Made by a program: the position numbers and the translations under genes. Under the pieces are notes generated by a model. The model was given only the letters and a program-made list of their open reading frames with translations, did not search any database and had not been told where the DNA came from. From an uncultured Dehalococcoidales bacterium (GTDB lineage Bacteria > Chloroflexota > Dehalococcoidia > GIF9 > AB-539-J10): a stretch of DNA of 58,021 nucleotides. Numbering within the stretch: the first letter of the stretch is position 1; each line of letters starts with the position of its first letter. The stretch covers positions 1 through 58,021 of the forward strand of contig CAZDXE010000004.1 in NCBI GenBank assembly GCA_964509565.1. Direction: 5' to 3'. Positions 1-58,021 of the stretch are shown here, piece by piece.

Positions 1-350
1 CCGAAGAGTTCAATCCCAGGCTAACCGAGTGGCTTGTTGAGTATAACTTCAACCGTACTCATCAGTCTCTTGTCTATCTTACCCCTGTGGAGTATATTGA
101 AAGCCTTATAAACGCCAATGAGCAAGCGGCATTATTGCTGCCTATACTCATAGAGTTAGGAGCAAATAACGCAGAGGCAACCGTAATATGCCAAACGGGC
201 ATAGAAGAGAAGATCATATCAAAAATTCTTAATATGCCTGCTCAATCCAAGAACGGGAGAATTACGATATATAAACCACAATTAACTCTGTTAAGAAGAA
301 TGCTAAAAACAACCACTCAATATATATTTACCCAAAAAATCCTCCAGTAA
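1..350 (+). pseudogene. Integrase-core (IS481/IS3-like) transposase C-terminal remnant, reading into unrelated sequence
   Basis: Frame 3 from base 3 reads EEFNPRLTEWLVEYNFNRTHQSLVYLTPVEY, matching the rve C-terminal pattern YNxxRPHxSLxxxTP (P>T). It is in frame with ORF 87..350 and cut by the window edge. Confidence 0.6.
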
Positions 351-351
351 A

Positions 352-475
352 CTATACACATCAGCTAGCATGCCCACCTCTACCTGATTCAACACTACCA
401 ACCTTCTATGTTCCTTCTTATTCAGGGTAAATGCCACCATGAAGGAGATGATGACAAAATCGTAGAGCATTAGCA
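352..475 (-). mobile_element. Possible ISNCY/IS1202-like left end plus transposase N-terminal fragment
   Basis: The minus strand from 440 reads MVAFTLNKKEHRRLVVLNQVEVG, resembling ISNCY transposase N-termini. TGACAAAATCGTAGAGCATTAGCA (452-475) resembles their terminal repeats. Recalled similarity only. Confidence 0.35.
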
Positions 476-577
476 ATGTAAGGTTAGTATTTTGACAGTA
501 GCAATGGAGTAACATAGTATATGTGCTTGGTTAAATAAGCCAGCTAGTAAGCAATTATAAATAGAGAGGGAAAAGGC

Positions 578-3250
578 GTGGAAAAGATAAAGTTCTTTTT
601 TAATCCCAGCAGCGTAGCTCTCATAGGAAGTACGGAAAAGGAAAAGGCCGTAGGAAGAGTAATCCTAGAGAATCTACTGGAAGCGAAAGATAAATGCAGG
701 ATATATCCAGTGAACCCCAAAAGAGAAAAAATATTCGGAATGAAATGCTATCCTGATATCGCTTCCCTGCCTGAAATTCCTGATCTTGCCGTGATTGCAA
801 CGCCCGCTCGAACTGTCCCTGATATAGTTGAAGAGTGTGGCAAAGCTGGTATTAGGGCTATCGTCATTATTTCATCTGGTTTTAAGGAAATAGGAACAGA
901 GGGAAGGGCACGTGAGAATAGAATAATGGCTATAGCCAAGCAATATAATATTAGGATACTGGGGCCCAATTGCATGGGTACAATTAGACCCAGCGCTAAT
1001 TTAAATACCACATTCGCGAAGAAGATGCCAAAACCTGGATATGTGGCTTTCCTATCGCAAAGTGGAGCTTTAGGATCTGCTGTCCTTGATTGGGCAATTA
1101 GCAGAAATATAGGTTTCAGCGCCTTCGTTTCGTTGGGGTCCATGCTAGATGTGAATTTCGGAGATTTAATAGATTATTTTGGTGAAGACCCCGAGACCAG
1201 AAGTATAATCATCTATCTGGAATCTATAGCAAGTGCCAAGAAATTTATGAGCGCAGCTAGGGGGTTTGCTAGAACTAAGCCTATAATCGTAATAAAGCCG
1301 GGAAGGTTCCAGGAAAGCGCAGAGGCAGCCAAATCTCACACAGGAGCTATAGTAGGAGAGGATTTATATTATGATGCTGTTTTCCGTAGAGCCGGTGTTG
1401 TAAGGGTAGAAGAAATTGAAGACCTCTTCAACTGCGCCGCCATATTGAACACCGCCCAACTACCTAAAGGGCCAAATTTAGCCATAATAACTAATGCTGG
1501 TGGGCCAGGAGTCCTAGCCACGGATACTCTGATAGGCAAGGGCGGCAAATTAGCTCAGCTAAGCGAGAGGACCCTATCTACATTAAATGGATTCTTACCT
1601 GCTAACTGGAGTAAATCTAATCCCATTGATATCCTTGGAGATGCGAATACTCAAAAATATGTGAAGACTATCGAAGTTGCTGTTAAAGACCCCTCAGTTA
1701 ATGGCGCCATAGTTATATATACATTCCAAGCTGGAGCTAATCCCATTGAGTTAGCAAAGGCTATTATTAAGCATACTAAGAGACTTAATAAGCCTATTCT
1801 AGCTGTTTTGATAGGTGATGGGGAAATAAGCAGGGCAAGGCAGTTACTCTTCAAAAACAACATCCCCACCTATGAGTTCCCTGAACAGGCAATCAAAACA
1901 TACTTATATATGTATCAATATGCTCGTAACCTAGAAATGCTATATGAAACTCCCGAGGAATTACCTTTGGGCATGGGAGTCCCCAAAAATCATCTCAAAA
2001 CACTCACCCGTAAAGCATTAAGAGAAAAAAGAACACTTCTATCAGAGGAAGAGTCAAAGAAAATCCTGAGGACATATAGAATCCCTACCACAATTCCATA
2101 TATAGGTAAAGATGCAAACGATGCTGCTAGGATAGCATCGAGGATCGGATATCCAGTGGTAATAAAAATATCTTCTCCTGATATAGCCCATAAATCAGAT
2201 GTTGGTGGGGTAATATTGAATATCTCCTCAGACGATGAAGTTCAGAAAGCATTTGATAAAATAATGGCAAATGTTAGAGAACGCCAACCTGATGCAAGAA
2301 TCGAAGGAGTCAGTATACAAAAAATGATTGGAGGATATGATTATGAACTTATTGTTGGGAGCAAAAAGGACCCAGTTTTCGGCCCTGTAATAATGTTTGG
2401 CCACGGTGGAATAGAGGTAGAGCTCTTCAAGGATATCGCAGTTGGGTTGCCCCCTCTAAACCAGATATTAGCTAGAGGAATATTAGAACAGGCAAAGATC
2501 TATAAAGCACTATCACAAGGATTCAGGACTAAACCACCTGTCAACTTACAGTTGTTGGATGAGACCTTAGTAAGAATTTCGAACTTAATCATTGATTTCC
2601 CAGAAATAAAAGAAATTGACATCAATCCGTTAGCCGTAAGTAGTAACATGGTTACTGCTCTAGACGCAAGAGTGATTCTTGATGAGAAAATGATATCTCA
2701 GGAAATACCTGAGCACTCTCACCTAATAATATCCCCTTATCCAAGTAGGTATGTGCAACCTTGGATATGTACAGATGGGAGACCTGTGCTACTAAGACCT
2801 ATCAGACCCGAAGATGAATTACTTGAAAAAGGGCTCATAGAAAGCTTATCGGAGGAATCTATGAGATATAGGTTCTTCTACATAATCAGAGATCTGACAC
2901 ACGAGATGCTCACTAGATTTTGCAACATTGACTATGACAGGGAAATGGCAATTACAGCTGAATATACTTCCGATGGCAAAAAAAGAAATGTCGGGGTTGG
3001 AAGACTAATAATCACGCCTAGCGGGGAAACTGGAGAATTCGCCATCTTAGTTGCTGATGATTTTCAAAATAACGGTTTAGGGCTAAAACTCTCTGACATG
3101 TTGGTAGGGATAGCGGTACAGAAAGGGCTGAAGAGCATATATGGGGTCGTACTAAATAACAACATGAAAATGATAAACTTGGCTAAGAGGCTTGGTTTCA
3201 CTATAGAGAGGCTTTCACCTGAGGAAAGCAAAATAGCCATGGAACTTTAG
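578..3250 (+). CDS. Bifunctional acetate-CoA ligase (ADP-forming) family / GNAT acetyltransferase (Pat-like)
   Basis: CoA-binding FFNPSSVALIG and GPNCMG motifs, SQSGALG, SHTG, ATP-grasp HKSDVGGV, and a C-terminal GNAT domain (LRPIRPED...FQNNGLG). Confidence 0.9.
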   Translation: MEKIKFFFNPSSVALIGSTEKEKAVGRVILENLLEAKDKCRIYPVNPKREKIFGMKCYPDIASLPEIPDLAVIATPARTVPDIVEECGKAGIRAIVIISSGFKEIGTEGRARENRIMAIAKQYNIRILGPNCMGTIRPSANLNTTFAKKMPKPGYVAFLSQSGALGSAVLDWAISRNIGFSAFVSLGSMLDVNFGDLIDYFGEDPETRSIIIYLESIASAKKFMSAARGFARTKPIIVIKPGRFQESAEAAKSHTGAIVGEDLYYDAVFRRAGVVRVEEIEDLFNCAAILNTAQLPKGPNLAIITNAGGPGVLATDTLIGKGGKLAQLSERTLSTLNGFLPANWSKSNPIDILGDANTQKYVKTIEVAVKDPSVNGAIVIYTFQAGANPIELAKAIIKHTKRLNKPILAVLIGDGEISRARQLLFKNNIPTYEFPEQAIKTYLYMYQYARNLEMLYETPEELPLGMGVPKNHLKTLTRKALREKRTLLSEEESKKILRTYRIPTTIPYIGKDANDAARIASRIGYPVVIKISSPDIAHKSDVGGVILNISSDDEVQKAFDKIMANVRERQPDARIEGVSIQKMIGGYDYELIVGSKKDPVFGPVIMFGHGGIEVELFKDIAVGLPPLNQILARGILEQAKIYKALSQGFRTKPPVNLQLLDETLVRISNLIIDFPEIKEIDINPLAVSSNMVTALDARVILDEKMISQEIPEHSHLIISPYPSRYVQPWICTDGRPVLLRPIRPEDELLEKGLIESLSEESMRYRFFYIIRDLTHEMLTRFCNIDYDREMAITAEYTSDGKKRNVGVGRLIITPSGETGEFAILVADDFQNNGLGLKLSDMLVGIAVQKGLKSIYGVVLNNNMKMINLAKRLGFTIERLSPEESKIAMEL

Positions 3251-3410
3251 TAAAAAGTCATTACAACAAAGTGTAAATCATATCATCACCTTAGCACACC
3301 ATTGCGCATACCTCATGTTTCTAGGCCTTCCTCTTTTTCTAAATATCTTCTGGCTGATCAAACAAGAATTCAGACATTATTCCCCCTGAGCCACCATTAC
3401 TAAACCCTAA

Positions 3411-4391
3411 CTAAGCTGAGTGCTCCAGGACAGAAGCTACTGCACCCAGCACACCAGAATCATCTCCCAATATAGCAGGCTTTATTTCAACAGTATTAGC
3501 CAACGTGTCGAAGGCCCTTTCCCTGACTACTTTTATTGCTGGTTGGAATAATAGGTCACCCATCTTGGCCACGCCGCCACCTACTAGTATGAGCTCCGGG
3601 TTGAAAATATTGACCAAATTAACCAGGCCTATACCAAAGTAATATCCCAGGCGAGAGATAAGCTCTTTAGCCAATTCATCTCCCTGCTTAGCTGCCAGAA
3701 AAACAATCCTGGCATCAATTTTGCTTATGTCACCACCTGTAAGTTCAGCAATGGACGTTTCAGCACCTTCTGCGATTTGCTTCGCTGCTTCCCTGGCTAA
3801 AGCGGTGCCCGAGGCTAAAGCTTCCCAGCACCCAATGTTGCCACAACTGCAAAGTGGTCCATTGACATCAATAATCATGTGCCCAATTTCGCCAGCGGCG
3901 CCACAAGCCCCAGTATACAATTTGCCGTTGGCAATAATGCCACCACCAATTCCAGTGCTTATCGTGATATAAATCAGGTTTGCCACTTCTCTTTTTAGCC
4001 CAAAATGCCACTCCCCTAATGCAGCTATAGTAGCATCATTTCCCATGTACACAGGGGCACCAAACCGCTGTTGAACAATATCCCCCAAAGGGACTTCATG
4101 CCAGCCAGGAAGGTTAGGAGAGAAAATAACCTTGCCATTATTACCATCTATGATGCCAGCAACAGCAATGCCTATGCCTAAAAGCTGAGAGGGATTAATT
4201 TTAGCTGAAGCCATGATTTCCTCCATAGTGATGAGAACATTATTTATCACGGCATCAGGCCCAGACTGAGCTTGAGTAGGATTACGCCTTCGCACAACAA
4301 TCTCTCCACAAGTAGTGGCAATGGCAGTAGCAATTTTAGTGCCACCGATATCCACACCCATGATAAATTTTCGCTCCATGCTTTCTGGCAT
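3411..4391 (-). CDS. ROK family sugar kinase (glucokinase-like)
   Basis: GVDIGGTKI, ND motif, GEIGH and CxCGxxGCWE. Start moved to ATG 4391 (or 4379) because a promoter -10 abuts the upstream GTG. Confidence 0.9.
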   Translation of the reverse strand: MPESMERKFIMGVDIGGTKIATAIATTCGEIVVRRRNPTQAQSGPDAVINNVLITMEEIMASAKINPSQLLGIGIAVAGIIDGNNGKVIFSPNLPGWHEVPLGDIVQQRFGAPVYMGNDATIAALGEWHFGLKREVANLIYITISTGIGGGIIANGKLYTGACGAAGEIGHMIIDVNGPLCSCGNIGCWEALASGTALAREAAKQIAEGAETSIAELTGGDISKIDARIVFLAAKQGDELAKELISRLGYYFGIGLVNLVNIFNPELILVGGGVAKMGDLLFQPAIKVVRERAFDTLANTVEIKPAILGDDSGVLGAVASVLEHSA

Positions 4392-4403
4392 TTTTAATGT
4401 CAC

Positions 4404-4432
4404 ATACTAATGTTACTAAGCTAGCTTGTCAA
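4404..4432 (-). promoter_or_regulatory. sigma70-type promoter for ROK kinase
   Basis: TTGACA-17 nt-TAGTAT on the minus strand. Confidence 0.6.
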
Positions 4433-4465
4433 CAGGGGGCTCAAGTAGTTAGAATAGTATATACC

Positions 4466-5674
4466 ATGATTGGATTTGAACATTTAACGAAACTTTCCCG
4501 CACATCACCATCTAAAATAGTGCTTTTAGTAATTGATGGTTTGGGTGGGTTGCCTCGCCCAGAGACAGACAAAACAGAGCTAGAGTCAGCGGAGAAAACA
4601 AATCTAAACCAGATTGCTAAGGAGTCAATCTGTGGTCTCATCGATACTGTGAGTTCTGGAATTACACCAGGAAGTACACCTGGACACCTGGCAATTTTTG
4701 GTTATGATCCTATCAAATATGACATTGGACGAGGAATTGTTGAGGCTCTGGGAATAGATTTGGACTTAAAGCCAAACGACATCGCAGCCCGCGGCAATTT
4801 TTGCACCATTGATAATAAAGGAATCATTACTGATAGAAGAGCAGGGCGTATTACCACAGAGAAAAATGCCGAGTTATGTCAGTTATTGAATAAAAGAATT
4901 GCCATCGCAGGGGTAAGGATAGTAACCACAACAGTTAAGGAACATAGATTTGCACTGACCCTGCAAGGCAAAGGGTTATCGCCTGAGCTAACGAACTCTG
5001 ACCCCCAGCAAGCAGGTTTAGCTCCCCAAAAAATAGAGGCTCTCTCTTCACAAGCACAGCGAACGGCGCGAATAGTCAACGAATTTATTTCACAAGCACG
5101 CAACTACCTGAAGGGTGAATCCCCTGCCAATATGGTGCTTCTAAGAGGATTTTCCCAACACCCCGATATCCCCACTATGAGCAAGATTTATAAAATAAAA
5201 CCTGCTGCTATCGCCATATATCCTATGTACCGCGGCCTGGCAAGATTGATAGGAATGCAAATACTGCCGTCAGGCAGCAATATAACAACCCAGTTAGAAA
5301 ACTTGCATCGTTATTATGAAGATTATGATTTCTTCTTCATTCACTTCAAGGCAACAGATTCCAGAGGAGAGGATGGTAACTTTGAAGCCAAGGTTCAAGC
5401 TATTGAGGAAGTAGATAAAGCTCTTCCTAATTTGCTTGCTTTGAATCCAGATGTCCTCATTATCACTGGAGACCATTCCACTCCAGCAATCTTGGCCGGG
5501 CATAGCTGGCATCCAGTCCCTTTCATGCTGAGATCCAGATGGTGTTTCCCTGATAAGGTGAACGAGTTTTCAGAACGGGCTTGCCTTGAAGGCGGTTTAG
5601 GACGTTTTCCCGCCACAGAAATTATGTCTCTAGCAATGGCCAACGCCCTGAAATTAAATAAGTTTGGCGCATAG
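4466..5674 (+). CDS. apgM: 2,3-bisphosphoglycerate-independent phosphoglycerate mutase (ApgM type)
   Basis: VIDGLGG, PGSTPGH, ARGNF, DRRAGR and TGDHSTP...HSWHPVP. Likely start ATG 4466. Confidence 0.9.
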   Translation: MIGFEHLTKLSRTSPSKIVLLVIDGLGGLPRPETDKTELESAEKTNLNQIAKESICGLIDTVSSGITPGSTPGHLAIFGYDPIKYDIGRGIVEALGIDLDLKPNDIAARGNFCTIDNKGIITDRRAGRITTEKNAELCQLLNKRIAIAGVRIVTTTVKEHRFALTLQGKGLSPELTNSDPQQAGLAPQKIEALSSQAQRTARIVNEFISQARNYLKGESPANMVLLRGFSQHPDIPTMSKIYKIKPAAIAIYPMYRGLARLIGMQILPSGSNITTQLENLHRYYEDYDFFFIHFKATDSRGEDGNFEAKVQAIEEVDKALPNLLALNPDVLIITGDHSTPAILAGHSWHPVPFMLRSRWCFPDKVNEFSERACLEGGLGRFPATEIMSLAMANALKLNKFGA

Positions 5675-5700
5675 AGCAAACCACTATCTTCACCATCAGG

Positions 5701-7878
5701 TCAACCTGTCCCTGCCGAGTCTTCCTGTTCCAAGCTTTCCATAAGACGAGCGGCTCGTGGGTAACCAACATGAAGACGCCGTTGTAAAAAAGAGGTAGAT
5801 ATATGCTCATGCTCTTGTGCCAAACGTCTTGCCTCCTCCAAAAGAGGATCTGGAGCTGAAGCTATCTTCTGACTTAAAGTGACAGCCGCAGCTACATCAT
5901 CAAAATCAACATAGTTTGCCTCCATCATATGCTGGTTGCCCCAGAAATACACCAGTCTCTCAATTTCGGCATCAAAAATAAGGCATCCCTGAAGACGTTT
6001 TGGCTTACTAGCTTCACTAGGCATGTAAAGCATATCACCCCTCCCCAACAATTTTTCAGCGCCAACTGAATCCAGGATAGTACGTGAATCTACCTGAGAG
6101 GTGACTGCAAAGCTAACACGGGTAGGGAAATTAGCTTTAATGAGGCCAGTAACAACATCCACTGAAGGCCGTTGAGTAGCTACAATAAGATGAATACCAG
6201 TAGCTCGAGCTAACTGAGCTAATCGGCACAGGGTACGCTCTACTTCATCAAAGGCTGTCATCATCAAGTCAGCCAACTCATCAATGATCAGCACTAAGTA
6301 CGGTAGCTTATCACCGGGTGAGCGATCTTTATTGTAACTCTCGATATTACGAGCTCCCACCTGGGCAAATTGGCGATAACGATTATCCATTTCATAATTA
6401 AGCCACCGCAGTGCTTTTACAGCTTTATCGCTATCCACAACCACAGGGGCAGCCAGATGAGGTAACCCATTGAAAACCACCAGCTCTACCCTTTTCGGGT
6501 CAACCATAATGAGTCGGACATCTCCAGGAGTATTATGCAGAAGCAAACAACAGACAATAGAGTCAAGGCAGACAGTCTTGCCACTGCCAGTGGCTCCGGC
6601 AATAAGCAGGTGCGGCATCTTGGCTAAGTCCGCCGAAACTGCCTCGCCGCCAGCACCTTTGCCCAACGCAACAGCCAATTTTGACCTCGCTCTAATCTTC
6701 TGAAAGGCAGTAGACTCTACCACACTACGCAGGGAGACTGAGCCAAATGTTGTATTAGGAACCTCAATACCAACCATAGATTTACCTGGTACGGGGGCTT
6801 CAATCCTAATACTAGGAGCAGCCAAAGCCAAAGCCAAGTCATTAGCTAAAGAGGTAATCCGATCTACCCTGATCCTGGTCTTAGATACTTCTTCCAGCCG
6901 TTCTTGCCCTCCATCTATGACTTTTTTATATTTTCTACCCCAGCCAGGTTCAACCCCAAACTGTGTTACGGTAGGGCCTACATTTATTTGCACCACTTTA
7001 GCTTCCACACCATAACTACCCAAAGCTTCTTCGACCAGCCGGGCCCGTTTATTAGCAGCATCTTTGTTCATCTCCACTTCTCTTGGCTTATCCAGAATAT
7101 CAATAGGGGGAAGCTGCCACCCACTGGGAGTAAGAATTGGTTCACGCCGGTGTTGCCACGCCATCCCTTCACTATGTTCATGGATTCGCTCTTTAATAAC
7201 GGAAAGGGGAGATGCCACAGTTTCTCCAGTAATACCGGACCGTTCTTGAGAAGGAGCAGCCTCAGGTAAATGGGGTTGAGGAGAGAGATTCTTAGCAGGC
7301 GCACCCCTAAGGCGGGGTTGAGAAATCTTGGCAAATAAGCATCCCGTATTTCTAACAGCCCCCTTTACTGCCCCCAAAGATTTATGCGGTGCTACAAAAA
7401 TGACGCCTAAAAGGATAAGCCCAGTCAGCCGAAGACCACCCACAACATCCATAGTGCCAGCAACACCTATTATATTCTTTCTTATGCTCCACCCAATTCC
7501 GCCTCCCAACGTAGCCTGGCTTAGAACGCCTTTTTTAGATGCGAAAAAAGAAAGCCCTCCCCATACAATTAAAGCTAATATAGCCCCTCCCACAAACCAA
7601 TTCCACCGTCTTAGCGAGGCAGAGAAATACCCTCGCCACACCACCCAAATTATCACACCAAGAGCAGCGACTACTATAATCAAACCGAGGCCAAATAAAG
7701 TAAGGACATCTTTCCACGCCGCAAAGGTCAAGTAAGTCAGGTGCGGACCAAAATAGTACAGCAGCCCTATCACAACGATAGCCAAGATAACAAAAAGAAT
7801 AAATCGTCCCCCACCTGGTAAACCCTTCTTCCTCTCCCGCTTTGGTTTGAATACGGCCTTCCGTTTTGTCCGAGGCAT
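5701..7878 (-). CDS. ftsK: DNA translocase FtsK/SpoIIIE
   Basis: N-terminal TM helices, PHLLIAGATGSGKT, IIDELADLMM, ATQRPSVDV and gamma domain LQRRLHVGYPRAARL. Confidence 0.95.
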   Translation of the reverse strand: MPRTKRKAVFKPKRERKKGLPGGGRFILFVILAIVVIGLLYYFGPHLTYLTFAAWKDVLTLFGLGLIIVVAALGVIIWVVWRGYFSASLRRWNWFVGGAILALIVWGGLSFFASKKGVLSQATLGGGIGWSIRKNIIGVAGTMDVVGGLRLTGLILLGVIFVAPHKSLGAVKGAVRNTGCLFAKISQPRLRGAPAKNLSPQPHLPEAAPSQERSGITGETVASPLSVIKERIHEHSEGMAWQHRREPILTPSGWQLPPIDILDKPREVEMNKDAANKRARLVEEALGSYGVEAKVVQINVGPTVTQFGVEPGWGRKYKKVIDGGQERLEEVSKTRIRVDRITSLANDLALALAAPSIRIEAPVPGKSMVGIEVPNTTFGSVSLRSVVESTAFQKIRARSKLAVALGKGAGGEAVSADLAKMPHLLIAGATGSGKTVCLDSIVCCLLLHNTPGDVRLIMVDPKRVELVVFNGLPHLAAPVVVDSDKAVKALRWLNYEMDNRYRQFAQVGARNIESYNKDRSPGDKLPYLVLIIDELADLMMTAFDEVERTLCRLAQLARATGIHLIVATQRPSVDVVTGLIKANFPTRVSFAVTSQVDSRTILDSVGAEKLLGRGDMLYMPSEASKPKRLQGCLIFDAEIERLVYFWGNQHMMEANYVDFDDVAAAVTLSQKIASAPDPLLEEARRLAQEHEHISTSFLQRRLHVGYPRAARLMESLEQEDSAGTG

Positions 7879-7882
7879 AGAG

Positions 7883-9541
7883 CTATACCTCCACAATTAC
7901 AGGGACAATAATAGGCCTTCGATGAGTTTGTTCGTAAAGGAATTTGACCAGAGAGTCTCTTAGTTTGGCTTCAATATCGTCTCGCTCAAGTAAGTGCTTT
8001 CTTTCATGGTTCACAGCAGCCATCACTACCTCTTGGCTCCTCTCCATTAAAGCTCCACTCTCACGCACATCGGTAAAACCCCTCGTTGCAATCTTAGGCT
8101 CTCCTATCACTTTGTCTTTTTTGGTGTCAATTACCAAGGTGACTATTACAACACCATCTCGTGAAAGCAATTTGCGATCACGCAGCACCGCACTATCTAT
8201 CTCCCCGGTTACTGAGCCATTTACATATACATTACCTATAGGAACTTTCCCAATTACTTTCCCATTTTCCCGCCCCAGCTCAAGTATATCACCATCCTCA
8301 AGCACAAAAACATTATCGCCTGGCACGCCCAAACCCTGAGCTAATCTAGCATGCAAGCTCAAATGGCGATACTCGCCGTGAATAGGTATAAAGAATTTGG
8401 GTTTAACCAAACTAATCAAAAGCTTCAGCTCTTCCTGGCCGCCGTGTCCATGAACATGAACTTGCGCTAATTTCTGATAAATCACATTAGCGCCCCGTCG
8501 GAAGAGGTTATCTATAATTCTGCTAACTAACATCTCATTGCCGGGAATAGGGGTAGCTGAAATTACAACCGTGTCTCCAGGGACAATCTGGACTTGCCCA
8601 TGGCTCCCATTGGCCATACGCGATAAAGCAGAGGTAGGTTCACCCTGAGTCCCTGTAGCTAAAATAATCACTTTATTATGAGGTAACCCTTCAACTTCGC
8701 CAAAACAGCAACGGGTATCAGGGGGAATTGCAAGATAGTTCGTCTCCATTGCCAAGGGTACTATTTCCTCCATACTGCGGCCAGTAATAAATACACGGCG
8801 ACCATGCTTAGCAGCAACATCAAACACCTGCTGGATTCGAGAGACAAGAGAGGAAAATGTAGCTATAATTACCCTCCCTGGGGCCTCTCCCACAATATGA
8901 TCTAGAGATTCGCTAACTACTTTCTCAGAAGGGGTATATCCAGAAAGCTCAACATAAGTGGAGTCAGAAAGCAGAAGTAAAACCCCTCTTGTGCCCAACC
9001 AGCCCAAGTGGCTCAGGTCAGCTAGCTTACTGACCACAGGGGTATAATCAACCTTAAAGTCACCACTATGAACTACGACGCCAACAGGGGTATAAATGAT
9101 TAGCCCAACGGCATCTGGGATGCTATGGCAGACAGGGAAAAATTCTATAGCAAAATTACCCAGAGTAATCCTGCTGCCAGTGTGAACTAAATTTATCTTT
9201 GCCTTGTTTTGTGCCCGCCGCCGTTTAAGTTCAGCAGAAATTAACTTCGCGGTAAATTTAGTAGCATAAACAGGAAGGGTAAGCTGGGGTAAAATATAAG
9301 GCAAAGCACCAATATGGTCTTCATGCCCATGAGTAATAATAATGCCCCTTACATTTTGTTTTCTTTCTAAAAGATAGCTGATATCTGGAATAAGTAAATC
9401 CACCCCTAGCATTTCTTCACTAGGGAACATGAGTCCAGCATCAATGACAATAATGTCATCTGCATACTCCAAGGCAAGCATGTTCTTGCCAATCTCACCC
9501 AATCCACCCAGAGGAATTACCTTCAATTTTCGTGTCGACAT
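7883..9541 (-). CDS. rnj: Ribonuclease J
   Basis: PLGGLGEIGKN, THGHEDHIG, HSIPD, GTQGEP and PIHGEYRH. Confidence 0.95.
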   Translation of the reverse strand: MSTRKLKVIPLGGLGEIGKNMLALEYADDIIVIDAGLMFPSEEMLGVDLLIPDISYLLERKQNVRGIIITHGHEDHIGALPYILPQLTLPVYATKFTAKLISAELKRRRAQNKAKINLVHTGSRITLGNFAIEFFPVCHSIPDAVGLIIYTPVGVVVHSGDFKVDYTPVVSKLADLSHLGWLGTRGVLLLLSDSTYVELSGYTPSEKVVSESLDHIVGEAPGRVIIATFSSLVSRIQQVFDVAAKHGRRVFITGRSMEEIVPLAMETNYLAIPPDTRCCFGEVEGLPHNKVIILATGTQGEPTSALSRMANGSHGQVQIVPGDTVVISATPIPGNEMLVSRIIDNLFRRGANVIYQKLAQVHVHGHGGQEELKLLISLVKPKFFIPIHGEYRHLSLHARLAQGLGVPGDNVFVLEDGDILELGRENGKVIGKVPIGNVYVNGSVTGEIDSAVLRDRKLLSRDGVVIVTLVIDTKKDKVIGEPKIATRGFTDVRESGALMERSQEVVMAAVNHERKHLLERDDIEAKLRDSLVKFLYEQTHRRPIIVPVIVEV

Positions 9542-9550
9542 AATTTCACT

Positions 9551-10147
9551 TTAAAGCAAACTCAATTGCCGGGCTTCAGCAGGAGTTTCAGCTATTTTCC
9601 CTGCTTGAGCTAATATCCCCGGAATCTTAATCATATCAGCCTGAATAATTTGACGCAGTTTACCTTGATGGAGAGCAGCAGCAGGGTGATACATAGGATA
9701 GTAAACAACATCGCCTTTCCTTCGTGGTTTTCCATGAACCTTACTTATACTTTCACGAGGGAAATACCTCATTAAAGAATAGCGGCCTAAAGTAATAATC
9801 ATACTCGGCTGGATTAGTTCTATTTGGCGATCAATCCATCTGCGACAAGCCTGTATCTCATCTGGTAAAGGATCACGGTTTCCCGGCGGACGGCACTTAA
9901 TTACATTAGCGATGTAAACTTGCTCTCTTGATAAGCCAATCGATGACAACAACTGGTCCAAAAACGCCCCTGCCGGCCCCACAAAAGGACGACCTTGCTG
10001 ATCTTCATGCCAGCCCGGCGCTTCGCCGATAAAGAGCAACTCCGCATCTTCAGCGCCTTCGCCAGGCACCACTTTAATACGATGCTTAGCCAAACCACAA
10101 TCCCGGCAATTAGCTATCTCAGCATAAAGCTCAGTCAAGGCCGACAT
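9551..10147 (-). CDS. udg: Uracil-DNA glycosylase family 4 (4Fe-4S)
   Basis: CxxC, GEAPG, PFVG, KCRPPGNR and HPAA. Confidence 0.92.
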   Translation of the reverse strand: MSALTELYAEIANCRDCGLAKHRIKVVPGEGAEDAELLFIGEAPGWHEDQQGRPFVGPAGAFLDQLLSSIGLSREQVYIANVIKCRPPGNRDPLPDEIQACRRWIDRQIELIQPSMIITLGRYSLMRYFPRESISKVHGKPRRKGDVVYYPMYHPAAALHQGKLRQIIQADMIKIPGILAQAGKIAETPAEARQLSLL

Positions 10148-10195
10148 CTAATCTGATAATACCACGCCCAGCCTCGGTATTCAATTTGCATTATA

Positions 10196-11008
10196 TTAAT
10201 CCTCTTCATATTCATCTTCATCCTGCTCCCAAATAGGTTCAGTGTAACGATCGATAAATTCAGCTGTAGCTCGCTTAGCTATAAACCCCATCTCTTCATC
10301 CATCTGTTTAGCTAAATTATCAAGCTCAGTCAAGTCAACATCAATTCCCAGTATTTTGATTAATACCCTGAGCACAACCAGGGAGGCTTTGGGATTTGCC
10401 ATCTGAGTCCCATATGTCGGCACTTCCCCTAACAAACAAATACCTTCAATATCCCGCTCCTTAGCTACCCCTAATATCAATCCATTTAACCCAGCAATCC
10501 GAAGATTCCCTCTAAGAATAACATTGTACTTACCCAATTCAGTAATTAACGCTTGCTTCGTGGCCACTCCCCATACTTTGGGTTCCTCGCTGGGGTGAAT
10601 CTTTGCCACAGCAGCAGCACAACTATATATCCTTTCCACCTTAAGGTTCTGAGCCACATCTAAAATACAATTAACCAGTTCATATCCCTTGGAACTAGGT
10701 TGCTCCTCCCCAATAAATAACACTAAGCCTTTGCCAGTCTCTTTATTTCGCCAATAGTAAAACTTGCTCTCGGGAAAACGAGGGTTCTCAATTACATTAT
10801 CTCTCACCGTAACGCCCACTGGTTCAAAAAAATTGACGGGCTCAATTTCCCCTATTTCCACAGCACATAACTTGTCTTTCAAGTATCTTGCCGCCATTAA
10901 AGAAACATCGCCAATACTTGGCCACGAGACAAACATAGAACAGCCCTTAGAACGCGGCCTCCTGTGGAGATTTATTACACTCTTCGTTTTTCCCTTCACT
11001 TTCTTCAA
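10196..11008 (-). CDS. PAC2 family (proteasome assembly chaperone-like) protein
   Basis: WPSIGDV, FIGEEQP, IAGLNGLILG, GICLLGE..NPKAS and an acidic C-tail. Start codon uncertain. Confidence 0.8.
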   Translation of the reverse strand: MKKVKGKTKSVINLHRRPRSKGCSMFVSWPSIGDVSLMAARYLKDKLCAVEIGEIEPVNFFEPVGVTVRDNVIENPRFPESKFYYWRNKETGKGLVLFIGEEQPSSKGYELVNCILDVAQNLKVERIYSCAAAVAKIHPSEEPKVWGVATKQALITELGKYNVILRGNLRIAGLNGLILGVAKERDIEGICLLGEVPTYGTQMANPKASLVVLRVLIKILGIDVDLTELDNLAKQMDEEMGFIAKRATAEFIDRYTEPIWEQDEDEYEED

Positions 11009-11020
11009 GGTTACCTTTTT

Positions 11021-12331
11021 TTATTTCGATGCTACTGATAAACAAGTGCAGTATAGAGCAGGAGTTCGCAAAATCCCATCAACCCACCTCGCTTTATTTC
11101 CTATGCCAAGAGATTGCTTCAGAACCTGATAGATGTTCCCCGAAACCATAGTATCCTTTATACGCCCTACTACTTCACCATTCTCTACCTTGTATCCTAA
11201 CAAAACATTGCCGCTGAAATCACCTCCTATCAAATTACCTTGATCAGCTCCTATGAGTTGTTCTACTATCAAACCTTCTTTCATATCCTCCACCATAGCT
11301 TCAAAAGAAATATCTCCTTCCTCTATAACAAAGGAACTCATGGCTGGCTTAGGAGAACCACTCCCAATTCGTTTACAATTGCCCGTGCTTTGCGTGTTAG
11401 CCAAAGCTGCTGTTCGTAAATCGTACAGGAAACTCGCCACTACCCCCCTTTCTACAAGCGGGGTGCATTGGCTAGGTGTCCCCTCATCATCACAGGGAGA
11501 GCTCCCCACACGATAAGCCAGCGCAGCATCATCCCATAAATTAAGATTATTGTCAAAAACTTGCTCCCCTAACTTGCCTTCCAGCGGAGAAACTCCTTCC
11601 AAAACCACTTTGCCATTAAAAGCTAGTGCCAGGGGAGTTAAAAAGGTGCTAGCCACCCCACGAGGAGTAAAAATCACCGGTAACAGCTTAGTAGAGACAG
11701 CAGCTTTTTCGTTAGCCAATTCCAACTGCCTGACCACTCTATCAGCTATAAGCTCAGGGCTAACAGGCAAACAACATGAGTCCTCACTATCACCAGTAAA
11801 AAGCATATCTGTATCTTGAATGAGTATGCCCTCCACGCTAAGGCCAAAGAAGCTCTTAGTATAATTTGCTTCCCCTCTTTGAGAATTAACTATGTAGATT
11901 GAATCTATTCCCTTAGTTACTTCAACGTCGCAAAGGATGTCGGGGGCATATTTCTTTATCCTAGTTATAACTTGGTTACCATACTCAATCATTTCTTCCA
12001 TCGTTATCTTCTGCACTCGGGGGTCAAAGGTGTTAACATCAGGATAATCCATTCGGGAAGGAAAGGTGAAATTGGCTGGATCTCCAAATTCAGATGTCTC
12101 CACAGCCATATCAAGCAAGGCTTCCATATTATTAGAGCCACTGGCTGTTGATATACCAAGCTTACCATCCCGGAAAATTCGCAAGCTTACACTAGTGCTT
12201 TCTTTAGTTTGTATTTGCTTCAGCCTATTAGCCTCAAAATAAATTGGGTTTTCTTGAGAGGAAACGAAAAAAACCTCAGCCTGTTCAGCCACTTTACGGG
12301 CAGAATGAATAACATTTAAAAGGTGTTCCAT
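11021..12331 (-). CDS. pmbA: TldE/PmbA family protein
   Basis: PCDDEGTP, STGN, GDFSG and VSGN motifs; lacks HExxxH; follows tldD. Confidence 0.85.
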   Translation of the reverse strand: MEHLLNVIHSARKVAEQAEVFFVSSQENPIYFEANRLKQIQTKESTSVSLRIFRDGKLGISTASGSNNMEALLDMAVETSEFGDPANFTFPSRMDYPDVNTFDPRVQKITMEEMIEYGNQVITRIKKYAPDILCDVEVTKGIDSIYIVNSQRGEANYTKSFFGLSVEGILIQDTDMLFTGDSEDSCCLPVSPELIADRVVRQLELANEKAAVSTKLLPVIFTPRGVASTFLTPLALAFNGKVVLEGVSPLEGKLGEQVFDNNLNLWDDAALAYRVGSSPCDDEGTPSQCTPLVERGVVASFLYDLRTAALANTQSTGNCKRIGSGSPKPAMSSFVIEEGDISFEAMVEDMKEGLIVEQLIGADQGNLIGGDFSGNVLLGYKVENGEVVGRIKDTMVSGNIYQVLKQSLGIGNKARWVDGILRTPALYCTCLSVASK

Positions 12332-12372
12332 AAATTTCTAAATTATAAACCCCTGGAATTTAGTATTTATTC

Positions 12373-13737
12373 TTATCTTCCACACCCCCCTAGCAAACAA
12401 TGACGAATTCTAATATGTGGGCTGCCATTAGAAACGGGCAGCGGGGATTGCCCTGCTTTGCCACAACCTCCACCTTGATTCATATTCAAATCATTGCCAA
12501 TAGCATCTATATTATCCAGGGTAACAAAAACATTACCAGTTAACACTACTGGGCGTAGCATCTCCTCCAACTTTCCGTCTCGAATCATATAGGCTTCCCC
12601 AGCAGAAAAAGTGAACATCTCTAAACTAGTCGTCCCGCCATACCAGTCTTTCACGTAAACTCCCTCTTTAATGCCTTCGAGCATCTCCTTAAAACAAGAT
12701 GCGCCAGGTTCGATAAAGGTATTAGTCATCCGCACTATAGGGGGAAAGAGATAATTGATGGCACGTGCGTTCCCTGTGAGTTTTTCCCCCATCCTGGCTG
12801 CTGTCTCCCTGGAGTGGAGCCTTCCCACCAAAATGCCATCCTGAATAAGAGATGTTCTCGTTGCTGGCATCCCTTCATCGTCATATTTGTAGCTCCCTCT
12901 CAAACCAGGAATAGTAGCATCATCAATAATATTGAGTTGCTTACCCCCAAATCTTCGCCCCAAGGTCATGATATTATACAATTGCTTGTTCTGATAAACG
13001 AAATCAGCTTCTGATAAGTGTCCGAAAGCCTCGTGAACAAAAACTCCAGCTAAAACAGGATCTAAGATTACGGTATGTTCACCCCCCTTTACATGGGGAG
13101 CAGAAAGGAGAGATGCAGCGCGCCTGGCTATCTCCTGCACTTGATCATGCAGACCCTCTACGGCCGAGAAATCGCCATTACTTCCTAAACTCAACCCAGC
13201 TTGCTGAACCTCATTACCCTGACACGCTATAGCTGTCAGCCGCAAGGCAATATCCGGTTTACTTTGCTCAATATAACTACCTTCAGAATTAACAAAGGTG
13301 ACTTTACGTTTAACATCACGGTAATCAATCCTAGAGCTTTGAATTTTTGAGCTGCCTAATATAATACTATTATATTCATCAAGAAGCCGCTTCTTAGCCA
13401 CTAATGGAATAGCAGCCAGGCTTCTCTCCAATTCTTGGGTTACCGTATCTACCACAGGCTCCGCCGCAGGAAATCCAAACTCCTCCCCGCTGGCCAACCT
13501 TGCCTCATCTACCGCTAGCATCACCTTTCCCCGTAGCTTGTCAAGATGATTAAAACTAACAAACCCCCAACTTCCTTTAACCAAAGCTCGAATATTGCCA
13601 CCAGAACTACAAGTCCTGCTTATTTCTTCCCAGCTGCCACTTCGGCAAATAATGTGAGTGCTTTCACTCTCTTCAAAGTGAACCTCAACGTAATCAGCAT
13701 TATGCCCTTTCAAGGCATCGGTAAATTGATTTCGCAC
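12373..13737 (-). CDS. tldD: TldD metalloprotease
   Basis: HEAFGHLSEAD, YDDEG, PIVRMTNT and GGCGKAGQ. Confidence 0.92.
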   Translation of the reverse strand: MRNQFTDALKGHNADYVEVHFEESESTHIICRSGSWEEISRTCSSGGNIRALVKGSWGFVSFNHLDKLRGKVMLAVDEARLASGEEFGFPAAEPVVDTVTQELERSLAAIPLVAKKRLLDEYNSIILGSSKIQSSRIDYRDVKRKVTFVNSEGSYIEQSKPDIALRLTAIACQGNEVQQAGLSLGSNGDFSAVEGLHDQVQEIARRAASLLSAPHVKGGEHTVILDPVLAGVFVHEAFGHLSEADFVYQNKQLYNIMTLGRRFGGKQLNIIDDATIPGLRGSYKYDDEGMPATRTSLIQDGILVGRLHSRETAARMGEKLTGNARAINYLFPPIVRMTNTFIEPGASCFKEMLEGIKEGVYVKDWYGGTTSLEMFTFSAGEAYMIRDGKLEEMLRPVVLTGNVFVTLDNIDAIGNDLNMNQGGGCGKAGQSPLPVSNGSPHIRIRHCLLGGCGR

Positions 13738-13899
13738 AGATTTATCCCCCAGAGTAGCTTAAAGCAAAATGACAGACCAGCAAGCAAACGAAATAAAGAC
13801 AGACTTCCACCAAGACATATTATATACTCTAGCCGTTATTTCCTAAAATTGTCGGGTATAGAGTATACTATTGTATCAACAACTGAGGAGAACATGTGA

Positions 13900-14154
13900 A
13901 TGAGATCCAGTATTATTGGGAAGATTGAAAAAGCTAAAAGGTATGCCCAGGAGCCGGACCGTGTTACTTTATCAGGTCTCACAGCCAACTTCCGCGGAGA
14001 GAATAACAACTATGAGTTAAGCTATGCTAACGGAAAGTGGCAATGCTCCTGCCATTTCTTTTCTCAGTGGGGAACATGTAGCCACACCATGGCATTACAA
14101 CAAATATTAACCAATGTCCTGCCCAAGGAAGCTCTTAGCTCTCCTCTAGAGTAA
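13900..14154 (+). CDS. Small SWIM zinc-finger protein
   Basis: WQCSC-x8-CSH motif, GAGGAG RBS, 84 aa. Confidence 0.75.
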   Translation: MRSSIIGKIEKAKRYAQEPDRVTLSGLTANFRGENNNYELSYANGKWQCSCHFFSQWGTCSHTMALQQILTNVLPKEALSSPLE

Positions 14155-15513
14155 TTTGCCCCCAGAAGCTTGAAACCCCGCCACATAATCCAAAGCCTCC
14201 GCCACCACAAATAGGGAACCAGTAACACAGATGAGGTCGTTCTTCTTAGCTAGAGCTACAGTCTGAGAAAGAGCCTGGCCCACAGCATTAGTAATTTTGG
14301 GCTTGATGCCGCCTTTGGCAAACTCAGCGGCCAAATCTAAAGGCGAAGCGGCCCGGGGATGCGAAGAGCGCGTGACAACAACTTGAGGAGAGAGAAAAAC
14401 TAATTCTTTCACTATTCCTGATATGTTTTTATCACAAGATGCGCCCATAATAAGGAAAAATCTGTCATAATTGAAATACGCTTTAATATTCTCCACTAAT
14501 CTCTTCATAGACGCCACGTTGTGAGCACCATCAACCAGCATAATAGGATTATGACTTAAGATCTGGAATCGCCCAGGCCATTCAACACGGGCAAATCCTT
14601 GAGCAATATCCCTGGTAGAAATAGCACAGCCTAAAGAGGCTAAAACTTCCAGAGTAGCCACGGCAGTGGCGGCATTCTCAATCTGGTAATCCCCCAAGAG
14701 TGGAATAGTAAAGCAGTGAGTACCCATCTTACTCTGAACTACAAATGATTGCTTATGGAAGTCACTTGTTAACTTACGCCAGGTAATATCTTCACCCACC
14801 TGAACTAACCGCGCTTCCCGGCGGCGGCAGGTATCTCTAATTACCGAAGTCACCTCTCTCGGCTGAGGAGAGAGTATCACCCAACAACCAGGCTTAATGA
14901 TGCCCGCTTTTTCGCAAGCTATCTTCTCCAAACTATCACCTAGAATTTGTGTGTGCTCCAAGCTAATAGGAGTGATGACACAGACCTCAGATTTAACCAC
15001 GTTGGTAGCATCCAACCTGCCACCTAAGCCCACTTCCAGAACTTGAAAATCTGCTCCTTTCTTCCTGAAATAAACAAATGCAAGCACGGTCAACGCCTCG
15101 AAAAAAGTCAACCGCCTGCAGGAAGGTTCATGCTTCATTGTTTCAAAATAAGGTTTAAGCTCAGCCACCAGGCCAGCAAATTCAGTTAGGGGAATTAAAT
15201 TGCCATCCAGCCTAATTCGCTCCCTTAAGTTACGGAGATGCGGAGAGATATATAGCCCCGTCTTATAGCCGGACGTGCTCAAGACCTGAGCGATCATGGC
15301 TGCCGTGCTCCCCTTCCCCTTCGTACCAGCTACATGAACAGTTTTGGCAGCTAAATGAGGGTTGTTCAAGCGCTCTAAAAGCTCTTCTATATGCTTTAAG
15401 CCATAGCCACGCGAAGTATAGGGTATCCCCGGGAGCATCTCATAATCAATAAAACTATGGATATATTCTTCTGCTTGGGTACAATTCACTTTATTATTCT
15501 CAAATTTTATCAA
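14146..15513 (-). CDS. folC: Folylpolyglutamate synthase/dihydrofolate synthase
   Basis: HVAGTKGKGST, EVGLGGRLDATNV, DGAHN and VTGSLF. Start may be GTG near 15489. Confidence 0.95.
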   Translation of the reverse strand: MIKFENNKVNCTQAEEYIHSFIDYEMLPGIPYTSRGYGLKHIEELLERLNNPHLAAKTVHVAGTKGKGSTAAMIAQVLSTSGYKTGLYISPHLRNLRERIRLDGNLIPLTEFAGLVAELKPYFETMKHEPSCRRLTFFEALTVLAFVYFRKKGADFQVLEVGLGGRLDATNVVKSEVCVITPISLEHTQILGDSLEKIACEKAGIIKPGCWVILSPQPREVTSVIRDTCRRREARLVQVGEDITWRKLTSDFHKQSFVVQSKMGTHCFTIPLLGDYQIENAATAVATLEVLASLGCAISTRDIAQGFARVEWPGRFQILSHNPIMLVDGAHNVASMKRLVENIKAYFNYDRFFLIMGASCDKNISGIVKELVFLSPQVVVTRSSHPRAASPLDLAAEFAKGGIKPKITNAVGQALSQTVALAKKNDLICVTGSLFVVAEALDYVAGFQASGGKLL

Positions 15514-15647
15514 TTATACCATCTGCCTAACATACCTATCATATCCCCACCAGGGGATTGCAAAAACTATTATTACGTGGCAAACTCTAGAGTAGAAACT
15601 GTGCTCTGAATTCAATCGCCTCTGAAAAGTAGAAGGATATATACAAG

Positions 15648-16898
15648 ATGAACAACTCAAAAACCGTTCGCCTACCCCAACTAGCATGGTATGGAGATAC
15701 CGAGATTGAGATAGATTTCCCCGATTCATGGGATGTTACCATCTGCCGTATGCATGGCCATGACACCCCTCCCTTAAACGAAGATAACATCAGAAAAGCT
15801 TTCCATAATCCTATTGGCTCTAAGCCCATAAAGGAGTTAGCTAAAGGGAAAAATGAGGTTGTAATACTCTTCGACGACATGTCGAGAGCTACACCTTCTG
15901 CCACATTGATACCCTATGTTTTAGAGGAACTTGCCGCCGCCGGCATTCCCGATGATAACATACGCTTCATAGCTGCCATTGGAGCTCATGGCGCAATGAA
16001 CGGAATAGATTTCAGGAAAAAATTGGGGGACGAAGTGATGGGCAGGTTTCTAGTCTATAATCATAATCCATATGAAAACTGCACTCCTCTTGGAGTAACC
16101 AGTCAAGGTACACCATTGTCAATCAACAGCGAAGTAATGTCCTGTGATCTCAAGATTGGTATCGGCTCTATCGTACCACACCCATACAGTGGCTTTGGCG
16201 GCGGCAGTAAGATAATCCTCCCCGGCGTTGCATCTATGGAAGCCATAGATGCTAATCATACAAGGCTTAGGCTTTCTCCAACAATCGGCATAGGTAAATA
16301 CGAAGGCAATGTGCTGCACAAAGACATGAATGAAGCTGCTAGAATGGCAGGACTTGACGTTAAGATAGATGCCATATTTAATTTGAAAAGAGAGATAACA
16401 GCTCTTTTTGTTGGCGACCCAATAGAGGAACATATAGAGGGAGTGAAGCTAGCCAGAGATTATTATGCAACGAATATGGTCAGCGATGCTGATATCGTCA
16501 TCGCCAATTGCTATTCCAAGGCGAACGAGATGTGTCTCGCTCTTCCAATAGCATCCTCGCTTCTATCCCAAAAAGGTGGCGACATAGTACTTATAGCAGT
16601 TACACCTGAGGGGCAAATAAATCACTATTTAGAAAGAAGTTTTGGGAAGAAGTTTGGCGGCAGGAGCTGGCAAATAACAAGATACCCGTTCAAAACCCTG
16701 CCTCATAACATCAGGAGACTAACTGTCATGACACCTTACTCAGACAAGGTCGGTGGCGACTGGGTAGCACCATATGACTTGATTCATCAAGCTAAAACAT
16801 GGGCAGAGGTAGCCCATGAACTTAAGAACAGATATGGCGCCTCAGCAAAGGTAGCAGTAATACCAGATGCAACAGTGCAGTATTTTCCTGAAGCATAA
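15648..16898 (+). CDS. larA: LarA-family nickel-pincer-dependent 2-hydroxyacid racemase/epimerase
   Basis: DDMSRATP, AIGAH, VPHPYSGFGGGSKIILPG (cofactor Lys) and ANH. Substrate unknown. Confidence 0.85.
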   Translation: MNNSKTVRLPQLAWYGDTEIEIDFPDSWDVTICRMHGHDTPPLNEDNIRKAFHNPIGSKPIKELAKGKNEVVILFDDMSRATPSATLIPYVLEELAAAGIPDDNIRFIAAIGAHGAMNGIDFRKKLGDEVMGRFLVYNHNPYENCTPLGVTSQGTPLSINSEVMSCDLKIGIGSIVPHPYSGFGGGSKIILPGVASMEAIDANHTRLRLSPTIGIGKYEGNVLHKDMNEAARMAGLDVKIDAIFNLKREITALFVGDPIEEHIEGVKLARDYYATNMVSDADIVIANCYSKANEMCLALPIASSLLSQKGGDIVLIAVTPEGQINHYLERSFGKKFGGRSWQITRYPFKTLPHNIRRLTVMTPYSDKVGGDWVAPYDLIHQAKTWAEVAHELKNRYGASAKVAVIPDATVQYFPEA

Positions 16899-16917
16899 AC
16901 TATAAAAGGAGGCACAG

Positions 16918-17535
16918 ATGATTAAAACTATTGCAATTTCCAAAGCTCAAGCCTTACCCAAGGGAATAAAATATACTGATATTCGCAGTTATGCTTTTAC
17001 ATTCCTCTTTGTTTCGTTAAGCATAGCTACACCGTGGGTCTTCCATCAATTCCACTTAGCCGGGCCTATTTTTCTACCTATGCATTTCTTCGTACTAATG
17101 GCTGGATTGTTATTCGGTTGGAGAGCAGGGCTAATAGTTGGGCTATCCACTCCCATAATGAGCTTTGCCATATCAGGCATGCCAGCTGTAGTGCTCCTAC
17201 CCCAGATCATAGCAGAGGTTTCAGTATATGGATTAGTCGCTGGAATTCTACGCGAGAAGTTTAATCTTCAAGTGATATGGTCATTAATTGGGGCAATGAT
17301 AGGGGGACGTTTGACATTACTTTTAGTATTATCAACGACTTACCTTATGAAAGGAGCAACTTATAGCCCCCTCAGCATCTATACAGTAACAGGCGGGGAG
17401 ATAAACCCCCTCGCTTCTTTTTGGTCAACTATCACACTAAGTTGGCCAGGGATTATTATCCAACTGATATCTATACCACTAATCATTAAATTTTTAAAGA
17501 TAACTATAGCCCAAAATAGCCGGAGAGGCAGCTAA
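16918..17535 (+). CDS. ECF transporter substrate-specific (S) component
   Basis: About 6 TM helices, GPIFLPMH motif, WPGIIIQL; AAGGAGG RBS. Confidence 0.8.
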   Translation: MIKTIAISKAQALPKGIKYTDIRSYAFTFLFVSLSIATPWVFHQFHLAGPIFLPMHFFVLMAGLLFGWRAGLIVGLSTPIMSFAISGMPAVVLLPQIIAEVSVYGLVAGILREKFNLQVIWSLIGAMIGGRLTLLLVLSTTYLMKGATYSPLSIYTVTGGEINPLASFWSTITLSWPGIIIQLISIPLIIKFLKITIAQNSRRGS

Positions 17536-17537
17536 CT

Positions 17538-17996
17538 TTGAATGAAACACCTCTATTCAAGCAGTTCTTAGTAAGCAGTAATACTCTTTGGGCATACAAA
17601 GGTGACAAATTGCTGTTTATATCCAGTAAACATGGTCTACAGCCGCTATTTGAATATGTTGACAAAGGTGCACCATTTCAGGGCAAGATTAAAATATTCG
17701 ATAAGGTAGTAGGCAATGCTGCTGCTTTGTTAATGGTAAAAGCTAAATGTAAGGAAATTTATAGCCCCCTGGCCAGCGAACTTGCGCTCAAAACGTTACA
17801 CCATTACAACATTCAATGTCATATTCATAGTACCACACCATACATTCAAAACCGCGAAGGGGAAGATATGTGCCCAATGGAAAAATTATCCATTGATAAA
17901 AACCCTGAGGAATTCTACACGGCAGCAAGACCCCTGTTTTATCGCCCTACAGGAAAGCCTAAGGCAGGGAACAGGACACAAGGAACTAAGCATTGA
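17538..17996 (+). CDS. DUF1893 (TM1506-like) protein
   Basis: GLQPL, DKVVGNAAA, S..A and IQNREG.DMCPMEK motifs. Confidence 0.8.
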   Translation: MNETPLFKQFLVSSNTLWAYKGDKLLFISSKHGLQPLFEYVDKGAPFQGKIKIFDKVVGNAAALLMVKAKCKEIYSPLASELALKTLHHYNIQCHIHSTTPYIQNREGEDMCPMEKLSIDKNPEEFYTAARPLFYRPTGKPKAGNRTQGTKH

Positions 17997-18805
17997 ATTT
18001 TATTGATAAGCTACTTAATATTAGCCGGAAGAACGAAAGCCTGCTTTGCATTGGGCTCGACCCCAACCCGGATTTAATACCCAAAGTAACCATCTTAGAA
18101 TTTAACACCGCTATCATCGATGCCACCAGCGATTTAGTATGTGCCTACAAACCTAATTTGGCTTTTTATGAAGCTCTAGGAATCGAAGGCATGGCCATCT
18201 TACAAAAGACTATTGAACACATACCCGACAACATTCCCATAATTGGGGATGCCAAGCGTGGCGACATAGGCAACACTGCTAAAGCTTACGCTAAAGCTCT
18301 TTTCTCCACCTTCGGTTTCGATGCTGCCACGGTCAATCCCTACATGGGTTTTGACTCCATAGAGCCTTTCATTAGTTACCACGATAAAGGAATATTTATT
18401 CTATGTAGAACGTCAAACCCCAGCGCTATAGATTTTCAGAACCTCCGTTGCCCTACTGGCACCCCACTCTACAAAATGGTGGCACACAAAGCCAAAGAGT
18501 GGAATATTTATAACAACATTGGTTTAGTAGTTGGAGCCACCTGCCCTGATGAATTAAGAGAACTTCGCTCAATCTGCCCTGAGATGTGCCTGCTCATTCC
18601 AGGCATAGGCACTCAAGGCGGCAATTTGACTTTAACAATTAGCTACGGAGTGGATACTCAAGAAAAAAATGCAATTATCAATGTATCGAGACAAATTCTT
18701 TATGCCTCACAAGAAAGAGACTTCGCGCAAGCAGCCAGAAATACCGCTGAGAGAATACGCAACCAAATCAATTCATGCTTACCTTCCCACCTGAAAGCAA
18801 AATGA
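17993..18805 (+). CDS. pyrF: Orotidine-5'-phosphate decarboxylase (type 2)
   Basis: LCIGLDP, KPNLAFYE, DAKRGDIGNT and PGIGTQGG. Confidence 0.95.
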   Translation: MNFIDKLLNISRKNESLLCIGLDPNPDLIPKVTILEFNTAIIDATSDLVCAYKPNLAFYEALGIEGMAILQKTIEHIPDNIPIIGDAKRGDIGNTAKAYAKALFSTFGFDAATVNPYMGFDSIEPFISYHDKGIFILCRTSNPSAIDFQNLRCPTGTPLYKMVAHKAKEWNIYNNIGLVVGATCPDELRELRSICPEMCLLIPGIGTQGGNLTLTISYGVDTQEKNAIINVSRQILYASQERDFAQAARNTAERIRNQINSCLPSHLKAK

Positions 18806-18823
18806 ACACGTTTGTAATAATTG

Positions 18824-18848
18824 CCCCTTCGTAGAGAAAAGGGGTTTT
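18824..18848 (+). terminator. Hairpin after pyrF (possible intrinsic terminator)
   Basis: CCCCTT-9 nt-AAGGGG followed by TTTT. Confidence 0.45.
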
Positions 18849-18873
18849 AAAATAAACTGAACGTGCTAAGATC

Positions 18874-20034
18874 ATGACTCGCTGCATTTTCCACGTCGAT
18901 TTGGACGCTTTCTTCGTTTCTGTAGAGCGAACACTTAATCCGAATCTAATGAAAAAACCAGTAATTGTCGGGGGAGACCCCAGGCGGCATGGGGTAGTAG
19001 CTTCCGCCTCTTACGAAGCTCGCCCCTTCGGGATTCATGCCGGCATGCCATTATCCAAGGCTCATCGCCTTTGCCCCCAAGCTATTTTCCTCCAAGCTGA
19101 TTTCTCCCACTATAGAGAGTCATCACAAAGATTTATGGAGATCCTGGCTGACTTCTCCCCCCACATTGAGCCTCTAAGTATTGATGAAGCATATCTCGAC
19201 GTCTCCGGATATGAAGAACCATTCGGTTCTTCTCAGAAACTAGCCCTTGTTGTAAAGAAACGAATATATGAAGAGCTCAAGCTCACTGCCTCTATAGGAA
19301 TTGCTACGTGCAAAGTGGTAGCCAAAATCGCCTCTGATTTATGTAAGCCTAACGGATTGTTGGAAGTAGCTCCAGGAGAAGAACGCCACTTCTTAACCCC
19401 TCTCCCACTGGCTAAATTGCCAGGAGTGGGCAAAAAAACAGAGCAGGTGTTACGAGAAATGGGTATAGCTACCGTAGGTCAATTAGCAGCGCTTCCTCTA
19501 GACACAATTAAAAAACGCTTTGGAAAATTTGGCACAGTAATCCATGGCTATGCCAACGGAATAGATGACCGAGAAGTAGAAGCGCCCGGTGAAACCAAAT
19601 CCATTAGCAAGCAAACCACATTCGCCAAAGATAACTCAGATCACCATTATCTTGAGGCCAGCCTCCACCACTTATGTGACCAGGTTAGTACAGAGCTCCG
19701 CTATCTAGATAAGCAAGCAAAGTGTGTAACCCTGAAGCTAAGATATGCTGACTTCAAGACAATCACCCGTCAAGTTACCTTAAAAGAAGCAAACGATGTT
19801 AGTCATGTTATCTTTGCTACAGCTTTACAGCTACTGTGCAAAACTTTAGCGCAAAAAGAGAAGGCAATCCGACTTATAGGCATCAAGCTATCAAGCTTAT
19901 CTGGCAAGGAAAAGCAACTCTACATGTTTGACACCAAAATAGAGAAATGGAGACATTTGGATAAAGCCATCGACCAGATCCGAAGAAAATATGGCTCATC
20001 ATCTCTTAGGAAGGGTAAAGATATCTTCACCTAA
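18874..20034 (+). CDS. dinB: DNA polymerase IV
   Basis: HVDLDAFF, ASYEAR, SIDEAYLD and KPNG; clamp-binding-like QLYMF near the C-terminus. Confidence 0.95.
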   Translation: MTRCIFHVDLDAFFVSVERTLNPNLMKKPVIVGGDPRRHGVVASASYEARPFGIHAGMPLSKAHRLCPQAIFLQADFSHYRESSQRFMEILADFSPHIEPLSIDEAYLDVSGYEEPFGSSQKLALVVKKRIYEELKLTASIGIATCKVVAKIASDLCKPNGLLEVAPGEERHFLTPLPLAKLPGVGKKTEQVLREMGIATVGQLAALPLDTIKKRFGKFGTVIHGYANGIDDREVEAPGETKSISKQTTFAKDNSDHHYLEASLHHLCDQVSTELRYLDKQAKCVTLKLRYADFKTITRQVTLKEANDVSHVIFATALQLLCKTLAQKEKAIRLIGIKLSSLSGKEKQLYMFDTKIEKWRHLDKAIDQIRRKYGSSSLRKGKDIFT

Positions 20035-20107
20035 ACGGATATAGAGACTTGTTTTTAGCTTGGGACACTAAGTATAATTAAGCAAATTATTTATAAAGGA
20101 GGGGGGA

Positions 20108-21043
20108 ATGCCACCTTATGCTTTTTTCCATAAGCGATTCATGCCATTGTCTGAAGCCAAGATCGGAATTCTAACTCACGCCTTTCACTACGGCACCGCT
20201 TGCTTTGAGGGCATCCGCGGCAATTGGGACAGCGAGCGGCAAAAATTCTGTCTCTTCCGCATGGAGGATCATTATAAGCGGATACTTAATGGCTGCCGTA
20301 TCCTAAAAATCGAGCTTCCCTATTCTGTTAGTAAACTATGCCAATTAACCAGCGAGCTTGTAGAAAAAAGTGGATTCCGTGAAGATGTATACATCCGCCC
20401 CCTGGCCTACAAAAGTTCTGAAACTTTAGGGGTTCGCCTTCATGAACTGGAAGATGATTTTCTTATCATTGCGACCCCCCTCCCTCCTTACCTCGGCACA
20501 AAAGGCATCCGTTGCTGTACTTCATCATGGCGCCGTATTGATGACACCATGATTCCACCTAGAGGCAAGATATGCGGCTCTTACGTGAACAGTGCTTTGG
20601 CTAAAACCGAAGCTTGGGAAAATGGCTTCGATGAAGCCATTTTCCTAACCTATGATGGACACGTCTCGGAGGGCACAGGGGAGAACATTTTCCTCATCAT
20701 CAACGGCAAATTAGTCACGCCCCCCTCCTCCGACAATATCCTCCTGGGGATTACTAGAGCCACAGTGATAAAACTAGCTAAAAATGAGTTGGGCATAGAT
20801 ACTATAGAGAGACAACTAGATAGAAGCGAGCTCTATTTAGCTGAGGAGTGTTTCTTTACCGGCACTGCAGCCCACATGGCACCGATTATAGAGATCGATC
20901 ATCGTTTAATAGGCAATGGAAAAACTGGCAAAATAACCGCCGCATTACAAGAATTGTTTCAAGAAGTGATACTGGGCAGGAATCCCAACTACCTTGATTG
21001 GTACACTATGCTCTGTCCACAATCAAACAAAGACACAACGTGA
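20108..21043 (+). CDS. ilvE: Branched-chain amino acid aminotransferase
   Basis: HYGTACFEGIR, K-x3-SYVNS, EGTGENIF, LLGITR and TGTAA. Confidence 0.92.
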   Translation: MPPYAFFHKRFMPLSEAKIGILTHAFHYGTACFEGIRGNWDSERQKFCLFRMEDHYKRILNGCRILKIELPYSVSKLCQLTSELVEKSGFREDVYIRPLAYKSSETLGVRLHELEDDFLIIATPLPPYLGTKGIRCCTSSWRRIDDTMIPPRGKICGSYVNSALAKTEAWENGFDEAIFLTYDGHVSEGTGENIFLIINGKLVTPPSSDNILLGITRATVIKLAKNELGIDTIERQLDRSELYLAEECFFTGTAAHMAPIIEIDHRLIGNGKTGKITAALQELFQEVILGRNPNYLDWYTMLCPQSNKDTT

Positions 21044-21139
21044 ACCCTGTCTTTTGGTAAAGAGAACCTAAAGTTTAGATATAAGCCCTAGAGATTCAGG
21101 CAAACAGTGGCTATGTTAACTCTCCACTTCCCTCTTGCT

Positions 21140-21427
21140 TTATATTGAACGCTTCGGCTCGACGGCAGCGGCAGCGTTCAACTTTTTCATTAAACGGGAT
21201 TTAAGCCTGGCACTCTTATTCCTATGAAAAACCCCCTTGCTTACAGCCTTATCCAGGCTACTTATAGCTGTCGCAGTTTCCTGCTGTGCTAACTCTAGCC
21301 CTCCACTACTAATAAGCTTCCTTGCTTTACTCACACGAGTTCTAGTACTACTTCGCACCAGGCGATTTCGCAACCGCTTTCTCCCCGCTGAGCGGGCTGC
21401 TTTATCAACTGTCTTGCTATTTGGCAT
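21140..21427 (-). CDS. rpsT: 30S ribosomal protein S20
   Basis: MPNSK...RLRNR and LDKAVSKGVFHRNKSARLKSRL. Confidence 0.95.
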   Translation of the reverse strand: MPNSKTVDKAARSAGRKRLRNRLVRSSTRTRVSKARKLISSGGLELAQQETATAISSLDKAVSKGVFHRNKSARLKSRLMKKLNAAAAVEPKRSI

Positions 21428-23570
21428 CTGACCCTCCTTCCCTTACTACATTTATCACATTCCACAGTGAGTAAACTCTAGAGACTACTTTATTTAAGTG
21501 AGCCGCACTTTTAATTTCGAGAGCAAAGTATAACGACGTGACATTATTATCATGGTGATTCACATTAGCACCGGTAATATTCACTCCCTCATCAGATATA
21601 ATAGCACTAATATCCCGAACTAAGCCAACTCTATCCCAAGCATCGATTTTAATAGTTACAGGATAAACCTGCCCCACATCTCCCCAACTCACATCAATCA
21701 ACCGTTCTTTTTCTACTTCATTAATAATATTAGGGCAATCCTTACGATGCACAGTGATGCCACGGCCCTGAGTAATATACCCTATAATTTCGTCTCCAGG
21801 CAAGGGATGACAACAACTAGCCAACCGAGTAAACAAATCACCAACACCTAACACTTTGACACTTGAAGGGCTACCCTTTTGAGGGGGCGAAATTCCAATT
21901 GTCTCACCAGTCGGCTCCAAATCCAGGCTTAACTTAAGTGATACTTGAGAGAGAGTAACATCACCGCGACCAAGAGCAGCAAAAAAATCATCTACGTGCT
22001 TATAGTTAAATTGATGTGCCAATTTATCAATGCTGGATAGACTAATACCCAAACGTTTAAGTTCCCTATTTAAAAGTTGCTTGCCAGCATCTACACTTTG
22101 ACCTCGTTCCTGTTTATTGAACCATTGCCGAACTTTGCCTCTAGCGTGAGACGTTTTAATATAATTGAGTTGAGGGTTAAGCCAATCTAAACTGGGGCCT
22201 TTCCTACCTTTAGCAGCAATAATTTCTACAATATCTCCGTTGCCAAGCATGTAATTTAAGGAGACTAAACGACCATTCACTCTCGCCCCAATACACCCAT
22301 AGCCCAAATCCGTATGAATTCGGAAGGCAAAATCCAGAGGTGTAGCTCCTTTAGGCAAATCTTTTATATCTCTCTGTGGAGTATAGACAAATACCCGATC
22401 TCCGAAGATATCAGTTTTAACAGATTCCAGAAACTCCTCACCATCAAATTCCTCCCGTAACTGAGAAATATCACGCAGCCAAGATATTTTATGCCCAAAT
22501 GACAGGTCTACTTTTCCACCTTCTTTATAATGCCAGTGAGCCGCCACACCATACTCAGCAATCTGGTGCATATCGTATGTCCGAATCTGTATTTCTAGCG
22601 GAGTTGTGCCTTGGCACATTACCGTAGTATGTAAGGATTGATAGCCATTGTCTTTAGGGTTAGCAATAAAATCATTAAACTCCTCAATCATAGGATGCCA
22701 AAGATTGTGAATCGTTCCTAATACCTTATAACAATCCGAAACTGAGCCCACTAATACACGTAAGGCAAAAAGGTCATGAATATCACCAAAATCCTTGCCT
22801 TGTGCAGCATACTTATCCAGTTTCTGATAAATGCTGTAGATATGTTTCGGCCTACCAAAAATCTTAGCCTCTATGCCAGCTTTGTCTAATTCTCGACGCA
22901 GTGCTTGACTGACCTCAGCTATAAAATTTTCCCGCTGCTCTCGTTTTTCAGCTACCAAGCGAATAATCCGACGATATTGCTGTGGCTCCAAGTATCGCAA
23001 ACCCAGATCTTCCAATTGCCATTTTACATCCCACATACCCAAACGGTGCGCCAGAGGCGCATATACTTCCAATGTCTCCTGGGCAATCGCACGTCGTCTC
23101 GACAAAGGCAATGCCCCTAGAGTGCGCATATTATGTAGCCTGTCAGCTAACTTAATAATGATCACCCGTAAGTCTTCAACCGTAGCCACAAGCATTTTGC
23201 GCAAATTCTCAGCCCGAACTCTTGATTTCCCCCAACCCTGCCCAGATCGGTTGGTGAGTTTTTTCAGCTTAGTAACACCATCAACTAATTTAGCTACCTC
23301 AGATCCAAATTTGATTTCAATCTCATCCAGCGATATACCACAATCTTCAGGAATATCATGCAGCAAGGCAGCAATTAAAGTATCTCTATCGAGGTGTAGG
23401 TTAGCCAGGGCCATGGTTACTTGCAAAGGATGCTCCAAATAAGGCTCTCCCGACTTGCGCATCTGCCCTTCATGTGCTTGCGCGGCGAACTCATAAGCTG
23501 CCTTAATCAAGCCTTCCTTATCAGCAGGCAAATATTCATTGATTTTTGCCATAAGAGAATCTATATCCAT
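21417..23570 (-). CDS. rel: Bifunctional (p)ppGpp synthetase/hydrolase Rel
   Basis: HD domain (LLHD..ED, KLADRLHNMRTL), synthetase (NGYQSLHT, EIQIRT), TGS, CC zinc finger and ACT domain. Overlaps rpsT by 11 bp. Confidence 0.95.
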   Translation of the reverse strand: MDIDSLMAKINEYLPADKEGLIKAAYEFAAQAHEGQMRKSGEPYLEHPLQVTMALANLHLDRDTLIAALLHDIPEDCGISLDEIEIKFGSEVAKLVDGVTKLKKLTNRSGQGWGKSRVRAENLRKMLVATVEDLRVIIIKLADRLHNMRTLGALPLSRRRAIAQETLEVYAPLAHRLGMWDVKWQLEDLGLRYLEPQQYRRIIRLVAEKREQRENFIAEVSQALRRELDKAGIEAKIFGRPKHIYSIYQKLDKYAAQGKDFGDIHDLFALRVLVGSVSDCYKVLGTIHNLWHPMIEEFNDFIANPKDNGYQSLHTTVMCQGTTPLEIQIRTYDMHQIAEYGVAAHWHYKEGGKVDLSFGHKISWLRDISQLREEFDGEEFLESVKTDIFGDRVFVYTPQRDIKDLPKGATPLDFAFRIHTDLGYGCIGARVNGRLVSLNYMLGNGDIVEIIAAKGRKGPSLDWLNPQLNYIKTSHARGKVRQWFNKQERGQSVDAGKQLLNRELKRLGISLSSIDKLAHQFNYKHVDDFFAALGRGDVTLSQVSLKLSLDLEPTGETIGISPPQKGSPSSVKVLGVGDLFTRLASCCHPLPGDEIIGYITQGRGITVHRKDCPNIINEVEKERLIDVSWGDVGQVYPVTIKIDAWDRVGLVRDISAIISDEGVNITGANVNHHDNNVTSLYFALEIKSAAHLNKVVSRVYSLWNVINVVREGGSDAK

Positions 23571-23796
23571 ATTTCAAGCTTCATAATAACGCAGCAATAA
23601 AAGCAACGCAAACCTTGCCGTCTCAGGCAATCCAACCACAGGAAACACAATAACAAACATAATAAATTGGCCATCACTTATATAAAACTTCTCCTGCAAG
23701 TTTATAAGCTCCCAGCTATTATGTATGGTGAGAGAGCGAGTAAGCAACTAATAAATATGCTAAACTAAACATCATACATAGAGAAAGGAGTCTCCC

Positions 23797-25062
23797 TTGT
23801 ATAAAGCGCCCAGAGGTACATCAGATATCCTGCCACAGGAACAAAATTATTGGAAATATGTGAAGGAAAAAGCAGCTCTTTTATGTCACCTTTATGGCTA
23901 CCAGCCATTGACTACACCAATATTTGAAGATTCCAGACTCTTCTCCCGTACTGTGTCTGGAGGAACAGACCTCGCAGACAAAGAAATGTACATCTTTGAG
24001 GACAGGAGCGGGCAAAAACTAGCTTTAAGGGCAGAAGGAACAGCACCGGTCTGTCGAGCTTATATGGAACACGGGTTGTTCAATTTGCCTCAACCCGTAA
24101 GACTTTATTATATTGGAGCTGCTTTCAGATATGAGCGCCCTCAAGCTGGACGTTACCGCCAGCATCACCAATTTGGGTACGAAGCTTTAGGCGATGTTGA
24201 CCCCGCCCTCGACGTCGAGGTAATAGAGATGGCACAACAATTCTTGCTTTCTCTAGGTCTTTCTAAATTCTCCATTCAACTTAATAGCATTGGCTGTAAA
24301 CTCTGCCAACCTGAGTACATAAAGACACTAAAGCAACATTACTCCAACCACACAGCTGATTTATGCCCAGACTGTGAAATCAGGCTGCTTAAAAATCCGC
24401 TGCGCTTACTTGACTGCAAAAAAGCCTCCTGCCAGAAAATAGCTGCGACAGCCCCAAAAATCATAAATTACCTGTGCCCTGAATGCCAAGCACATTTCCA
24501 AAACGTGCAGCAAGGATTAAAAACGTTGGGTATTCCTTTCCAATTGAACCATAGATTAGTACGTGGGCTGGATTATTATACCAGGACTGTATTTGAGATT
24601 GAACCTCGAGAGGAAGGGGCACAAAGTGCTCTCGGAGGCGGAGGACGTTACGACAATCTTGTTGAGCAACTGGGTGGGAAATGCACCCCTGCAGTTGGCT
24701 TCGCCACCGGCATAGAAAGGCTCATATTAAATCTAAAGAGACAAAAAATGAAGATCCCTCCTTCCCCTAAATCCGTTGCTTTCATCGCTTATTTAGGGGA
24801 AGATGCTAAAATTGAGGCAATGAAGCTCGCCTCCAGGCTACGGCAAGCTGGGATTGCTGTTATCAAAGCCACAGGTAGTAAAAGTTTAAAAGGACAGTTA
24901 AGGCAAGCCAACTCACTAGGCACTAACTATACTATTATCATCGGTGAAGAAGAGGTCAAAAATCAGACCGTAGTATTGCGGGATATGATAAACAATAAAC
25001 AGAACTCTATCTCCATAGCTAAAGTAGTCCTGTCACTTAAACAAAACAAGCCCCTTGAATGA
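23797..25062 (+). CDS. hisS: Histidine-tRNA ligase
   Basis: PRGT.D, LRAEGTA, FRYERPQAGRYRQ, LVRGLDYY and GGGRYD. Confidence 0.97.
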   Translation: MYKAPRGTSDILPQEQNYWKYVKEKAALLCHLYGYQPLTTPIFEDSRLFSRTVSGGTDLADKEMYIFEDRSGQKLALRAEGTAPVCRAYMEHGLFNLPQPVRLYYIGAAFRYERPQAGRYRQHHQFGYEALGDVDPALDVEVIEMAQQFLLSLGLSKFSIQLNSIGCKLCQPEYIKTLKQHYSNHTADLCPDCEIRLLKNPLRLLDCKKASCQKIAATAPKIINYLCPECQAHFQNVQQGLKTLGIPFQLNHRLVRGLDYYTRTVFEIEPREEGAQSALGGGGRYDNLVEQLGGKCTPAVGFATGIERLILNLKRQKMKIPPSPKSVAFIAYLGEDAKIEAMKLASRLRQAGIAVIKATGSKSLKGQLRQANSLGTNYTIIIGEEEVKNQTVVLRDMINNKQNSISIAKVVLSLKQNKPLE

Positions 25063-25268
25063 TATCTCAAATACATTCTCCGCCTCTAGATATGATACAA
25101 TATGGACTAGTGGCTGTAAGCATCGTTGATACTAAGAGAGGCCTAAAGTCTGCCCACGGCTCTCCTTCCGGAATTTCCACTCCGCCGAAGTGACATGTAT
25201 AAGAAGGTAAGTTAGCCATATCGTAAGGCAAGATAACCAATGGCTCAGTTTGACCAGGCAGGTAATAG

Positions 25269-27185
<1,917 letters not shown>

Positions 27186-27207
27186 GAGTATGCCACACCC
27201 CTTTACC

Positions 27208-27822
27208 TTACGTCTCGCAGTTAGCATACAGTTTTTGCTCCGCTATATATTTTTCAACTAAGCTGGGAACTAAGTAGCGAATAGGTAACCCTTGAGCTAT
27301 ACGTTGGCGGATTCTCGAAGAGCTAACTTCAATTGTAGGTGCAACGAGCTGTATAACGTTATGACTTAATCCTGGAACGAGAGGCTCTAAAGATTCTAAA
27401 TCCGGCAAATTTAAACCCAATCTGGGAACAACTACTAACTGGCACATCTGCACTAGCTGATCCGGCTCTTTCCACAAGTGGAATCCTGCAAGGCTGTCAC
27501 TACCAAGAATAAAGAAAAACGGCTGTTCGCCTAATTGGCTTCGAAGAGTAGTTACAGTATCTATGGAATAAGAGGGCCCACTGCGCTCCACTTCCAAAGT
27601 ACAAAGCTTAAAGCAGGGGTTATCAGCAATAGCCAAACGTAACATCTCCAGGCGATGGGTCACTGGAGCAATCGTGTAGCCCTGGTCCACTTTGAACCAT
27701 GGCTGCCCCGCAGGCACAAAGAGAATTTCGCCAAGGCCAAGTTTTTCTCTTGCCTCTTCAGCTATAATAAGATGCCCTATATGAACAGGATCAAAAGTAC
27801 CTCCAAGAATGCCTATATTCAT
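27208..27822 (-). CDS. nadD: Nicotinate-nucleotide adenylyltransferase
   Basis: GGTFDPVHIGH, SYSIDT, LGSD and VSSSRIR. Confidence 0.95.
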   Translation of the reverse strand: MNIGILGGTFDPVHIGHLIIAEEAREKLGLGEILFVPAGQPWFKVDQGYTIAPVTHRLEMLRLAIADNPCFKLCTLEVERSGPSYSIDTVTTLRSQLGEQPFFFILGSDSLAGFHLWKEPDQLVQMCQLVVVPRLGLNLPDLESLEPLVPGLSHNVIQLVAPTIEVSSSRIRQRIAQGLPIRYLVPSLVEKYIAEQKLYANCET

Positions 27823-27826
27823 TGTT

Positions 27827-28882
27827 TCACTTCCTAGGTTTGGGATGGAATACTGTTAGCCCAGGCGGCGAAACCACTTTCCTTTCCTCACTCAGCCGCC
27901 CAACTATTTCAATTGTCTTAGTGATGAATTCCGTCATACCCTGTCCATTAAGTGCTGAAATGAACAAGAGAGATGCATCTAAGTAATCAAAACTTTGCCT
28001 CACATCATGCAATCGAGATTTAACCTGCGGTAGATCCACTTTGTTCACAGCTATAATCTTTGCCTTCTGACATAAATCGGTTTTATATGCAGCTAACTCC
28101 TCATGTAACCTGGTAAAATCATCGACCATAGTTGCTGACATGCCATCCAGCAAATAAACTAGGAGCTTAGTTCTCTCAATATGTCGTAGAAATTCATATC
28201 CCAATTCCTTACTGACATGTGCACCTGCGGTAAGTGCTGGCATCTCAGCCACCACAAAATCTCTTCTGCTACCTCGGATAACTCCTAAAACTGGCTGCCG
28301 TGTAGTAAAGGGGTAATCCGCTATTCTAGGTCTAGCCTCTGTTATAGCAGATAGCAAAGTGGATTTACCTGAATTCGAGTAACCAATAATACACATATCA
28401 GTGACAAGTTTTAGTTCAAGGCTAATTTGGTACTCCTCTCCCAATCCCCCTTTCCCAGCTACCCTAGGTTCCTGATTTGCCCCCGTAGCAAAGTGCACAT
28501 TCCCTAACCCACCCCTACCCCCCCTCGCTACTAATACTTTTCCTTCAGAAACAACCATGTCAGCTAAAGGTTTTCTTTCCCCTAGTTCAGTTCTAATAGA
28601 AACCATAGTCCCGACAGGCACAGAAATGCTTAAGTCCATACCTTTTTTACCATGCTTACTTTCTTTGCCACCTCCGTGGCCAGATTCAGCTATGAATTTT
28701 CCTCTTTGTTTAAGCAAAGTTAAATCAAACAAAGAGGAATCAGCCACAATGAAAATATTCCCACCATCTCCACCATCACCTCCATCTGGACCTCCCAACG
28801 GGATATATTTCTCATGAAGAAAACTAGCCAATCCATTTCCTCCACTTCCACCCTTTACTATGATTTCTATTTTGTCTATCAT
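27827..28882 (-). CDS. obgE: GTPase Obg/CgtA (short; G3 motif altered)
   Basis: Gly-rich Obg fold GGPDGGDGG.GG, G1 GYSNSGKS, G2 YPFTT and G4 NKVD; G3 reads EMPA. Confidence 0.92.
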   Translation of the reverse strand: MIDKIEIIVKGGSGGNGLASFLHEKYIPLGGPDGGDGGDGGNIFIVADSSLFDLTLLKQRGKFIAESGHGGGKESKHGKKGMDLSISVPVGTMVSIRTELGERKPLADMVVSEGKVLVARGGRGGLGNVHFATGANQEPRVAGKGGLGEEYQISLELKLVTDMCIIGYSNSGKSTLLSAITEARPRIADYPFTTRQPVLGVIRGSRRDFVVAEMPALTAGAHVSKELGYEFLRHIERTKLLVYLLDGMSATMVDDFTRLHEELAAYKTDLCQKAKIIAVNKVDLPQVKSRLHDVRQSFDYLDASLLFISALNGQGMTEFITKTIEIVGRLSEERKVVSPPGLTVFHPKPRK

Positions 28883-29045
28883 AAGGAATTGTAGTTATTA
28901 TAAACTAATAATAGTCTTAATAAGAAGAGTTGATTAAGAAGAGATAAGGAACAAAATATCAACTTTGTAATGTATAGATCTCAACAATTTAGTTTCATTG
29001 TGAGCAATATTCATCTACATATTTTTAACATTCCCTTACGGGATT
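28883..29045. other. Probable chromosomal replication origin oriC
   Basis: AT-rich gap downstream of dnaA; degenerate DnaA boxes TCATCTACA (29011-19), TTTTTAACA (29022-30) and TGTGAGCAA (28999-29007); trio-like TAATAATAG (28906-14) and TAAGAAGAG x2 (28921, 28935); apparent GC-skew flip. Confidence 0.65.
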
Positions 29046-30368
29046 TTAATGCGAGCTGATTTTCTCATTAATCTCTAATATTTGGCGGCGTAATTTGAGG
29101 TTAGTAGTTATTTGGGCAGCGATTTTTTTATAACCATAGATGATTGTAGCGTGGCTTCTATTACCTAGTACCTTGCCAATTTCAGTGAAAGAGCAGTTAT
29201 CTTCCTCTTTCATAAGATACATTGCAATTTGCCGCGCCAGGGCAATTTTCCTGTCTCTCGCTTTACCGCTTAGTTCCTCGCCGGGGAGGTTAAAATAATC
29301 AGCCACTGCTTGTATTATTGAATTTTTCCCCTGCTTACCAGTAGCGCTTGTTAATAACATGTTAACTATTTGTGGCGTGAGTTCTGATCTGGTTAATTTG
29401 GCTCGAGCTGTTAAGTATATCAGAGCGCCCTCAAGATGGCGGATATTTCCCCACGTACGTTTCGCTAGAAGCTGCAGTACTTCGTCAGAGGCCGATAGCA
29501 TCATTTCCTGAGCTTTAGTGCCCAGTATAGAGAGGCGTGTTTCAAAATCGGGTGGCTGAATGGAGACAATGAGGCCCCATTCAAGATGTGATTTGAACTT
29601 GTCGCTAAGCAGGGCCATGTCTTTAGGATGACGGTCGGCGGTCATGACGATCTGACGGCTATTGTTGTATAGTTCGTTAAAAATTTGAAAGAAGCATTGT
29701 AAGGTCTGTTTTTTATCAGTTATGAATTGTATATCATCGAATAGAAAAAGGTGAGTATCTTTAAATTTGTCACGGAAATCTTCAACCTGTTTTTGTTTGA
29801 TAGCTCTTATAAATTCGTTGGTGAATTGCTCAGCGCTGGTATAAGTTACGCACAGTCCATTGTCTACTGCTCTGTGTCCGATAGCGTGTAGCAGATGTGT
29901 TTTGCCCTGCCCAGTGCTGCTGTAAATGAAAAGAGGGTTGTAAGTATGCCCCGGGTTTTCAACTGTTTCCACTGTAGCGGCGTAAGCTAAACGGTTGCAA
30001 TCACCAACGATAAAATTACCAAAAGTGTATCTCGAGTTAAACCTATCTATCCTGACCTTGGTGCTTGTTCCACCATCAGTTTGGCTGGCGCTGGCTAAAG
30101 AGCTGCTTTGTAGTTGCTCTTTGTTGTGAACGATAAATTGGACGTCTATATCTCTTACCGTAATTTGGGTTAAGGTTTTTTTTACTAGAGAATGGAGACG
30201 TTTAATTAACCACTCTGCCACGAAGGCATTTGGAACTCCAACTACGAAAACGCCACTCTGGAAACTTATGCCATAGCTTTTCTCAAGCCATGTAGTATAA
30301 TTTGCTCTGCTGACCTGGAGTTGAAGTTCTCCCAGCGCCCTCTCCCAGATTTCCTTTGCTGAATCCAA
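29046..30368 (-). CDS. dnaA: Chromosomal replication initiator DnaA
   Basis: YTFGNFIVG.CN, YNPLFIY..TGQGKTHLL, DDIQF, WGL, ARQIAMYL and domain IV RSHAT. Confidence 0.97.
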   Translation of the reverse strand: MDSAKEIWERALGELQLQVSRANYTTWLEKSYGISFQSGVFVVGVPNAFVAEWLIKRLHSLVKKTLTQITVRDIDVQFIVHNKEQLQSSSLASASQTDGGTSTKVRIDRFNSRYTFGNFIVGDCNRLAYAATVETVENPGHTYNPLFIYSSTGQGKTHLLHAIGHRAVDNGLCVTYTSAEQFTNEFIRAIKQKQVEDFRDKFKDTHLFLFDDIQFITDKKQTLQCFFQIFNELYNNSRQIVMTADRHPKDMALLSDKFKSHLEWGLIVSIQPPDFETRLSILGTKAQEMMLSASDEVLQLLAKRTWGNIRHLEGALIYLTARAKLTRSELTPQIVNMLLTSATGKQGKNSIIQAVADYFNLPGEELSGKARDRKIALARQIAMYLMKEEDNCSFTEIGKVLGNRSHATIIYGYKKIAAQITTNLKLRRQILEINEKISSH

Positions 30369-30524
30369 CTTACCTCCTTGGTTAAATTGCCGTTAATTAG
30401 CTAGAAAGAGATTAGTAACAAGGTGGAAATACGTGAACCCGTAACAGCAGTTTACCAAAGGGCTTTGAGATTTTTCTAGGGGGTCTTTGACATAATAGAG
30501 AAAATTGTAGAAAATACTTCTGTT

Positions 30525-31475
30525 GTGGAAACACGTATCGTTTTTATGGGTACTCCACGAATTGCTGCGACCATATTGGAAGTTTTGATTCGCAGCCCAT
30601 ATCAGGTGATTGTTGTGTATACTCAGCCTGATAGGCCATCTGGCAGAAAGCGAGAGCTTACTTCATCTCCAGTAAAGGAACTGGCCATAAAACATCGGAT
30701 TCCCGTTGTGCAACCAGAGACTCTTAAGTCAGCGGAAGTGGTAAGGGAATTGGCTAACTTCAAGTCGGAACTGATTATTGTCGCCGCTTTTGGGCAGATT
30801 CTTTCCAGGGAGGTGTTGTCTTTGCCTAAGTTGGGTTGTCTTAATGTGCATCCCTCGCTATTGCCTAGACACCGAGGCCCATCTCCAGTGGCTGATGCCC
30901 TGCTTTGCGGAGAGCTATTTACAGGGGTTACTATCATGGTGATGGATGAGGGTCTGGACAGCGGGCCAATTTTAACTCAGAGCAGGGTAGCTATCTCCTC
31001 CATAGATACCACTGGCTCTCTTACGGATAAATTAGCTCATGCGGGGGCTGAGCTTTTGATGGAAACTCTACCTAAATGGCTTGGTGGAGAGTTTGAAGCG
31101 GAACCTCAAGATGAGAGCCAGGTTACTTATAGCAGATTGATAAGCAACAAAGATGGTGAGATAGATTGGTATTTACCGGCAATAGAACTGCGGCGGCAAG
31201 TAAGGGCCTTTAATCCCTGGCCAAGCTGTTATTCTTGGTGGCGTGGCAAACGACTTAAAATACATGAAGCTGCTCTCCCGAGCGAACCAGCAAGGGGTAG
31301 AACAGGAGAAGTAGTTTCTTTGCGAGAGATGCCCAACGTTGGCGTGGTGACTGGAAATGGCATCCTGGGCCTTTGCCAGATTCAGATGGAAGGGAAACGT
31401 AAGATGCTGGTTGCTGATTTTGTACGGGGGCAAGGTAATTTTATTGGTTCTATTCTAGGCAAAAGTAGTGTATGA
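30525..31475 (+). CDS. fmt: Methionyl-tRNA formyltransferase
   Basis: FMGTP, YTQPDRPSGR, NVHPSLLPRHRG, LDSGP and RAFNPWP. Confidence 0.96.
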   Translation: METRIVFMGTPRIAATILEVLIRSPYQVIVVYTQPDRPSGRKRELTSSPVKELAIKHRIPVVQPETLKSAEVVRELANFKSELIIVAAFGQILSREVLSLPKLGCLNVHPSLLPRHRGPSPVADALLCGELFTGVTIMVMDEGLDSGPILTQSRVAISSIDTTGSLTDKLAHAGAELLMETLPKWLGGEFEAEPQDESQVTYSRLISNKDGEIDWYLPAIELRRQVRAFNPWPSCYSWWRGKRLKIHEAALPSEPARGRTGEVVSLREMPNVGVVTGNGILGLCQIQMEGKRKMLVADFVRGQGNFIGSILGKSSV

Positions 31476-31563
31476 ATTTTCCTTACATGGTTCATTCCAG
31501 CATTATGGTAAAAAATATCATGGGGGGGGGCTTAGCAGAAAACCTGGGTTGGGCTACTCTCTT

Positions 31564-32322
31564 TCAGTCTGGGTCCTCAGCGTTATGCCATTCCGTTACG
31601 ATGCTTGACCAGACTTGGCCTATTGCTGCTTCCAGCACCACCTTACGAGGATTGGGTATGGTTAGCAGGGGTGGCAAAGTACGGTTGTCAAACTGGCGCA
31701 GGAATGAGCACTGTTTCCGAAGTGAAAGTATTGTTGTCCATGCGCCTCCATAGACGATGTAATCTATGGTATGGCTATGAGCTTCGAATTGTTCTCGCAT
31801 ATGGATACAAATGTGGGTTAAAAAAAGTTCTATTTGTTTTTCTCGGTGGCGACGGAAGCGTTGCTGTGAGGAGCCGCCTTTTTTGTGTCGTGCATGGACT
31901 AGTCCGGTTCCGACTTTACTGGTAATGAGACTTTCCCCTTGATAAAGGCTGATGGCATATGCCCCCAAACGTACTAGAACCAGTGCAATCCTCAAATTGT
32001 GTTTGAGCAGGCAACGTAATGGCTCGGCGTCATAGCCATAAGTGAAATATTTTTCCATGATAGGGAACGGGGGTGAAATTAGATATTTCCGTGACGAGCC
32101 TGAAAAGAAAACCGCTCCAGTTTTCGAGGAGGTAGTGCACTCAACCAGGCTGGAGGGGATGTGTTGAGAGGCGCACGCTTTTTCGAGGAGGTTTTTGACT
32201 TCGGGCAATGGTAGTTCAAACGGTATGTATAGCGACGAAGCCGTATCAATAGTTGCTTCTATTTCATCAAGAAATTTGAGCATCTTTATCCTGCTAAGCG
32301 AATACCTTTTTGATATTAGCAT
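31564..32322 (-). CDS. acVLRF1 family (Vms1/ANKZF1-like) release factor / peptidyl-tRNA hydrolase
   Basis: LVLVRLGAYAI...SKVG...HARHKKGGSSQQRFRRHRE, with GGSSQ at 31864-31878; later YIVYGG; AGGAG RBS. Confidence 0.85.
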   Translation of the reverse strand: MLISKRYSLSRIKMLKFLDEIEATIDTASSLYIPFELPLPEVKNLLEKACASQHIPSSLVECTTSSKTGAVFFSGSSRKYLISPPFPIMEKYFTYGYDAEPLRCLLKHNLRIALVLVRLGAYAISLYQGESLITSKVGTGLVHARHKKGGSSQQRFRRHREKQIELFLTHICIHMREQFEAHSHTIDYIVYGGAWTTILSLRKQCSFLRQFDNRTLPPLLTIPNPRKVVLEAAIGQVWSSIVTEWHNAEDPD

Positions 32323-32372
32323 TGGAATATGTACTCCTGCTCAAGAATTTACAGCAATGAGCCACTTTATAA

Positions 32373-34760
32373 TTATAGATTGATAATGGTTACCCCATCG
32401 CCGCCCTCATCCTGCTCCCCAGGATGGGAGGATTTGACTAGGGGGTGAGAAACGACAAGGTCCCTGACGATGTTGCGCACAGTACCAGTGCCAAACCCAT
32501 GGATGACACGGACCTTTGTTAAATTAGCTAGGGAGGCGTTATTGAGGTAACTGTCAAGTACCCACTCTATCTCAGCAGCTCTTTTCCCCCGGAGGTCAAG
32601 TTCAACAGGAACTGTTCGTCTGCGCATCTCTTTGGTTACCGAGGTGATTTTTGAGTTTGCCTCACTGGGTAAGGATGTTACCTTTTCTACTCTATCGAAA
32701 CCTAAACTAACTTTAGTCAGCCCTACTTGAATCTCGACCTGATGTGTCTTCTCAGATATTGATAGCACTGTTGCTTGAAGGTTCGTTTCTTTTAGCCGAA
32801 CTGTATCTCCTGGAACAATTTTATTCTCGTTCATTATTGCCACGTTTGTTTTTTTGGCTGCCTTTGCCTGCCAATCCTCGTTCTTCAGCCGCTCCTCTGC
32901 AGCAGCCAGAGCTTTCGCGGCCTGGTCAATTCCCTCTCTTGATTTCCTCTTACGTAATTCTGCCTTAGCGTGGTGGATTTCTTTCTGTAGCTGTGCAGCT
33001 TCATGCATAATATTGTCGCGGGTTTCTTGGATAACCTTTTGTCCCTCCGTTCTTAATTGTTGAAGCTCGTTTTCTAGTTCTTTGTTTCGTTGTTCCGCTT
33101 CAGATAGTTCCTTTTCCAGATTATGGGTGAGTGTCGCAACTAGTTGTTTCTCTCTCGCCAAGTCAGCAAGCAAAGTCTCCATGTTTTGTGTTCCTTTTGA
33201 GAGCATCTCCTTGGCGCTAGTGATAATTTCGGGGGGTAGACCCAGGTGGGAAGCGGTAGCCAGGGCATTACTGCCGCCAGGTATACCTATCGTTAGGTGG
33301 TAGGTTGGTGTCAGTGTAGTCAAGTCGAAGTCAAGCGAAGCGTTTTGCATATTTGAAGTCACATGTGCAAAAGGTTTCAGGTCATTGTAATGTGTGGTAG
33401 CGATGGTCATCGTCCCCTTTGATAAGAAATGGAGCAGAATAGAACGAGCTAGAGCAGAGCCTTCCACTGGATCAGTGCTAGTGCCCAACTCGTCGAGGAG
33501 CACGAGAGTTCTTTCTGTGGCACTTTTGATGATACGTACAATATTACCTATGTGCCAGCCGAATGTGGAAAGTGAATGCTCAATGTTTTGCTCATCACCG
33601 GTATCGGCGAATACCCCATCAAAAATAGGAATGCAACTTTCTCCTGAAGCGGGAATTGGTATGCCTGCTTGCGTCATCAAGGTCAGCAAGCCAATTGTCT
33701 TAAGTGCTACTGTTTTACCACCTGTGTTAGGCCCTGTAATAACAAGAATAGAGAAATCCTTCCCTACATCCACTGAAAGTGGCACTGCCTTTTCTGCTAG
33801 TAATGGATGCCTGGCTTCGACAAGTTTAAGTACACCAATCCGCTTGCCCGTGGCGTCTTTGGCCTTCTCGTCGAAGGTGGTGATTGTAGCTTCCGTAGCC
33901 CGCGCGCTTCTTGCATATTTTGCCTTAGATAGCGCCAGATCTAGCTTAGCAACCAGAGCTATGTTGTGTGAGATTTCGATCTCGTGTGCTCCTATTTCGT
34001 TACTGAGATTCCGGAGAATTCTCTCTATCTCGCGTTGTTCTTTTATGGTAAGTTCTCGCAGTTCGTTCCCTAGCTCTACGGTGGTCCATGGTTCAACAAA
34101 TACAGTGGCGCCAGTGTTGGATATATCATGAACGGTGCCCTTTATTCCCTTTCTACGTTCGACCTTGAGTGGAATAACGTATCTTCCCTCTCTCTGAGTA
34201 ACAATAGACTCCTGGATTATTTTCTGTCCCTTAGGTGACCTGATTATGGCTTCCAAACGCTTTAGCAGTTGTTCACGAGCTCTTCTGAATCCTTGTCTCA
34301 TCATGGTCAGTTCAGGCGAAGCCGAATCCAGTAGTTCACCGTTTGGTGTGATGCATTTGCCAATATCTTTCTCGGTCTGGTGCAATTCAACAATATCAGC
34401 GGCGATGGCCCAAAGCAGGGGGAGTTCATCGGACAGCTTTCTGAGACTGTTGCGTAGTTGGCAGATAGCAGCCAGGCTTTGTTGAATTTCTATGAGGGTT
34501 CGTGGTTCTAGGATTTTACCTCGCGCTGCCATCTTTACTGGCCCTCTAATATCACGAATTCCCCCAATAGAAAACTCTGGCCTCAGTGAGAGGAGATGAC
34601 GCGCCTCAGCCGACTGTTTTAATAGCAGAGATATCTGGTCGTAATCCAGAAGAGGTTGAAGATTGATGGCTAGTTCATGGCTGGCTGAAAACGAGGTAAA
34701 TCTGGCAAGTATCTCCCTGACGCGGGGAAATTCGACCATTTCCAGGCTTTTATCATCCAT
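32373..34760 (-). CDS. mutS2: MutS2 endonuclease / ribosome-collision factor (Smr domain)
   Basis: GATVFVEP, ARHPLL, TGPNTGGKT, LLDELGTSTDP, coiled coil, KOW and Smr (LDLRG...IHGFGTG). Confidence 0.95.
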   Translation of the reverse strand: MDDKSLEMVEFPRVREILARFTSFSASHELAINLQPLLDYDQISLLLKQSAEARHLLSLRPEFSIGGIRDIRGPVKMAARGKILEPRTLIEIQQSLAAICQLRNSLRKLSDELPLLWAIAADIVELHQTEKDIGKCITPNGELLDSASPELTMMRQGFRRAREQLLKRLEAIIRSPKGQKIIQESIVTQREGRYVIPLKVERRKGIKGTVHDISNTGATVFVEPWTTVELGNELRELTIKEQREIERILRNLSNEIGAHEIEISHNIALVAKLDLALSKAKYARSARATEATITTFDEKAKDATGKRIGVLKLVEARHPLLAEKAVPLSVDVGKDFSILVITGPNTGGKTVALKTIGLLTLMTQAGIPIPASGESCIPIFDGVFADTGDEQNIEHSLSTFGWHIGNIVRIIKSATERTLVLLDELGTSTDPVEGSALARSILLHFLSKGTMTIATTHYNDLKPFAHVTSNMQNASLDFDLTTLTPTYHLTIGIPGGSNALATASHLGLPPEIITSAKEMLSKGTQNMETLLADLAREKQLVATLTHNLEKELSEAEQRNKELENELQQLRTEGQKVIQETRDNIMHEAAQLQKEIHHAKAELRKRKSREGIDQAAKALAAAEERLKNEDWQAKAAKKTNVAIMNENKIVPGDTVRLKETNLQATVLSISEKTHQVEIQVGLTKVSLGFDRVEKVTSLPSEANSKITSVTKEMRRRTVPVELDLRGKRAAEIEWVLDSYLNNASLANLTKVRVIHGFGTGTVRNIVRDLVVSHPLVKSSHPGEQDEGGDGVTIINL

Positions 34761-35062
34761 TGTAAATGTGTTCTGCTTAACGTTGTAATTTATATTGTAT
34801 CATTGTATCACCTTGAGTTATCTACGCTGAGCCCACTCTTTGCCCTGAATGTACTGGAATAGTTTTCGTTTGTTAGGCTGCTATGTAATAGATGAGTATC
34901 ACGATAATTCCTACGGTGAGGAGTGGGGGCATATTATTTCCAGTAATATAAAATGTCTGTTGCGGGGTTTGCAATGTTAATTAAAATTCCCTAAGCTAGG
35001 TAGCATGACGTATTTTAATCCTTTGGGTATTATGCCTGGAGGATTTTGTAGAGGAGGCAATA

Positions 35063-36637
35063 GTGAAAGCAAGCACAGTAGCTCAGATGAGGGATTTAGA
35101 CAGGTCTGCCATGGAGAAATTTGGCATCACGGACGATCTTTTGATGGAGAATGCTGGACAGGCAGTGTATTTCGTTATATTAAAAGAATTTGGGGTGAAG
35201 AATAAGAAGTTTGTAGTTTTCTGTGGTGGTGGTAATAATGGTGGGGATGGGCTTGTTATTGCCAGGAAGATTCACTCCAGCGGCGGAGAGGTGAAGGTCT
35301 TCCTCTTAGGTGACGAAACTAAATTCAAAGGGGCAACAGGAAGGAACTTCGAAATAGTATCGAAGATGCCCATAGAAATATCTAAAATTGGCTCAATTGA
35401 CGCTATAAAATCTGTTGTTCTTCATTCTGATGCTGTCGTGGATGCTATATTTGGCACAGGCCTCGCCAGGGAAGTTGCTGGTATATATAGGGATGTAATT
35501 CAATTGATAAATGAGAGCAAAAAAATAGTATTCAGCGTTGATATACCTTCAGGCATAAATGGCGATACCGGGGAAGTGATGGGTGCAGGGGTGAAGGCGG
35601 CTTACACTATAACCTTCGGGCTTCCCAAAATAGGAAATATGCTTTACCCGGGATGTGAGTACTGCGGGAAGTTGTATGTCTCGCATATATCCTTCCCACC
35701 TTCGCTCTACAATGCGGGTTCTGTAAAAGTGGAAATCAACGTTCCAATAGAACTTCCCGCAAGAAATCGAGATTCCCATAAAGGAGATTTTGGGGAGGCT
35801 CTCTTTATTGCTGGCGCCTCAAGCTATCTGGGGGCACCATATTTCTCTGCTTTATCTTTCCTTAAAACTGGGGGAGGCTATTCTCGTTTAGCTGCACCGC
35901 TGTCCATTTCAGCATTTCTGGCAAATAAAGGAAGTGAAATTGTTCTTGCTCCTCAGAAAGAGATAGGCTCAGGTAGCATAGCGTTGGAAAATGAGGATGA
36001 ATTGCTTAAACTCTCAGAGAGGGTGGATATGGTGGTTATAGGGCCGGGTGTTTCCCTGGATGAGGAGACGCAAGAATTGGTAAGGCGGCTGGCACAGGAG
36101 ATAGCGAAACCTCTGCTTATAGACGGCGATGGAATTACCGCTGTCGCCCAGGATACAGGGGTAATCAAGAAGAGAAAGGCGGAAACAATTCTTACACCTC
36201 ATCTGGGCGAGATGTCGAAAATCGCAGGTATGGGGATAGGCGAGATAAACAAAAACAAAATAGAGGTTCTGCAGCGCACAGCAAAGGAACTCGATGCTAT
36301 TATTGTCTTGAAAGGTGCTCACTCTCTCATAGGCTACCCCGATGGGACTGTTTACATTAATCTGAGTGGAAACCCAGGTATGGCAACGGCTGGGAGTGGT
36401 GACGTTTTGACAGGAACAATCGCCGCTATGTTCGGTTTGGGGCTATCGCTCAGAGATGCCGTAAGGATGGGCGTCTTTATTCATGGATTCTCAGGGGACT
36501 TAGCGGCAAAGGGCAAGGGCGAGGATGGCATAACTGCCCAGGACATACTGGATTATCTCCCTATGGCGATGAAGAAGTACAGGGAGGACTTCGAAAGAAT
36601 TTCCGAGAATCTTTATGAAAGTGTTTTTATTGTCTAA
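35063..36637 (+). CDS. nnr: Bifunctional NAD(P)H-hydrate epimerase/dehydratase
   Basis: LMENAG, GGGNNGGDG, DAIFGTG, VDIPSG, HKGDFG, LTPHLGE and ATAGSGDVL. Confidence 0.95.
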   Translation: MKASTVAQMRDLDRSAMEKFGITDDLLMENAGQAVYFVILKEFGVKNKKFVVFCGGGNNGGDGLVIARKIHSSGGEVKVFLLGDETKFKGATGRNFEIVSKMPIEISKIGSIDAIKSVVLHSDAVVDAIFGTGLAREVAGIYRDVIQLINESKKIVFSVDIPSGINGDTGEVMGAGVKAAYTITFGLPKIGNMLYPGCEYCGKLYVSHISFPPSLYNAGSVKVEINVPIELPARNRDSHKGDFGEALFIAGASSYLGAPYFSALSFLKTGGGYSRLAAPLSISAFLANKGSEIVLAPQKEIGSGSIALENEDELLKLSERVDMVVIGPGVSLDEETQELVRRLAQEIAKPLLIDGDGITAVAQDTGVIKKRKAETILTPHLGEMSKIAGMGIGEINKNKIEVLQRTAKELDAIIVLKGAHSLIGYPDGTVYINLSGNPGMATAGSGDVLTGTIAAMFGLGLSLRDAVRMGVFIHGFSGDLAAKGKGEDGITAQDILDYLPMAMKKYREDFERISENLYESVFIV

Positions 36638-36865
36638 GAGGAGCAAATAACGTGTGGGCATATATAGTATACGCCGTTGTTCGGGTGTGACTATAGTTGC
36701 TGGATGGTATCTAAAAGAGAAGACGAATTCAATACCAAGAAATTTGTGGAGGAATATTGCTAGAATGTGAAGAAGGTCCTGTCCGGGGATCTTTCTAAAA
36801 AATTAAAGCGTGCTGCTGGTCAAAATGGAAAAGGTTAACGCCTCAATGAGGGGAAGGGATGAACA

Positions 36866-37807
36866 ATGAAAGCCATGGTGCTTAAGAAGGTTTCTTCGGT
36901 TGAAGAAAAACCCTTAGAGTTGGTAGATTTGCCTGAGCCTGTTCCCAAGTTTAAGCAAATTTTAGTTAAGGTTTCTGCCTGCGGAGTCTGCCACACTGAG
37001 CTGGATGAAATTGAAGGCAGACTTCCCCCCTCGAAGTTTCCCATGATTTTGGGGCATGAAATCGTTGGTAAGGTGCGAAGCTTGGGCCCAGGGGCAACTA
37101 AATTTAAACAGGGAGATAGAGTAGGGATCGATTGGATTAACTGGGCTTGTGGCGAGTGCTCCTTTTGTCTTAGATGCGAGGAAAACTTATGTGATAAAGC
37201 GAAATGGACGGGGAAGGATGTAGAGGGCGGCTACGCGCAATATACTGTGGTTTCGGAGGACTTTGCTTACCCCATCTTGGGAAGATTTACTGATTTACAA
37301 GCAGCTCCACTTTTATGTGCTGGGGTAATTGGCTATAGGGCTTTAAGACTATCAGGCATGCAAGATGGCAAGGTTTTCGTCTTTACCCGACCTAATCAGG
37401 TGGAGCATCAGAATCTAGCCTGGGAATTGGGGGCTAGTTGGGTTGGGGCAACGGAAGATACTCCTCCAGAAAAACTTAACTGCGCCATTGATTTTACTCC
37501 AGTGGGGGCGCCGGTGCGTGAAGCTTTAAGAAATATGGGGAAAGGGGGTAGAGTGGTTATAAACGCAATTCGTAAGATAACACCTATCCCAGAATTAGAT
37601 TATGCTGAGCATCTCTGGCATGAAAAGGAAGTGAAGAGTGCGGCCAATGTAACTAGAAGAGATGCCCAGGAATTTCTACCCCTGGCTGCTGAGATTCCCA
37701 TAGTGCCTGAAGTTCGAGAGTTTAAGTTGGAAGAGGCAAACGAGGCTTTAATTTTGCTCAAGGAAGGGAAAATTCGCGGTGCCGGGGTTTTAAAAATTCC
37801 TGGGTAG
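36866..37807 (+). pseudogene. Zn-dependent alcohol dehydrogenase with in-frame loss of the NAD-binding glycine motif
   Basis: CGVCHTE, GHE, structural CxxCxxC...C and APLLCAG are present. The sequence jumps from GMQDGK to VFVFTR with no GxGxxG-type motif; only 313 aa. Confidence 0.65.
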
Positions 37808-37820
37808 AAAGGAGGTTAAG

Positions 37821-38303
37821 TTGAAGCTTGGTATTCTAGCTGACAGCCATGAGAATATGCTTTTGATTGCCAAAGCTGTAGAACTATTCAACAATGAAAA
37901 GGTGGGATTGGTTCTCCACGCCGGCGATTTTACTTCTGCCATCACAGTCAAAGAATTCAAGAAACTTAAGGTGGAACTTATCGGGGTATTTGGCAATAAC
38001 GATGGAGATAAACTTCTTCTGCAAAGTAGATTTCGAGATATAGGCAAACTCTACGAAGATTACCACGAGTTTGAGATAGAGGGCAAAAAAATCGTATTGA
38101 TGCATCAGCCGAAGTTCCTGAAAATACTCATCGCGAGTGGTAAATACGATTTGATTATCTATGGTCATACTCACAAAATCGATATCCGTGAAGGATGTCC
38201 TCTTGTGATTAATCCTGGTGAATGCGGCGGTTGGGTCACTGGAAGAAGCACAGTGGTTATAGTCGACCTGGGAGCCATGGGAGTCAAAATTTACGATCTT
38301 TAA
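37821..38303 (+). CDS. YfcE/MJ0936-family metallophosphoesterase
   Basis: DSH, HAGD, GNND, GHTH and NPGE. Confidence 0.9.
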   Translation: MKLGILADSHENMLLIAKAVELFNNEKVGLVLHAGDFTSAITVKEFKKLKVELIGVFGNNDGDKLLLQSRFRDIGKLYEDYHEFEIEGKKIVLMHQPKFLKILIASGKYDLIIYGHTHKIDIREGCPLVINPGECGGWVTGRSTVVIVDLGAMGVKIYDL

Positions 38304-38492
38304 CGACTTCCTACTGTAGAGCTAATCTTGCATAGATCCCACAATTCCTCCAACGCAGCATCAATCTGTGTCCTTAGCTGCACTGAGTTAATGCTCCTGT
38401 ATTTTGCCTCACGTCACATTGACCCTCGTTTTTTGGTAACACTTTTTTTGAGGCAACGTTACCACTTTCGGTAACAATACTTATGACGCAAT
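38300..38492. mobile_element. ISNCY-like remnant: transposase C-terminal fragment plus paired terminal direct repeats
   Basis: Minus strand 38410-38300 reads EAKYRSINSVQLRTQIDAALEELWDL. Direct repeats GGTAACA-N7-TGA(G/C)GCAA at 38435-38457 and 38470-38492. Confidence 0.45.
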
Positions 38493-38500
38493 TCGCGCCC

Positions 38501-38529
38501 TTGACTATAGCTTACAAATGGGATAGGCT
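38501..38529 (+). promoter_or_regulatory. Candidate promoter for the aroH...serA operon
   Basis: TTGACT-17 nt-TAGGCT, followed by GGAGG RBS. Confidence 0.45.
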
Positions 38530-38558
38530 GTTAGCTTAAATTTGGAGGGTATTTAGAG

Positions 38559-38942
38559 TTGCGCTGCCGCGGTATCAGAGGTGCTATAACAGTTCCAGCA
38601 AACAGTAGAGAAAGTATCATAGCCGCAGCTAAAAAGCTGCTTGGGGAAATGGTGCAAGCTAACGAAGTTAGAATTGAGGAGATAGCGGCTATATTTTTTA
38701 CTACTACGGTGGACTTAAATGCTGAGTTTCCCGCAGCAGCAACGCGAGAATTGGGATGGCCAAGACACCTTGCCCTGCTTTGTGGACATGAGATGGATGT
38801 TCCTGATAGCTTACCTCGCTGTTTGAGGATTTTAATACTGGCAAATACGGAAAGAACAGCCGAGGAGATTGAGCATATCTACTTAGGGGAAGCCAAAAAA
38901 TTAAAAGAGAACAAACTGATGGCATCAGGAGGCAAGACATGA
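38559..38942 (+). CDS. aroH: Chorismate mutase, AroH class
   Basis: [15 protein letters not shown] and EMDVP.SLPRCLR. Confidence 0.93.
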
Positions 38943-39979
38943 TTCTAGTTATGAAATCTGGCTGTAGCCAAAACGAAATTGATGCAGCCGTTAAGCGAAT
39001 CAAAGAATTGGGTCTGGAGGAGCATGTATCACAGGGGCTTGAGCGTACAATTATAGGTATACTGGGCCAAAACCTTCGCGATCTCCAGGATGTACTACAG
39101 TTATTACCTGGGGTAGAAGAGGTTATTCCTGTTGGCAAACCCTATAAACTTGCGAGTCGTGAATTTCACCCTGGAAATAGCGTAGTCAAAGTAAATGATA
39201 TCGCTATTGGCGGTGACGAAATAGTTGTTATAGCTGGGCCATGTGCTGTAGAAAGCGAGGAGCAACTTTTGTCTACAGCTCGTCAAGTTAAAGCGGCTGG
39301 CGCTAGTATATTACGTGGTGGTGCTTTTAAACCGAGCACCTCGCCATATAACTTTCGTGGCTTGGGCGAAAAAGGGCTTAAAATGTTAGCGAAGGCTCGG
39401 GAAGAAACAGGGATGCCTGTCATCACGGAAGTGATGACGCCGGGTGATGTTGAGTTAGTAGCTAGCTATGTTGACATTCTGCAAATTGGGGCGCGGAACA
39501 TGCAAAATTTTATCTTGCTGGATGAAGCGGGGAAAACGAGGAAGCCAGTTATGCTTAAGAGAGGTTTATCATCCACGATTCAAGAATGGCTATTGGCTGC
39601 TGAGTACATTCTGGCTCAAGGCAATGAACAGCTTATCCTTTGTGAACGCGGCATCAGAACTTTCGAAACTTCTACTCGCAATACTATGGATATTAGCGCC
39701 ATTCCCATCATTAAGAAAGTTAGTCATTTGCCTATAATTGCTGACCCCAGCCATGCCACAGGCAAGTGGTATTTGGTAGCTCCGATGGCACTGGCAGCAA
39801 TAGCTGCTGGGGCAGATGGGTTGATGATAGAGGTCCATCCCAATCCTGATATAGCGCTTAAAGATGGTGCTCAATCGCTTACCTTTGAAAATTTCAGGCG
39901 ATTGATGTCTCAAGTAGCGCCTATAGCGCGAGTTACAGGTAGAGAACTAACTGTTTCTAACATGAAGGTTGAACCTTAG
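38939..39979 (+). CDS. aroF: DAHP synthase (type I-beta, N-terminal regulatory domain)
   Basis: [32 protein letters not shown] and DPSH. Confidence 0.93.
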
Positions 39980-39985
39980 ACTCTA

Positions 39986-40915
39986 ATGGGGATTGAACAA
40001 GAACTGATTCACGTAGCTTCTCAAAGGGAAACATTTCTTACTGTTGGTATCTTTGATGGTGTTCATGCAGGACATCGCCACTTGATTAAAAGATTGAACC
40101 AGCGGGCACAGGAAAAGGGATTACTCAGTGGCGTAGTTACATTTAACCCCCACCCACAATTAGTACTACAGCCACACAGCCGATTGCCTTGGCTGAGTAG
40201 TCTGGAAGACCGAATCAAATATCTACGGGAACTGGGTGTCTGTTTAGTTGTTGTATTATCTTTTACTCCTGAGGTAGCTCAGCTTAATGCCCGAGAGTTT
40301 GTTGTCTTGCTTAAGAAATATCTCAAGATGAGCGGACTTATAATTGGTCCTGACTTCGCTTTGGGTAAGGGACGTGGGGGTGGCGCTAACTTGCTTGCCG
40401 CACTGGGACAAGAAATGGAATTCAGTACAGAAATTGCCCCCCCTTTTAGGGTTGGAGGTGAAGTAGTAAGCAGTTCTCTCATTCGCCAAGCATTAACTCA
40501 AGGGGACATGATAAAAGTAGAAAAATTGATGGGGCGCTACTTTACTCTTCGGGCCAGAGTTATATCCGCAGACAAACGTGGGCAAACTTTAGGATTTCCT
40601 ACTGCCAACTTGAACATAAGATCAGGGCAGGCATTGCCTAATAGAGGTGTTTATGGCACTATTACTTGCGTAAATAATAATCGATTTGCTTCGGCCACCA
40701 ATATTGGTGCCCGCCCCACCTTTGGAGGGGGTGGAGAAACTGTGGAAACGCATCTCCTTGATTACCAGGGTGACTTATATGGTAAAGAACTCAAGGTTAA
40801 GTTTGTTCGTAAATTGAGAGATGAGAAGCGCTTCGCTTCACCTGAAGAATTAAAGCTTCAGATTAAAAAGGATGTTGAAAAGGTGAGGATACTAATAGCC
40901 AGAGAGTTAAAATGA
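39986..40915 (+). CDS. ribF: Riboflavin kinase / FAD synthetase
   Basis: GIFDGVHAGH, VSSSLIR, LGFPTAN, NIGARPTF and LRDEKRF. Confidence 0.95.
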   Translation: MGIEQELIHVASQRETFLTVGIFDGVHAGHRHLIKRLNQRAQEKGLLSGVVTFNPHPQLVLQPHSRLPWLSSLEDRIKYLRELGVCLVVVLSFTPEVAQLNAREFVVLLKKYLKMSGLIIGPDFALGKGRGGGANLLAALGQEMEFSTEIAPPFRVGGEVVSSSLIRQALTQGDMIKVEKLMGRYFTLRARVISADKRGQTLGFPTANLNIRSGQALPNRGVYGTITCVNNNRFASATNIGARPTFGGGGETVETHLLDYQGDLYGKELKVKFVRKLRDEKRFASPEELKLQIKKDVEKVRILIARELK

Positions 40916-42138
40916 CTAATCTTAAATTTGACACCCTGCTAAAACGAGGCGTGAAAGAAATCATTGTCGAGCAGGAACTAATAAAGCTATTGGAGTCAGG
41001 GAAATGTCTCAGATTGAAACAGGGGTTTGACCCCAGTAGCCCGGATATCCACTTAGGGCATGTAGTCGGGTTGAGGAAATTGCGTCAATTTCAAGACATG
41101 GGGCATAAAGTTACCCTTATAGTCGGCGATTGGACAGCACGAATTGGAGACCCAAGCGGGCAGTCGGTTACTCGTCCAATGCTTTCTCCTCAAGAAGTGG
41201 AGGATAATGCTCAAACTTACATGGAGCAATTCTTTAAGGTGGTAGATAAAAGTAGGACAGATATAAGATGGCAGAGTGAATGGTATGGTAAATTCACTCT
41301 GGACGAAGTCATCAAACTTACCAGCAAATTTACTGTAGCGCAGCTTCTGGCTAGAGAAGATTTCAGTAAGAGATATAGCTCAGGCAATCCCATTTCCCTG
41401 ACTGAATTGCTCTACCCCCTGCTTCAGGGCTATGATTCAGTAGTTGTCGAAGCCGACGTTGAGTTTGGCGGCATTGATCAGAAATTTAATTGCCTTCTAG
41501 GGAGGGAATTACAGCAATTCATGGGGCAGCCTTCCCAGCAAGTTTTTCTTGTCCCTCTTCTCATTGGCACTGATGGTAGCCAAAAGATGAGTAAGAGCTT
41601 AAATAATCATATAGGTATCTACGAGGTTCCTCAAGAGATGTACGGCAAAGTGATGTCTATTCCTGATTATCTTATCATTGATTATTTCGAGTTAGTAACT
41701 GATGTTCAGGATGAGGAAATTGCTGCATTTAAGGAACAGATGAATACTCTCTCAGTTAACCCTATGAGCCTCAAAAAGAGGTTGGCTTATGAGATTACCT
41801 CTCAATTTCATGATAAGCAGGCAGCGATTGAAACAGAAGAGCGGTTTACTAAAGTTTTTCAGAAAAAAAAGATGCCGAATGATATTCCTGAATATACTTT
41901 CATAGCCAAACATGCCCAGGGTGAATTGTACGAGGTTGATATTGCTCCGACTTTGCTTCAGAAGAAGCTGGTTAAAAGTAATAGTGAATTGAAGCGCTTA
42001 CTGGCCCAAGGGGCAATTGAGCTAAATGGCAAGAAAGTGAGCAGGAATATAATGAACGCTCCGAGTAATAGTATTCTCAGGATAGGGAAGCGTTGTTTTA
42101 TCAGGATGGCCATTAATCGAACTTTTGCAGGGGGGTAA
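40912..42138 (+). CDS. tyrS: Tyrosine-tRNA ligase
   Basis: GFDPSSPDIHLGH, YPLLQGYD, GGIDQ, KMSKS and an S4-like tail. Confidence 0.97.
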   Translation: MTNLKFDTLLKRGVKEIIVEQELIKLLESGKCLRLKQGFDPSSPDIHLGHVVGLRKLRQFQDMGHKVTLIVGDWTARIGDPSGQSVTRPMLSPQEVEDNAQTYMEQFFKVVDKSRTDIRWQSEWYGKFTLDEVIKLTSKFTVAQLLAREDFSKRYSSGNPISLTELLYPLLQGYDSVVVEADVEFGGIDQKFNCLLGRELQQFMGQPSQQVFLVPLLIGTDGSQKMSKSLNNHIGIYEVPQEMYGKVMSIPDYLIIDYFELVTDVQDEEIAAFKEQMNTLSVNPMSLKKRLAYEITSQFHDKQAAIETEERFTKVFQKKKMPNDIPEYTFIAKHAQGELYEVDIAPTLLQKKLVKSNSELKRLLAQGAIELNGKKVSRNIMNAPSNSILRIGKRCFIRMAINRTFAGG

Positions 42139-42140
42139 AA

Positions 42141-43268
42141 ATGCAATTACGAGTACCAGGACCAACACCTTGTCCACCACAGGCTCTTCAGGCTATGGGA
42201 AAACAGATGGTGAACCATCGAGGCAGGGAATTTGCCGAGATTCTTAACTCGGTAACAACGAACTTGAAACAGGTATTTCAAACCAGAGGAGACGTTTTTA
42301 TTCTTACGTCTTCGGGTACCGGTGGTTTGGAAGCGGCTGTTGTCAATACTCTATCGCCAAATGACAAGGTTTTAGCAGTATCTTGTGGCGCTTTCGGCGA
42401 GCGCTTTGGCGATATCGCTGAACAATATGGTGCTAAAGTGAAGCACCTTAACTTTGAGTGGGGAAAAGCAGTTGACCCTGAAGCAGTGAATAAGGCATTA
42501 AGGGCAAATAGTGATATTAAGGCAGTGCTGGTAACCCATAATGAGACATCTACAGGAATAACTAACAGCCTCAGCGGAATAAGTTCTGTAGTTAAGGGGT
42601 TTGGCAAGCTTCTTATAGTAGATGCTATAAGCAGCCTTGGTTGCATTGACCTGCCCATAGATAAGTGGCATTGCGATGTAGTTGTTACTGGTTCCCAAAA
42701 AGGATGGATGGTTCCTCCAGGGGTAGCGATGATTAGCATGAGTGAAGAAGCCTGGCAAGCTCATGCCCAGGCGAAGATGCCACGATATTACTGGGATTTC
42801 ACTAAAGCCAGGGAATATCTACTAAAAGGGCAAACCCCTTGGACGCCAGCCATCTCTATCTGCTATGCTCTAAATTCTACTTTAGATCTCATACTAAGCG
42901 AGGGGCTGGCTAATGTGTTTGCCAGGCATGCTAGAGTAGCTCAGATGACCAGAGAAGGAATAAAATCACTGGGGCTAGCTCTCTTTTCTGAAGCTAGCCA
43001 TGCTTCCAATACTGTGACAGCAGTCTCCGCCCTTGGTAGAAAGGGAGAAGGGGGTTCTCCCAAAGGTTATTTTGCAGCAGAGCCGCAAATCGATGTGGCC
43101 AAACTAATCCAAGTTCTTAGAGATGAATATGATGTGGTTATTGCCCCAGGGCAAAGAAAGTTATCGGGTAAAATCTTTCGCATTGGCCACCTTGGGTTAG
43201 TTAAAGAGAGCGATATTAAAATATTGTTAGAGGCTTTAGCCGGAGCTTTGCCAAAAGCAAGATTATGA
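42141..43268 (+). CDS. Class V PLP aminotransferase (serine-glyoxylate/phosphoserine aminotransferase-like)
   Basis: PGPTP, HNETSTG, VDAISSLG, GSQKGWMVPPG and FRIGHLG; directly upstream of serA. Confidence 0.9.
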   Translation: MQLRVPGPTPCPPQALQAMGKQMVNHRGREFAEILNSVTTNLKQVFQTRGDVFILTSSGTGGLEAAVVNTLSPNDKVLAVSCGAFGERFGDIAEQYGAKVKHLNFEWGKAVDPEAVNKALRANSDIKAVLVTHNETSTGITNSLSGISSVVKGFGKLLIVDAISSLGCIDLPIDKWHCDVVVTGSQKGWMVPPGVAMISMSEEAWQAHAQAKMPRYYWDFTKAREYLLKGQTPWTPAISICYALNSTLDLILSEGLANVFARHARVAQMTREGIKSLGLALFSEASHASNTVTAVSALGRKGEGGSPKGYFAAEPQIDVAKLIQVLRDEYDVVIAPGQRKLSGKIFRIGHLGLVKESDIKILLEALAGALPKARL

Positions 43269-44845
43269 TTAAGAAGCACGAGATGCGTATTTTAGTTGCC
43301 GACCCAATTGCTGAGGAAGGGCTAGAAGTCCTTCGTAAGTATGCACAAGTGGATGTCAAACTCAAGTTGGCTGCTGAAGAGTTTCAAGCCATAATTGGCA
43401 AGTATGATGCACTGGTTGTGCGCAGCGGGACTCAAGTGTCTGCTAAGGCCATTGAATCTGCAAAGAGGCTCAAGGTGATTGGTAGGGCAGGGGTCGGCAT
43501 AGATAATATTGATGTTGATGCTGCTACTAAAAGAGGCATAATAGTAGTTAACACTCCTACAAGTAACACTATTTCTACTGCTGAACATACCATTGCGTTG
43601 ATGCTTGCCTTAGCTCGTAGTATACCTAAAGCAAATAGCTTGCTTAAATCAGGTGTCTGGCAAAGGGGAAAATTAATAGGGACGGAACTTAGGGACAAAA
43701 CATTGGGCATTATCGGATTGGGTAACGTAGGCTCAGAAGTGGCCAAGCGCGCTCAAGCATTTGAAATGAATGTTATTGCTTATGATCCATTTGTGTCCGT
43801 AAGTTATGCTAATGCTCTCAAAGTGAATCTTGTTCCCTTGGAACATCTGTTTGAAAAAGCCGATTTTATTAGCCTTCATGTGCCATTGACAGAGCAGACC
43901 GAGGGCTTAATTGGTGCTAAGGAATTAGCGAAAATGAAACCAACAGCTCGAATTATCAACGCAGCTCGAGGTGGATTAGTCGATGAAGAAGCGCTTGTCA
44001 AAGCAATTGAATGTGGAGAAATAGCCGGTGCGGCTTTCGATGTCTTTAGTGCTGAACCGCTAACTGCCAGCCCCTTATTTGAGGATGACAGGATAATTGT
44101 TACCCCTCACCTTGGTGCTTCTACTTTCGAAGCTCAGACTAACATTGCCAAAGATATCGCTGAGCAAGTTGTAGCAGTACTTCAAGGACAATTCTGTAAG
44201 TATGCTATTAATACTCCGTATGTTCCTCCCGAACTGGTGCCATTCATAAAGCTGGCTTCGGCTGTTGGCAACCTTGCCAGCCAACTAATGGATGGCCAAA
44301 TAAGCAAGATATATATTAAGTATTGTGGTGAAGTCGCTAATCATGATTGTAACTCAGTAAAGTCAGCGATTTTTAGTGGCTTGTTACAACAAGCGCGTAA
44401 TGAGAGTATTAACCTGGTCAATGCCAGTTTTATTGCTGCTCAGCATGGCCTAAAAATCAGCGAGGAAAAAGAGCCAAGTTGCCAAGATTACTCTAACTTG
44501 CTTACTCTAAAAGTTGACACTGAAGCAGGAGCTACTATTATATCAGGTACAGTTAGAGATAATGAGATTCATATTGTTCAGGTTAACGACTTTTGGATGG
44601 ATATTGTACCCAGTGGTGGCTATTGCCTTTTATGTGATCATCTGGATCGGCCTGGGGTGGTGGGTGTCATAGGTACCATAACTGGTAGGTCCAATATTAA
44701 CATCAGTTCTATGTACATGAGCCGGCTCCAGCCTCGGGGGCGTGCGCTCATGATTTTAACTTTGGATGAACAATTAAGTGAGCAACAAAGACAGGAAATA
44801 TTAGCCATTCCTGGTATTCATACAGCCAGGGCAGTAAGATTTTAA
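43265..44845 (+). CDS. serA: D-3-phosphoglycerate dehydrogenase (long form, ACT)
   Basis: GRAGVGIDNID, GLGNVG, INAARGG, TPHLGAST and ACT DRPGVVG. Start may be 43283. Confidence 0.95.
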   Translation: MIKKHEMRILVADPIAEEGLEVLRKYAQVDVKLKLAAEEFQAIIGKYDALVVRSGTQVSAKAIESAKRLKVIGRAGVGIDNIDVDAATKRGIIVVNTPTSNTISTAEHTIALMLALARSIPKANSLLKSGVWQRGKLIGTELRDKTLGIIGLGNVGSEVAKRAQAFEMNVIAYDPFVSVSYANALKVNLVPLEHLFEKADFISLHVPLTEQTEGLIGAKELAKMKPTARIINAARGGLVDEEALVKAIECGEIAGAAFDVFSAEPLTASPLFEDDRIIVTPHLGASTFEAQTNIAKDIAEQVVAVLQGQFCKYAINTPYVPPELVPFIKLASAVGNLASQLMDGQISKIYIKYCGEVANHDCNSVKSAIFSGLLQQARNESINLVNASFIAAQHGLKISEEKEPSCQDYSNLLTLKVDTEAGATIISGTVRDNEIHIVQVNDFWMDIVPSGGYCLLCDHLDRPGVVGVIGTITGRSNINISSMYMSRLQPRGRALMILTLDEQLSEQQRQEILAIPGIHTARAVRF

Positions 44846-46155
44846 TCAATTGAGAGAGAATTCATAATCAAGCCGGTTGGGAGCTTAGGGTGAAAATAAG
44901 TCGATTTGCGGGGCATTCTATCGTTGGCATCAGTAATAGTTTTGATTATTTCTGGTGATGGTGAATTTGATAGGAAAGCTAGTTGATATTTTCCCTCTTT
45001 TATCTGCTGACAAATCTGTTCTATATCAACGGTGTAAGTAACGTTTTCACTGTCTTGTGTGATGCCTAACATTCTATCCAGAATAAGGTGATTGAGAAGG
45101 CTGATGCTAAGATTTTTGTAAGGCAGAGAGTGATTCCTCGGCATTATATCCTCAAAAGAAATGTCAGGACGTTGCTTTAGCAGTACCAGAGATTGTGGTA
45201 CCAGCCCTAAGATTTCTAAAAGCGCTCCGCCGTCCATTTTGTATTCCAAACTTCTAATCAAATTCTCAGTTAAGGGGACATATTTTAGAGCAAAAATTCG
45301 TTTAAGCTGACTTTCAAATTGAGCTAAAGCGGAGGGCGCTATGCCTCTAACTAGTCTGTGAACAGGCAAGATAACCAAGCCTGGGTCAGAGAAATCAACT
45401 AGGGTCATCATTACATAATTGAAGGCTTCCTTGCCTGTTATAGGCCAGGGTGTCTTGCTTGTACTAATATGTGTTCTTTCTTGTTGGTAGGCTAGTGCTG
45501 TTTCATATCTATGATGTCCATCAGCCATATAAAGAGGTTGGTTGGCTAGAAGCTCACTGAGACGACGTATGAATGCAGGGTCAGTTATTGCCCAAACAAC
45601 GTGCTTCTCTTCGGGATAGGCGAATTCTATTACAGGTTCAGCCCGTGAGGCTTCAGTCAATATTTGAGCAACCTTATCTCCCGAGTCCTGGTATAGAGCA
45701 AAAAGTGGGCTGAAATTAGCTTGGCAAGCGCGCATTAGCTGTAAGCGGTCGTCCTTGGCTTTGGGGAATGTCTCCTCGTGGGGGTATATTTTATTGCCCC
45801 ACGGCTCTAATTTAATATGAACTATCAATCCACGTCTTCTTCTCCTTTTCCCCAAATAGGTAAAATATTGGTCATGGAGGTAAAAAGCCGGGTAATCTTC
45901 AAATTGAAGGACTTTCTCTTTAAGCCATCGCTGTAATGTGATAGCTGCTCTGTTGTATTTGTTATGAGCAGACTGCTTCGTTGTCACAACAGGCAGGGGG
46001 TATTCCAGGCGGATGGCATTGTAACTACTCCTTTCGTAGTAATACTTTTGTTGTCCAGGAGTAATGACATCATACGGGGGGCAGATAGATTGAGCCAAGT
46101 CCTTGACTATTTCTTGGTTATAACGTATCCCTCTGAATGGGCAAATTTCAGCCAT
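44842..46155 (-). CDS. DUF1015 family protein
   Basis: PFRGIRY, PPYDVI, PHEET, ADGHHRYE and MPRKSTYFHPK. Confidence 0.9.
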   Translation of the reverse strand: MAEICPFRGIRYNQEIVKDLAQSICPPYDVITPGQQKYYYERSSYNAIRLEYPLPVVTTKQSAHNKYNRAAITLQRWLKEKVLQFEDYPAFYLHDQYFTYLGKRRRRRGLIVHIKLEPWGNKIYPHEETFPKAKDDRLQLMRACQANFSPLFALYQDSGDKVAQILTEASRAEPVIEFAYPEEKHVVWAITDPAFIRRLSELLANQPLYMADGHHRYETALAYQQERTHISTSKTPWPITGKEAFNYVMMTLVDFSDPGLVILPVHRLVRGIAPSALAQFESQLKRIFALKYVPLTENLIRSLEYKMDGGALLEILGLVPQSLVLLKQRPDISFEDIMPRNHSLPYKNLSISLLNHLILDRMLGITQDSENVTYTVDIEQICQQIKEGKYQLAFLSNSPSPEIIKTITDANDRMPRKSTYFHPKLPTGLIMNSLSID

Positions 46156-46206
46156 TTACTTGAAATCGCTTTATATCTTTAACAAACGATCTGCCTTTTT
46201 TGCGCT

Positions 46207-46246
46207 AAAAAACAAAATAATAGCGGCAAAGTGGTACCGCTATTAT
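46207..46246 (-). terminator. Intrinsic terminator after rpsU-yqeY
   Basis: Perfect 10-bp stem ATAATAGCGG (46217-26) / CCGCTATTAT (46237-46), with TTTGTTTTTT downstream on the minus strand. Confidence 0.7.
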
Positions 46247-46271
46247 CAAATAATTCCAACTCTCCCGCAAC

Positions 46272-46721
46272 TTAGACAGTAGCTAGCAACTCCGAAACTA
46301 TCTCGCTAACTTCCCTCCCATCAGCTTTTCCCTTTAACTGAGGCATGAGTTGAGCCATAACACTCCCTTTACCCTTCATTCCTTCAACTTCTGCTGTCTC
46401 TATTACTCGTTGTGCTGCAGTCTTAATTTCCTCACGGCTCATTTGCTCGGGAAGGTATTTCATCAGAGTGGATAACTCTGCCTTCTCCTGGGCTACAAGG
46501 TCATCGCGATTTCCCTGCTTGAACGCTTCAATGCTTTCCCGATGTTGCTTTACTTCCTTGCTAATAACATCAAGAATTTTGTCGTCATCAAGGGGTTCCC
46601 GCTGGGCGATTTCGGCGTTTTTTATTTCAGATAAGAGCATGCGTAATATAGAGGCTTTTCCTTTATCCCGCAGCTTGAGTGCTTCTTTGAGGTCTTCTCT
46701 TATCTTGCCCTCGCAAGTCAC
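46272..46721 (-). CDS. yqeY: GatB/YqeY domain protein
   Basis: DLKEALK.RDK, ESIEAF..GNR.DL, YLPEQMS and GKADG; follows rpsU. Confidence 0.92.
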   Translation of the reverse strand: MTCEGKIREDLKEALKLRDKGKASILRMLLSEIKNAEIAQREPLDDDKILDVISKEVKQHRESIEAFKQGNRDDLVAQEKAELSTLMKYLPEQMSREEIKTAAQRVIETAEVEGMKGKGSVMAQLMPQLKGKADGREVSEIVSELLATV

Positions 46722-46903
46722 TTTAACCCCCTGGAGCTTTTTCGTTTCTTCGCTGCCTCTTTTTTCTTGCGTTGCTCACTGGGTTTCACATAGAACCTGC
46801 GTTGGCGGATTTCAGCTAAAATACGAGCTTCCTGAACACGCCTATTGAATCTGCGCAGCAAGCTCTCAAAACTCTCACTCGGACCAAGTTTTACATTAGC
46901 CAT
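46718..46903 (-). CDS. rpsU: 30S ribosomal protein S21
   Basis: ESFESLLRRF and FYVKPSEQRKKK. Confidence 0.95.
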   Translation of the reverse strand: MANVKLGPSESFESLLRRFNRRVQEARILAEIRQRRFYVKPSEQRKKKEAAKKRKSSRGLK

Positions 46904-46940
46904 TAATATATTATCTTTATGCCTTTATACAAGGCACTAT

Positions 46941-46970
46941 ATTCTATCTATCGTATTCCCCTTATGTCAA
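46941..46970 (-). promoter_or_regulatory. sigma70-type promoter for rpsU
   Basis: TTGACA-18 nt-TAGAAT. Confidence 0.55.
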
Positions 46971-47148
46971 ATCGGCGGCGTAATCAATTTGATAAAGAGT
47001 CGTGCACTAGTTCAGACAGATTAGTGATACTGGTACAGAGAATAGATTACTAATACTCCCTGTGATTGCTGATAAAACAATAACTTTTCTCTTTTATCTC
47101 TCATCCTCAGTATTTATTTGATATCTTCCATACGCAAAATTTGTATCG

Positions 47149-48120
47149 TCATTCCTTATCAAAATATAATCGCTTCAATCTTTGTAGGAGTTGCTTATCT
47201 CTCTGTTTAATCATAGCCTCAATTTTTTCCTTAGGCCATTTATAAAAACCCTCGCCTGTTTTGACGCCTAATTTACCTCCTGCAACCAACTTTTTACAAA
47301 ACTGAGGAACTTCTGTTGAGCTTTCAATCTGCGGAAATAGTTCCTGTGCACAGGTTAAATCTATATCTAGGCCAGTCAAATCCGAGGTTTCGAAAATACC
47401 TATCGTGGGCAAGCGGAAGCCAAAACTAGACTTTGCCACAGTGTCGATATCTTCAATACTGGCCATGCCCTTTTCAAAGATAGAAAGTGCCTCACGCAGC
47501 AAAGCTATCTGCATCCGGTTGGACACAAAGCCGGCCATCTCTTTCATAATCCTCACTGGTTTCTTCCCCACCTTGTCAAGAAGAGCGTAGGTCCGTTCCA
47601 TAGTTTCAGGAGAGGTTTTTGGGCCTTTTACCACTTCTACCAATGGCACAATATATGGGGGGTTAAACCAATGAGCAATTATTTGGTTGCTCTGTCGTTT
47701 ACATAACACACCAATATCACTTATCAGAAATGTAGAAGTATTGCTCGCTAATATGGTATCTTGGCGACAAATTTCTTCTACATCATAAAAAATCTTTTGC
47801 TTTACCTTGAGTATTTCTGGTCCAGCTTCCAGAATAAAGTTAGCATCTTTGATTGCGCTAGCCAAATCTGTAGTAACCTTAATCCGTGATAATGCTTGCC
47901 GCTTTGTTTCTTTTGTGGCCAAGCCGTTTTCTATAAAGCTGTCGAGGTGAGAATCAATAAGGGTCACAGCTTTTTCCAAGAGAGCACGATCTATATCATA
48001 TAGCTTGACATTGTATTCACCAAGAGCGAATGCCAGGGCAATGCCATGCCCCATAGTTCCTGAACCAAGCACTGCTATATTTTGAACCTCTCCCAACCAG
48101 CTTTCAGCACTTTCAATCAT
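47149..48120 (-). CDS. 3-hydroxyacyl-CoA dehydrogenase family protein
   Basis: GSGTMGHG, EA.PE, ASNTS, HWFNPP, GFVSNR and GKLGVKTGEGFY; AAGGAGG RBS. Confidence 0.9.
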   Translation of the reverse strand: MIESAESWLGEVQNIAVLGSGTMGHGIALAFALGEYNVKLYDIDRALLEKAVTLIDSHLDSFIENGLATKETKRQALSRIKVTTDLASAIKDANFILEAGPEILKVKQKIFYDVEEICRQDTILASNTSTFLISDIGVLCKRQSNQIIAHWFNPPYIVPLVEVVKGPKTSPETMERTYALLDKVGKKPVRIMKEMAGFVSNRMQIALLREALSIFEKGMASIEDIDTVAKSSFGFRLPTIGIFETSDLTGLDIDLTCAQELFPQIESSTEVPQFCKKLVAGGKLGVKTGEGFYKWPKEKIEAMIKQRDKQLLQRLKRLYFDKE

Positions 48121-48293
48121 TTACACTACCTCCTTTTTTATATACTTTTTGTCAATCTTTCCACATGCAGAAAGCATTTCTGGACTCATCCCTTCCACAT
48201 ATTGCTCCTGGAGCACTGCCTTTCACGGGCATATAACCAGGCAAGAGTCAAGGTGACTGAGGCGGAAGAATTTGAACTTCTGGCCGTGCTCTT

Positions 48294-49364
48294 TTATGAG
48301 ATGCACTTATTCTGGATAAGGAGTTCAGCTACAAGAACTGCGCCCTTGGCGGCTCCCATCTTGGTATTATGGGATACCAGGAGGTACTTGATGCCGTTTT
48401 CCAGGACGGTATCTTTTCTGATTCTTCCTACCACGGTGGCCATGCCATCATCGGCGTCGCGGTCAAGTCGTGGCTGGGGCCTGAAGGGGTCATCGAGCAC
48501 AATTATTGGGTGTTCTGGGGCTGAGGGCAGACTAGTCTCGCCTGTGTATTCTCTCATGACTTGTGCAATATCTTCTGCCTCACAAGCTTTTTGCGTGGAG
48601 ACGAAAACTGATTCTGTATGTCCCTCTCGTACGTTGATGCGAGTGCAGGTACTGCTTACATTGAATCGTGCTGGCTTAACTGAAGTGCCGTCGAAATCCC
48701 CCAGGATTTTCTGTGTTTCGCGCTGTGTCTTTTCCTCCTCTCCCGGAATAAAAGGGATGACATTATCCAGAATGTCGATACCCAGCACTCCGGGGCTTCG
48801 GCCTGCGCCTGACATAGCTTGCATCGAAGTCATTATGACAGCGTTTATGCCAAATGTTTTATAGATTGGTTTTAGTGTTATTGCCAGGCCACATGTGGTG
48901 CAGTTAGGAATGGGTGTAATAAATCCTTTCCATCCCCGTGATTTTCTTTGAATAGCAATCAATTTGGCATGCTCGGAATTAATGCCTGGAATTAGAATGG
49001 GGACATCGTCATCATAACGGAAGGCTGATGCAGTGCTTATAACGGGCTTGGTAATGGCAAACTTCGGTTCGAGTATCTTTGCCTGGTCGGATTCTATGGC
49101 GGAAAAAACGATGTCTATGTTGGAGGTGTTCATCTTGATAGCGTTCTGGACTTCCATTCCCATGACTTCCTCCACAGGGGGCTCCTCGCAGAACCAGCGT
49201 AAAGCTCCTGATTGAGCTGAGGTTATCGCCTCTTTGTAACTGCGGCCTGCCGACCTCTCAGAGGCAGCAAGCGCTGCGATTTTAATCCAGGGATGCTTTT
49301 CCAGGGCAACGATAAATTGCTGGCCTACAATGCCTGTGGCTCCCACAATAGCAGCTTTTAGCAT
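48294..49364 (-). CDS. asd: Aspartate-semialdehyde dehydrogenase (archaeal/fungal-type)
   Basis: GATGIVG, ASERSAG, PNCTT, QAMSGAG, GEEEK, CTR...GH and RPQPRLDRD. Confidence 0.9.
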   Translation of the reverse strand: MLKAAIVGATGIVGQQFIVALEKHPWIKIAALAASERSAGRSYKEAITSAQSGALRWFCEEPPVEEVMGMEVQNAIKMNTSNIDIVFSAIESDQAKILEPKFAITKPVISTASAFRYDDDVPILIPGINSEHAKLIAIQRKSRGWKGFITPIPNCTTCGLAITLKPIYKTFGINAVIMTSMQAMSGAGRSPGVLGIDILDNVIPFIPGEEEKTQRETQKILGDFDGTSVKPARFNVSSTCTRINVREGHTESVFVSTQKACEAEDIAQVMREYTGETSLPSAPEHPIIVLDDPFRPQPRLDRDADDGMATVVGRIRKDTVLENGIKYLLVSHNTKMGAAKGAVLVAELLIQNKCIS

Positions 49365-49443
49365 GGTTATCTCTCCTTTCTGACCTTTGATGACATCTGT
49401 TTCTGCTTAACTCATGTGCAGCAATGCCAGTGACCAAGCAGCT

Positions 49444-50556
49444 CTATAATATTACCATATTATTTCTATGTATTATCTCGTCCCCATATCCATGACCCAG
49501 GAGGCTTAAGATTCTATCAGAATGTGCCCCTTTGATAACAGCCATATCGGCAGAGCTGTAGTTGGAAATGCCACAAGCAATATGTGCGCCTTCTTCATTT
49601 ATGATGTCCACAATATCGCCTCGCTGGAAGTTGCCATCTATCTTTGCAATGCCAGCAGAGAGCAAGCTTTTACTTTGCTCCTTAAGCGCTAGAACAGCGC
49701 CTCTATCCACTACTATTTTACCTTTAGAAGCTAATCCGCTGAGCATCCATCTCTTTCTGCTTTCCATCTTATTTACTTGGGCTGGGAAAAACGTACCTAT
49801 GTTCTCGCCGTGGCTAATTTTCACCAAAGCACCACTTTCACGACCATCGGCAATGATTACATTCACTCCTGAAGAAGTAGCTAGTTTAGCTGCTTCAATC
49901 TTGGTTGCCATGCCTCCAGTCCCTTGACGGGTAACAGCGTTGCTGGCTAAGCGCTTAATTTTAGTGTCAATCTTGTCCACTCGACGGATAAGCTGAGCCT
50001 CAGGATTATGATGTGGGTCAGCAGTATATAAACCTCTTGTATCTGTGAGCAATATCAGGAGGTCAGCATCAATTAGATTGGCTACCATGGCTGAAAGATT
50101 ATCATTATCTCCAAATTTAAGCTCTTTAATCTCATCAAGGGCAACGATGTCGTTTTCGTTAATGATGCAGATTATATTAAGGTCGATGAGAGTTAGTAAT
50201 GTATTGCGAGCGTTAAGATAGCCAGCTCGGTCGCGAAGGTCTCTCTTGGTAAGCAATGCCTGAGCTATAGTTATGTCATACTGAGTGAAAAGTTCTCCAT
50301 AGGTGTGCATAAGGTGGTTTTGTCCCACTGAAGCCAGGACTTGTTTGAAAGATGTGCTCTTATGTTCCGGGATTGCTTCGAGCTTCTGTCTCCCGGCGGC
50401 GATAGCTCCAGAGGAAACTATTGTTATCTCTTTACCTTGATGGTGAAGTTGAGCTAGTTGTTGTACCAGGTTAGCCATGATCGGCAGCTCAAGGTGGTCT
50501 GTGCCTGAAGTAAGGAGGCTTGTGCCAAGTTTGGCTACTATGCGATGATAAGACAT
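49444..50556 (-). CDS. proB: Glutamate 5-kinase with PUA domain
   Basis: KLGTS, VSSGAIAAG, INEND, FGDNDNLS and GTGGMATK. Confidence 0.95.
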   Translation of the reverse strand: MSYHRIVAKLGTSLLTSGTDHLELPIMANLVQQLAQLHHQGKEITIVSSGAIAAGRQKLEAIPEHKSTSFKQVLASVGQNHLMHTYGELFTQYDITIAQALLTKRDLRDRAGYLNARNTLLTLIDLNIICIINENDIVALDEIKELKFGDNDNLSAMVANLIDADLLILLTDTRGLYTADPHHNPEAQLIRRVDKIDTKIKRLASNAVTRQGTGGMATKIEAAKLATSSGVNVIIADGRESGALVKISHGENIGTFFPAQVNKMESRKRWMLSGLASKGKIVVDRGAVLALKEQSKSLLSAGIAKIDGNFQRGDIVDIINEEGAHIACGISNYSSADMAVIKGAHSDRILSLLGHGYGDEIIHRNNMVIL

Positions 50557-50621
50557 TACCTCGAATTATAGCAATGCTATAGAAGGTCAACAAGTCAAGC
50601 AAACATTGTTATACTTTAAAG

Positions 50622-53600
50622 ATGAATCTCTCCTGTTTACTTTCTCTGTTTAAGGAAACACCTGCCTACAAGCAATTGGTGGAACAGCTAGTTGCGTTCA
50701 ATGGTAAGCAGAAAGTGGTGATACTCGGGGCTGCAAAGCCTTTTCTTATAGCTGCCCTTAACGAAGAATTTAACCTGCCTCTTATAGTAGTAACTGCTCA
50801 CCCCGAGGATGCTAAGGAGCTATATGAGCAGCTCCAAATCTGGTGTTCGCCTTCAGTCAATTTGATGCAGTTTCCCGAAGTGGATTTCTCGCCATATGAA
50901 TATTTTACTTCCTACCCCCGTAAGGCAATGATGGAGCGATTACAGGTATTATCCAGCCTATCTCTTTGTGGGCCCTTTGCGTTCCATCACTCTAAGCGCA
51001 GGGAAGAATCTTACGTCACCGATGGTAAGCTCTGCGAAAAATCTGGATGCCCTTCCCTTTCACTTAGTTCAGGACTTGGGCTGACAACTAAACAGCCCCC
51101 TTTGGTAGTAGCTTCAGCCCTGGCGATAGTAAGCAAAACTATCCCGGTGGAAGATTTTGCCCACGCCTGGCATTTTTTACGGCAAGGTATGGCTGCTGAT
51201 CCTGTAGTCTTGTTACACAAATGGCAAAGAATGGGTTATGAGGTGGAGGGTGTAGTTGAAATACCGGGGACGATGAGTAGACGAGGTGGTATCATTGACA
51301 TTTTTCCTGTCTGTAGCCAATTCCCAGCCCGAATAGAGTTTCTGGGCAATCAGATAGAGAGCATGCGGTTGTTTAATCCTGAAAGTCAGTGCTCAATCAA
51401 ACCAATTTCTTTGTTAAATATCACTCCAGCTAAGGAAGCCCTCATATCCCCAGCGGGACAGATGACTAATGCCCTGGATTTAGATAGCTGTACTGCTGAG
51501 GCAAAAGCACACTTTGAAGAAGATATAGCTAGATTGCAACAGGGGCAATGGTTCTCAGGTGCTGAGTTTTACTTCCCTTTGTTTAATACCGCTGACGTTT
51601 TTGATTATCTATGCCCTAATGCTCTCATTATTCTCGACGCAGCGGAGGAAATTGAGGTTGTCATTGGAAGGATAAACAGGGAAGCTCAAGAATTAAGAGA
51701 GGTAAAGTTGGGAAATGCTGTACTGCCCAGGGGATTCCCATCTCCCTATTTTACCTGGGGGGAATTGGAATCAAAAGTAAAGGCGAGGCAATGGCTGGTT
51801 CTAGAATCCTGGAATACTGCTTTAGTTCCAAAATCCGGTGAGCTCCCAGGGATTTCTGCTGTTGAGAATCAGCAACAGATTTTGCCCTTTAGGTTAGCTT
51901 CTAGCTACGCAGGGGATTTAGGAAGATTCCTTCGGGAAGCCAAACAAATGACACAGCAAAAACAACGAGTAGTTGTGGTTAGCAACCAGACCAGTCGCTT
52001 AGCCGAGCTTTTTCAGGGGGAAGATGTGTATGTTTCTCCCACTTCAAAAATGGAGGAGGTCCCGCCTTGTGGCTCAATTACCTTGTTTCAGGGGTCATTG
52101 GCTGAAGGTTGGGTGATGAATCGTAAATTGAACTTGATTACCGATGCTGAACTTTTTGGCTTTGTAAAGCAGAGGCGTCTAAGTAAGAAGGAGCCTATAC
52201 GACGCCAGTGGCTTCTCCCTCAACTAAGCCCTGGTGACTATGTGGTCCATATTGACCATGGCATCGGCAGGTTCAGTGGACTAAACCAGATGTCTGCTGG
52301 GGGAATTGAACGGGAGTATCTTGTTTTAGAGTATGCTGCCGGCGATAGACTCTATGTGCCTGTTGAGCAAATTGGGCGCGTCAGCCCTTATGTTGGCGCC
52401 AGTGACCGGCCGCCAGTTTTAAACCGATTGGGAACTCAAGAGTGGCAAAAAACAAAGAAAACAGTGGAGCAATCGGTGGCTGATATTGCTCAAGAGCTGC
52501 TTAGCCTTTATGCTAACAGAGAAGTAACCGCAGGTTTTGCTTTTTCTCCTGATACTTTATGGCAACAAGAACTGGAGGCCTCATTCCCTTACATAGAAAC
52601 ACCTGACCAGACTGAGGCAGTGCTCGCTATTAAAGAAGATATGGAGAAAGCTAGGCCAATGGATCGGCTCATTTGTGGGGATGTGGGTTATGGTAAAACT
52701 GAAGTAGCCTTGCGGGCTGCGTTTAAGGCAGTGATGGATAATAAGCAAGTGGCTATGTTAGTCCCTACAACCGTACTGGCTCAACAACACTTTGTTACCT
52801 TTAACCAGAGATTACAGCCCTTCCCCTTAAAAATCGCTGTGCTAAGTCGCTTTTGCTCCCCGGAAAAGGAAGGGGAAACTATCGGAGGCTTGGTTAATGG
52901 TACGGTGGATATATGCATTGGCACTCACCGTTTATTACAGAAAGATGTTGTCTTTAAGGATCTGGGGTTAGTGGTAATTGATGAGGAACAGCGATTCGGC
53001 GTGGCACAGAAGGAAAAACTTAAGCAAATGAGGAGAGAGGTAGATGTTCTGACTCTCACTGCTACACCCATTCCGCGCACCCTTCATATGTCTCTAACAG
53101 GCATTAGGGATATGAGCATTATAGAAACGCCTCCTGAGGAACGTTTATCTATTAAGACCTGTGTGGGTGCTTATGATGATGTTTTAGTCCGAGAGGCGAT
53201 ATTGCGTGAACTGGAGAGGAATGGGCAGATTTTTTTCGTTCACAACCGGGTTCAAAGCATTACCTTCGTAGCCAGCAGATTACAATCTCTGGTACCTGAA
53301 GCGAAAATAGCTATAGCCCATGGGCAAATGCATGAAGATGAATTGGAGAAGGTGATGGCAGATTTTGTGGCTGGTCGCTGCGATATTCTGGTGACTACTA
53401 CCATTATCCAGTTGGGCCTGGATATGCCTAATGTTAATACATTAATTGTAGACCAGGCCGATAAATTTGGTTTAACCCAGCTTTATCAATTAAGAGGCAG
53501 GATAGGACGTGGTACTAACCAGGCTTATGCCTATTTTCTCTTTGATAAAGAGAAGCAGTTAACTCTACAGGCTCATAAGAGACTCAGGACCATTTTTGAA

Positions 53601-54221
53601 ATTACAGAATTGGGCGCTGGATTTGGCATAGCTATGAAAGATCTGGAAATTCGCGGGGCAGGGAATCTCCTGGGCGCTGAGCAAAGTGGTCATGTGGCTG
53701 CCGTAGGTTTTGATCTCTATTCTCAAATGCTAGCTGAAGCAGTAGAGAAGTTAAAGGTGAGACAAGAAGGCGAAGTCAAGAGGAATGTCTACGTCAACAA
53801 AACGAGGCGAGTTCCTACTGTAGCGTTGCCACTGAGCGCCTATATACCTGAAGAATACGTATCTAAGTTGAACACTCGCTTAAATCTTTATCGCAGATTG
53901 GTCAACATAGGGCGTATTGAGGAAATAGGGAATATGGCCCAAGAGCTTAGAGATAGGTTTGGCGCCTTACCGCATCAAGTGGAAGGATTGCTTTACATAA
54001 TAGAGATAAAGATACGGGCAGCTAAAGCAGGAGTGGGGTCTATCTATACCCAGGGGAAACAAGTGGTGCTAAGCCCAGTTGCTGAGAGGATGTCGCTCAG
54101 TGCGTCTTGCCTGCGAAAATATGAGTACGCAATTAAGATTGGTGCTAGCCAGCTTAGATTAGATACTAAACGCCTGGGGAATAAGTGGCAGGGGGCGCTA
54201 CAGGAGCTGCTTGGAGGATAA
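50622..54221 (+). CDS. mfd: Transcription-repair coupling factor (with in-frame insertions)
   Basis: RGGIIDIF, RID domain VVHIDHGIG, CGDVGYGKT, DEEQRFG, QLRGRIGR, DLEIRGAG and TRCF C-terminus. Confidence 0.96.
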   Translation: MNLSCLLSLFKETPAYKQLVEQLVAFNGKQKVVILGAAKPFLIAALNEEFNLPLIVVTAHPEDAKELYEQLQIWCSPSVNLMQFPEVDFSPYEYFTSYPRKAMMERLQVLSSLSLCGPFAFHHSKRREESYVTDGKLCEKSGCPSLSLSSGLGLTTKQPPLVVASALAIVSKTIPVEDFAHAWHFLRQGMAADPVVLLHKWQRMGYEVEGVVEIPGTMSRRGGIIDIFPVCSQFPARIEFLGNQIESMRLFNPESQCSIKPISLLNITPAKEALISPAGQMTNALDLDSCTAEAKAHFEEDIARLQQGQWFSGAEFYFPLFNTADVFDYLCPNALIILDAAEEIEVVIGRINREAQELREVKLGNAVLPRGFPSPYFTWGELESKVKARQWLVLESWNTALVPKSGELPGISAVENQQQILPFRLASSYAGDLGRFLREAKQMTQQKQRVVVVSNQTSRLAELFQGEDVYVSPTSKMEEVPPCGSITLFQGSLAEGWVMNRKLNLITDAELFGFVKQRRLSKKEPIRRQWLLPQLSPGDYVVHIDHGIGRFSGLNQMSAGGIEREYLVLEYAAGDRLYVPVEQIGRVSPYVGASDRPPVLNRLGTQEWQKTKKTVEQSVADIAQELLSLYANREVTAGFAFSPDTLWQQELEASFPYIETPDQTEAVLAIKEDMEKARPMDRLICGDVGYGKTEVALRAAFKAVMDNKQVAMLVPTTVLAQQHFVTFNQRLQPFPLKIAVLSRFCSPEKEGETIGGLVNGTVDICIGTHRLLQKDVVFKDLGLVVIDEEQRFGVAQKEKLKQMRREVDVLTLTATPIPRTLHMSLTGIRDMSIIETPPEERLSIKTCVGAYDDVLVREAILRELERNGQIFFVHNRVQSITFVASRLQSLVPEAKIAIAHGQMHEDELEKVMADFVAGRCDILVTTTIIQLGLDMPNVNTLIVDQADKFGLTQLYQLRGRIGRGTNQAYAYFLFDKEKQLTLQAHKRLRTIFEITELGAGFGIAMKDLEIRGAGNLLGAEQSGHVAAVGFDLYSQMLAEAVEKLKVRQEGEVKRNVYVNKTRRVPTVALPLSAYIPEEYVSKLNTRLNLYRRLVNIGRIEEIGNMAQELRDRFGALPHQVEGLLYIIEIKIRAAKAGVGSIYTQGKQVVLSPVAERMSLSASCLRKYEYAIKIGASQLRLDTKRLGNKWQGALQELLGG
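50985..51086 (+). repeat. Degenerate palindromic (REP/MITE-like) element inserted in frame in mfd
   Basis: Imperfectly complementary ends CATCACTCTAAG / CTTGGGCTGACA; inner stem AGGGAAG (51000-06) / CTTCCCT (51052-58); internal repeat GAAGAATCT / GAAAAATCT. Confidence 0.6.
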
Positions 54222-54318
54222 GGTACTCGTTCAAGGCACTTCTGCTCTGGAGAGCTTTGCGATAAAATTTCTTCGCAATGACACAAACCTCGGGGAAAGT
54301 AGTAAACTATATGGGATA

Positions 54319-54849
54319 ATGTGTTGCTGCAAACATCAATTGGAAGTTTTTATCACTCGCGAGGAAATAACTCGGAGCGTTGTTAGGCTGGCTTCCGAAA
54401 TAAATCATGATTATCGTGGGAAGTCGCTTTTGCTCATCGGTGTTCTAAAAGGCGCATTTGTGTTTATGGCTGACCTGATCCGCCAGCTTGGTTTGCCAGT
54501 GGAGGTGGATTTCATCAGACTCTCCAGCTATGGCGCTGCCAGAGAAAGCTCGGGTAAAGTTAAAGTAATTCAGAGGCTTAGTGCATCGGTAAAGGGTAGG
54601 GATGTTCTGATAATTGAAGATATTGTGGATACTGGCGGTACAATCTCTTTTTTGTTGGATTACTTAAAAAGAAAGAAACCTGCTTCACTGAGGCTTTGTG
54701 CCTTAATGGATAAGCCGTCTCGCCGCCAGATTTCTGTACCTATTGACTATCTTGGCTTTACCGTGCCAGATAAATTTATTGTTGGCTATGGCCTCGATTT
54801 TGATGAAAAGTTTCGCTATTTACCTTACATCTGTTTTGTGGGGGATTAA
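54319..54849 (+). CDS. hpt: Hypoxanthine phosphoribosyltransferase
   Basis: GVLKGAFVFMADL, LSSYG, IIEDIVDTG and FIVGYGLD. Likely start ATG 54319 rather than TTG 54211. Confidence 0.95.
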   Translation: MCCCKHQLEVFITREEITRSVVRLASEINHDYRGKSLLLIGVLKGAFVFMADLIRQLGLPVEVDFIRLSSYGAARESSGKVKVIQRLSASVKGRDVLIIEDIVDTGGTISFLLDYLKRKKPASLRLCALMDKPSRRQISVPIDYLGFTVPDKFIVGYGLDFDEKFRYLPYICFVGD

Positions 54850-54852
54850 ACG

Positions 54853-56541
54853 ATGAATTTGAAAAAGATTATTGCTGTAGCTAGAGGCGAAAGGCCAGCC
54901 GATTTAGTGCTAAAAAATGCTCGTGTAATAAATACTTTTATCGGCGAGGTGGAACAGGGCGATGTAGCTATTTGTGGCGATAGAGTTGCTGGTATAGGGG
55001 ATTATCAACAGGCCAGAGGGAGCATTGATTTGCATGGCGATTATCTGGCCCCGGGATTGATCAATGGTCATACTCATGTAGAAAGCTCTATGCTTCATCC
55101 AGTGAGATATGCTCAGGCGGTGGTTCCTAGAGGTACTCTGACTGTTGTTACTGATTTGCATGAAATCGCTAACGTCTGTGGGGTCGAAGGTGTGAAATTT
55201 GTTACAAGCTGGGCACATAAGTTGCCTCTGGATATGATGCTTATGATTCCCTCCTGTGTGCCGGCAACCACGTTGGAAACATCGGGTGCTCGAATCAATG
55301 CTGATGAGGTGAAAAAACTTTTGGCATATCCTGATGTCATTGGTTTGGGGGAGGTGATGAATTTTCCTGGCGTGATCAGTGGGGATGAGGAGGTATTAGC
55401 TAAGATTAGTGCCGCTGAGGGCAGAGTTATTGATGGACACGCTCCTGGGCTGGGAGGCAAGGAGTTGAATGCCTATATAGCGGCAGGCATTCTTTCTGAC
55501 CATGAATCCACCACGTTGGAGGAAGGTAGAGAAAAGCTGAAGCGAGGAATGTATTTGATGATTCGGGAAGGCTCTTCTGAGAAGAATTTAGAGGCTCTTC
55601 TGCCATTGGTTACTGATAATACCTATAAGAGATGTCTCTTCGTAGTGGATGACCGCAGTTGTTCTGACCTTCTCCGCCAGGGCGATATCGATGCTGTAGT
55701 GAGGAAAGCTATTAACGAAGGGTTGGAACCAGTTCGGGCGATTCAGTTGGCAACAATTAACCCTGCTGAGCATTTCCGCCTTCATGACAGGGGCGCTATC
55801 GCTCCAGGTTACCTCGCTGACCTCATCACTATCACTGATCTCTCCAGACTGGAAATAGACATGGTGTTTTATAAAGGTAAGCTACTGGCAAAACAGGGCA
55901 AACCTTTATTTCCCTCGCTACAACTGGAGGTTGATAGCTATCAGACGATGGCTAAATCAGTGTGTATCAAACCGCTTACTATAGAATCGTTGAAATTAGC
56001 GGCTACTGGGGAGACATATCCTGTTATTGAAATTGCCCCCGGACAGATAATTACTAGGAAAAGAATAGAAAAGGTAAAAATCGTGGACGGGGCAATTGTG
56101 CCTGACCTGGAGAAGGATATCTTGAAGCTCGTGGTGGTGGAAAGGCATAAAGCCAGCGGCAATATTGGCCTGGGGCTGGTTAAGGGATTCGGCTTAAAGG
56201 GAGGAGCGTTAGCATCCTCTGTGGCTCATGATTCTCACAATATAATAGCTGTAGGTTCTAATGACGCTGACATCCTTAGAGCAATTGAGGAGATAGTTAA
56301 GATGCAAGGTGGGCTGGTTGCCTGTGCTAACCATGAAATTCTTGCCTCTCTGCCATTGCCTATCGCCGGTCTGCTTTCCCCTGAGCCCTTAGAGAAAGTT
56401 GTAGCTCAATTTGAAAAGCTGGAGAAGGCTGCTGCTGGTCTGGGTAACTTGCCTACGGCTCCTTTATCTATCCTTTCTTTTCTGGCTCTGCCTGTCATTC
56501 CCGAATTGAGGCTGACTGATTTGGGGCTGGTGTCACTGTAA
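54853..56541 (+). CDS. ade: Adenine deaminase
   Basis: HTHVESS, HEIANV, LGEVMN, IDGHAP, SDHE, IREGS, VAHDSHN and PIAGL. Confidence 0.95.
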   Translation: MNLKKIIAVARGERPADLVLKNARVINTFIGEVEQGDVAICGDRVAGIGDYQQARGSIDLHGDYLAPGLINGHTHVESSMLHPVRYAQAVVPRGTLTVVTDLHEIANVCGVEGVKFVTSWAHKLPLDMMLMIPSCVPATTLETSGARINADEVKKLLAYPDVIGLGEVMNFPGVISGDEEVLAKISAAEGRVIDGHAPGLGGKELNAYIAAGILSDHESTTLEEGREKLKRGMYLMIREGSSEKNLEALLPLVTDNTYKRCLFVVDDRSCSDLLRQGDIDAVVRKAINEGLEPVRAIQLATINPAEHFRLHDRGAIAPGYLADLITITDLSRLEIDMVFYKGKLLAKQGKPLFPSLQLEVDSYQTMAKSVCIKPLTIESLKLAATGETYPVIEIAPGQIITRKRIEKVKIVDGAIVPDLEKDILKLVVVERHKASGNIGLGLVKGFGLKGGALASSVAHDSHNIIAVGSNDADILRAIEEIVKMQGGLVACANHEILASLPLPIAGLLSPEPLEKVVAQFEKLEKAAAGLGNLPTAPLSILSFLALPVIPELRLTDLGLVSL

Positions 56542-56563
56542 CTGTGTTGCTTGTCGGCTGATT

Positions 56564-57910
56564 TTATTTCTGCCTTGTGGCCCATAGTGGAGTAGCCTCG
56601 AAAGGCTCACCACTCAGTTTAGCCTGTAGAATTTCCTCCAGCTTCTCGATGGGTACTCGAATTTGTGCCAGGCTGTCTCTTTCCCGTATGGTAACCTGAT
56701 TATCCTCCAGAGACTGGAAATCTATGGTAATGCAAAAGGGAGTGCCAACTTCGTCCTGACGCCTGTATCTCCGTCCAATGCTTTGAGAATCATCATAGCA
56801 GGTCATAAAATTGTGGCACAATTTAGTGTAGACTTTTTTGGATAGCGGGGCTAACCTTTCGTTTCTGCTCAAGGGCAAGATGGCTGCTTTCATTGGAGCT
56901 ATAGCGACAGGGAAGCGCAAAAGTACTCTGGCTTCTCCCTCTACAGTTTCTTCATGGTAAGCATCAATGAGCAGGGCTAGCACAGAGCGGTCAACACCGG
57001 CTGACGGCTCAATGATGTAGGGGATGTACCTTTTTTTCTCCTCGTTATCATAATAGCCAAGTTCTTTGCCGCTACATTTGGCATGCTGGGACAAATCATA
57101 ATCACCTCTATTGGCAATGCCTTCCAATTCCGCCCAGCCCATAGGAAATAGATATTCGATGTCGTAGCAATCTTTAGCGTAATGGGCCATCTCTTCTTTG
57201 CCGTGCTGTCGCAAGCGCAGGTTTTCCTTTCTGATGCCTATCTTTATATACCACTCGAGCCGCTCCTTTACCCAGTAGTCAAACCAGCGTTCATCAGCCC
57301 CGGGTTTGACAAAGTATTCCATCTCCATCTGTTCGAATTCTCGGGTCCTGAAGATAAAGTTTCCTGGCGTTATTTCGTTGCGGAAGGACTTACCTATCTG
57401 GGCGATGCCAAAGGGCAACTTTTTTCTGGAAGTGGCAAGCACATTTTCAAATTCAACAAATATGCCCTGGGCAGTCTCGGGGCGCAAGTAAATGGTGTTT
57501 GTTTCTTCCTCCACTGGACCCATAAAAGTTTTGAACATCAGGTTAAACATGCGAGGTTCAGTCAAACCATCACCACACTGAGGACATTTATTGTCATTTA
57601 CATCACTAACTCGCCATCTCAGGTGGCAGGTTTTACATTCCGCCATGGGGTCACTAAAGCTATCAATATGGCCGCTGGCTTTCCATATCGCAGGATGCAT
57701 CATGATACTGGTATCTATACCTACAATGTCATCTCGTTCCTGAACCATGGCTTTCCACCAGGCGTTTTTAACATTGCGTTTAAGCTCCACTCCCATAGGG
57801 CCGTAGTCCCAGCAGCTAGATAAGCCGCCGTATATTTCACTGCTGGGGAAGATAAACCCTCTCCGCTTGCACAGAGAGACGATTTTTTCCATATTCACTT
57901 TGCTTGTCAT
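56564..57910 (-). CDS. glyQS: Glycine-tRNA ligase, homodimeric alpha2 type
   Basis: KRRGFIFPSSEIYGG, YLRPETAQGIF, SFRNEITPGNFIFRTREFEQME and IEPSAG. Confidence 0.97.
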   Translation of the reverse strand: MTSKVNMEKIVSLCKRRGFIFPSSEIYGGLSSCWDYGPMGVELKRNVKNAWWKAMVQERDDIVGIDTSIMMHPAIWKASGHIDSFSDPMAECKTCHLRWRVSDVNDNKCPQCGDGLTEPRMFNLMFKTFMGPVEEETNTIYLRPETAQGIFVEFENVLATSRKKLPFGIAQIGKSFRNEITPGNFIFRTREFEQMEMEYFVKPGADERWFDYWVKERLEWYIKIGIRKENLRLRQHGKEEMAHYAKDCYDIEYLFPMGWAELEGIANRGDYDLSQHAKCSGKELGYYDNEEKKRYIPYIIEPSAGVDRSVLALLIDAYHEETVEGEARVLLRFPVAIAPMKAAILPLSRNERLAPLSKKVYTKLCHNFMTCYDDSQSIGRRYRRQDEVGTPFCITIDFQSLEDNQVTIRERDSLAQIRVPIEKLEEILQAKLSGEPFEATPLWATRQK

Positions 57911-58021
57911 TTATATCTCCTTGAGGCACCTTAGCTTACCAGCTTGGGCTGCTCAAGGTCAAAGGGGTGTACTCGTTCAGTACCTTAGTGACACATTCTC
58001 CTTTCTTTTATTTTGTCGGTA

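What the first reader, a model, noticed from the sequence alone, without database searches (positions are those of the whole stretch)
31564..34760. mutS2 + VLRF1 (Vms1-like) operon: candidate bacterial ribosome split-and-release quality-control pair
Seen: mutS2 (with KOW and Smr) lies 50 bp upstream of a co-oriented gene carrying the VLRF1 loop HKKGGSSQQRF, with its own AGGAG RBS and no obvious terminator between them. Known: MutS2 senses and splits collided ribosomes in Bacillus; eukaryotic Vms1/ANKZF1 frees nascent chains from tRNA left on split large subunits; the acVLRF1 clade occurs in Actinobacteria and Chloroflexi and is little characterised. Inference: the genes act in sequence, MutS2 splitting and VLRF1 releasing the 50S-bound peptidyl-tRNA, as a Vms1-style bacterial RQC route alongside or instead of RqcH/Pth.
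Basis: partly seen in the sequence, partly recalled or inferred. Interest (0 to 1): 0.78.

Follow-up and report, generated by a model that had tools for sequence, protein, structure and literature searches.

The report
MutS2 gene paired with Vms1-like factor
An uncultured Dehalococcoidia bacterium keeps the ribosome-splitting gene mutS2 next to a small relative of the eukaryotic Vms1 release factor, which makes that relative a candidate for the missing dedicated finishing step of bacterial ribosome quality control.

Summary
mutS2 (32373-34760, minus strand, 795 aa) is followed after 50 nt by a 252-aa acVLRF1 gene (31564-32322) with an AGGAG and no terminator-like site between them.

The pairing is conserved. 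mutS2 lies directly upstream on the same strand in 71 of the 80 closest loci from public genomes, while the genes flanking the pair vary. A second, phylogenetically separate mutS2-acVLRF1 pair occurs in Actinomycetota, once with overlapping stop and start codons.

RqcH was found in 0 of 151 genomes of the class, against 99 of 151 with MutS2. Pth, tmRNA and SmpB are present in the window's own genome.

There are limits. Other acVLRF1 subfamilies are unlinked. 59 of the 99 MutS2 genomes have no acVLRF1. Every MutS2-linked copy has Ser where release factors carry the GGQ glutamine, and the Vms1-type glutamine two residues later is missing in 11 of 85 type A rows and in the whole Actinomycetota linked clade.

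Functional coupling is well supported by comparative genomics. Release from the split 50S is the best reading but is untested. The searched literature does not mention the linkage.

The parts
32373..34760 (-). mutS2, 795 aa: ATPase core, coiled coil, SH3/KOW-type domain and Smr domain
   Evidence: ORF. TIGR01069 scores 786.7 bits against a cut-off of 400. It aligns end to end (2-795 against 2-784, E 4e-149) with PDB chains named Endonuclease MutS2: 8qpp, 8r55, 7qv3.
33711..33734 (-). Walker A (GPNTGGKT, residues 343-350) of MutS2
   Evidence: G343 P344 N345 G347 G348 K349 T350 are invariant in 55 linked MutS2 sequences, as are D423 and E424 of Walker B.
32700..32813 (-). MSSS SH3/KOW-type domain of MutS2 (residues 650-687)
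   Evidence: Pfam PF20297, E 2.1e-7, 30.9 bits against a cut-off of 26.8. It aligns with the KOW region of the PDB MutS2 chain.
32376..32600 (-). Smr domain of MutS2 (residues 721-795) with LDLRG and HGFGTG
   Evidence: Pfam Smr, E 2.7e-19. LDLRG occurs in 52 of 54 linked MutS2 sequences and HGxGTG in 50 of 54. B. subtilis MutS2 carries the same DLR variant, which is described there as not cleaving mRNA (PMC10897456, passages read).
32323..32372 (-). 50-nt spacer with AGGAG 11 nt before the ATG of the second gene
   Evidence: Sequence. No minus-strand terminator-like or promoter-like site. One 263-nt contig from an RNA library covers 32163-32425 without mismatch.
31564..32322 (-). acVLRF1, MutS2-linked subfamily ('type A'), 252 aa
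   Evidence: Pfam PF18859, E 1.5e-25. The model has pLDDT 91.6 and pTM 0.85. It falls in a clade of 85 rows with SH-aLRT 99 that holds all 78 linked Dehalococcoidia rows.
32002..32322 (-). N-terminal domain of the VLRF1 protein (residues 1-107)
   Evidence: Model. Together with the second domain it aligns to residues 12-272 of eRF1/aRF1 and to residues 13-397 of yeast Vms1. The family profile aligns from position 5 to aRF1 residue 8.
31849..31911 (-). Conserved loop and start of the long helix (residues 138-158: GTG..H..HKKGGSSQQRFRR)
   Evidence: G138 G140 H143 H146 G149 G150 S152 R155 R158 are invariant in 98 sequences. Ser151 aligns with the Gln of aRF1's GGQ, and Q153 lies two residues later.
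34945..34974 (-). Promoter-like site upstream of mutS2 (TTGCAA, 18 nt, TATATT)
   Evidence: A consensus match only, 9 of 12, and no more frequent than in shuffles. It is a candidate, not evidence.

Best explanation
mutS2 and the downstream acVLRF1 gene form a two-gene ribosome quality-control module.

Established for its B. subtilis orthologue: MutS2 binds collided ribosomes through its KOW-type and Smr domains and splits the stalled one with its ATPase. This leaves a 50S subunit that carries peptidyl-tRNA.

Inferred: the linked Vms1-like protein binds that 50S complex in the vacant A-site/peptidyl-transferase region with its eRF1-type middle domain. It then severs the nascent chain from the tRNA. 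It could do so by hydrolysing the ester bond, or, as Vms1/ANKZF1 does, by cutting off the tRNA 3' end. The subunit and the tRNA are thereby freed without RqcH-type alanine tailing.

Shown here: the gene identities, the fold, the conserved linkage, and the failure to find RqcH.

Inferred only: the substrate, the order of action and the chemistry.
For: Identity:
- MutS2 is a full-length orthologue of the ribosome-bound MutS2 in the PDB, with Walker A/B, KOW-type domain, and the DLR and HGxG motifs.
- The second protein is an acVLRF1.
- Its two-domain model superposes as one rigid body on yeast Vms1 bound to 60S: 6r84_R, Z 11.2, rmsd 4.2 over 178 residues, model 5-245.
- On eRF1 both domains match only with a hinge: Z 14-15, rmsd 12-16.
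- Its G150-S-S-Q153 fits the GxxQ context reported for Vms1 Q295 (review PMC7026593, passages read).

Linkage:
- Among 41 relatives, the 14 VLRF1 copies most similar to the window's are exactly the 14 that lie behind mutS2.
- 71 of the 80 closest loci in genome contigs have mutS2 directly upstream on the same strand. The spacer is at most 113 nt in 65 of the 71 and 30-34 nt in 38 of them.
- The flanks are not conserved. There are 24 neighbour families among 39 assessable upstream flanks and 27 among 41 downstream flanks.
- No other conserved neighbour was seen for 18 unlinked family members.

Second occurrence:
- In the class of an Actinomycetota (Gaiellaceae) MAG, the 2 of 101 genomes with a strong acVLRF1 both have mutS2 directly upstream. 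In one of them the stop and start codons overlap, TGATG.
- Both proteins of that pair lie outside the Dehalococcoidia linked clades.
- MutS2 is otherwise reported in 0 of 3,213 Actinobacteriota (Table 1 of PMC11633108).

Gap in the known pathway:
- NFACT_N (RqcH) was found in 0 of 41 relatives, 0 of 151 genomes of the class and 0 of the 9 acVLRF1 genomes of the phylum sample. It was found in 98 of 201 genomes across the phylum.

Expression:
- Contigs from four lake-water RNA libraries match both genes at 99% identity or more.
- One of these contigs bridges the spacer.
Against: - No biochemical or genetic test exists for any acVLRF1, according to the searches.
- The linkage within Dehalococcoidia is essentially one inherited event. 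The linked MutS2 sequences form one clade with support 100, so the 71 loci are not 71 independent observations.
- acVLRF1 works without MutS2 elsewhere. 13 of 31 VLRF1-bearing relatives and 7 of 47 in the class sample lack MutS2, and 27 of 40 class genomes with both genes keep them apart.
- 59 of 99 MutS2 genomes of the class have neither RqcH nor acVLRF1, so MutS2 does not need this partner.
- Of 19 such genomes examined, the gene behind mutS2 is varied and none resembles VLRF1.
- Active site: all 80 linked rows have Ser at the canonical GGQ glutamine position, and canonical GGQ occurs only in unlinked members. Q153 is GGSSQ in 67 of 85 type A rows, shifted by one in 7, absent in 11, and absent in all four rows of the Actinomycetota clade.
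- Pth, which is reported to release RQC products in B. subtilis, is present.
- An RNA-library contig can come from carried-over DNA and does not show a single transcript.
- A Shine-Dalgarno-like motif precedes the second gene in only 13 of 64 linked loci.
Confidence: 0.45

Rival explanations
1. The linked VLRF1 is a non-catalytic, Pelota/Dom34-like cofactor. It enters the empty A site of the stalled 70S (or holds the 50S) and helps MutS2 split or keep the subunits apart, as Pelota does with the ATPase ABCE1. Release is left to Pth.
For: - All 80 linked rows lack the canonical GGQ glutamine, and whole linked clades also lack the later Gln.
- The model matches Pelota/Dom34 middle domains (Z 11-12.7, rmsd 2.6-2.9) and the bacterial A-site factor Balon (Z 11-12) about as well as it matches Vms1.
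- Its N-terminal domain aligns with the N domain of eRF1/aRF1.
- Park et al. point out that the eRF1 family has both catalytic members and inactive, subunit-separating members (PMC10897456, Discussion passage read).
- Pth is present.
Against: - GGSSQ is kept in 67 of 85 type A rows, and GG, S152, R155 and R158 are invariant. That is more loop conservation than an inactive spacer would seem to need.
- The protein lacks the third, GTPase/ABCE1-facing domain of Pelota.
- Rigid-body similarity is to 60S-bound Vms1.
- B. subtilis MutS2 splits ribosomes in vitro without such a partner (PMC10897456, passages read).
Confidence: 0.2
2. The VLRF1 is a free-standing rescue or release factor (ArfB- or Pth-like) that acts on stalled ribosomes or dropped peptidyl-tRNA independently of MutS2. 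The shared operon reflects only co-regulation of two stress-related translation genes.
For: - The family occurs widely without MutS2.
- Unlinked members often keep a canonical GGQ (8 of 18 type C rows).
- No ArfB-sized RF-1 domain gene was found in the window's genome. Only two hits appeared, in ORFs of 349 and 364 aa.
- Two Actinomycetota copies sit beside an ABC-F ATPase instead.
Against: - The pair is kept together while both flanks change, with short or overlapping spacers.
- The pair recurs in a second phylum where MutS2 is otherwise rare.
- Co-regulation alone rarely preserves such tight pairing.
Confidence: 0.2
3. The pair acts on DNA. MutS2 would be the recombination-suppressing endonuclease described in Thermus and Helicobacter, and the RNase H-fold partner a nucleic-acid processing helper.
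For: - Older work describes MutS2 as a DNA endonuclease (titles and abstracts listed).
- The middle domain has an RNase H-like fold, and distant hits include actin/ParM-type ATPases at Z about 8.
- The locus lies about 2 kb from dnaA.
Against: - The partner belongs by sequence and fold to the release-factor superfamily, with the conserved GG loop and the Arg-rich helix.
- The Smr domain has DLR, not the catalytic DxH.
- dnaA is not a conserved neighbour.
Confidence: 0.05

Closest known systems
Yeast Vms1 / human ANKZF1 (eVLRF-1), the release step of eukaryotic RQC
   Same: - Same VLRF-1 clade as defined by Burroughs and Aravind 2019 (PMC6514570, passages read).
- Same two-domain core in the same relative orientation (6r84_R, Z 11.2, rmsd 4.2, 178 residues).
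- GxxQ-type loop in the window's protein.
- It would act after a dedicated splitting factor.
   Different: - Only 252 aa. No zinc finger, ankyrin, coiled-coil or VIM parts.
- No ubiquitin or Cdc48 context, and no Rqc2/RqcH partner in the genome.
- The glutamine is dispensable in whole linked clades.
- Activity is untested.
B. subtilis RQC: MutS2, RqcH, RqcP/YlmH, Pth
   Same: MutS2 is a full-length orthologue with the same domains and the same DLR/HGxG Smr variant. Pth is present.
   Different: - RqcH was not found in 151 genomes of the class. In the published survey 97% of RqcH genomes have MutS2, and the two are called strongly co-occurring (PMC11633108).
- A release-factor-like gene is attached to mutS2, which is not described for Bacillus in the papers read.
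Pelota/Dom34 with ABCE1 (archaea, eukaryotes)
   Same: An eRF1-superfamily protein is paired with an ABC-type ATPase that separates subunits. The middle-domain fold matches (Z 11-12.7).
   Different: - No third domain, and a different ATPase family.
- The GG loop is conserved and mostly keeps a Gln.
- MutS2 is known to sense collisions from outside the ribosome, not from the factor-binding site (PMC10897456).
Other acVLRF1 members (Pfam PF18859) in Dehalococcoidia and Actinomycetota
   Same: Same family and fold. NCBI names some close relatives 'Vms1/Ankzf1 family peptidyl-tRNA hydrolase'.
   Different: - Unlinked members have varied neighbours.
- They often carry GGQSQ or GGWSQ loops.
- The linked ones always have GGSS.

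Membership tests
acVLRF1 (Pfam PF18859; acVLRF-1 of Burroughs and Aravind 2019) | Match to the family HMM above its curated cut-off | tested here: met
   90.4 bits against a cut-off of 27.1, E 1.5e-25, profile positions 2-128 of 130.
acVLRF1 (NCBIfam NF041024, acVLRF1_NCBI) | Whole-protein score at or above NCBI's cut-off | tested here: not met
   103.5 bits against a cut-off of 125. The linked subfamily is divergent from NCBI's model. A close relative (P0081) nevertheless carries the NCBI name 'Vms1/Ankzf1 family peptidyl-tRNA hydrolase'.
acVLRF1 | RNase H-fold eRF1 middle domain, no C-terminal Pelota-type domain, short N-terminal extension | tested here: met
   The model has two domains in 252 aa. 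The middle domain matches aRF1 8hku at Z 15.8, rmsd 2.7, 130 residues. One nuance: the N-terminal part aligns with the N domain of eRF1/aRF1, so it may be a reduced version of that domain and not a new extension.
acVLRF1 | GGxSQ loop motif (paper's definition) | tested here: met
   The window has GGSSQ (residues 149-153). Among 85 type A rows the loop is GGSSQ in 67, GGSSSQ in 7 and GGSSA in 11.
Vms1/ANKZF1 (eVLRF-1) | Accessory domains (zinc finger, ankyrin repeats, VIM) around the VLRF1 core | tested here: not met
   Pfam finds only release-factor-type domains, and the protein is 252 aa. It is not a member of the eukaryotic family, only of the wider clade.
Vms1/ANKZF1 (eVLRF-1) | Binds the large subunit carrying peptidyl-tRNA and releases the chain by cutting the tRNA CCA end or the ester bond | not testable with these tools
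   Only fold likeness to 60S-bound Vms1 is available.
MutS2 (TIGR01069) | Full-length equivalog match; ATPase motifs; KOW-type and Smr domains; no MutS mismatch domain | tested here: met
   786.7 bits against a cut-off of 400. MutS_V, MSSS and Smr are present. Walker A/B are invariant. The alignment with the PDB MutS2 chain runs end to end.
MutS2 as ribosome splitter | ATP-dependent splitting of collided ribosomes | not testable with these tools
   Inferred from orthology to B. subtilis MutS2.
Canonical bacterial RQC (RqcH-dependent) | RqcH (NFACT_N) encoded in the genome | tested here: not met
   No match in G000, which is 96.5% complete. No match over cut-off in 41 relatives, and 0 of 151 in the class. 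The same search rings in B. subtilis and 9-10 other control genomes.
Class-1 release factors (eRF1/aRF1) | GGQ with the catalytic Gln directly after the two Gly | tested here: not met
   The profile alignment puts Ser151 opposite the Gln of aRF1's GGQ. S151 is nearly invariant.
Pelota/Dom34 | Three-domain architecture with no catalytic loop motif | tested here: inconclusive
   The middle-domain fold matches. The third domain is absent and the GG loop is conserved.

The most novel reading that the evidence does not exclude
MutS2 plus its linked VLRF1 is a self-contained bacterial RQC module made of a collision sensor/splitter and a dedicated terminator. It was assembled at least twice, in Dehalococcoidia and in Actinomycetota, and it works without RqcH tagging. 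Its terminator does not use a release-factor glutamine, which is lost in whole linked clades. Instead it severs the tRNA 3' end as ANKZF1 does. That would make Vms1-type tRNA cleavage, and the need for tRNA end repair after it, a bacterial invention.
Probability: 0.25. Interest if true: 0.9.

Novelty: new variant of a known kind. Interest (0 to 1): 0.72.

Why it matters
The last step of bacterial ribosome-associated quality control is the least understood. A 2024 paper states that no dedicated termination factor is known in bacteria and that the housekeeping enzyme Pth does the job in Bacillus (PMC11317155).

Here a relative of the eukaryotic terminator Vms1 is attached to the bacterial splitting factor. 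This occurs in a large uncultured class where the tagging factor RqcH was not found in any of 151 genomes, and again in a second phylum. That gives a concrete protein pair to express and test on 50S-peptidyl-tRNA complexes.

If the reading is confirmed:
- A tag-free, Vms1-style branch of RQC exists in bacteria.
- It becomes clearer what MutS2 does in the many genomes that have it without RqcH.
- It bears on the origin of the eukaryotic Vms1 step.

The loop variation (canonical GGQ in unlinked members, GGSS in all linked ones) is a natural experiment on whether this clade hydrolyses, cuts tRNA or only binds.

Tried and rejected
- Complex prediction (MutS2 residues 48-795 with VLRF1 residues 1-250, own alignments) gave no verdict: scores 0.01 and 0.20 against a mark of 0.32. 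It says nothing for or against binding.
- The bVLRF1 family (PF18826) rang neither in the own genome nor in any control genome. The idea of a parallel case in Bacteroides therefore could not be tested.
- No RNA-library contig covers 34788-35000, upstream of mutS2. This cannot be read as a transcript boundary.
- I considered two invariant histidines (H143, H146) as a nuclease pair and dropped the idea. H143 is Lys/Val in unlinked and Actinomycetota members, and the second His also occurs in aRF1.
- I looked for hidden VLRF1-like genes behind mutS2 in 19 VLRF1-less Dehalococcoidia. None was found by HMM at E 1e-3 or by hhalign, where probability stayed under 1%.
- I looked for another conserved neighbour of unlinked acVLRF1 in 18 loci. 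The neighbours are varied metabolic genes.
- The Rfam scan of 31300-35200 gave only a chance hit at E 0.74.
- The ribosome-binding site is not a conserved feature. It is present in 13 of 64 linked loci.
- In the MutS2 tree, four rows (L171, L173, L178, L182) sit on a branch of length 3. My script probably picked wrong-strand ORFs for them, so I ignore them.
- G021, counted at first as 'MutS2 without VLRF1', has its contig end 19 bp after mutS2 and cannot be assessed.
- The supplementary data of PMC6514570 could not be seen. The one held file has 56 characters.


Full report
**1. What is in the window.**
On the minus strand, an ORF of 795 aa (32373-34760) is followed after 50 nt by an ORF of 252 aa (31564-32322). 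The spacer holds AGGAG 11 nt before the ATG. A consensus scan found no terminator-like or promoter-like site on the minus strand in the spacer. Its only minus-strand promoter-like sites are at 34974-34945, upstream of the first gene, and inside that gene, and the totals are no higher than in shuffles. An Rfam scan of 31300-35200 gave only a chance hit.

The neighbours are:
- a divergent YjeF-type NAD(P)HX repair gene (35063-36637, plus strand);
- a convergent fmt gene (30525-31475, plus strand);
- dnaA (29046-30368, minus strand).

The window is contig C4 of a 1.38-Mb assembly in 108 contigs, 96.5% complete. The closest named public records are Dehalococcoidia MAGs.

**2. The two proteins.**
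*MutS2.* The large protein is MutS2. TIGR01069 scores 786.7 bits against a cut-off of 400. Pfam finds MutS_V, the SH3/KOW-type MSSS domain (650-687) and Smr (721-795). It aligns end to end with the PDB chains named Endonuclease MutS2 (8qpp, 8r55, 7qv3; E 4e-149) and shares their LDLRG and HGxGTG motifs.

In passages of Park et al. 2023 (PMC10897456), B. subtilis MutS2 has this same DLR variant of the DxH motif. It binds collided ribosomes through its KOW and Smr domains and splits them with its ATPase without cutting mRNA. Among 54 full-length MutS2 sequences linked to a VLRF1, 52 have LDLRG and 50 have HGxGTG. Walker A and B are invariant.

*VLRF1.* The small protein matches Pfam acVLRF1 (E 1.5e-25, 90.4 bits against 27.1) and, more weakly, baeRF_family10 and eRF1_2. 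It falls below NCBIfam's cut-off for acVLRF1_NCBI (103.5 against 125). Public sources name its relatives hypothetical protein, 'peptide subunit release factor 1 (eRF1)' or, at NCBI, 'Vms1/Ankzf1 family peptidyl-tRNA hydrolase'.

**3. Fold.**
An AlphaFold2 model built on 98 sequences has pLDDT 91.6 and pTM 0.85. It shows an N-terminal domain (about residues 1-107) and an eRF1-type middle domain with a loop at 140-150 followed by a long helix 151-182.

Structure matches:

| Target | Z | rmsd | Aligned residues | Part of the model |
|---|---|---|---|---|
| aRF1 8hku | 15.8 | 2.7 | 130 | middle domain |
| eRF1/aRF1 | 14-15 | 12-16 | 211-227 | model 9-238 on chain 12-272, both domains, with a hinge |
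| Yeast Vms1 on 60S (6r84_R) | 11.2 | 4.2 | 178 | model 5-245, one rigid body |
| Pelota/Dom34 | 11-12.7 | 2.6-2.9 | 110-121 | middle domain |
| Balon | about 11-12 | 10.5-11.7 | 210-224 | both domains |

Foldseek ranks aRF1 first (E 7e-11) and Vms1 at E 1e-4.

[quoted passage not shown] The structural and profile alignments here suggest that this extension is a reduced form of the eRF1 N domain.

**4. The loop.**
In 98 sequences G138, G140, H143, H146, G149, G150, S152, R155 and R158 are invariant. The profile alignment to aRF1 puts the family's GGsSq opposite aRF1's GGQSQ. The canonical release-factor glutamine therefore corresponds to Ser151, and Q153 lies two residues later. That places Q153 in a GxxQ context like the one reported for Vms1 Q295 (review PMC7026593, passages read).

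Loop census:

| Group | Rows | Loop variants |
|---|---|---|
| Type A, the window's subfamily | 85 | GGSSQ 67; GGSSSQ 7; GGSSA 11 |
| Type B | 13 | GGSSQ 4; GGRSQ 6; Glu in place of Gln 2; GGSSSK 1 |
| Type C, unlinked Dehalococcoidia | 18 | canonical GGQS 8; GGWSQ 3; GGSS 7 |
| Actinomycetota | 7 | GGSSAN 4; GGQSQ 1; GGWSQ 2 |

Every one of the 80 MutS2-linked rows has Ser at the canonical position. Canonical GGQ occurs only in unlinked members.

**5. Is the adjacency conserved?**
*Closest relatives.* In the 41 closest genomes:
- acVLRF1 is present in 31.
- MutS2 scores over cut-off in 19.
- In 14 genomes the two genes are adjacent and co-oriented.
- In 4 genomes both are present but apart.
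- 13 genomes have VLRF1 without MutS2.

The 14 adjacent copies are exactly the 14 most similar to the window's protein (at least 174 bits). The 16 others score at most 124 bits and have no mutS2 nearby.

*Public genome contigs.* A pattern scan of public genome contigs found 158 relatives, of which the best 80 were kept. All 80 are Dehalococcoidia or Chloroflexota MAGs or single-cell genomes.
- 71 of the 80 have the C-terminus of mutS2 directly upstream on the same strand.
- 5 have enough upstream DNA and no mutS2.
- 4 are cut by contig ends.

The spacer, estimated from the alignment ends, is 30-34 nt in 38 of the 71 and at most 113 nt in 65 of the 71. The three longest spacers hold an inserted DUF2779 gene, an IS200-like gene or a small opposite-strand ORF.

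*Flanks.* The flanking genes are not conserved. The gene before mutS2 falls into 24 families among 39 assessable loci, the largest with 9 members. The gene after VLRF1 falls into 27 families among 41, the largest with 6. So the pair is kept while its surroundings change.

**6. How many times did the pairing arise?**
A maximum-likelihood tree of 123 family members was built with a quick search, with SH-aLRT support only. It gives:
- a type A clade of 85 rows (support 99) holding all 78 linked Dehalococcoidia rows, 5 rows that have lost the linkage and 2 that cannot be assessed;
- type B as a separate, long-branched clade (support 99);
- the type C rows outside both.

The MutS2 proteins linked to type A form one clade (support 100). 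That clade also holds four MutS2 sequences from genomes where the VLRF1 is missing or elsewhere. Within Dehalococcoidia the linkage is therefore essentially one old event that was kept, at VLRF1 identities down to 40% and MutS2 identities down to 48%, with a few losses.

Independent support comes from Actinomycetota:
- A Gaiellaceae MAG (L138 = G366) has a mutS2, split over six frame segments in the assembly, ending just before an acVLRF1.
- In a sample of 101 genomes of its class, only that genome and G459 have a strong acVLRF1.
- G459 has an intact mutS2 (MutS_V and Smr) whose TGA overlaps the ATG of the acVLRF1.
- These VLRF1 proteins sit in a different clade, support 98.
- The G459 MutS2 lies outside the Dehalococcoidia linked clade. 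Its best identity is 44%, to an unlinked MutS2.
- In the survey table of PMC11633108, mutS2 is present in 0 of 3,213 Actinobacteriota. The rare MutS2 there thus comes together with a VLRF1.

**7. What else is in these genomes.**
- NFACT_N (RqcH) was not found in the own genome.
- It scored over cut-off in none of the 41 relatives; the weak hits there are proteins of about 280 aa.
- It was found in 0 of 151 genomes of the class.
- The same search rings in B. subtilis and other control genomes, and finds RqcH in 98 of 201 genomes of the phylum, all outside the class. That count includes one unpublished genome.
- None of the 9 genomes of that phylum sample with a strong acVLRF1 has RqcH.

In the class sample:

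| Category | Genomes |
|---|---|
| MutS2 present | 99 of 151 |
| acVLRF1 present | 47 of 151 |
| Both present | 40 |
| Both present and adjacent | 13 |
| acVLRF1 without MutS2 | 7 |
| MutS2 without acVLRF1 | 59 |

Complete single-contig genomes of one family in the class lack acVLRF1.

In 19 assessable MutS2-positive, VLRF1-negative genomes, the gene behind mutS2 is:
- CofD in 3;
- MgsA in 2;
- BipA in 1;
- a DinB-family gene in 1;
- unknown in the rest.

None of these resembles VLRF1.

The window's genome also has Pth, tmRNA and SmpB and two full-size RF-1-domain genes. It has no ArfB-sized RF-1 domain gene.

**8. Expression.**
Seven lake-water metatranscriptome runs hold parts of the stretch. 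Contigs of four of them match both genes, all at 99% identity or more (one differing letter in one contig). One contig (263 nt, depth 2.8) covers 32163-32425 across the spacer. These are assembled contigs at low depth. DNA carry-over is possible, and a contig is not a transcript, so this is only a weak hint of co-transcription.

**9. Reading.**
The comparative evidence makes functional coupling of MutS2 and this VLRF1 subfamily likely. The supporting points are a tight pairing that is retained over deep divergence, shuffled flanks, a second separate occurrence with overlapping codons, and no other conserved neighbour for unlinked members.

MutS2 splits the stalled ribosome, and the Vms1-like protein clears the 50S-peptidyl-tRNA. 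I put this at about 0.45.

The loop data keep three questions open.
- *Chemistry.* Vms1/ANKZF1 is described both as a Q295-dependent hydrolase and as a nuclease that removes CCA and leaves a 2',3'-cyclic phosphate (PMC7026593; PMC11317155).
- *Catalysis.* It is not clear whether the linked forms are catalytic at all. A Pelota-like helper of splitting is the main rival, at about 0.2.
- *Independence.* The factor may work on its own and be merely co-regulated with MutS2, also at about 0.2.

'Instead of RqcH' fits the phyletic data, but it is largely a class-wide trait, and 59 MutS2 genomes manage with neither factor. 'Instead of Pth' does not fit.

**10. Novelty.**
Both families are known. The searches run were:
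- 'acVLRF1': 0 papers.
- VLRF1 terms: the defining 2019 paper and unrelated papers.
- MutS2 with Vms1: 2 papers, one listed, which mentions both only in its introduction.
- MutS2 with RqcH and Chloroflex*: 4 papers, 3 listed. I read passages only of PMC11633108, which gives counts and no VLRF1 link.

The main text of the 2019 paper contains neither 'MutS2' nor 'Smr'. Park et al. 2023 contains neither 'neighborhood' nor 'operon'. The supplementary neighbourhood data of the 2019 paper could not be seen, so a listing there cannot be excluded. Within what I searched, the linkage and its implication are not in print. I rate the finding a new variant of a known kind.

Noticed in passing
L136:4816-6414 and L137:4829-6427 (Actinomycetota MAGs): In two Actinomycetota loci the acVLRF1 gene is followed 87-136 nt downstream, on the same strand, by a 532-aa ABC-F type ATPase (two ABC_tran domains plus the ABC_tran_Xtn linker). 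This is another ribosome-associated ATPase next to a member of the family.
   Followed up: partly
L072:5277-5996, L076:5208-5906, L078:5277-5996: In the three type A loci of one small clade that lack mutS2, a GNAT acetyltransferase of about 235 aa sits 4-95 nt upstream of the VLRF1 gene on the same strand.
   Followed up: no
L070:6001-7362; L128:3101-4420: There are two odd architectures. One is a 453-aa ORF joining a type A VLRF1 to a Peptidase_M23 domain, behind mutS2. The other is a 439-aa type C protein with about 200 extra N-terminal residues. Either could be real or an assembly or start-codon artefact.
   Followed up: no
L133:3950-4728 (G232): In this genome the VLRF1 behind an intact mutS2 is split into two ORFs of 80 and 167 aa. 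This may be a pseudogene or a sequencing error.
   Followed up: no
L085, L086, L101, L104: spacer between mutS2 and VLRF1: Several linked loci carry a G+C-rich hairpin in the spacer. The largest clade has a conserved spacer of about 34 nt without a clear Shine-Dalgarno motif and with a possible GTG start 12 nt upstream of the ATG.
   Followed up: no
relatives G004-G040 (rows matching profile positions about 705-790): 30 of the 41 related genomes encode a stand-alone Smr-domain protein of about 62-115 aa, whether or not they have MutS2. None was listed for the window's own genome.
   Followed up: no
window 28000-30500: dnaA (29046-30368, minus strand) lies beside the minimum of cumulative GC skew (about 28500-29500), with Obg just downstream. 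The replication origin is probably close by, about 2 kb from the pair.
   Followed up: no
L149:240-1148 with L162:2056-2982; L151:2358-3029 with L158:246-875: In VLRF1-less Dehalococcoidia, two family-specific genes without Pfam matches sit directly behind mutS2. One pair is about 305 aa at 53% identity and the other about 210-220 aa at 82% identity. Neither is similar to VLRF1.
   Followed up: partly
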